Shown one piece after another: positions 1-32,000 of a DNA stretch of 32,000 nucleotides. Each line of letters opens with the position of its first letter. Position 1 is the stretch's first letter. Source of the DNA: Candidatus Babelota bacterium (GTDB taxonomy: Bacteria > Babelota > Babeliae > Babelales > Vermiphilaceae). The notes below the pieces were generated by a model, which worked only from the letters and a program-made list of their open reading frames with translations, did no database searches and was not told where the DNA came from. Position numbers and translations under genes: made by a program. The stretch is taken from assembly GCA_039809905.1 (NCBI GenBank), contig JBDHVY010000001.1:900001-932000 (forward strand). Direction: 5' to 3'.

Positions 1-1
1 T

Positions 2-865
2 ACGTGTGTATGGTCGGCCATTTTTTATGGTATCACTATTATCTTAGTTCCAAAAATTGAACGTAGATATATTTTGGAAGGACTAGAGCATAAACCAACG
101 ATTTTTCTTGGTGTTCCTGCGCTTTATGGTCTTTTGTGTTTAATGAAAACAGCACCTCTTGATACGGTGCGTCTTTTTGTTTCTGGTGGTGATGCATTAC
201 CTGATAAAATTCGCTCTGGGTTTGGCTTAATTTATAGAAGAAAATTAGTAAATGGCTATGGTCTTACTGAAACAACACCGGTCATTTCTGCAAACCTTGA
301 TGATGAAACGGTACCTGCAAGTAATGTGGGAGCTCCTTTAGTTGGTATTGAATGCGCAATTCGTAATGAGCAGGAAATAGATTTACCGCAAGGCAGTATA
401 GGTGTGTTGTGGGTGAAGGGTGATAATATCATGCTTGGGTATTATAATACTCCTGAAGCAACAAACAAAGTCTTGAAAGATGGATGGTTTAATACGGGTG
501 ATTTAGCATATCTTGATTCTAAAGGTAGAATTGTTATTACAGGACGTGAAAAAGATCTTATTATTCACAAAGGTTTTAATATTTATCCGCAAGAAATTGA
601 AAATGTTATCTTGTTGCATGCAAACGTGATTCGTGCTGCAGTTGTTGGTATGCATGATGGCGATGGTGAAGTTCCGGTAGCATTTGTGCAATTACGTACG
701 TTAGATGGTGATATGGAAAAAATTTTACGAAAACTCTGTACTCAGCATTTGGCGACGTATAAAGTTCCGCGGCATTTTTATTGTGATACAAAAGATCTTC
801 CTGCAACAGCTACAGGTAAAATTGATAAAAAAGCTTTGCGTGCTCAGCTTGCTGAAAAAATATAA
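2..865 (+). CDS. AMP-dependent acyl-CoA synthetase/ligase, C-terminal ~287 aa (5' end outside window)
   Basis: The frame is open from base 2, with no stop before the TTG at 74 used by the ORF track. Adenylate-forming enzyme motifs occur in the canonical order: NGYGLTETT (YGxTE); FNTGDLAYLDSKGRIVITGREKDLI (TGD...GRxKD); PATATGKIDKKAL (C-terminal catalytic Lys motif). Stop TAA at 863-865. Confidence 0.9.
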   Translation, partial: TCVWSAIFYGITIILVPKIERRYILEGLEHKPTIFLGVPALYGLLCLMKTAPLDTVRLFVSGGDALPDKIRSGFGLIYRRKLVNGYGLTETTPVISANLDDETVPASNVGAPLVGIECAIRNEQEIDLPQGSIGVLWVKGDNIMLGYYNTPEATNKVLKDGWFNTGDLAYLDSKGRIVITGREKDLIIHKGFNIYPQEIENVILLHANVIRAAVVGMHDGDGEVPVAFVQLRTLDGDMEKILRKLCTQHLATYKVPRHFYCDTKDLPATATGKIDKKALRAQLAEKI

Positions 866-867
866 TT

Positions 868-2361
868 TTATTTCTTGCCAGCAGCTCTTATTGCTTTATC
901 CAGTGATTCTTTTGCATCGTTATAAGCATCTGTAATTGATTTAAGTTCTTCTAATCGTCTGGCTCTTTCTGTTGAGCTTAATGATTTATCATTACGTATT
1001 GCATCTGGATGGTTTCTTACCATATATTTTAAGAAACTAGTTCTAATCATTTTTGCTGATGCATTTTGAGATAACGCTGGCATTGCTTCTCGTAAAGCAT
1101 CTTTAAGATTTTCAATCTTCTGAGCATCTGTTAAATTTTGCCCATAACGATTATCTTGTCGCTGTCGCTGGTTGTTGTCTTGTTGCTGATAGTTTTGCTG
1201 TTGTTGATAGCGCTGCTGTTGTTCATACTGTTGCCGTTCTCGTTCTTGCTGCTGACGGTTGTACTCTTCCTGTCGTTGTCGTTGTTCTCGCCATTGTTGT
1301 TCTGCGTATTGATCTCGCTGCTGTTGTTCTTGTTGCTGTCGATACCGTTGTCGTTGTTGTTCATACTGTTGACGATTGTACTCTTCTTGCTCTCGTTGGC
1401 GCTGCTGTTGTCGTTGTAATTCTTCATATTGTTGTCGAAAATAGGCTTCACCTTGTTGCTGGTATTGCTGTTGTTGTTCATTGTTTTGTTGTTGGTTGTA
1501 GTTCTCTTGTTGTTGATAATTATTACTTTGTTGAGGAAGATCTTTTACAAAGCATGCGGCCTCTAATAAATTAGGTGTGGTGTGAGAGAAAAATAAATAT
1601 CGTACTTCGGTTTTTCCGGTAATCCACCATGGTTCAAAACTTGGATCTTGAGATAGTAGATTGTATAGTGCATTTTTTGATAAGGCTTTAAGTTGGTTGA
1701 TAGATTTGGCGGCTATTTGGCTTGATAAATCAGGAATTCTGGCAAATTGAGTTAATCTTTCCATATCAATTTCAAGTGTTGCTTCAAATCCAATGTAACA
1801 AAAAAGATCTATCACGCGAGCAATATTCTGTAGTCTTGCCAAGGATACGTCAAAGTAGTTTGTACGTATAGATTGAACTTCGTCAGCAATTGCTTTAGGG
1901 AATTCTAAAAGGATTTCTTTTTTTGTTTTGTCGCTAAGGCGAGCTCCTAGATCATATATTTTTTTTGCCTTAGTTATGTTTTCATATGTTGGGCTTTGAG
2001 TAGCTATATTAACTATTTTTGTTAAAAAAGTTTCGCCTTTAGCATCAACTTGATTAAAGAGTTTGGTTGCTAAAAATTTAATGATTCTTCCTGAGCCAAA
2101 AGCTGTTATTTCTTGATCAGTAGGCATAAATCCTCTATTTGCTCTGTCTACTATTCGGTTAAAAGCTTCTGATTCAACTTTAAATCCGGATTCTCCAGAA
2201 CGTCCAGAGGTATATGATCTCATTTGAGTAGCAGTAACGCGAGAAGCTCGGCCTAATGTTGGTTTATAACCACTTTGCATAGCTCTATATAATCCATATA
2301 CTGAGGCTGTACTATTCAATATCATGCAAATTGCTAAAATATAAACATTATTTTTTTTCAT
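868..2361 (-). CDS. secreted protein with unknown N-domain, Gln/Arg/Glu-rich low-complexity core and C-terminal J-domain (HPD)
   Basis: The ORF runs 868..2373 from a GTG. ATG 2361 gives MKKNNVYILAICMILNSTASVYG, a typical signal peptide, so it is preferred. The C-terminus reads MIRTSFLKYMVRNHPDAIRND...ARRLEELKSITDAYNDAK, which matches J-domain helix II, the HPD loop (DNA 1003..1011) and helix III. The central ~130 aa is almost only Q/R/E/Y/N. Confidence 0.75.
   Translation of the reverse strand: MKKNNVYILAICMILNSTASVYGLYRAMQSGYKPTLGRASRVTATQMRSYTSGRSGESGFKVESEAFNRIVDRANRGFMPTDQEITAFGSGRIIKFLATKLFNQVDAKGETFLTKIVNIATQSPTYENITKAKKIYDLGARLSDKTKKEILLEFPKAIADEVQSIRTNYFDVSLARLQNIARVIDLFCYIGFEATLEIDMERLTQFARIPDLSSQIAAKSINQLKALSKNALYNLLSQDPSFEPWWITGKTEVRYLFFSHTTPNLLEAACFVKDLPQQSNNYQQQENYNQQQNNEQQQQYQQQGEAYFRQQYEELQRQQQRQREQEEYNRQQYEQQRQRYRQQQEQQQRDQYAEQQWREQRQRQEEYNRQQQERERQQYEQQQRYQQQQNYQQQDNNQRQRQDNRYGQNLTDAQKIENLKDALREAMPALSQNASAKMIRTSFLKYMVRNHPDAIRNDKSLSSTERARRLEELKSITDAYNDAKESLDKAIRAAGKK
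1140..1535 (-). repeat. coding low-complexity CAA/CAG/CGN/GAA-rich tract (poly-Q/R/E) with an internal duplication
   Basis: The plus strand reads as degenerate (ttg/ctg/tcg)n. The peptide block QEEYNRQQ occurs twice (REQEEYNRQQYEQQRQR and RQRQEEYNRQQQERERQQYEQQ). The DNA blocks near 1258 (cggttgtactcttcctgtcg) and 1375 (cgattgtactcttcttgctc) are near-copies. Confidence 0.7.
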
Positions 2362-2439
2362 TGCAATGTCCACTTTATAAATAAAAACTATTTCTTATTT
2401 TCAATTATGCAATAATCGGCAGTGTGTTTGTCAATGGTT

Positions 2440-3174
2440 TTATTTTTTCCACAGGCGTTTTACATCGTTCAACGTTATTTGTGTAATGAATAGTATAAAT
2501 AGCGCAAGAAATGTCATGGAAATAACCCACACAACGTGTGCGGGAATATTTCTCCCGATCACTTCTTCGATGGTTAAAAGTAATGCTTTGCCCCCATCAA
2601 AAAAGGGAAGGGGAAGCATATTAAGAAATCCAATATTAAAACTTATTATTGCTAATGCAAACCAATAAAGCTGTGAGTTAATTGCAAAGCTTTGTCCTAT
2701 GGTGGAAATAATGCCAATCGGTCCGACAAAGGTACTATTACCATTTTGTTGCGTAAAAATGGTTACAAATGCCTGTTTCATTGTTTGAGATGACGAAATA
2801 TTTAAAGAAGGAGAGAGTTTGTTGCGTATGGTGTAATATACCAATACTCCATACGCAAAAATAAAGTTAAACAATATGCCGCCAAAAAGAATGAGCATTT
2901 TTCGTATGTATGATTGCTCAGCCAACATATCTGGATCCATTTCAACATAACCGCCCAAAGGGAAAAGAGCTATTTTTAATATTGTTTTTTCGCAAGGAAT
3001 CTCAAACAGGGTTGGTCCAAAGCCTATAGAAAATACTGGTGTTGCTACATTAAAATACTGCGCAAAAAGAAAATGTCCTGCTTCATGAATAAGAATAATC
3101 AAACTTATTCCCGCAATTCCTGCCAAGATATATAAAGTTTTTTTTACTTTATCATGAAATGTTATTGATAGCAT
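2440..3174 (-). CDS. RseP-like site-2 (M50) zinc metalloprotease lacking PDZ domains
   Basis: The N-terminal block HEAGHFLFAQYFNVATPVFSIGFGPTLF...ALFPLGGYVEMD matches the RseP HExxH...GGYVKM region. The C-terminal block FLNMLPLPFFDGGKALL matches the NxxPxPxLDGG motif. The protein is only 244 aa, with about 40 aa where RseP carries its PDZ domain(s). SD GAAAGGGG lies upstream. Confidence 0.8.
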   Translation of the reverse strand: MLSITFHDKVKKTLYILAGIAGISLIILIHEAGHFLFAQYFNVATPVFSIGFGPTLFEIPCEKTILKIALFPLGGYVEMDPDMLAEQSYIRKMLILFGGILFNFIFAYGVLVYYTIRNKLSPSLNISSSQTMKQAFVTIFTQQNGNSTFVGPIGIISTIGQSFAINSQLYWFALAIISFNIGFLNMLPLPFFDGGKALLLTIEEVIGRNIPAHVVWVISMTFLALFILFITQITLNDVKRLWKK

Positions 3175-3309
3175 AATTAATGTACCCCTTTCACTTTGAG
3201 TCTAATTTTTGTTGTATAACAAAAGCAATAGTCTCTAAATTATTGCTATTTTATGAAGGCTTATATTATTATCAAAAAGAGGGCAAAGGGTGGGTAATAA
3301 AGGGAGAAT

Positions 3310-4191
3310 ATGCATAAAATAATAAAAAGTTTCACCATGTTGATGGTGTTAGTAGCCAATAATAGCTTTGGCTATTTTTATTATTTATGTATTAAAAAAG
3401 GTGTTAATAAAAATGGTGTGCCACACATGATTGTTCTCTTGGCGGATTACCATGATAAAACTCATAATGCAAATAAAGGTCAGCGGACCTATTTTGAATC
3501 ATTACTCAAAAGATGTAAAAAACATAAAGTTAAACTTATTGTTGAAGATTTAAGTTCGGTAAATAATGATGGTCGAATGATGTGTTGTAAGTTTGGTATT
3601 AGTTGTGCTGAAGGTGTATTGAGCAATTTAGCACATAAAGCTCGTTCATTTGGCATTACTGTTGATAACGTTGAATATCGTTATTGTCGTGTAGCTGGAA
3701 TAGGTCCCTTAATTACTAACATTCAAGTTGATCCGCATTCGGTTCGATCTTCTTGTAGTATTACTCTTGTATCTTTATATAAAGAAATTGTTAATGAAAT
3801 GGAAAAGATAAAGAAGTATAACGATGGTAAAAAATTGAATGATTATTATAAACGTTCAATAGCCTATGTTTATTCCCAGCTCAATAAAATGAAAATAGAA
3901 CAAAATAATGATACTAAAACAGTTGCTCATTATTGTGCGCAATTACGATCGAATATGTATCGTAAAAAGCTCGAGCATTTATGTATATTTGATAGTGCTC
4001 TTATCGATAGTAATGTGATGCATTCGATTATGTGTTGTGATATGCCAATTATCTTTGTTGCTGCAGGAGGATCTCATATTACGCAAGTAAATAAACTGTT
4101 AGAAAAAATGGGCTATGAATCAATTTTTGTGGTTCCTGATAATAATCAACAATCCATAGATATTACTGTTTTAGATAGATTTATTGAGTAA
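3310..4191 (+). CDS. hypothetical exported protein (possible Tiki/TraB/GumN-superfamily fold, weak)
   Basis: 293-aa ORF with SD AAGGGAG and an N-terminal hydrophobic segment (FTMLMVLVANNSFG). The motifs IVLLADYHD, LIVED and C-terminal FVAAGGSHITQVNKLLEKMGYE loosely recall the GxxH...E...GxxHL.G...L...GY pattern of TraB/GumN/Tiki proteins. This comparison is from memory only. Confidence 0.55.
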   Translation: MHKIIKSFTMLMVLVANNSFGYFYYLCIKKGVNKNGVPHMIVLLADYHDKTHNANKGQRTYFESLLKRCKKHKVKLIVEDLSSVNNDGRMMCCKFGISCAEGVLSNLAHKARSFGITVDNVEYRYCRVAGIGPLITNIQVDPHSVRSSCSITLVSLYKEIVNEMEKIKKYNDGKKLNDYYKRSIAYVYSQLNKMKIEQNNDTKTVAHYCAQLRSNMYRKKLEHLCIFDSALIDSNVMHSIMCCDMPIIFVAAGGSHITQVNKLLEKMGYESIFVVPDNNQQSIDITVLDRFIE

Positions 4192-4274
4192 GGATGCTTG
4201 CGTATAAAAAAATTGCTTCTCATTCATAATTCGTATACATTACCCTAAAAAACATTTCGTAAAAAAGGGTATGT

Positions 4275-4973
4275 ATGAAAATCAAAAATGAAGCGATTAT
4301 TGCGTCATTATTCTGTTCAATTCTCAGTTCTACAGTGACAGCAGATACTGCAACATCTGATCCGGTAGAAGTTCTTTTTACCAATATTTATAAAACAAAA
4401 TTTTGGCAGTTAGGCGAAAGTGTTTCAGGTCCTGGTTCAGAATTAAAGGTTACTGAAAAAACACGGTATGCATTGAGTGAACTACTGAAAAGATTTAGCA
4501 TTAGTTCAATTGCAGATGCGCCTTGTGGTGATTATCATTGGATGAGACACGTGAATATTGGAAATTGTACATATCTTGGCCTTGATATTGTTGATGAATT
4601 AATTCAAAAAAATAGTTCCTTATTCGGTTCTGACAAAATAAGATTCCAGCACGCGAATTTGATTGATAATGTGATAGAGAAAGTAGACCTTATCATATGT
4701 AGAGATATGCTCGCTCATTTAACTGATGAACAAATTTTTAAAGTTATTCGCAATTTTAAAGCGAGTGGGGCAAAATATCTTCTGGCTACTACTAACTATG
4801 CAGTGCAAAGCAATACATATATTGATAGAGCTGGTGATTGGCGCAAACTTAATCTTGAAGCTGCACCATTTAATTTTCCAAGACCATTGGCAATTATTGA
4901 AGAAGATGTTCCTTTCACTTGGGAACAAGGCAAGCATTTGGCATTGTGGTTTTTAGATGATATTAATGTGTAA
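4275..4973 (+). CDS. class I SAM-dependent methyltransferase with N-terminal signal peptide
   Basis: The signal-like N-terminus is MKIKNEAIIASLFCSILSSTVTA|DT. The motif I region is SIADAPCGDYHWM, followed by YLGLDIV (motif II acidic residue) and LIICRDMLAHL. SD AAAGGG lies 5 nt upstream. Confidence 0.75.
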   Translation: MKIKNEAIIASLFCSILSSTVTADTATSDPVEVLFTNIYKTKFWQLGESVSGPGSELKVTEKTRYALSELLKRFSISSIADAPCGDYHWMRHVNIGNCTYLGLDIVDELIQKNSSLFGSDKIRFQHANLIDNVIEKVDLIICRDMLAHLTDEQIFKVIRNFKASGAKYLLATTNYAVQSNTYIDRAGDWRKLNLEAAPFNFPRPLAIIEEDVPFTWEQGKHLALWFLDDINV

Positions 4974-5127
4974 GTGTTGCCAAAAAGGCCGTTGAATAAT
5001 CATAAAAAAACTCCATTTTTATACTAAATGTAAAGTCAGTTTTCACTTGGCATCTCTAAATGCAAAGTAGGCTTTACATTTGGTACAAATTTTGCCTGGA
5101 TTTTGACATTTTTAGGATATAATTCTG

Positions 5128-8100
5128 TTAATCAAGACCAAGCTCAAGTGAATCATGAGTCCAACGATGGAATGCTTCTGCAGGTACTTCTTCTTGCTGA
5201 TGTTGCACCTTATCACCACTCAAAATAAATGCAGGCATTAAAGAAAGTGCAATCAAACGATAATTCCAGATCTTTTCAGGATAAAACGTTTTCATGATGC
5301 CAACATTACCACTGTCTGGGTTTCTGGTATAAAATCCTAATCCGTTAGATTGTAAACCAACATTTTCTGAAAAAGCTGAGACAGGTACCCGCATTCTCCT
5401 GGCTAACTGTTGAGCAATTCCATTTAATTCTGCGGCGCATTGGCAAGAAAACAAATTAATATGTTGTCCTTTCTGATATCCAGGAGCGGTTCTAATAAGG
5501 CGTGCTAATTGCGTGGCATTCAGTTCTACGGTTCCTGTAGCAATCAGTTGTAAGAGATTAGACTGGCTTAGCCCTTTGGGATGAATTGCTTGAACGTCAA
5601 CCCAAATAGTGTGTGGATTACCGTGTCCCAATACATTAAAAGGAGCAGCTTGGCTTTTATGCCATCGAGCTCGTGCAAATTCGTAATGAACACTATTGGT
5701 TAGAACAAGATCATCTTCAGCAATGGCTACCTCCGCGTTAGTCCATTTGCCCGCACGCGGATTAGGTACAAAAGGAACTCTGCCTTGCAAAGCATATCGA
5801 TATTGATGTACGCGATCTATAACTTTGTCGGTAATATTTTTTATGGTACCTTTTCCTTTTTGGTAGACAATTTTTACGCCTTTTCCAGCTATTTGAATAC
5901 CTTTCAAGATTCCGCATGCAAGAGCCATATTATAAATAACTTCACCAGGTGTTGTAACACCAGTATATAAGTCGCGTGTTGTTCCTGTGGCAAAACATGC
6001 GATACTTAGAGGGTTAGGTATCATAGCAAAAGTATCAATTGTTTTATTCAGGGCATCGACAAATGCGATGCGAATTATAGGGGTTACTTGTTCAATTAAA
6101 CGTGGTATTTTTGGATGTACAATGCGATTGTGTAAAGATCGTTTTGATTGAACCTGTTTGTTGTTGCTGTGTGCATATTCGAGTATAAGGTCTGCATAGA
6201 CATTTTGATTGAGCGATTTTTCTATTGATGTTAATACCAGATCGTGTGCAGCATTATTGGTATCAGTTTTTCTAGGACTATTTTTACGAGCTGGTTTGGT
6301 TATATGTTTTGTATTCTTCTTATGTACAGGGTTTGTTTTTTCTTGATGTATATGTAATGTTGCATATGCTTGACTTGTAGCTGCAAGCAGTGATTGATAT
6401 TCGCTGAGCGCTGCAAGTTGTCCTCGAACTGCAATATCATTATCAATAGCATTGGTTGCAGCACTAGCTGCAATAGTAGGATTTTGGCGTGTAAGAGCAG
6501 CTACTGATGCGGCGGCTATTTTAGCCAGTTTCATTCTTTCATGAACTTCGTGATCAATAGCGCGTTGAATATTTGCAGGAGTTTTTTGTATGCCTTTTTT
6601 ATTGAGGCGTGCAATAGCGTTATCAGCAATTGCTTGCGAATCAGCAATAAGCAAAGCTCCTATAGTTTCTGCAGTTACAACTCCCGTGACTCCTGAAACA
6701 AATCCTTTGCGAGATTGTTCTTGCGCAAAACCACTTAATCCGCCAACAAGCGCTTGGCCAACTTGTTTGATAAGTTCATGAGTATATGCAGCGCAAATTT
6801 CGTTGCTTGCATATGCTGCAATTGCTTTCAGCGGAATCTGTTGGATTGTTTTACCAAGCGATTTATCAAGTGGTGCGTTGGTGATTGCAGTAGTAAGTAG
6901 AGTATCTACGGTACTTTGCAATGCATGTTGTTGTACATGTTGTGAGAGTGATTTGATACCGGGTTCCATATTGATATCAAGCATGCTGCCAAGCTGCGTG
7001 CACAATCCTGCAGATGCCATGGTAAAGCATAGCGATTGCACATGAGCAGGAGATACCATCTGTTTGGCGGTGTTGATAGGATCGCCTGTTTTAAGAAAAG
7101 AAGTTGTCGCGCTGCTGTATACAGCACTAATGCCCGCATTTACGGCAGCAATTCCTGCTGCACTCAACTGCATACCAGTGGCAGCTGTTACATTCGTCAG
7201 TAATGGTTGAAGTAATTCCATACCCATGCCTTGCGTATACCAAGTGATTGCAAGTGCAATCACTACCAATGCTTCATCAGGAAAAACTGGTGATACATGA
7301 TGCCAATTGCGTTGCCACTGCTTCAGGTGATAGGTTGTTTCTACAAAAGTACCAATAATTTCAGTGCGATTTTTATCCATGATGGCAGATTCAAAAAGCA
7401 TGTGCCCATCATGTTGTGCGCGTATAATTTTTTCTACCATCAGCATTGGTGGAATCATTGTCTCATAACCAGCTTCAAAACCGATATCAGCAGAAGATAA
7501 AGGACTAGAAATGAGTGTTTGTGCAGAGCATAGCATTTCTGCTACTTTAGCAACAAATTGAATGCCTTTTTCTGTTTCATCATGCAATTCAGTTGCGTGA
7601 ATGTTTGCATTGACTTGTGCGCTTTCGCCTAAGAAACGAATACGCGGTGATTGCATGTGTGCAGCAGCTGCAAACGGAGTTTGCTTGGATGATTTTTTAC
7701 TTTCATCGGTAAACATGCCACTTTTTTCTTCAGAACTGGTAAATGTATTGGCAAGTAACAACCCTTCAATGTTGATTTGTGGAGCTTCATAGATGATTTC
7801 TTGCTGCGCAATATCTTGTTGAGCAGTTGCTTGTATAGCAACATGAGCTTTGTCATGCAAAATAGTTCCTGCATGCGTTTCGCAGGGCAATGCGCTATGC
7901 GTAAGGCTGGTCTCCACTCTGGATGATGATGAAAACAAGCCGTTTTTTTCATGACGTGTTTCAGTGAATGTTTGTAATACGAGTGGATTTTTAATAACCG
8001 AACCATGTTCTGATTGTTCTGTGACATCATGTGCTGCAGCAATGACTGTTCCGGTGCGCGTAATATTTTTATCACTGTGCACCTTTACTGGCCCTGCAGG

Positions 8101-9960
8101 AGCAATGAGTTGTTGCTGAGGCATTGCGCATTGCATTATTGTTTTTGAATTGAATGATTCACTAACCACGGTATATGATTGTGTTTGTAGATTAAGAGCG
8201 CCTGCAGTTGATTGCATGGTGATTCCATTGGGACCTGTTGCAACAATGCGGTTATTAAGATGTGTTTGATCATTATCAGTGATGCAAGAGAATTCATCAG
8301 TAGCAATATCCCCTGGCGATTGGTACGGGTTGATGTCGTTTGGTGCTAAGCAAAGCATAGTATGTTGCTGTAATTCATCGCTTGGTGTGGAAACGATTTG
8401 TGTAAGCAACATTGATGTGTCAACGTGCTGCACATCTTCAGGTGATATGATTTCTTTTTGGTTGTGCTGTTTCCATTGCAGAGCATTTTCCTGCAGCATT
8501 GCACTGATGCTTTTCTCTTGTGTTTTAAGTATTTTTCCTGCAAGCGTACTAATAAGTTGCTGTAAAAATGAATCAAAATTAATGCCACTGAGTGGATTGG
8601 AGATATTCTGCCAATCAAGCGGTATCGCTTGATTGTTTCCAAGGAGCACTCGGCTGTTGCCATCGATTCTTGTTGGTATACCAAGAGGAAATTCTGTTCT
8701 TACACTGCCATCGGCAGCTAATCGATAAATTCCCGGTTTTTGTGCTTCTTGTTGAATGTATTCAGTAACATTTACCAGCATTGGCTCAGTTGCAATTGTG
8801 GTATTGCGCCTGCGCTCTGTATTGATGAAAGATCCTGTATTGCCGGTGATGGCGACGGTGCCAGCATTCATGTTGCCGGTAATGGCAAAGTCACCCAAGT
8901 TCATAGTAATGTTTTCACCAGCTTGCGTGATACAGGATAAGATAAAAGGAGGAAGCTGATGGTCAAGTTGGCCAGCATAAGTTTTTACAATAATGTTTTG
9001 TGGTTCTTCAATATAGTGTGGTGAACTATGCAATAGAGATTTATTGTTGCATATTTTACCTCCACTACGAATTGAGCTTGCAAAATTGTAAATTTTTGTT
9101 TTTATTAAAAATTTAATCTCTTTTAAAGATTCCAGAATTGCCGGACCTGAACCAGCATATTGTGATGAAACGCCGTAACAATGCTTAGTGATGGCCTTTT
9201 CACGAATATGATCATATTCGTCAGCTTCAATGCTTATTATTCCTTGGGACGATATTTTGCCGGCAAGATTTTGAATTTTATTGTGTGCTATTATTTTACT
9301 ACCAATAGTATTTGTTACAGTACCATGATTCAGAAATATATTGCGAGCTGATCGAAGAGTAAGTATATTATCTGATGCCGCGTAAGACCCGTTACTTTGC
9401 TTAACCGCAGAAAAACGAGACATCATAGGTGTTTGGTTTCGATGCTCTTCTTTTTCAAATCGTTCAGCGCTTTGTATGTTCTTCCTGAGCCTTGCAGGTG
9501 ATCCGAATGAAGCATACAAATTGTATTGTTGTTTAATGTCTTCATCGATACCCCAGATTGAATCACCAACAGTAATATCGCCAATTGTTGATTCAATTAA
9601 TGTTGGGCCTTTGCCATACAATTTAGCGTAACGCCCATCAATTGCATCAGCAATGACTGTCAACGGTCCATGCGTTGCAGCAAGAATTCCCATTTCTTCA
9701 TTATTTTTTCCTAAGGTCAAAAGACCGTTTACTTTGAGTGAAAGGGTAGGTGTTTTTAACGCATAATGCAGAGTGAACGGACCATTTACTGTTAAATCAA
9801 GATGATTGATGTTTGAAAAACCATAATTTTGTTCGAAAGAAAAAGTTGAGGGCCTCAGCAGGTTAATAGCATAGCATGCAATAGTAAATTTTCCTGGTGT
9901 GTCTGGTAGTTTTTCTAAAAGTGGAAATAGATCAGATTGTTGATAAATGACGGGATTCAT
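5128..9960 (-). CDS. giant (1610 aa) multidomain toxin/adhesin-like protein
   Basis: This is a single uninterrupted ORF. The N-terminal ~420 aa is rich in short beta-strand-like repeats (e.g. ITGNMNAGTVAITGNTGSF). The central Ala/Gly/Thr-rich hydrophobic block (DNA ~6600..7290, e.g. ALVVIALAITWYTQGMG...SAAGIAAVNAGISAV...ALVGGLSGF) recalls the DUF637/FHA-2-type regions of FhaB/CdiA-like exoproteins. A basic linker follows (KKNTKHITKPARKNSPRKTD). The C-terminal domain carries VLGHGNPH (H1446) and INLFSCQCAAE (C1506/C1508). There is no N-terminal signal peptide and no obvious SD. Confidence 0.85.
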   Translation of the reverse strand: MNPVIYQQSDLFPLLEKLPDTPGKFTIACYAINLLRPSTFSFEQNYGFSNINHLDLTVNGPFTLHYALKTPTLSLKVNGLLTLGKNNEEMGILAATHGPLTVIADAIDGRYAKLYGKGPTLIESTIGDITVGDSIWGIDEDIKQQYNLYASFGSPARLRKNIQSAERFEKEEHRNQTPMMSRFSAVKQSNGSYAASDNILTLRSARNIFLNHGTVTNTIGSKIIAHNKIQNLAGKISSQGIISIEADEYDHIREKAITKHCYGVSSQYAGSGPAILESLKEIKFLIKTKIYNFASSIRSGGKICNNKSLLHSSPHYIEEPQNIIVKTYAGQLDHQLPPFILSCITQAGENITMNLGDFAITGNMNAGTVAITGNTGSFINTERRRNTTIATEPMLVNVTEYIQQEAQKPGIYRLAADGSVRTEFPLGIPTRIDGNSRVLLGNNQAIPLDWQNISNPLSGINFDSFLQQLISTLAGKILKTQEKSISAMLQENALQWKQHNQKEIISPEDVQHVDTSMLLTQIVSTPSDELQQHTMLCLAPNDINPYQSPGDIATDEFSCITDNDQTHLNNRIVATGPNGITMQSTAGALNLQTQSYTVVSESFNSKTIMQCAMPQQQLIAPAGPVKVHSDKNITRTGTVIAAAHDVTEQSEHGSVIKNPLVLQTFTETRHEKNGLFSSSSRVETSLTHSALPCETHAGTILHDKAHVAIQATAQQDIAQQEIIYEAPQINIEGLLLANTFTSSEEKSGMFTDESKKSSKQTPFAAAAHMQSPRIRFLGESAQVNANIHATELHDETEKGIQFVAKVAEMLCSAQTLISSPLSSADIGFEAGYETMIPPMLMVEKIIRAQHDGHMLFESAIMDKNRTEIIGTFVETTYHLKQWQRNWHHVSPVFPDEALVVIALAITWYTQGMGMELLQPLLTNVTAATGMQLSAAGIAAVNAGISAVYSSATTSFLKTGDPINTAKQMVSPAHVQSLCFTMASAGLCTQLGSMLDINMEPGIKSLSQHVQQHALQSTVDTLLTTAITNAPLDKSLGKTIQQIPLKAIAAYASNEICAAYTHELIKQVGQALVGGLSGFAQEQSRKGFVSGVTGVVTAETIGALLIADSQAIADNAIARLNKKGIQKTPANIQRAIDHEVHERMKLAKIAAASVAALTRQNPTIAASAATNAIDNDIAVRGQLAALSEYQSLLAATSQAYATLHIHQEKTNPVHKKNTKHITKPARKNSPRKTDTNNAAHDLVLTSIEKSLNQNVYADLILEYAHSNNKQVQSKRSLHNRIVHPKIPRLIEQVTPIIRIAFVDALNKTIDTFAMIPNPLSIACFATGTTRDLYTGVTTPGEVIYNMALACGILKGIQIAGKGVKIVYQKGKGTIKNITDKVIDRVHQYRYALQGRVPFVPNPRAGKWTNAEVAIAEDDLVLTNSVHYEFARARWHKSQAAPFNVLGHGNPHTIWVDVQAIHPKGLSQSNLLQLIATGTVELNATQLARLIRTAPGYQKGQHINLFSCQCAAELNGIAQQLARRMRVPVSAFSENVGLQSNGLGFYTRNPDSGNVGIMKTFYPEKIWNYRLIALSLMPAFILSGDKVQHQQEEVPAEAFHRWTHDSLELGLD

Positions 9961-10248
9961 GGCGAAAAGTAATTGCGTAAAATATATAGAAAAAAAATTG
10001 AGAGATAAATGCTATGCTTTGCCATGATGATGCTTTCATTTTAATGATAAATGCATCAACTATAGCAAAAAAACATAAGATTATAAACAGAAAATGAGCG
10101 TTGTGATAAAGCTTGTTATATCGGTTAAAAAAAACGAGTGCTATATTCAAATCCGCAACACATAATTGTTTTTAATTTATGTTTTATATATTACGCTTAA
10201 CTATGAAAATTGGGTTTGAACATATAATCGTATAAGATATCTGTAATT

Positions 10249-10917
10249 ATGGAAATGGGCTTTTTAGGTTTCTTGTATGGATTGTCTTTATTTTTGGTGT
10301 CTCAGGAATCAAAGAAGGTACCAAAAAAATTAAATATTTATACTGATGCTCATAAGGCTTGCTATGGTTTTTATTCTTTGCCTTCAGAGATTCAAGAACA
10401 TATTACATCATTATTTATAAGTCATATAAGTTCAGAATTAAAGTACCAGAATTTTCAAAAGACGCTTTTAAATAATGGTATTTTCAGATCTGATTATTGT
10501 AAACAATTAGATCGTGAAGAAAATAAAATAGCGTATGATGAAGATCATCCAAATGATAGATATGTGCAATCATTATTTTATACTGAAAGATCTACACAGT
10601 ATTTTAAGCAAAATCATTATCATTTATGTTTGAAAAGATCGCGGTTAGGTATATTGAAGATGCTTGATTGTAAGCAGTCAGAGGTGTCTTTGGTAACATT
10701 TAAGAATAATGTTATTAAGGTGTATTATAAAAGAGATGATGAAGGATATGATCTTCAACTATGGCTTCTTTCAATAAATCAGATAAAAGATAAGTTGGAT
10801 TGTTTACCGTTTGCTTTGGCATATAAGGATTTTGATAGTTCAAAAAAAGATTTTATACCAATACATTTGCTTTGCAGAAAAAATATTACCTATGATTCCG
10901 TAGAATCCAATAAATAA
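10249..10917 (+). CDS. hypothetical protein with F-box-like motif
   Basis: 222-aa ORF. Residues 44-56, LPSEIQEHITSLF (DNA 10378..10416), fit the LPxEIxxxIxxxL core of F-box domains. There is no clear SD and the 3' end overlaps the convergent membrane-protein gene by 32 bp, so the call is weaker than its neighbours. Confidence 0.5.
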   Translation: MEMGFLGFLYGLSLFLVSQESKKVPKKLNIYTDAHKACYGFYSLPSEIQEHITSLFISHISSELKYQNFQKTLLNNGIFRSDYCKQLDREENKIAYDEDHPNDRYVQSLFYTERSTQYFKQNHYHLCLKRSRLGILKMLDCKQSEVSLVTFKNNVIKVYYKRDDEGYDLQLWLLSINQIKDKLDCLPFALAYKDFDSSKKDFIPIHLLCRKNITYDSVESNK

Positions 10918-11554
10918 TGAGGCTGCACACGGCAGCAAAAAAGCACCAGACTGATGGAAATGCCATAAGATAAAAAATATAGGCAATAATTGCGCTCATT
11001 CCTATAATAATTCCTAATAATTTCATGTATGGAACTGATGAGATAAAAAATGGAACAAGGGTTACAAAGAAATACAAAAAGCTCAGCGTAAGCGATCCGA
11101 TTCTACAATAAATTGGATTGGTGCAATCAAAAGGATACGGATCAACAGGATAATCAATGTGGTGATGTGTAATAACAGCACCACTTGTTTTTAAAAGCCA
11201 GTACCACAGAAAAAGCAAAGAAACAAGAATACCTAGGCATATTATTTTAAATAATAATTGCTTTCGTTTGTATATATCTTCTGCCCAATAAAGCGAAGCA
11301 GAAATCCAGGTTGGCCAAAACATTCCAGCAAAAAAAAGGAATACGTACATGCTGCTTACGTGCAGCAAGCTTGTTGTATCACCGTTATTAAGAGTTACCC
11401 ATACAAATCCTTCACTTGCTTGTTGAATACCAAAAAAAAGTGGAGTAAGTGCAATCGGTATAGTTTTTTTTGTGCGCACTTGTTTAATTGATAAAAGACT
11501 GATGAGTGATAAACCTGCAGCTGCCGTAAAACTTGCTCCTGCGGAAAAACACAT
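10886..11554 (-). CDS. polytopic integral membrane protein, function unknown
   Basis: 222 aa with about 6-7 hydrophobic helices. The N-terminus MCFSAGASFTAAAGLSLISL...PLFFGIQQASEGFVW resembles a conserved bacterial DUF membrane family (from memory). A strong SD (AAAGGAG) lies 6 nt before the ATG. Confidence 0.75.
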   Translation of the reverse strand: MCFSAGASFTAAAGLSLISLLSIKQVRTKKTIPIALTPLFFGIQQASEGFVWVTLNNGDTTSLLHVSSMYVFLFFAGMFWPTWISASLYWAEDIYKRKQLLFKIICLGILVSLLFLWYWLLKTSGAVITHHHIDYPVDPYPFDCTNPIYCRIGSLTLSFLYFFVTLVPFFISSVPYMKLLGIIIGMSAIIAYIFYLMAFPSVWCFFAAVCSLIIYWILRNHR

Positions 11555-11570
11555 ACCAAACTCCTTTAAA

Positions 11571-11645
11571 CCGTTCGATATGGTTCGACCAGCTCACCAC
11601 GAACGGAGGAGTATATTTGTTCCCTTCGTACTGAGCTTATCGAAG
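11571..11645 (-). promoter_or_regulatory. structured intergenic RNA element (two hairpins): terminator and/or 5' leader of the membrane-protein gene
   Basis: Read on the minus strand, the first hairpin is CUUCG-12 nt-CGAAG (11645..11624). The second is CCGUUCG-22 nt-CGAACGG (11606..11571), which encloses UGGU-CGA-ACCA. It is followed by UUUAAAGGAG and ATG 11554. CGAAC occurs twice, which allows alternative pairings. Confidence 0.3.
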
Positions 11646-11662
11646 TATATGAACATATAAAT

Positions 11663-12661
11663 TTAATAAACATTTTTAGTCAAATACGCACGCCCTGAAT
11701 CACCAAAAATGATAACAGCAACATCATCTTTTTTTAATTTTGGTAAATAATGCTGTACGCCCCAGGCTACTGCACCACTTGTTAATCCAACCAAAAATCC
11801 ATAATTACGAGCAAGGTTTTTAAGCATATTAAAAGCATCTTCATCTGAAACAGGAATAATTTCTTCAATAATATCGTTATTATCGTAGTTAATAATATCA
11901 GAATAAAAATCTATACCCATGCCTTCTACTTTATATGGCTTTGGATTTCCTTTGGTGGAATATAAGGAATTATTTGAATCGAGAGCGATTATCTTAATAT
12001 TGGGATTTTTTCCTTTTAAATATTTTCCTACTCCGGCAATTGTTCCGCCAGTTCCTGCAGCAGCAAAAAAATGAGTTATTGTTCCATTGGTTTGTTCCCA
12101 TATTTCTGCCCCGGTTAAATCATGATGTGATTGCGCATTTACGGGATTAAAGTATTGGTTAGGAAAGAAAGAATTGGGAGTAGATTCTTGTAGGCGTTTT
12201 GCTAAAGAAATATAACTATTAAAATCATCACTTGCAGCTATTGGGCATACGATAACTTCTGCGCCATATGCACGCATTGTTTGCAGCTTTTCCTGACTGA
12301 TTTTTTCGGATGTAGTGATAATAACTTTGTATCCTTTTGCAGCGCCAATCATAGCTAATGAAATGCCATAATTACCAGATGAAGCATCGATAATAGTTCC
12401 ACCAGGGTTGAGTTCACCTGATTTTTCAGCATGTTCTATCATATACAATGCAGATCGGTCTTTTATACTACCACCGGGATTGAGGTATTCAAGTTTGGCG
12501 TAAAGTGTTGCAGGTGTATCAAAAGGTAAACGAACAAGAGGGGTGTTGCCAATGGCTGAGAGTATATGATTATGCATAATATGAGGCCTTTTTTGATTAT
12601 GAATGATGCAATACATTAAAAATAATATACTTATCAGAATAATTATATGCTTTATCGGCAT
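11663..12661 (-). CDS. PLP-dependent cysteine synthase / cystathionine beta-synthase family enzyme with N-terminal hydrophobic extension
   Basis: Family motifs present: GNTPLVRL, LEYLNPGGSIKDRSA (PLP lysine), ASSGNYGISLAM and AAAGTGGTIAGVGKYLK. The start at 12661 has a strong SD (AAAGGAG, 5-nt spacer) and adds MPIKHIIILISILFLMYCIIH before the catalytic core. The alternative ATG at 12577 has a weaker SD. Confidence 0.9.
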   Translation of the reverse strand: MPIKHIIILISILFLMYCIIHNQKRPHIMHNHILSAIGNTPLVRLPFDTPATLYAKLEYLNPGGSIKDRSALYMIEHAEKSGELNPGGTIIDASSGNYGISLAMIGAAKGYKVIITTSEKISQEKLQTMRAYGAEVIVCPIAASDDFNSYISLAKRLQESTPNSFFPNQYFNPVNAQSHHDLTGAEIWEQTNGTITHFFAAAGTGGTIAGVGKYLKGKNPNIKIIALDSNNSLYSTKGNPKPYKVEGMGIDFYSDIINYDNNDIIEEIIPVSDEDAFNMLKNLARNYGFLVGLTSGAVAWGVQHYLPKLKKDDVAVIIFGDSGRAYLTKNVY

Positions 12662-12754
12662 AATAGCTCCTTTTTTTTTACACTATAGTCATCATTTATC
12701 AGAATGTCACTAAACGGTGAGCTTGATAGTGTTTTTAAGCTTAAATAACTCGGT

Positions 12755-12783
12755 TTGTAACAATATTGAAAGTGTGATATTAT
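12755..12783 (+). promoter_or_regulatory. sigma70-type promoter candidate for the ankyrin-repeat gene
   Basis: TTGTAA (12755-12760), a 17-nt spacer and TATTAT (12778-12783), with an extended -10 TGa at 12775-12777. It sits about 60 nt upstream of ATG 12842. Confidence 0.35.
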
Positions 12784-12841
12784 ATCCCAGAAAGCATTGT
12801 TGCAATAAGAAATTTAATGATAAGCTGAGAAAAGAGTCATA

Positions 12842-13789
12842 ATGATACTATGTGATAAAAAATTAGTGGTAGTAATGCTACTTTTGGCAATTTTTAATCG
12901 GGCGGTGGCGATGAAGCGATCGAGTGATGGACATGACTTAAATAATCCAAATAAGCGACTAAAAATGAGTCGTATTAGTACAAAAGATTCTGACATTTCA
13001 AGTTTTAAATCAGTTATTTCCAGTAGTTGGCCATCGCAAGTAACAAATACGTTTGCTAACAGTTCAGAGTGTGCAGTGTCGATTTATCAAGAGGAACAAC
13101 CTGTTGATTTGAGGGCGTCGCTTGAGGAGCAAGCACGAGTTAAGGCATTTGCTTTATCATATTACATGGCAGCAGACAGTAAGCTTGCTGATGCAATGGC
13201 AGCTTGCGATTTTGAGCAAACAAACCGGTATACACAGAAGCTATGTACATTAAAATCTTATCCTTTTGGCATAGTAGCTGGTATTGTAGCAAGTGATTTT
13301 TCAAGTCAACAAAAAATTAAATTGTTTGATAAAATTCAAAACATAATCAGTAGACAATTGCAAATAAAGCTGTTTAATCAAGTGAGTGGTGAGGGTTTTA
13401 AGCCTTTGGAATTGGCAGTTCAATATAATGATCATTCAATGGTTTATAACCTTATCAAGAGAGGAGCTGATCCAAAAGGCTTGGATCAGAGAGGAGAGCC
13501 TATTTTTTTACAGATAAAAAGAGTTGAAATAGGAACATTATTTTTAACCGCAGGTGTTCCCATAGATATTAAAAATAATAAGGGAGAAACAATATTATTT
13601 AATAATGCAACAATACTCCCTGAAGAAATAAAAATAGCGACATGGTTTATTGCAAAGCGTGGCAATATAAAACACAAAAATATTTATAATCAGAATGCTT
13701 TTCAGAAGCAGAATATACAAGGAAATGCAAATCCTGATTTGGAAGTTCCAGAAGAAATTTTGGAAAAACGAAGAATTTTTACACGTTAA
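12842..13789 (+). CDS. ankyrin-repeat protein with N-terminal hydrophobic/signal-like segment
   Basis: The C-terminal half carries ANK-like units: GFKPLELAVQYNDHSMVYNLIKRGADPKGLDQRGEPIF and LFLTAGVPIDIKNNKGETILF. The N-terminus is KKLVVVMLLLAIFNRAVA. Confidence 0.75.
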   Translation: MILCDKKLVVVMLLLAIFNRAVAMKRSSDGHDLNNPNKRLKMSRISTKDSDISSFKSVISSSWPSQVTNTFANSSECAVSIYQEEQPVDLRASLEEQARVKAFALSYYMAADSKLADAMAACDFEQTNRYTQKLCTLKSYPFGIVAGIVASDFSSQQKIKLFDKIQNIISRQLQIKLFNQVSGEGFKPLELAVQYNDHSMVYNLIKRGADPKGLDQRGEPIFLQIKRVEIGTLFLTAGVPIDIKNNKGETILFNNATILPEEIKIATWFIAKRGNIKHKNIYNQNAFQKQNIQGNANPDLEVPEEILEKRRIFTR

Positions 13790-13800
13790 TAATTTTTATA

Positions 13801-13834
13801 AAAAAAGCGCTCACTTAAAATGAGCGCTTTTTTT
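13801..13834. terminator. bidirectional rho-independent terminator
   Basis: A6, then stem AAGCGCTCA, loop CTTAAAA, stem TGAGCGCTT, then T-run. It lies between convergent stops at 13789 (+) and 13846 (-). Confidence 0.8.
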
Positions 13835-13845
13835 GTGTTCCATTC

Positions 13846-14811
13846 TTATCTAAATAAAATCATCAATAACGATAATATAACGGTATAAAGAACCATGGTT
13901 TCAATGAGTGTTTGTGCCAATATGCTTGTGCGAGAAAGAATGTTATATGAATCGGGATTCTCACCAATTTGCGTGCATGCTGCGGCAGCTGTTCTTCCTG
14001 AGCTAATGCCAGCACCAAGAGTACCAAAACCAGTACAGAAAGCTGCAGATAAAAATATAATGCCATCAATGCTATTATCAATTGGTGTGCGTGAAACAAC
14101 AAAAAGAAGAGTGATAGCAATTATGAGGCAGAAAATAATAGGAGTTTCAATAAGCGCTTCACTGATAAAAGTAAATGAAAGGAGCTTATCATATGCTTTT
14201 ATGTTTTTGCCTAAATTTTTTACTGCTGCTTTTGCAAAAGAGCTGAGACCAATTGCTGGCCCAATACTACCAAGACCAACACATAAACCACTTGCAATAA
14301 GACGGAGGCTATCGCTCATATTTATTGCGGAACTTGCTTGACCTTGAATAAAAAGAGACACAAGGAAAGCTGAAATCATTGGTGTTTGAATAAGAACTTG
14401 TGCTAAAAGCATAAATGATAAAATGCGGTGTGCAAAAAAAGGTTGCCGTGCAACTGCATCACATGCAGCTTGAGCAGGAAATGTTGAAGCAAGACCAATA
14501 GTGAATCCACTTATTCCCATTGCTGCAATGATGCCAAGTTCAGAATAGTAAGAAAATTCATTAACTGATTCTACATTCGTATACATGAGCAAAAAAATTG
14601 AGATAAGAAATCCCAATATTGCTACCGTTTCTACTAATGTCATACCAATAAATGCAACACGCATAATAGCATCTTTTGCTTGCGGTTGCCTATTCATAGC
14701 ACCAAGAGCACTCCAGCTGATAAGGCCTTCACCAAGACCAACAGAAATTGAACTTATGGCAATTGATAGAGTGATTGCACCATAGTGTAAATATTCATAT
14801 GAGAAGTTCAT
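13846..14811 (-). CDS. atpE: F-type ATP synthase Fo subunit c, four fused hairpins (8 TM helices) in one 321-aa polypeptide
   Basis: Four consecutive c-subunit-like helix-loop-helix units of 80-82 aa. Unit 1 is GLGEGL...AMNRQPQAKD...MTLVETVAILGFLISIFLL. Unit 2 is AVARQPF...AQVLIQTPMISAFLV. Unit 3 is NLGKNIKA...SEALIETPIIFCLI. Unit 4 is QIGENPDS...AQTLIETMVLYTVIL. It lies directly downstream of an F-type a subunit. Confidence 0.85.
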   Translation of the reverse strand: MNFSYEYLHYGAITLSIAISSISVGLGEGLISWSALGAMNRQPQAKDAIMRVAFIGMTLVETVAILGFLISIFLLMYTNVESVNEFSYYSELGIIAAMGISGFTIGLASTFPAQAACDAVARQPFFAHRILSFMLLAQVLIQTPMISAFLVSLFIQGQASSAINMSDSLRLIASGLCVGLGSIGPAIGLSSFAKAAVKNLGKNIKAYDKLLSFTFISEALIETPIIFCLIIAITLLFVVSRTPIDNSIDGIIFLSAAFCTGFGTLGAGISSGRTAAAACTQIGENPDSYNILSRTSILAQTLIETMVLYTVILSLLMILFR

Positions 14812-14829
14812 TTTATTTTATCCTAATTT

Positions 14830-15561
14830 CTAATGTCCGCCTTCTTGTGTTCCTATCGAAAGATAGGTGAGTGTCAGCATTGCAAAAACAAATGCTTGCA
14901 GAAGTCCTTCAAAAAGAGTGAAAAATGTAACAATCAAAAAATTAGCACCAGTCAAAAGACCAACTGATTCAAGAATAATTGATCCACTGATGGTGCTGAA
15001 ATAAAGTTTTGTGATAATTGCACCACCAAATATGTTTCCGAATAAACGAAATGATATTGAAACAATCGATGATAGCTTTCCTATAACATTAAGGGGGAGC
15101 ATGACAAAAAATGGTTGAAAGAAGTCTTTTGCATAAGGAATAAAGCCTCGTGATTGTATAGCAATTGCTTGTACATATACAAAAGAAATAATGCCTAAGG
15201 CTAAAGCTGTATTAATATCTTTTGTTGGCTCATCTAGCCATGGAATTAAGGGCGCTGTGTTACAAAGGCCGATAAAAATAAAAAGAGATGCTGCAAAAAC
15301 ACAGTGATTGTAAGCAAACATGCCGAGTGATTGTTTTGTAAGATCAATAAAAAATGAAACAAACTCAATCAACATAAAGCGACCAAGCTTGGTATGATGC
15401 ATGATATATTTAACGCACGTAAGAAATAGTGCCAAAATAATCATGATAACCCATGTGTTCACTACTATTTCACTATTAACCATGAACAAGAGATTATCTT
15501 CATAACCAAAAAATGAACCTAAATACCATTGTGGCGTTTCAATTAATTCAGCACCGTTCAT
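14830..15561 (-). CDS. atpB: F-type ATP synthase Fo subunit a
   Basis: Contains the hallmark SISFRLFGNIFGG (the essential Arg of the RLxxN motif) and about 5-6 TM helices. The ORF extends to ATG 15588. ATG 15561 is preferred because AAAAGGG lies 8 nt upstream of it. Confidence 0.85.
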   Translation of the reverse strand: MNGAELIETPQWYLGSFFGYEDNLLFMVNSEIVVNTWVIMIILALFLTCVKYIMHHTKLGRFMLIEFVSFFIDLTKQSLGMFAYNHCVFAASLFIFIGLCNTAPLIPWLDEPTKDINTALALGIISFVYVQAIAIQSRGFIPYAKDFFQPFFVMLPLNVIGKLSSIVSISFRLFGNIFGGAIITKLYFSTISGSIILESVGLLTGANFLIVTFFTLFEGLLQAFVFAMLTLTYLSIGTQEGGH

Positions 15562-15639
15562 GTGGCGCGCCCTTTTGTTATAGCCCATGCTCTACTGCTC
15601 ATTCTGAGCTTTCTATGGGAGACTTTATGAAACAATTTT

Positions 15640-15903
15640 TTATATGGGTTTTATCATTTTTAGCATAATAAGTAATGTTATTAAAAATGATATTACTACC
15701 AGTATAAGATTGATTGAAGATGAGTGCAATATATATACCATGCTTAATGCAATAAGAGTAAGTCGTGCAAAAGAAAGCATAATTGATTTGGCCAGATGTT
15801 GAGCGAATGATGAACTATGTAAAGATAAGACTCTTCTTTGTTGGGTAACAAAGAAGAGTCCATATAATATTGCGAGTAATATACCAAGAAGAATAGAGAA
15901 CAT
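15640..15903 (-). CDS. small 3-TM membrane protein in the AtpI/AtpZ position upstream of atpB
   Basis: 87 aa and strongly hydrophobic. It is located where atpI-like genes sit in atp operons and starts 12 nt after the folC-like stop. The call is by position and size only, with no diagnostic motif. Confidence 0.5.
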   Translation of the reverse strand: MFSILLGILLAILYGLFFVTQQRRVLSLHSSSFAQHLAKSIMLSFARLTLIALSMVYILHSSSINLILVVISFLITLLIMLKMIKPI

Positions 15904-15915
15904 CTGAGCTTTCTT

Positions 15916-17346
15916 TTAGTGAGAAAGTTTCTTAAGACCTTTATGCTTCCAGTATTCAGAAATAATTGATGTTGAGCCAGTGATAACAATAACACCATGG
16001 CGTTCATCAACAGTTTTTTGGGCAGCTTCAAGCGCTTCTGCAAAGTTTGCAGTTGCTTTAGCTTTTATTTTCAGGCTTTTGATATCATTTGTTACTTTTT
16101 CAATATCCCAAGCTTTATGTCCTTTGTGTCCAGGTACTGGTTCTACTGGGCATACAATAACTTGACCAGATGTTTTTTTGAAGAAATAACGGAGTAATTT
16201 AATGAGTTCATGGATATCTAATTCTTCATTGTTGCAACCAAGAATAATAGTAAGTCCTTTTAATGGACGTTTATAATGAAGAAGGCGTGTTCCAAGAAGC
16301 AAGTTTTTGAATGCATCAAGATTTGCTGCTGGATCAAGTAAAATTGTTGGTTTTTCTTTGTCCAATAACTGGAAGTGTCCTGGCAATGTGTTAAGAGTTT
16401 CTTTCCAGAATTGTTCAATAGTACGTTTTGGATTCAGTTCAGTTTGGCGTTTGATTTCAAGTGTTGGTCTACCGCGTTGACCTTTTTTCTTAGTTAAAAG
16501 ACTATTGGCAACAAGTACAGAATCTTTTTGAGCAAATGAATTGATATAAATAGAAGTAATACGTTCAGCTAATGCGGCACATCTTCCATGAAGTTGTTCA
16601 AATGGATATGCAAGTGGAGCAAGTTTACGAATTGGCATAGCCCATTCAGCATTTTTTTCTACAACAATGTCTTGCATTGTTTGGAGGTTAAGTTTGCTTT
16701 GGTCAGCAGAAACAACAATAGCACCAGGTTTAACAATGCTTAAAATTTCTTGAATCAATGCTTTATCGGTGCTTTTTGCATTTGGAGAAGCTTGAGGATC
16801 AATAATTCTGGTGATCGCAACAATTTTTGATGAACAAATATTTGTTGCGTCAGATGGTCCATTTTCATTTACTTCTAGGATAGCAACATCTACATTGCTT
16901 TGTTTGAAGTAAACAAGCGCCATCATAGTTAATATTTCGAAAGAATTAAGTGTAAGATTAAGATCTTCAGCTATATTGATAACTTCGTTACCAACATCAG
17001 TCAAAACTTTGTTTGAGATAGTTTCATTATTAAGAGAAAAGCGCTCATTGTATGTTAAAATATGTGGCGCATAAAATGTTCCAACAGTAAGTCCTTCTTC
17101 ACGTAATAGACGAGTAGTGAAATGACTTGTTAAGCTTTTGCCATTTGTACCAGCGATTACAATAGTAGGAACTTTTTGTGAAAGTGAACCGAGAGCTTTA
17201 TCGAGTTGTTTGAGAGAAGAAAGCGTTGTGTCAGCGCGATTTGCTGTCCAACTGCTTTCTAAATAGTCTATAATTTCGTTATAACTGCGTTGCTTACCGG
17301 TTCCTTTTGCAGCAGCGGTAGGCTTTTGATTTGTTACATTTTTCAT
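15916..17346 (-). CDS. folC: Mur-ligase family protein, folylpolyglutamate/dihydrofolate synthase (FolC)-like, with divergent motifs
   Basis: The block YNEIIDYLES...TIVIAGTNGKSLTSHFTTRLLREEGLTVGTFYAPHILTYNERF fits the FolC N-domain (GTNGKGS P-loop, SPHL...ER). It is followed by FEILTMMALVYF and AILEVNENGPSDATN (canonical E-GlGGrlDATN). SD GGAGA lies 5 nt upstream. Confidence 0.75.
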   Translation of the reverse strand: MKNVTNQKPTAAAKGTGKQRSYNEIIDYLESSWTANRADTTLSSLKQLDKALGSLSQKVPTIVIAGTNGKSLTSHFTTRLLREEGLTVGTFYAPHILTYNERFSLNNETISNKVLTDVGNEVINIAEDLNLTLNSFEILTMMALVYFKQSNVDVAILEVNENGPSDATNICSSKIVAITRIIDPQASPNAKSTDKALIQEILSIVKPGAIVVSADQSKLNLQTMQDIVVEKNAEWAMPIRKLAPLAYPFEQLHGRCAALAERITSIYINSFAQKDSVLVANSLLTKKKGQRGRPTLEIKRQTELNPKRTIEQFWKETLNTLPGHFQLLDKEKPTILLDPAANLDAFKNLLLGTRLLHYKRPLKGLTIILGCNNEELDIHELIKLLRYFFKKTSGQVIVCPVEPVPGHKGHKAWDIEKVTNDIKSLKIKAKATANFAEALEAAQKTVDERHGVIVITGSTSIISEYWKHKGLKKLSH

Positions 17347-17568
17347 CGATTTCTCCAGGTCTCTAATGATTTTTATGATTTCTTTGATATTCTTTAATTT
17401 GTAAGAGATTATATACCATTATTGGTTATTTTTACCAAATTTAGTAAAAATTAGTCAGTTAGGCAAAAATCTTACCTGTTTACTTAGGATATAGCATCCT
17501 GCAAAAATGTCAAACAAGAAATTATAATTGAGTCATTGTCTCATTATTTACAAAAGAAAAAGGCATAT

Positions 17569-18189
17569 ATGAAACTCTTGTCATGGAATGATTCTGAATC
17601 ACTTGAGTTCCTGGTTGATACATTAAAAAAAGGCAATATTGTTCTTGCCGCTGGTGATACTGTATTAGGCCTTCTGGCCGATATATCAGAAGGAGGATGT
17701 GCGCAGCTTGATGCAATTAAAAAGCGATCAAAACAGCCTTATTTATTATTGGTTGAAAATACGCAAAAAGCCCTTAATCTAATTGAAAAAGATGCCCTCG
17801 AAATATTTCAAGCTGAAAAAATAATGAATATTTGTTGGCCGGGTCCAGCTACCTTAATTTTAAAAGCGAAGGCAGAAGTTCCTGAGGGGGTAAAGTCTCC
17901 TGACGGTACTATTGCCATCCGAGTGCCAGATCATGCTGGATTGCTTCAACTGCTGCATCATTTTGATGCCTTATATTCAACAAGCGCGAACCTTAAGGGT
18001 GAACCTGTTCCTGCTCATCTGGAAAAAATAGATAAAAGCATTCTGGAAGCTGTTTCTGCTATTGTTTTGAATGATAATGAATCCTCATCAACGCTTGCTT
18101 CCACCATTATTGACTGCACGGGAGATAAGCTCAAGATTGTTCGGCAAGGAGCTTTTCCGGTTGCAAAATTGGTGAGCTTGTTGGAATAA
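17569..18189 (+). CDS. tsaC: L-threonylcarbamoyladenylate synthase (TsaC/YrdC family)
   Basis: YrdC-fold motifs: GNIVLAAGDTVLGLLAD, KKRSKQPYLLLV, WPGPATLIL, IAIRVPDH, LYSTSANLKGEP and STIIDCTGDKLKIVRQGA. The ORF track starts at TTG 17536. ATG 17569 is preferred because of SD AAAAGG with a 5-nt spacer and a TATAAT box at 17523-17528. Confidence 0.85.
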   Translation: MKLLSWNDSESLEFLVDTLKKGNIVLAAGDTVLGLLADISEGGCAQLDAIKKRSKQPYLLLVENTQKALNLIEKDALEIFQAEKIMNICWPGPATLILKAKAEVPEGVKSPDGTIAIRVPDHAGLLQLLHHFDALYSTSANLKGEPVPAHLEKIDKSILEAVSAIVLNDNESSSTLASTIIDCTGDKLKIVRQGAFPVAKLVSLLE

Positions 18190-20065
18190 AATCTTGTTTG
18201 ATTAGCTTAAAATTGTTGATGAGGAATTTATGTTCTTTTTTAAACGATGCAAGAGCTCTTCCATCAGGCAAGTTGGGATGAAATAGAGTTCTTTTTTTAT
18301 TTTTTCTATAACAACAATACGTGTTAAATAATAGTGCTTGAGATAGCGTTAGTGATGTTTTGATGTCATTGAGACAAGCAGTAGCTTCTTTTGTGTGTGG
18401 GTATGCCAGAAATAATCTTACTTCAAATTTGTTTTGGCATGGATTTACTTGAGTTTGCTTAGTTACTAAGATTGATTCAAAACAAGGATGAAGAGCATAT
18501 TGTTGATTTCGACCTAGATTGAGAATTTTATCGCCTTCCATGTCCCAGAGTTCTGTTTTTTTTCCATGAGTTAAGAGTAATCCATCATAAGTGAAATGCA
18601 TATGTTGAACTATGTATTCAGTATCGATTTTTATTTTAGTAAGACGATCAGGAAAACCAGATATGTTCCAAAATGCTAAAGTTGATAAGGCAAAATGAGA
18701 AGAGAGTGAACCGTGCAAAGATACTATATGATTGCCTGTTGTATCTGCAATGATATTATGAATGCAGGGACCAATTTGACTGGTGTCTAATAGTGTTTTC
18801 TTGTTGTTTTCGTCCATAATGCATAGAGTTGTTGCATTTTTGTTGTAACAATAGATTCCTTTTTGAGAAATAAAAATATCTTTAAGGCCAGAATAAGTAT
18901 CTTCTGAAGATATACATTTTTTTTCAATAAGCTTATCATCTTGAATAGTGAAAAATAATTTTTTTTCTCTTTCCATAAGTATTGTCAGGAGATTCGAATT
19001 TTTATTAATGTTGGCAAGTTTTGCATGATATAGATTATCAAATTTTTTGTGATCTTTTATATTATTGGGTTTTTCCAGGTCGTATAAAATCAAGCGGTCG
19101 TCTTTTGTTGTACAGATTATATGGTTGCCATGAGAAGAAAAAAGATATGAACTTACATTATTCCAATCGTTTTTTAAAGAGGTTTTCTGAATTTTTTTTT
19201 CGTCTTTTATATAATGAAAAAGACTGTATTTACTATCGTTTTCAACAACTTTTGATTGTATAATATAGTTTTCATTGGGGTGAATTGTTGCAGTGTACCA
19301 TGAATAATTTTGATGATTATCGACCAATTCAATTGAGTTGTTTTCGCTCATGAAATACAAAAGAATATCAGTCTTTGCTGTCTTTCCGTATTTGTAGGTA
19401 TAGAGAATAATATAGCTATCTTGCGGACTAAAAAAAGCATGTGAGTAACCAGGGAAACTTTTAATACAGCGTTGTTCTTTTGTTGTCCATAAATTAATTT
19501 GACATGTTTTTTCGTTCATATTTTCCAAAAAATAATCGCCATTATGGCTATAGGAAAGAATTATAGGCTTTTTTGAAGAATGATATTTTAATTTTTTTAT
19601 ACGTATTTTTTCAAAAAAATATTTGTATATTGTTTTTTTGAGTAACCTCGTATTAATGGATTTAAGGGCAAGAGCATTGATTATGCTTTTTTCTGTCAAA
19701 ATTTCTTCCATGAGTTGTGCATAAAAAATAGGACATTTCAATTGTGCTGCAGCATCCATTAGTTTTGATTGTTCATTTCTGCCTAATGTTATTAAGAAAT
19801 TTTGATGAGACATTATTATATGAGAGCACCAAAAATCAAAAATTTCTTTATCTATTTTAAGGGGGATTGGATCTTTTTTTGTTGCTTTATATTTTTCTTG
19901 CAGCACAGTTAACAAATTTGATTGTTGTGCTATTGCATTATCAACACATATCAAATGCTTATCTTCAGTAATGACCCAAAGATAAGGTGTTTTTTGTAAG
20001 ATATTCATTGCCTTAAGGTGAGATAATATATTGATTAATAGAGCAAAAAGTAGTAAATAATTCAT
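18131..20065 (-). CDS. secreted protein: N-terminal Skp1/BTB (POZ)-like domain fused to paralog-family repeat body
   Basis: The signal peptide is MNYLLLFALLINILSHLKA. Residues ~25-125 (DNA 19691..19993), WVITEDKHLICVDNAIAQQSNLLTVLQEKYKATKKDPIPLKIDKEIFDFWCSHI...LMDAAAQLKCPIFYAQL, follow the Skp1 pattern ([24 protein letters not shown]...DPVPLPNV...[12 protein letters not shown]...LILAANYLDIKGLLD). The remainder is homologous to the ORFs at 21958..23280 and 23305..24768. Confidence 0.8.
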   Translation of the reverse strand: MNYLLLFALLINILSHLKAMNILQKTPYLWVITEDKHLICVDNAIAQQSNLLTVLQEKYKATKKDPIPLKIDKEIFDFWCSHIIMSHQNFLITLGRNEQSKLMDAAAQLKCPIFYAQLMEEILTEKSIINALALKSINTRLLKKTIYKYFFEKIRIKKLKYHSSKKPIILSYSHNGDYFLENMNEKTCQINLWTTKEQRCIKSFPGYSHAFFSPQDSYIILYTYKYGKTAKTDILLYFMSENNSIELVDNHQNYSWYTATIHPNENYIIQSKVVENDSKYSLFHYIKDEKKIQKTSLKNDWNNVSSYLFSSHGNHIICTTKDDRLILYDLEKPNNIKDHKKFDNLYHAKLANINKNSNLLTILMEREKKLFFTIQDDKLIEKKCISSEDTYSGLKDIFISQKGIYCYNKNATTLCIMDENNKKTLLDTSQIGPCIHNIIADTTGNHIVSLHGSLSSHFALSTLAFWNISGFPDRLTKIKIDTEYIVQHMHFTYDGLLLTHGKKTELWDMEGDKILNLGRNQQYALHPCFESILVTKQTQVNPCQNKFEVRLFLAYPHTKEATACLNDIKTSLTLSQALLFNTYCCYRKNKKRTLFHPNLPDGRALASFKKEHKFLINNFKLIKQDFIPTSSPILQPEKLLAEQS

Positions 20066-20104
20066 GTTTTTTTATACGAGTGGTAGAGATTTATTGTTAG
20101 TTTA

Positions 20105-20136
20105 TTGATCTGCAAAATATAGCATATGCAGATCAA
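20105..20136. promoter_or_regulatory. perfect 10-bp inverted repeat in a divergent promoter region (operator or hairpin candidate)
   Basis: TTGATCTGCA (20105-20114), 12 nt, then TGCAGATCAA (20127-20136). It lies between divergent starts at 20065 (-) and 20260 (+). A second palindrome, TTGCTCAGAGCAA (20193-20205), overlaps a possible -35 box. Confidence 0.3.
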
Positions 20137-20259
20137 AAGTATAGCTCTATTCTTTTTGCACAACAAAAATGAACATTTTTTTATAGTTATGATTGCTCAG
20201 AGCAAAAACAACATGATATTGTCTGATTAACTTTATTTTTATACAAAGGAGTTCTGTTA

Positions 20260-21033
20260 ATGAAACGAGTGATATCATTGTTGTTGCTTACCAATATTGC
20301 TTATGGAGACTATCCAGAAATTAGTGCACAAAGATTACCTGATAACAACTCTTCTCTAAAAGAATACCAAAGTGGATCGTATTGTTTTCCACGTTTTGAT
20401 TGTCCGCGTGGTAAACGAGGTAAGCATGGAAAACGAGGCAAGACTGGAGCTACCGGTGCTACTGGTGCGACTGGTCCTATTGCGCCATTTAATTTAAGAG
20501 ATGAATTATTCATTAATGCTTTAATGATGACGAATACGATTGCAGGAACACCGGATACATTTTTTACCGATGTTTATGGAACACCAACAATTCTTTCAGC
20601 ATGGGGATTAACAAGTCCTTTTGATGTAAACAATCCTATCGGTACGCAGTTTGTTATTCCGAGTACACTTGATACAACACAGCCAGTTGTGCTTGTTATT
20701 CATTGTTTCAATGTGAGATTAGAAGCTTTTGGTGAAGTGAGATTCCAAGTTCAGATTGATTACAAAGGAGATGGCCAAGAATTCGGCGCCAATCCTCCAG
20801 CAAACGGATATTCTGAAACATTATTCACGGGAAATATTCCGGTTATTGATCCAGTAAACCCGCCGAATGCCAGGTATTTTATGGTAACAGTTCCTTTAAA
20901 TGGTGCTTTAATGGCAGGAAAAACATGGTCTGAACTTGTGCTTTCTCGTGTTGCCACAACAGATGATAATGATTATCAAGGACCTGTTTTCCTTACTGCT
21001 TTTTCTATTCAATATACAAAAACAATGAGTTGA
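20260..21033 (+). CDS. secreted protein with short basic collagen-like stalk (8 G-X-Y) and beta-rich C-terminal domain
   Basis: The signal peptide is MKRVISLLLLTNIAYG. The collagen-like run [27 protein letters not shown] is encoded at DNA 20410..20481. A strong SD (AAAGGAG) lies 8 nt upstream. Confidence 0.8.
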   Translation: MKRVISLLLLTNIAYGDYPEISAQRLPDNNSSLKEYQSGSYCFPRFDCPRGKRGKHGKRGKTGATGATGATGPIAPFNLRDELFINALMMTNTIAGTPDTFFTDVYGTPTILSAWGLTSPFDVNNPIGTQFVIPSTLDTTQPVVLVIHCFNVRLEAFGEVRFQVQIDYKGDGQEFGANPPANGYSETLFTGNIPVIDPVNPPNARYFMVTVPLNGALMAGKTWSELVLSRVATTDDNDYQGPVFLTAFSIQYTKTMS

Positions 21034-21066
21034 TATTTTATATACAACGTAACCATAGGAATATTA

Positions 21067-21471
21067 ATGAAACGCATATTAATAATACTTGTTCTCTTGC
21101 TTTCCTATAAAAATTGTCTCCTAGGTCTTGAATTTGGAACAACAGGAACGCTTACGGGAGAAATTGCGAGTCTGGGATCGGGAATATATTCAAAATTTCC
21201 TCTTACATTTTATGAAGATAGACAAGATTATGTTAATGGTGGATTAACCTTTACCTACAATAGTCTTTGGTCTACCATTCCACGTGTATGGCTTACGGTG
21301 GAACTTGTTAATGCTCCATCGCCAACAGATACGTATAGTGTTGTAGTGAGTTCTAATTCTTCTTCCAGTACAACAGTTTTAGTGTATAGAATTTCAAATG
21401 GAGGAACAGTTACTGAGGCTTCATCTGGAGAAGTAAAAGTGACTATATTAGCTATTGAAAATATTTATTAA
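21067..21471 (+). CDS. small secreted beta-rich protein, unknown function
   Basis: 134 aa with signal peptide MKRILIILVLLLSYKNCLLG. The composition is Ser/Thr/Val-rich and strand-like. It starts 33 nt after the previous gene and ends 29 nt before the pilin gene, so it is likely co-transcribed. Confidence 0.65.
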   Translation: MKRILIILVLLLSYKNCLLGLEFGTTGTLTGEIASLGSGIYSKFPLTFYEDRQDYVNGGLTFTYNSLWSTIPRVWLTVELVNAPSPTDTYSVVVSSNSSSSTTVLVYRISNGGTVTEASSGEVKVTILAIENIY

Positions 21472-21500
21472 TCAATACATATTTCACGAACTGGTAAGCT

Positions 21501-21923
21501 ATGAAATATAAGGGTTTTAGTTTAATTGAATTAATGGTGGTAGTTGCAATAATGGCGTTCTTAGCCATGATAGCAGTTCCTAATTTTAATCGTTTTTTGG
21601 CTAAAGCAAAACGAGCAGAAGCATATATGAATTTAAATTCTATGTACGCAGCAGAAAAAGCTCATTTTGCAGAGCATGATACATATTCAGATGTGCTTAT
21701 GGGTGAAAATGGAATTGGATGGAAACCAGAAGGCAAAACACATTATTCCTATGGTTTTTCCGGGTCAGAAGGCCGCAATAATTTTATCGGAAAATCGGGA
21801 GCTGGGATACAAGGTTCTCGTGCAGACAAAACAGGATTTATCGCTGTTGCTGCATCCGAAAAAGATATTATTACGATTGATGAAAATAATAATATTATTA
21901 TTGTTCAAGATGGTTTGAAGTAA
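21501..21923 (+). CDS. pilA: type IV (IVa-like) pilin with class III signal peptide
   Basis: The leader is MKYKG|FSLIELMVVVAIMAFLAMIAVPNF: short and basic, with Gly at -1, Phe at +1 and Glu at +5. The following PNFNRFLAKAKRAEAYMNLNSMYAAEKAHFAEHDTYSD parallels Myxococcus PilA (PNFIKFQARSKQSEAKTNLKALYTAQKSFFSEKDRYSD, from memory). Confidence 0.88.
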   Translation: MKYKGFSLIELMVVVAIMAFLAMIAVPNFNRFLAKAKRAEAYMNLNSMYAAEKAHFAEHDTYSDVLMGENGIGWKPEGKTHYSYGFSGSEGRNNFIGKSGAGIQGSRADKTGFIAVAASEKDIITIDENNNIIIVQDGLK

Positions 21924-21955
21924 AAAAGAGAGGAGATTTAAATCTCCTCTCTTTT
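21924..21955. terminator. bidirectional rho-independent terminator
   Basis: An A-run precedes the perfect 26-bp palindrome AGAGAGGAGATTT/AAATCTCCTCTCT (21927-21952), which is followed by TTTT. It lies between stops at 21923 (+) and 21958 (-). Confidence 0.8.
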
Positions 21956-21957
21956 GA

Positions 21958-23280
21958 TTATTTTTCCGATCTAAAAATATGTTCTGATATGGTAGTTTCT
22001 GCTGCAACTTCATGAGAATTGTTTTCATCAGTCCATACTACAAAAGGTGTATGATATATCTTGAGGATTGAATTGCCTATTATTTCACTGCTTTGACTTT
22101 CTCCTAAACAAGATAATTTTTTTTTGTTGTTATTATAAAATTTTGTTTTTGTTCCCTGTATAAGAACTATTTTATTGCTTAATTTTAGAGAGGCGACTGT
22201 CATATTTGGAAATATTTCTGTTCCTACTATGTTTCTATTAAGGTGTGATAAATTGAACAGTATTATTTTTGATTGATCTATTGAATCAGGATTGTTATAA
22301 AGAACTGCCAGATAAGATCCGGTTTCATTTGTAGTAAACGCATCAATCATGCCTTGATAATCAAAGCTGTTTTTCAATGTATAAGATCCAATTAATCTTT
22401 GATTTTTTGAATAAATATCAAAAGAAAGTTTATCTGTTTGGTAAACATACATTTCTTTTTGAGGAATAAATAAAAATTTAGTTGTACCTCTATCCTCGAG
22501 TGGCCATGGCATGCTTTTAGTCTCTACGAGAGCATTATCACCTACTTTCACAAATAAGGCATTTGTAGCATTCTGCAATGATGCGATAGGGCCACTAACA
22601 GTTATGATAGAATAATATTCCGGTAGCAAAAAAGCCATCCGTTTTTTATTTTTATCTATAGGATGCTTTACAAATAATTTATTGGTAGTATAGAGTATGT
22701 TTTCACTATCAGAAGAAAAAAACCATTGCCCTGTTGTGGGTTCAATAGTCTCAAATTGAGTTTTACTGAGTGTATTTAAGGTAACATTATATTGCAAAAG
22801 AATATTGTGTATCGTGTTGTTATCGTCTTTTACAAAAGACTGTATCATATGTCTTTCGTTGTTAGCGATTTGCAAACCACATAATAATATACCTTGCTGA
22901 TCATTACTAATCAAAGGAATTGATTTATCCTCTTTAAGGGAGTATAGCAAAGGAACTCTTTTGATGGAGTCGTTAGCAGTTTTATGAGTAAGAATAATAA
23001 AGTTATCTCGAGGACTAAATTGGCCGTGGTTATAGCCGGTAAAAGTTTGAACAATTTTTCTTTGATCAGTATTCCATACATGAATTTGGGATTCGTTGCT
23101 TTGATGTGAAACGTTTTCTAAAAAATATTTTCTATTATTGCTTGCTTTAATCAGCGCTATTTGTTCACGATTAGACCGAGTCTCTTTGATGATGTGAGTG
23201 CCAATTTTTACAGGGTTTTGTGAAGCAAAGACATCAAAAAATGAACAAAACACAATGATTGGTAGTAAAATGCGGTTCAT
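21958..23280 (-). CDS. secreted repeat protein, paralog family member (440 aa; beta-propeller-like by composition)
   Basis: The signal peptide is MNRILLPIIVFCSFFDVFA. The shared blocks YFLENVSHQSNESQIHVWNTDQRKIVQTFTGYNHGQFSPRDNFIIL and IGSYTLKN...LIQGTKTKFY...LSCLGESQS align with the two paralogs. SD TAGGA lies 7 nt upstream, and the gene starts 24 nt after the upstream paralog. Confidence 0.8.
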   Translation of the reverse strand: MNRILLPIIVFCSFFDVFASQNPVKIGTHIIKETRSNREQIALIKASNNRKYFLENVSHQSNESQIHVWNTDQRKIVQTFTGYNHGQFSPRDNFIILTHKTANDSIKRVPLLYSLKEDKSIPLISNDQQGILLCGLQIANNERHMIQSFVKDDNNTIHNILLQYNVTLNTLSKTQFETIEPTTGQWFFSSDSENILYTTNKLFVKHPIDKNKKRMAFLLPEYYSIITVSGPIASLQNATNALFVKVGDNALVETKSMPWPLEDRGTTKFLFIPQKEMYVYQTDKLSFDIYSKNQRLIGSYTLKNSFDYQGMIDAFTTNETGSYLAVLYNNPDSIDQSKIILFNLSHLNRNIVGTEIFPNMTVASLKLSNKIVLIQGTKTKFYNNNKKKLSCLGESQSSEIIGNSILKIYHTPFVVWTDENNSHEVAAETTISEHIFRSEK

Positions 23281-23304
23281 AATAATTTCCTATAATATTA
23301 AATT

Positions 23305-24768
23305 CTAGCTCGCTATTGTTTTTAAATTTTTAGACAATTCAAGAAGAGCTTTTTCATCAATAGTTGATAATATGATTTTTGTTTTTGTAGGAATTTCTCC
23401 ATAGCCACCTAATGCATGGTTGTATCCAAAAAAAGGCGTTTGATTTATGTGTAAGATTGAAGGTGAATTTGAATCTGCTATTGCACTTTGGCATTCGCCC
23501 AAATCAGTAATTTTATTGCCTTGTGTATCAAAAATATATGATTTTCTTCCTTGAATAAGAAGAAAATCATTGTTGATGAACTGTATAGTATTTATCTTTT
23601 GATTAAAATCTTTACGTATCGCAGTCATCTTTGTATTAATCGATGATAAATCAAAAAATATGATACTTGATCGAGTTCGTGCTTCAGAGTAATCATAATG
23701 AGCAATAAGACCACTAGATTTTTGGTTTGTAATCAAATTTTTAAGTATTGCACCAATTGCAGGAATTTTATCATTTTTTAATGTATATGATCCTATTTTA
23801 TTATAACGATTATCCAGCATACTAAATGAATCATTCGTATATTGGTGAGCAATGATTTGTTTCCAATGTATTGGCAAAATGTTGATTTTACTTGAATCAT
23901 ATATATCCGTTATTATAGTTCTTAAGGGAACTATGTCATAAGGACTTGTCATTTCCAATAGCTCAATTTCCTTATTGGATTGTAACGTTATAAGAGATTT
24001 ATTGACGTACATGTTTGTATATTTTTTGGTAAGAGGATGGCTTAGTAGAATATTGTAAGGAAGCTTTTGTTTTATTAATGATTTACCATCTTTTGATATG
24101 TAAAGAATATGTTGATCGGCACCGAGGTCTTTTGAACCAGAACAAAAAGCCCAAACATCACTCATATTATTACTTCCTTGCGGTATCTCATGGAGAGTAT
24201 CAAGATGATGACTATAATCTAAAACGAGGGTAGTATTTTCATAATTTTCTTTGACAAAACTATATGCAATGAATTGACCATTTGAACTGGTTCCAAGTTT
24301 CATATTCGCTTTTATCAGAGTATCATTACATAAAGGTATTTCTCGGTTATGCGTGAGAGAATATAAAAATGCAGGAAGATAATCACGGTCAAGACGTGTT
24401 TTTGTGTAAAAAATCACATAGCTATTACGTGGATCGAATTGCCAGTGATTTGCATAGAATTGAAATGTCTTAATAATTTTCTTATCTGGTGAATGCCATA
24501 CATTAATTTGTGACTGATTAAGAGTTGTTGAAACATTCTCTATAAAATATTTTCCATTGGGACTGTATAATGCCTGTACACCAAAAGTTGTATTATCACT
24601 AGTTTTTTTAATCTGTTCTTGCGTGATACATCCTTGCAATAACTTTTTAAGACATATTTTTTGTAAATCCCTAGCGGGTTTTTGGCAAGAATTTTGAGCT
24701 GGTTCATCCATAGAAAATGTAACGAAAGATATACTCAACGCAAGAGCGCTGAGGAAAAGATATTTCAT
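23305..24768 (-). CDS. secreted repeat protein, paralog family member (487 aa)
   Basis: The signal peptide is MKYLFLSALALSISFVTFS. The shared blocks are YFIENVSTTLNQSQINVWHSPDKKIIKTFQFYANHWQFDPRNSYVIF and IGSYTLKN...LIQGRKSYIFDTQGNKITDLGECQS. SD AAAGGAAAG is present. Confidence 0.8.
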   Translation of the reverse strand: MKYLFLSALALSISFVTFSMDEPAQNSCQKPARDLQKICLKKLLQGCITQEQIKKTSDNTTFGVQALYSPNGKYFIENVSTTLNQSQINVWHSPDKKIIKTFQFYANHWQFDPRNSYVIFYTKTRLDRDYLPAFLYSLTHNREIPLCNDTLIKANMKLGTSSNGQFIAYSFVKENYENTTLVLDYSHHLDTLHEIPQGSNNMSDVWAFCSGSKDLGADQHILYISKDGKSLIKQKLPYNILLSHPLTKKYTNMYVNKSLITLQSNKEIELLEMTSPYDIVPLRTIITDIYDSSKINILPIHWKQIIAHQYTNDSFSMLDNRYNKIGSYTLKNDKIPAIGAILKNLITNQKSSGLIAHYDYSEARTRSSIIFFDLSSINTKMTAIRKDFNQKINTIQFINNDFLLIQGRKSYIFDTQGNKITDLGECQSAIADSNSPSILHINQTPFFGYNHALGGYGEIPTKTKIILSTIDEKALLELSKNLKTIAS

Positions 24769-24845
24769 GAAGCTTTCCTTTTTATTGAATAGATTTTAGG
24801 CGGTGGAAATTATAGCATTTTGAATGAAAAAGAAAAGAAATAATT

Positions 24846-24882
24846 AAAAAGAGAAGCACTGCAAGCAGCGCTTCTCTTTTTT
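24846..24882. terminator. rho-independent terminator (bidirectional architecture) after the large collagen-like gene
   Basis: AAAAA, stem AGAGAAGCACTGC, loop AA, stem GCAGCGCTTCTCT, then TTTTT. The stem is 13 bp with one A/C mismatch. Confidence 0.75.
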
Positions 24883-24913
24883 AATCGCAAGATAAGCAAT
24901 GTGGAATTAAATC

Positions 24914-26455
<1,542 letters not shown>

Positions 26456-26497
26456 TTACTGCTGTTTTATGCAAGAAAAAGTTGTGATAATGCATCT

Positions 26498-27283
26498 TTA
26501 ATGCATAAGTAAATAATGAAATACATGATTTTGAATAAAAATAAAGATGAGTGCACCAAGTGCAAGAAATGGTCCAAACGGGATTTTAGTATTTTGTATA
26601 TCATGATGGAAAGATCTATTTTTCTGCGCAAAAAGAATAGTTAGTATGCCATATAGTGAACCAATGATGGAACCTATTGTAATACTTATCCAGCAACCAA
26701 TGAATCCGGTAAATGATCCAATAAATACAAGGAGATCAAAATCACCTTCACCAATGCCATCAATGTTGCGCAAATATTTAAAAACAGTACTGATAATGCG
26801 TAAAAAAAGATACCCGAATAATGCGCCACAGATACTTTCTTGAATAGATAATGGTAAAAAACCGTAAATACTCAATACCATGCCAACAGGAACAAGGGAA
26901 ATTGTTGCATGACGTAAAATGAGCATTGTTTCTATATCAGATCTTATTGTTACAATTAATGCTGAACAAAATATAAAGTAGCCAAAAAAATAATGAAGCG
27001 GAATGTAAAGATATACTAATGAAAGAATAACTGCAGTCAACATTTCAATAAAAGGATATAAAAAAGAAATAGGTTTTTTGCACGTTCGGCATTTGCCATA
27101 TAATAACAACCAAGAAATAACAGGAATGTTATCGTACCATGCAATAGACGTATGACATTTTGGGCATGATGACGGAGGCATTACGATTGATTCCCCTCGT
27201 ATGAGACGATATGCCAAAACATTTAAAAATGAACCCCAGCAGAGAAAGAATGGAATTAAAAAGTAGTACGGAATATCATACAA
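26498..27283 (-). CDS. pilD: type IV prepilin peptidase / N-methyltransferase (A24 family)
   Basis: The four-Cys motif is CPKCHTSIAWYDNIPVISWLLLYGKCRTCKKPI. Catalytic Asp contexts are IRSDIETM and GIGEGDFDLLVFIG (GxGDxKL-like), and the protein is polytopic. It has a TTG start at 27283, 1 nt after the rbfA stop. Confidence 0.9.
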   Translation of the reverse strand: MYDIPYYFLIPFFLCWGSFLNVLAYRLIRGESIVMPPSSCPKCHTSIAWYDNIPVISWLLLYGKCRTCKKPISFLYPFIEMLTAVILSLVYLYIPLHYFFGYFIFCSALIVTIRSDIETMLILRHATISLVPVGMVLSIYGFLPLSIQESICGALFGYLFLRIISTVFKYLRNIDGIGEGDFDLLVFIGSFTGFIGCWISITIGSIIGSLYGILTILFAQKNRSFHHDIQNTKIPFGPFLALGALIFIFIQNHVFHYLLMH

Positions 27284-27284
27284 C

Positions 27285-27653
27285 TTACAATTTCCCTTCT
27301 TCTTTTAATTTATCAAGAAGGCGATTAATTTTTTCAACTTTTTCTTGATCTTCATCATAGCGGAAAACCAGATTTGGCGTATAGCGACCACGAGATGTTT
27401 TTGCTAATGCTGTGCGTAGAGATGGTTTATAGAGGATGAGTATGGGTAATTTTTCTTCAAATTCAGATCTGCCATTAGCTGCAAGAAATAAAACAGTACA
27501 CAATCCACCTTCAGGTGAAAGAGTTACCTTATTAATAAATAATCCAGATAAACGAGGATCATCCATAGTAATCTGGAGAAAAAACTGAGAAAGTTCTTTG
27601 AAATAATAAGATTCTTTTTGTGCTCTTTTTATTTCTTGCTGTTGTTTGCTCAT
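27285..27653 (-). CDS. rbfA: ribosome-binding factor A
   Basis: 122 aa. The motifs DDPRLSGLFINKVTLSPEGGLCTVLF and RYTPNLVFRYDEDQEKVEKINRLL match the RbfA pattern (DPRL...V.vS.D...a.V.f...P.L.F.yD). It starts 5 nt after the rpsU stop. Confidence 0.8.
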   Translation of the reverse strand: MSKQQQEIKRAQKESYYFKELSQFFLQITMDDPRLSGLFINKVTLSPEGGLCTVLFLAANGRSEFEEKLPILILYKPSLRTALAKTSRGRYTPNLVFRYDEDQEKVEKINRLLDKLKEEGKL

Positions 27654-27658
27654 GGGTA

Positions 27659-27877
27659 TTAATCTTTAGGTGCAGTGCCGTTAGTAATCATGCGCATCAT
27701 ATTTTGTTTGATAGCACGAACAAGGCGTTTTCTTCTTTTTTGTGTTGTTGATTCAAAGTAAACAGTACGTTTCATATCGCGTACGATACCTTCACGTTCG
27801 ATTTTCTTCTTTAATTGTCTGAGAGCTTTATCGATATGTCCACTAACAGAAATTTCGATATTTGATCGTTTTGACAT
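27659..27877 (-). CDS. rpsU: 30S ribosomal protein S21
   Basis: MSKRSNIEISVSGHIDKALRQLKKKIEREGIVRDMKRTVYFESTTQKRRKRLVRAIKQ fits S21. The ORF track start at 27913 adds 12 non-conserved residues, so ATG 27877 is preferred. Confidence 0.88.
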   Translation of the reverse strand: MSKRSNIEISVSGHIDKALRQLKKKIEREGIVRDMKRTVYFESTTQKRRKRLVRAIKQNMMRMITNGTAPKD

Positions 27878-27990
27878 GGGAAAACAACTAACCTTTCGAT
27901 GTAAATTAAACATTCTTTATTATAATACCTAACTTTGGGCTTACTGTCCAGAGAGTGCATGTAATTTAAAAAGCATTATTATTTTGGGGT

Positions 27991-28020
27991 CCCCATGTAG
28001 AATGTAATGTAAACATGGGG
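27991..28020 (-). terminator. GC-rich hairpin downstream of the outer-membrane-protein gene (non-canonical terminator candidate)
   Basis: CCCCATGT, 14 nt, ACATGGGG, located 5 nt after the stop at 28026. On the minus strand it is followed by ACCCCAAAAUAAUAAUGCUUUUU, so there is no immediate U-run. Confidence 0.3.
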
Positions 28021-28025
28021 TTAAG

Positions 28026-29552
28026 CTAAAATGTCACATTCAGGCCTGCCATAATAGTGGAACTGCGGTAGGCATTTCGTTGTGAAAAGGGGATTTGCCA
28101 CAATAGGCCAAGGTTGAAATTGGGTGAAAAATCGTAATTGAGGGCGATATTTCCCAATTTTACTTTAAAGCTTGATTGGCATTCAAGGACACCTGGTACA
28201 AATGCAGGGTCTGCTACTACAAGATCAATATGATCTGATTGGTGATCAAGAACATACCACTCAAAATGCATAGAAAGACGATCAAGGAAATGATAAGCAG
28301 CAAGGCGAGCGCAAAAGTACCAGTTTTCTCCGGGATGAATTAATACATCAGTTGAGAAAGGAAAGAGGTTGTTCTGAAATTTGTTAGTAGGGACTGGGTA
28401 ATTACAATACTCTCTTTTGAAAAAGTGAGTAAAGCCGACTTCTCCGCCTATTTCTATAGTCTCTATGAAATCAAGGTTGATTCCAGCAGTCATACCAAAG
28501 CTCTTATGGCCATTGTTTCCAAATGGAGCTGCAAAGAAGTTTCTTCCATCATCTTTTTTGACCGGTGAAATGCTTCCGGAAATTTGGAAATAAGGGATTG
28601 CTAAAAAGCGTGCCCATGCACTTTCTGCTTCTTCATTTACGGGAAAAAAGTCTCGCCAGAAGAGATTAAAACGAAGGTCCTCGAGTGATGTTTCTATAAA
28701 ATCGTTACAAAAGCCAATCTTGAGTTGATCAGTTATGACTCCAATTCGATCCATAAGGAAATCATTTACATTATCTTTATTAATACCAGGAGTTCCCTCA
28801 TCGGTTTCGTTTTGAGGCACAAATGTTGCAGCATCAGTTAAATTGAGAGTTTCTTCGTGTACTTGTCGAATGGTGCTAAATCCACCTTGTATGCGTAGTC
28901 CAAACCCGCCCCACAGCAATCCGCTTGTTTCTATTCGCAATCCGCGCTTTCTGTATTTAATGGGAAAGGAGAAAAAGCCGTATCTTTCTTGAGGGTCTAT
29001 ATTGGCTTCATTATTAAGGCCTAGTCGTTCCTGAGTTCCCACAGGATCTATGGGAAATAGTGCATCGAGAGCGGTTTGTAAAATCGGAACGAGAGTTTGT
29101 CCTTGAGGATACAGGGTGTTGGTATTCAGGGCGCCATTATTATAAAGTAGCGCAAGCATGTCTGTTCTGCCGGTAAGATCGCCAAGAGGCGCATCTACCC
29201 GTGTTGGACAAGAATCTGGATTAGGAATGGGACTGGCAGCGCATTGAGAACCTTTGATGGTTTTTCCTCGATCAGCATTTTGCGCAAAAGGAGAAATAGA
29301 AATATTTATGTGGTCTCTTTTTTTATCTGCCCATTCATAATCCCATCCATTTAATGCATCAAATTTGTAGAGTAGTTGTTCACGCGTAAGAAGCAATGCA
29401 TCATCAAGATTAAGTGTTGTGAACATAGGAATGGGGTCATTTTTTGCAAGACTTGTTAGATCAGCATGAAGAAATGTATGAAGCATGCTGAGCATGGAGA
29501 CAATTGATAATAAGAGAAAACCAGATATTTTTTTTTGTTTATCGCGAAGCAT
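28026..29552 (-). CDS. outer-membrane beta-barrel protein (porin/OMP-like)
   Basis: The signal peptide is MLRDKQKKISGFLLLSIVSMLSMLHTFLHA. The sequence has alternating amphipathic strands rich in G/F/Y/N and a C-terminal beta-signal ending ...IMAGLNVTF (terminal Phe). SD AAAGGAA is present. Confidence 0.7.
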   Translation of the reverse strand: MLRDKQKKISGFLLLSIVSMLSMLHTFLHADLTSLAKNDPIPMFTTLNLDDALLLTREQLLYKFDALNGWDYEWADKKRDHINISISPFAQNADRGKTIKGSQCAASPIPNPDSCPTRVDAPLGDLTGRTDMLALLYNNGALNTNTLYPQGQTLVPILQTALDALFPIDPVGTQERLGLNNEANIDPQERYGFFSFPIKYRKRGLRIETSGLLWGGFGLRIQGGFSTIRQVHEETLNLTDAATFVPQNETDEGTPGINKDNVNDFLMDRIGVITDQLKIGFCNDFIETSLEDLRFNLFWRDFFPVNEEAESAWARFLAIPYFQISGSISPVKKDDGRNFFAAPFGNNGHKSFGMTAGINLDFIETIEIGGEVGFTHFFKREYCNYPVPTNKFQNNLFPFSTDVLIHPGENWYFCARLAAYHFLDRLSMHFEWYVLDHQSDHIDLVVADPAFVPGVLECQSSFKVKLGNIALNYDFSPNFNLGLLWQIPFSQRNAYRSSTIMAGLNVTF

Positions 29553-29664
29553 ACTATTCCTTTTTTTTGTTTTTCATAAACAAATCATCTATTTATAGCA
29601 TTGTTTGTGCGGCTCAGTCAAATAAAGGAAGTAAGTTAACAATGTATAGCCTAAACTTTACACA

Positions 29665-29693
29665 TTGCGTTACCAGAAGGAAAGAGATAAAAT
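29665..29693 (+). promoter_or_regulatory. sigma70-type promoter candidate
   Basis: TTGCGT (29665-29670), a 17-nt spacer and TAAAAT (29688-29693), about 45 nt upstream of ATG 29740. If real, the TTG start used by the ORF track (29665) is not translated. Confidence 0.35.
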
Positions 29694-29739
29694 AAAAATA
29701 TACTCAAATTATTTTTTTATTTGCTCTAGCGATAACTTT

Positions 29740-30012
29740 ATGACTAATTCTAATCTATTATATTGTTCATACTATCAAGCTCAGGTGGAGCGTGAATTGT
29801 GCTGGTTTGTTACGGCGAGTTTGCGTAGTTATGAACATGTTTCATTCGATCGCACGCTTGATCCTGCAACAAGTTTATTTGAATTTTTTGTACCCGAATC
29901 TACGGAAGAATATTTTTTAGAAATTATGGCGTATTTTGAATCACAGAATTTGATTTTTAATTTGAAAAAGTTGCCTAATCGTTTGGAAGATGTTTCAGCG
30001 GATGAGATTTGA
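29740..30012 (+). CDS. small conserved-looking hypothetical protein (90 aa)
   Basis: MTNSNLLYCSYYQAQVERELCWFVTASLRSYEHVSFDRTLDPATSLFEFFVPESTEEYFLEIMAYFESQNLI has a non-low-complexity, globular composition. I could not assign a family. The start is chosen at the first ATG downstream of the promoter candidate. Confidence 0.55.
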   Translation: MTNSNLLYCSYYQAQVERELCWFVTASLRSYEHVSFDRTLDPATSLFEFFVPESTEEYFLEIMAYFESQNLIFNLKKLPNRLEDVSADEI

Positions 30013-30036
30013 GAGCAGATTAAATTTTTAAGAATT

Positions 30037-30069
30037 AAAAAAATCCCCAATGTTGTTGGGGATTTTCTT
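30037..30069. terminator. bidirectional rho-independent terminator
   Basis: A-run, stem AATCCCCAA (30042-30050), loop TGTTG, stem TTGGGGATT (30056-30064), then TT. It lies between convergent stops at 30012 (+) and 30082 (-). Confidence 0.8.
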
Positions 30070-30081
30070 AGTTCTTATTTC

Positions 30082-31524
30082 TTAATCAATCAATGCCACT
30101 ATTTTGTCGGTTCTTCTCAATGCCTCTTGACCCCCAAGCATATCAATAAGTTCAGCAATTCCTGGCCCATTCGTTTTGCCTATCATGGCAAGTCTTAAGA
30201 ACCAAAATAATTCCTTCAACGGAAGATTATTATTTTTTGCTGCTAATTTTATGGCAGGTGTAAATTCTGCTGCATTTGAGAGCAAAAGATTTTTATGTTC
30301 ATCGATTATTTTTATTAATGTTTCATACGTACTTGTAGGAATAGATGCTTCAATGTTGGCGCGTGTTATATTTGGTGCAATAAAATAAAATTCAAGAGCT
30401 GAAATAGCATCATGTGTTGTAGTTAGCTCGGATTTAATTGTTTGCAATAATGTTGTTAATGTTGCATCATCAATGGTTTTTACTGATTCGTACGCAGTTT
30501 CAAGATAAGGACGACATTGAGCAGTAAGCTTATTGGGATCATAATTCATAATCCATTGTTTATTGACCCATTTTAATTTTTCAACATCGTACGTAATGCG
30601 TCCGGATGAATGAAGATTATCAAAATTAAAAGCTTGTGCTAATACATCTAGTGGCATGATTTCATCTTTAAATGATGCCCCAATAATAGAAACGTAATTG
30701 GCAACAGCTTCTGGTAAAAATCCTGCATCTTTTAAATCTCGTAGTGAAAATCCAAAATCACGTTTGGAAAGTTTTTTGCCTTCAAGGTTACATAAAATGG
30801 GCAAATGCCAGTAGGTGGCAAGTGGTGCATTAACTGCATGGAAAAGAGCTGCTTGATTTGCAGTATTTGATAAATGATCTTCTCCGCGGAAAATATGAGT
30901 GATCTTCATAAGTAGATCATCAACAAAGTTTGCAAAAATAAAGGTAAAGCTTCCATCTTGACGAGTAATGGCAAAATCAGAAAAATTACTCATGTCAAAA
31001 GTAATGTTTCCTCTGGCTAGGTCATGGATAGTTAAAGAAAGATTATGATCACATTTAAATCGCCAAATAAACGGAACTTTGTCTGCAAGCAAACGATCAA
31101 TTTCTGTCTGTGGTAATATCATACAGGTACGATCATAGCGTGGAGGTAGTTTTAAAGCTTGTTGACGCAACCGTTTTTTTTCTAAATCTTCTTCGGTGCA
31201 AAAACAACGATAAATAGTATTTTTTTGTATAAGCTCTTCAAGTTGCTTTTGATATAAGGAAGTACGTTCGGATTGGTAGTACGGTGCATATGGGCCGCCA
31301 ACATGAGGGCCTTCGTTATATGAAAGTTGTAACCATGCAAGGTCTTCTAAAATTTTTTGTGCGTTGGGATCAAACATGCGCTGAGCATCAGTATCTTCGA
31401 TTCGTAAAATAAAAATACCTTCTTTTTGTCGAGAAAAAAGATAATTGATGAGTGCTGCACGAACATTGCCTAAATGCATCATGCCAGTGGGGGATGGAGC
31501 AAAGCGCACACGAACTTTTTGCAT
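30082..31524 (-). CDS. gltX: glutamyl-tRNA synthetase
   Basis: VRVRFAPSPTGMMHLGNVRAALINYLF carries the class I HIGH motif as HLGN. Also present are RIEDTD, FRGEDHLSNT and KLSKR (KMSKS). ATG 31524 (MQKVRVRF...) is preferred over ORF start 31569 because AAGGAA lies 7 nt upstream and the extra 15 aa are atypical. Confidence 0.93.
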   Translation of the reverse strand: MQKVRVRFAPSPTGMMHLGNVRAALINYLFSRQKEGIFILRIEDTDAQRMFDPNAQKILEDLAWLQLSYNEGPHVGGPYAPYYQSERTSLYQKQLEELIQKNTIYRCFCTEEDLEKKRLRQQALKLPPRYDRTCMILPQTEIDRLLADKVPFIWRFKCDHNLSLTIHDLARGNITFDMSNFSDFAITRQDGSFTFIFANFVDDLLMKITHIFRGEDHLSNTANQAALFHAVNAPLATYWHLPILCNLEGKKLSKRDFGFSLRDLKDAGFLPEAVANYVSIIGASFKDEIMPLDVLAQAFNFDNLHSSGRITYDVEKLKWVNKQWIMNYDPNKLTAQCRPYLETAYESVKTIDDATLTTLLQTIKSELTTTHDAISALEFYFIAPNITRANIEASIPTSTYETLIKIIDEHKNLLLSNAAEFTPAIKLAAKNNNLPLKELFWFLRLAMIGKTNGPGIAELIDMLGGQEALRRTDKIVALID

Positions 31525-31810
31525 TGTTTGATTCCTTATTGTATGACTATTTTCTTTAAGTTTACTCATCTATGGGTCAAAGTCCAGGGACGATGATTTT
31601 TGCTTCAATTTTTAATACCATTTCCTGTTTTTCTGCAAAGGGGCGCGCAATTTATCCCCAATCAATCTACGATACTCTTTAATCGAGATCACCCCATACA
31701 AGAGAACGAAGAATGGAGTCAAAATAGACATTGGGGGTTATAAAAGCTTTGACATATAGAGTGGTGATTTGTTATTTTTTCGAAAAGTTTTACTAAAAAA
31801 GGGTAAAGTA

Positions 31811-32000
31811 ATGAAGAAGTGTCTCAAAATAACGCTAACATCCAAAATGCCGGATGTAAAATTTCGCGATGCTATACAATCAACAGCGCGAAATCTTGAT
31901 TTAGAAGGAACAGTTCAATATCTTGAGCCTCATGAAATTGTGATTATAGCTTGTGGTTCAAAAAATAATATAGATGCTTTTCTTGATAATCTTCATGAAG
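31811..32000 (+). CDS. partial CDS (N-terminal 63 codons, runs off the window); acylphosphatase-like fold suspected
   Basis: ATG 31811 is preceded by AAAAAAGGG. MKKCLKITLTSKMPDVKFRDAIQSTARNLDLEGTVQYLEPHEIVIIACGSKNNIDAFLDNLHE follows the acylphosphatase-like pattern (V.FR....A..L.L.G.V......V.I...G....ID.F...L). It lacks the QGVGFR phosphate loop. Confidence 0.45.
   Translation, partial: MKKCLKITLTSKMPDVKFRDAIQSTARNLDLEGTVQYLEPHEIVIIACGSKNNIDAFLDNLHE

Follow-up and report, generated by a model that had tools for sequence, protein, structure and literature searches.

The c subunit of canonical F-type ATP synthases (E. coli, I. tartaricus, chloroplast) is a protein of 70-90 amino acids that forms one hairpin, with a carboxylate in every hairpin, and genetic work in E. 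coli established that its RQP loop contacts the gamma and epsilon subunits. The ion/ATP ratio, in effect the fundamental gear with which cells convert energy, is set by the number of ion sites in the ring. A change of this gear by fused hairpins and silenced sites was previously known from V- and A-type enzymes and from the single c1 copy of the A. woodii F-type ring. In the V/A-type proteolipids (E. hirae NtpK, the eukaryotic V-ATPase c subunit and archaeal c subunits) the hairpins are multiplied and the carboxylates fewer, and through this combination of gene multiplication and carboxylate loss each turn moves fewer ions with no shrinking of the ring (PMC9171764). The archaeal c subunits listed in the same source have 1, 2, 3 or 13 hairpins, with four absent from the list.

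Among F-type enzymes the nearest described relative is A. woodii c1 (PDB 4bem chain J), a component of a hybrid F-type Na+ rotor, in which two hairpins are fused in one chain and only one site is active, the second hairpin (AVAQTTG) having Gln in place of Glu at the carrier position. In the A. woodii ring a single c1 is accompanied by nine c2/c3 subunits, each of one hairpin, whose genes share its operon (PMC9171764). Fused F-type rings have also been engineered, and the c2, c5 and c10 fusions of the Bacillus PS3 subunit, joined by short periplasmic linkers, are reported to assemble and rotate (Mitome et al. 2004, cited in PMC8809890).

Here we describe a gene for a fused c subunit (c4) found in a 32-kb stretch of DNA, hereafter the window, from a bacterium of the Dependentiae/Babeliales that lives as an intracellular parasite. 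The open reading frame (13846..14811, minus strand) begins with ATG, contains no internal stop codons and ends with TAA at 13846-13848, and it encodes 321 amino acids, with four F-type c hairpins in a single chain. From the DNA letters, the original prediction had read this protein as four consecutive helix-loop-helix units encoded directly downstream of an F-type a subunit. Both parts of that reading were borne out. The upstream gene (14830..15588, minus strand, 252 amino acids), which lies 18 nt from c4, matches PF00119 with an E value of 9.4e-34, and a Pfam search of c4 returned PF00137 (ATP-synt_C) in four separate, non-overlapping stretches (E 2.7e-33), as had been expected. A unit HMM built in the present analysis likewise gave four domains, at residues 7-77, 89-155, 168-237 and 250-319. 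The AlphaFold model of the monomer (pLDDT 90.5, pTM 0.85) consists of eight long helices in four hairpins, in agreement with the anticipated topology. Each unit can be aligned end to end with a canonical c subunit, which has only the one hairpin.

The four units, all on the minus strand, share a common layout in which the carrier position lies exactly 20 residues past a loop residue and is directly followed by Thr. Unit 1 (residues 1-78, 14578..14811) has the loop R41-Q42-P43 within AMNRQPQ, the carrier E61-T62 (codon 14629-14631) and an acidic/amide position, E28, thirteen residues ahead of R41. Unit 2 (residues 79-162, 14326..14577) has the canonical loop R122-Q123-P124 within VARQPF and Q142 at the carrier position (caa, 14386-14388). 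The loop of unit 3 (residues 163-243, 14083..14325) is degenerate, K202-N203-I204 within LGKNIK, and its carrier is E222-T223-P224 (gaa, 14146-14148); of the four, this unit matched solved F-type c subunits most closely (E 1.7e-9). Unit 4 (residues 244-321, 13849..14082) has the loop E284-N285-P286 within IGENPD and the carrier E304-T305 (gaa, 13900-13902), with Y309 five residues beyond the carrier. Hence units 1 and 2 keep the RQP loop, which has diverged to KNI in unit 3 and to ENP in unit 4. The loop residues, the carriers with their spacing and neighbouring Thr, and the codon of E61 had all been given correctly in the original prediction. When the units were aligned with c subunits of E. 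coli and I. tartaricus, whose sequences were entered by hand, the four c4 carriers fell on D61/E65 and E28 on Q32 of I. tartaricus; the latter equivalence had been proposed beforehand.

The protein is one of a large family. We found 843 homologues, and those of about 320 amino acids number in the hundreds and were drawn from NCBI, JGI, ENA and Logan. The named homologues are "Candidatus Babeliales", in keeping with the suggested Dependentiae origin. Nearly all of the best 120 of these 843 homologues are 317-322 amino acids long, at 59-100% identity to c4, and within these 120 the functional positions barely vary. In unit 1, E61 and Q42 are each present in 120/120 and R41 in 118/120, and residue 28 is Glu in 70 and Gln in 49. 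In unit 2, Q142, Q123 and P124 are each found in 120/120, as are E222 and N203 in unit 3 and E304 in unit 4, where Y309 is also invariant. The carboxylate (Asp or Glu) expected halfway along each C-terminal helix is therefore kept in units 1, 3 and 4 of c4 and missing from unit 2, whose site is without a carboxylate because the carrier position is Q142. This pattern of three retained carboxylates and one lost had been read from the present locus, and the invariance of the Gln extends it to the best 120 of 843 homologues.

A Na+-type signature, which had also been suggested, was found only in part. Thr follows every carrier, and a polar equivalent of I. tartaricus Q32 is present in unit 1 only, but the residues at +2 from the carriers are Val, Pro, Pro and Met, not Ser or Thr. 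Since the signature is partial, the ion may be either H+ or Na+.

Several comparisons support placing c4 as an F-type fused c subunit with eight predicted helices, and as neither V- nor A-type. The NCBIfam F0F1 subunit C model PRK13468 scored 126 bits against c4, above its cutoff of 116, whereas the V-type K models reached at most 60 bits against cutoffs of 101-188. The top PDB sequence matches were all F-type c subunits, A. woodii c1 among the best of them. The best fold match was also A. woodii c1 (E 1.5e-4, target-normalised TM 0.77, with half of the protein covered). We base the class assignment on these F-type or A. woodii c1 matches together with the F-type a subunit as partner. A V/A-type proteolipid was rejected since the partner belongs to PF00119 and the V-type K scores lie well below those of the F-type c models. 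Although 2bl2_A matches c4 structurally over two hairpins (target-normalised TM 0.83), and although both combine multiplied hairpins with fewer carboxylates, four hairpins with three carboxylates in c4, we take this likeness to a different enzyme class as a functional resemblance only. The N-type ATPase (alternate F1Fo, atpDCQRBEFAG) was also rejected, given that the alt_F1F0 models score below their cutoffs (TIGR03322 for c, 100 bits versus 131; TIGR03306 for a, 81 versus 302) and given the operon content, which is a small open reading frame, a, c4 and a terminator, with no atpQ or atpR. The original prediction knew of no described four-hairpin F-type c subunit, and our search of the searchable literature likewise found no description of one, nor of a fused Dependentiae c subunit.

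The ratio dN/dS lies between 0.07 and 0.13 across all four units and is 0.127 for unit 2, so that every unit of c4, unit 2 included, is under purifying selection. In order to follow the history of the carrier positions we used a midpoint-rooted tree of 128 diverse representatives, which separates into two clades of 26 and 102 members. In the smaller clade unit 2 has Glu in 23/26 and the pattern is E/E/E/E in 18/26, whereas the larger clade, to which c4 of the present locus belongs, has a unit-2 carboxylate in 0/102; Leu, Met and Val also occur at this position in the wider clade. At the unit-4 carrier position, 77 of the 128 representatives have Asp and 46 have Glu. Two loci (L008 and L009) have E/E/E/E at 34-36% identity, and the patterns across the family include E/E/E/E, E/Q/E/E and E/Q/E/D. 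The split of the unit-2 residue between the clades indicates that the four-hairpin fusion came earlier and was followed by one loss of the unit-2 carboxylate, as judged from the tree. The coexistence of E/E/E/E with E/Q/E/E and E/Q/E/D forms would be a living record of the order of events.

We consider it likely that the rotor of an F1Fo complex is built from c4 alone and that the complex is operated as an ATP-driven ion pump, the ring having a hairpin number of 4n and three-quarters of its sites active. In such a Dependentiae F1Fo ATPase, the membrane rotor would contain no c-type protomer besides c4, in which four ancestral c hairpins would have been joined head to tail by short linkers on the periplasmic side. 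The ring would be closed by two, three or four copies, giving 8, 12 or 16 hairpins, and would turn against an ordinary F-type a subunit with R181 as the stator Arg. E61, E222 and E304 would carry the ion and the Q142 hairpin would cross the a-subunit channel empty. With unit 2 silent, the ions moved per turn would be three-quarters of the normal number for a ring of given size, giving 6, 9 or 12 ions per 3 ATP, equivalent to 2, 3 or 4 ions/ATP. Since the protomer would limit the ring to multiples of four, its stoichiometry should be directly predictable.

The enzyme would operate in reverse, as a pump that keeps the membrane energised, because these bacteria have no respiratory chain and import host ATP. 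Dependentiae are described as being without an electron transport chain and with ATP/ADP translocases, and reverse operation of their ATP synthase has been proposed (PMC4776705, PMC6561590). A lower ion/ATP ratio would allow the same ATP free energy to sustain a larger ion-motive force, of about 173 mV at 3 ions/ATP compared with 130 mV at 4, assuming 50 kJ/mol. We infer the assembly of the ring, its copy number, the empty Q142 site, F1 coupling, which ion is moved and in which direction the enzyme runs; the putative ring size, ion/ATP ratio and pumping bias agree with the published physiology of the Dependentiae (PMC4776705, PMC6561590). A silent Gln has a precedent in an F-type ring, as the Gln in hairpin 2 of A. 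woodii c1 corresponds to Q142 and the A. woodii enzyme works with c1 (PMC9171764). Nevertheless, ATP synthesis was reportedly abolished when a single hairpin of the engineered one-chain PS3 c10 carried E56Q (Mitome et al. 2004, cited in PMC8809890), and a ring with one-quarter Gln sites would therefore need adaptations. The PS3 rings are artificial, whereas in c4 a Gln at one hairpin in four is conserved in nature.

Tentatively, and with some doubt, we suggest a more specific form of this rotor. The homo-oligomer, in which one hairpin in four would be obligatorily silent, would most probably be a trimer of 12 hairpins and 9 carboxylates, moving exactly 3 ions/ATP, with a threefold symmetry that matches F1. 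Bacteria would then have arrived independently at the 'gear reduction' of V-type enzymes and fixed it in a phylum of ATP-importing parasites, and the rotor would belong to a broader, so far unrecognised group of F-type rotors with 4, 5, 6 and 13 hairpins in bacteria that have not been cultivated.

The A. woodii arrangement, in which c1 is combined with c2/c3 (PMC9171764), raises the alternative that c4 is co-assembled with an ordinary single-hairpin c subunit encoded elsewhere in the genome. Such a hybrid ring would not be bound to multiples of four and would have a smaller share of silent sites. The five-hairpin c genes of other bacteria, all of which have a single-hairpin c gene directly behind them, would also fit this arrangement. 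However, neither the 32-kb window nor any of 12 related loci contains a second c-like open reading frame, and a survey of 80 further loci added just two, an incomplete copy in L028 and, in L091, the end of a gene that is interrupted. Furthermore, a terminator ends the operon directly after c4. The companion subunits that lie in the same operon in A. woodii thus have no counterpart near c4, which is presumably homo-oligomeric, and we regard a hybrid rotor as unlikely.

Rotation by c4 also presupposes an F1, and none is encoded close by. Pfam revealed no F1 genes among the ten other large open reading frames of the window, Walker-A motif scans of six-frame translations revealed none in the window, 8 related loci and 80 further loci, and the gene tables of four more genomic contexts contained no F1 genes; over approximately 90 loci, no F1, b or delta gene lies closer than 10 kb to a-c4. 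This, together with the fact that the small operon has its own terminator, would be consistent with a pair that forms no rotary ATPase and functions by itself or alongside a different partner, one example being a gated ion conductance. We think this quite improbable. Units 1 and 2 have nearly invariant RQP loops, the elements that in F-type c subunits face gamma and epsilon, and for this reason coupling of c4 to F1 is plausible on sequence grounds. The a subunit has kept its stator Arg and half-channel residues, and split atp operons are commonplace in bacteria. Moreover, comparative genomics reports that ATP synthase belongs to the core functions of every TM6 genome studied, and from these statements in the literature a complete F1Fo complex in the lineage is plausible (PMC4776705, PMC6561590).

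The preferred rotor, built from c4 with three of four sites active, further depends on unit 2 being silent. If Q142, its neighbouring Thr and backbone ligands were to bind the coupling ion, for example Na+, all four sites would be active, the ion/ATP ratio would be unchanged and the fusion would serve assembly or stability alone. The strict conservation of Gln at 142, with no drift, and the Thr that follows all four carrier positions could be read in this way, but the Leu, Met and Val of the wider clade are incapable of ion ligation and, to our knowledge, a carboxylate is required at all known rotor sites. A single E-to-Q change is also reported to have inactivated the engineered ring (PMC8809890), and we therefore hold four active sites to be very improbable. 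Finally, the c4 fusion lies well outside chance expectation and is not an assembly artefact: we reject as negligible the notion that mis-assembly or missed stop codons merged tandem c genes, for which we found nothing in favour beyond one interrupted copy in 80 loci (L091), in view of two independent assemblies that carry the same protein letter for letter, the hundreds of homologues of similar length, the uninterrupted four-domain open reading frame in 79/80 further metagenomic loci, and four units that are clearly unlike each other and under purifying selection along the whole length.

If the proposed rotor is correct, a whole bacterial phylum would possess an F-type rotor made solely of a four-hairpin, three-site protomer. 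It would provide a natural test of an F-type a subunit stepping past an empty site, and it would link an energy-parasite lifestyle, with imported ATP and an enzyme that is a pump and not a synthase, to the gearing of the rotor.

In the a subunit, the putative stator Arg is R181 in SFRLFGN (codon 15046-15048), with E227 and Q231 in helix 5; the three residues are conserved across 10 loci and align with R210, H245 and Q252 of an E. coli a-subunit fragment that was entered by hand. Upstream of the a gene, in the position of atpI, is a conserved open reading frame for a hydrophobic protein of 87 amino acids (15640..15903, minus strand). It gave no Pfam and no NCBIfam matches, shares 40-71% identity with the open reading frames at the same position in five loci (L003-L007), and has hydrophobic stretches at residues ~1-19, ~41-59 and ~53 to the C-terminus. 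At the other end, a predicted intrinsic terminator (13799..13828, minus strand), AGCGCTCA-TTTTAAG-TGAGCGCT followed by seven T, starts 18 nt past the c4 stop codon. This hairpin was read straight from the sequence and was not listed by an automatic terminator scan under its own criteria. The next gene is an ankyrin-repeat open reading frame (12842..13789, plus strand) that is convergent to the operon.

Related metagenomic operons contain F-type c genes with 5, 6 and 13 hairpins. Operons that pair a five-hairpin with a single-hairpin c gene (5+1) occur in L014, L017 and L018, and in a lineage that uses genetic code 25 (L010, L011) an operon has c genes of 13 and 6 hairpins, an apparent single-chain ring.

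The c4 gene, which encodes the 321-aa fused F-type c subunit, lies at 13846..14811 on the minus strand and runs for 321 codons from an ATG start with no interruption. The residues and spacings given for it in the original prediction all proved correct when read from the sequence, the DNA coordinates of the E61 codon included, and the four c-subunit domains that were expected appeared as four separate PF00137 (ATP-synt_C) stretches in Pfam (whole-protein E 2.7e-33). A hairpin HMM that we made from c4 family sequences places the four domains at residues 7-77, 89-155, 168-237 and 250-319. The AlphaFold2 model, calculated from an alignment of 33 sequences (mean pLDDT 90.5, pTM 0.85), predicts eight long helices forming four hairpins, with confidence dropping only where short linkers join the hairpins, near residues 71-90 and 241-250. 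The ion carriers of units 1 to 4 (E61, Q142, E222 and E304) align with D61/E65 of E. coli and Ilyobacter tartaricus c, and E28 of unit 1 aligns with Q32 of I. tartaricus c. In profile comparison the closest pair is units 3 and 4 (E 2e-24), and unit 1 diverges most.

By sequence, every one of the best matches to a solved structure is an F-type c subunit, among them A. woodii c1 and c2 and those of chloroplasts, Bacillus, Fusobacterium and Ilyobacter, and the NCBIfam F0F1 subunit C models score 126 bits as against 60 bits or less for the V-type K models. These matches, together with the neighbouring F-type a subunit, place c4 in the F-type lineage. In a PDB fold search with the c4 model, A. woodii c1 (4bem_J) was the best match, ahead of E. 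hirae NtpK and eukaryotic V-ATPase c; each match spans only half of the model and no four-hairpin chain was found among the solved structures. Hairpin 2 of A. woodii c1 carries the same Gln substitution as unit 2 of c4. Identity as an N-ATPase was rejected, as the NCBIfam N-ATPase models score under their cutoffs.

The identical c4 protein is present in two independent assemblies. A search of 5.8 billion proteins gave 843 homologues; among the 120 listed, almost all are 317-322 aa long and 59-100% identical, and those with a named source are ATP synthase F0 subunit C of 'Candidatus Babeliales'. In an exhaustive HMMER search over 1.84 billion cluster representatives, 486 passed E <= 1e-3 and 158 passed E <= 1e-30; the best 150 of the 486 are nearly all about 320 aa, with identity down to about 30%. 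More than 90 c4 loci were collected from species-representative genomes and metagenomes; the order a-c4 is constant across them, and in the deeper branches the next genes encode a glycosyltransferase, an acylphosphatase and a BamA-like protein. The four-domain ORF is uninterrupted in 79 of 80 metagenomic loci. Collectively, the homologue counts, the lengths and the constant gene order show that the fusion is old and has become fixed in much of the phylum Dependentiae (TM6, 'Babelota').

In the one remaining metagenomic gene of the 80 (locus L091, 366-1328) a stop codon divides c4 into four-domain and one-domain pieces, and is either the mark of a pseudogene or a sequencing error. Another contig, L028, has a 159-aa ORF (4014-4493) nearly identical to units 3-4 of its own c4, 2 kb downstream of that gene and past an ankyrin-repeat gene, which looks like a partial segmental duplication.

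In order to follow the carrier pattern we compared close and distant homologues. Among 120 close homologues E61, Q142, E222 and E304 are each found in 120, the Thr after the carrier in 116-120, and units 1 and 2 hardly vary in their RQP loops; position 28 of unit 1 is Glu in 70 and Gln in 49. Over six genes, pairwise dN/dS comes to 0.105 (unit 1), 0.127 (unit 2), 0.071 (unit 3) and 0.096 (unit 4), values that are approximate with synonymous sites near saturation; unit 2 is not decaying. A census of 128 full-length representatives of 50%-identity clusters gave the carriers EQED in 66, EQEE in 22 and EEEE in 18, with L, M, V, T or S in unit 2 in a few. The midpoint-rooted neighbour-joining tree of these representatives has two clades, of 26 and 102 members. 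In the smaller clade unit 2 has Glu in 23 members and E/E/E/E occurs in 18; in the larger, which contains the window gene, a unit-2 carboxylate is found in none of the 102. E/E/E/E was also read directly from the sequences of two Babeliales MAGs (L008 and L009, 34-36% identity). The simplest history would be that four active hairpins were fused first and that the unit-2 carboxylate was then lost once, the loss being retained since.

Upstream of c4, across a gap of 18 nt, lies the gene for the 252-aa F-type a subunit (14830..15588, minus strand; PF00119, E 9.4e-34). This protein retains the stator Arg R181 (SFRLFGN) and the Glu and Gln of the last helix, all three conserved in ten related loci and aligning with R210, H245 and Q252 of the E. 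coli a subunit. The a gene is preceded by a small hydrophobic 87-aa ORF (15640..15903, minus strand) of no known family, with no match in Pfam or NCBIfam. Counterparts in related genomes occupy the same position with 40-71% identity; since the ORF is conserved upstream of the a gene, it stands where atpI lies in normal F-type operons, and may be a lineage-specific c-ring assembly factor. Directly after the c4 stop codon is a terminator hairpin with a T-run (13799..13828, minus strand; AGCGCTCA-TTTTAAG-TGAGCGCT-TTTTTTT), and the next gene, an ankyrin-repeat ORF with weak Pfam matches (12842-13789, plus strand), is convergent. Hence the operon consists of the small ORF, a, c4 and the terminator. 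Ankyrin genes flank c4 in L028 too, and fit a repertoire of eukaryote-directed effectors. Pfam found no b, delta or F1 gene among the ORFs of the 32-kb window, and none lies within 10 kb of a-c4 in about 90 loci; that these genes exist rests on comparative-genomics papers (PMC4776705, PMC6561590).

The Na+-type signature originally predicted is borne out in part. Two features are like those of Na+-binding c subunits: the Thr that follows each carrier (+1) and the E/Q28 of unit 1. However, at +2 units 1 to 4 have V, P, P and M, and the Q32 equivalents in units 2 to 4 are S109, L189 and S271, so that the motif is incomplete and the three sites differ from one another. H+ is the ion that the literature assumes.

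Several hairpins per chain are natural in V-type and A-type enzymes and in A. woodii c1, and archaeal c subunits are listed with 1, 2, 3 or 13 hairpins, the A. woodii hybrid ring being the F-type exception (PMC9171764). Hairpin multiplication with site loss is already known as a principle. Full-text searches of open-access papers and preprints found nothing linking Dependentiae/TM6 to a fused c subunit and no description of a four-hairpin F-type c, and the database label of c4 homologues is plain 'ATP synthase F0 subunit C'. As far as these searches reach, the novelty lies in a protomer of four hairpins and three sites in an F-type setting that is fixed across a phylum of energy parasites and apparently serves as the sole c subunit.

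Apart from the L028 partial copy and the L091 tail, no other c-like ORF was found in the window or adjoining a-c4 at any of the loci, and we therefore propose that c4 copies would form a homo-oligomeric ring of 8, 12 or 16 hairpins. Known F-type and N-type rings span 8-17, a range that includes these sizes. Given the Gln shared with A. woodii c1 hairpin 2 and the Leu, Met or Val tolerated in the wider clade, the Q142 site is probably silent, in which case one turn would move 6, 9 or 12 ions, or 2, 3 or 4 per ATP. The near-invariant RQP loops of units 1 and 2 suggest that it still docks to the F1 central stalk. In E. coli, gamma and epsilon are the subunits that the RQP loop residues touch. The largest ion-motive force that a pump can reach is the ATP hydrolysis free energy over nF; at 50 kJ/mol, a drop from n = 4 to n = 3 would raise it from about 130 to about 173 mV. 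The same argument, a higher ion-motive force from fewer ions per ATP, has been put forward for V-type c subunits (PMC9171764). Dependentiae are described as without a respiratory chain or TCA cycle and as importing ATP via ATP/ADP translocases, and their ATP synthase is thought to hydrolyse ATP, sustaining the membrane potential (PMC4776705, PMC6561590). In Bacillus PS3, engineered fused c2, c5 and c10 rings still rotate, and a single E56Q hairpin in the engineered ring abolished ATP synthesis (PMC8809890), whereas in the proposed c4 ring one position in four would be empty.

Beyond Dependentiae, the scan for c4 homologues also turned up three canonical F-type operons, complete or nearly so (L014, 8688-17324; L017, 4461-12630; L018, 6919-10596), in which a five-hairpin c gene (c5; 406, 434 or 411 aa) stands immediately before a single-hairpin c gene of 80-89 aa. 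They contain atpI, a, c5, c, b and b', plus delta, alpha, gamma and beta in two, and resemble the A. woodii hybrid rotor, except that the fused c has five hairpins. The five carriers read E-Q-Q-Q-Q in two of these c5 genes (P0216 and P0211) and E-E-E-E-E in the third (P0255). A further F-type operon (L010, 10001-15242; L011, 4167-9408) has a 968-aa 13-hairpin c gene before the a gene and a 448-aa 6-hairpin c gene after it, then b, alpha, gamma, beta and epsilon. This operon is readable only with UGA as sense: the 968-aa gene has 95 in-frame UGA codons under table 11, and because UGA falls at an otherwise Gly column in 10 of its 13 hairpins, the reading suggests genetic code 25 (Gracilibacteria or Absconditabacteria). 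All 19 hairpins keep a Glu carrier with an ES motif, and the multi-hairpin c may be a single-chain F-type ring. These five-, six- and 13-hairpin F-type c genes outside Dependentiae are undescribed, and they make the Dependentiae c4 one case within a broader range of fused F-type rotors that is still unexplored.

Elsewhere in the window, three ORFs of 440-508 aa (21958-23280, 23305-24768 and 28026-29552) have no Pfam match, nor has a 1610-aa ORF (5128-9960, minus strand) that the identical contig L001 likewise carries as a called gene. Pfam finds collagen triple-helix repeat proteins at 24914-26416 (minus strand) and 20260-21033 (plus strand), one with a BclA C-terminal domain as in the Bacillus exosporium; such collagen-repeat surface proteins are unusual content for an intracellular bacterium.
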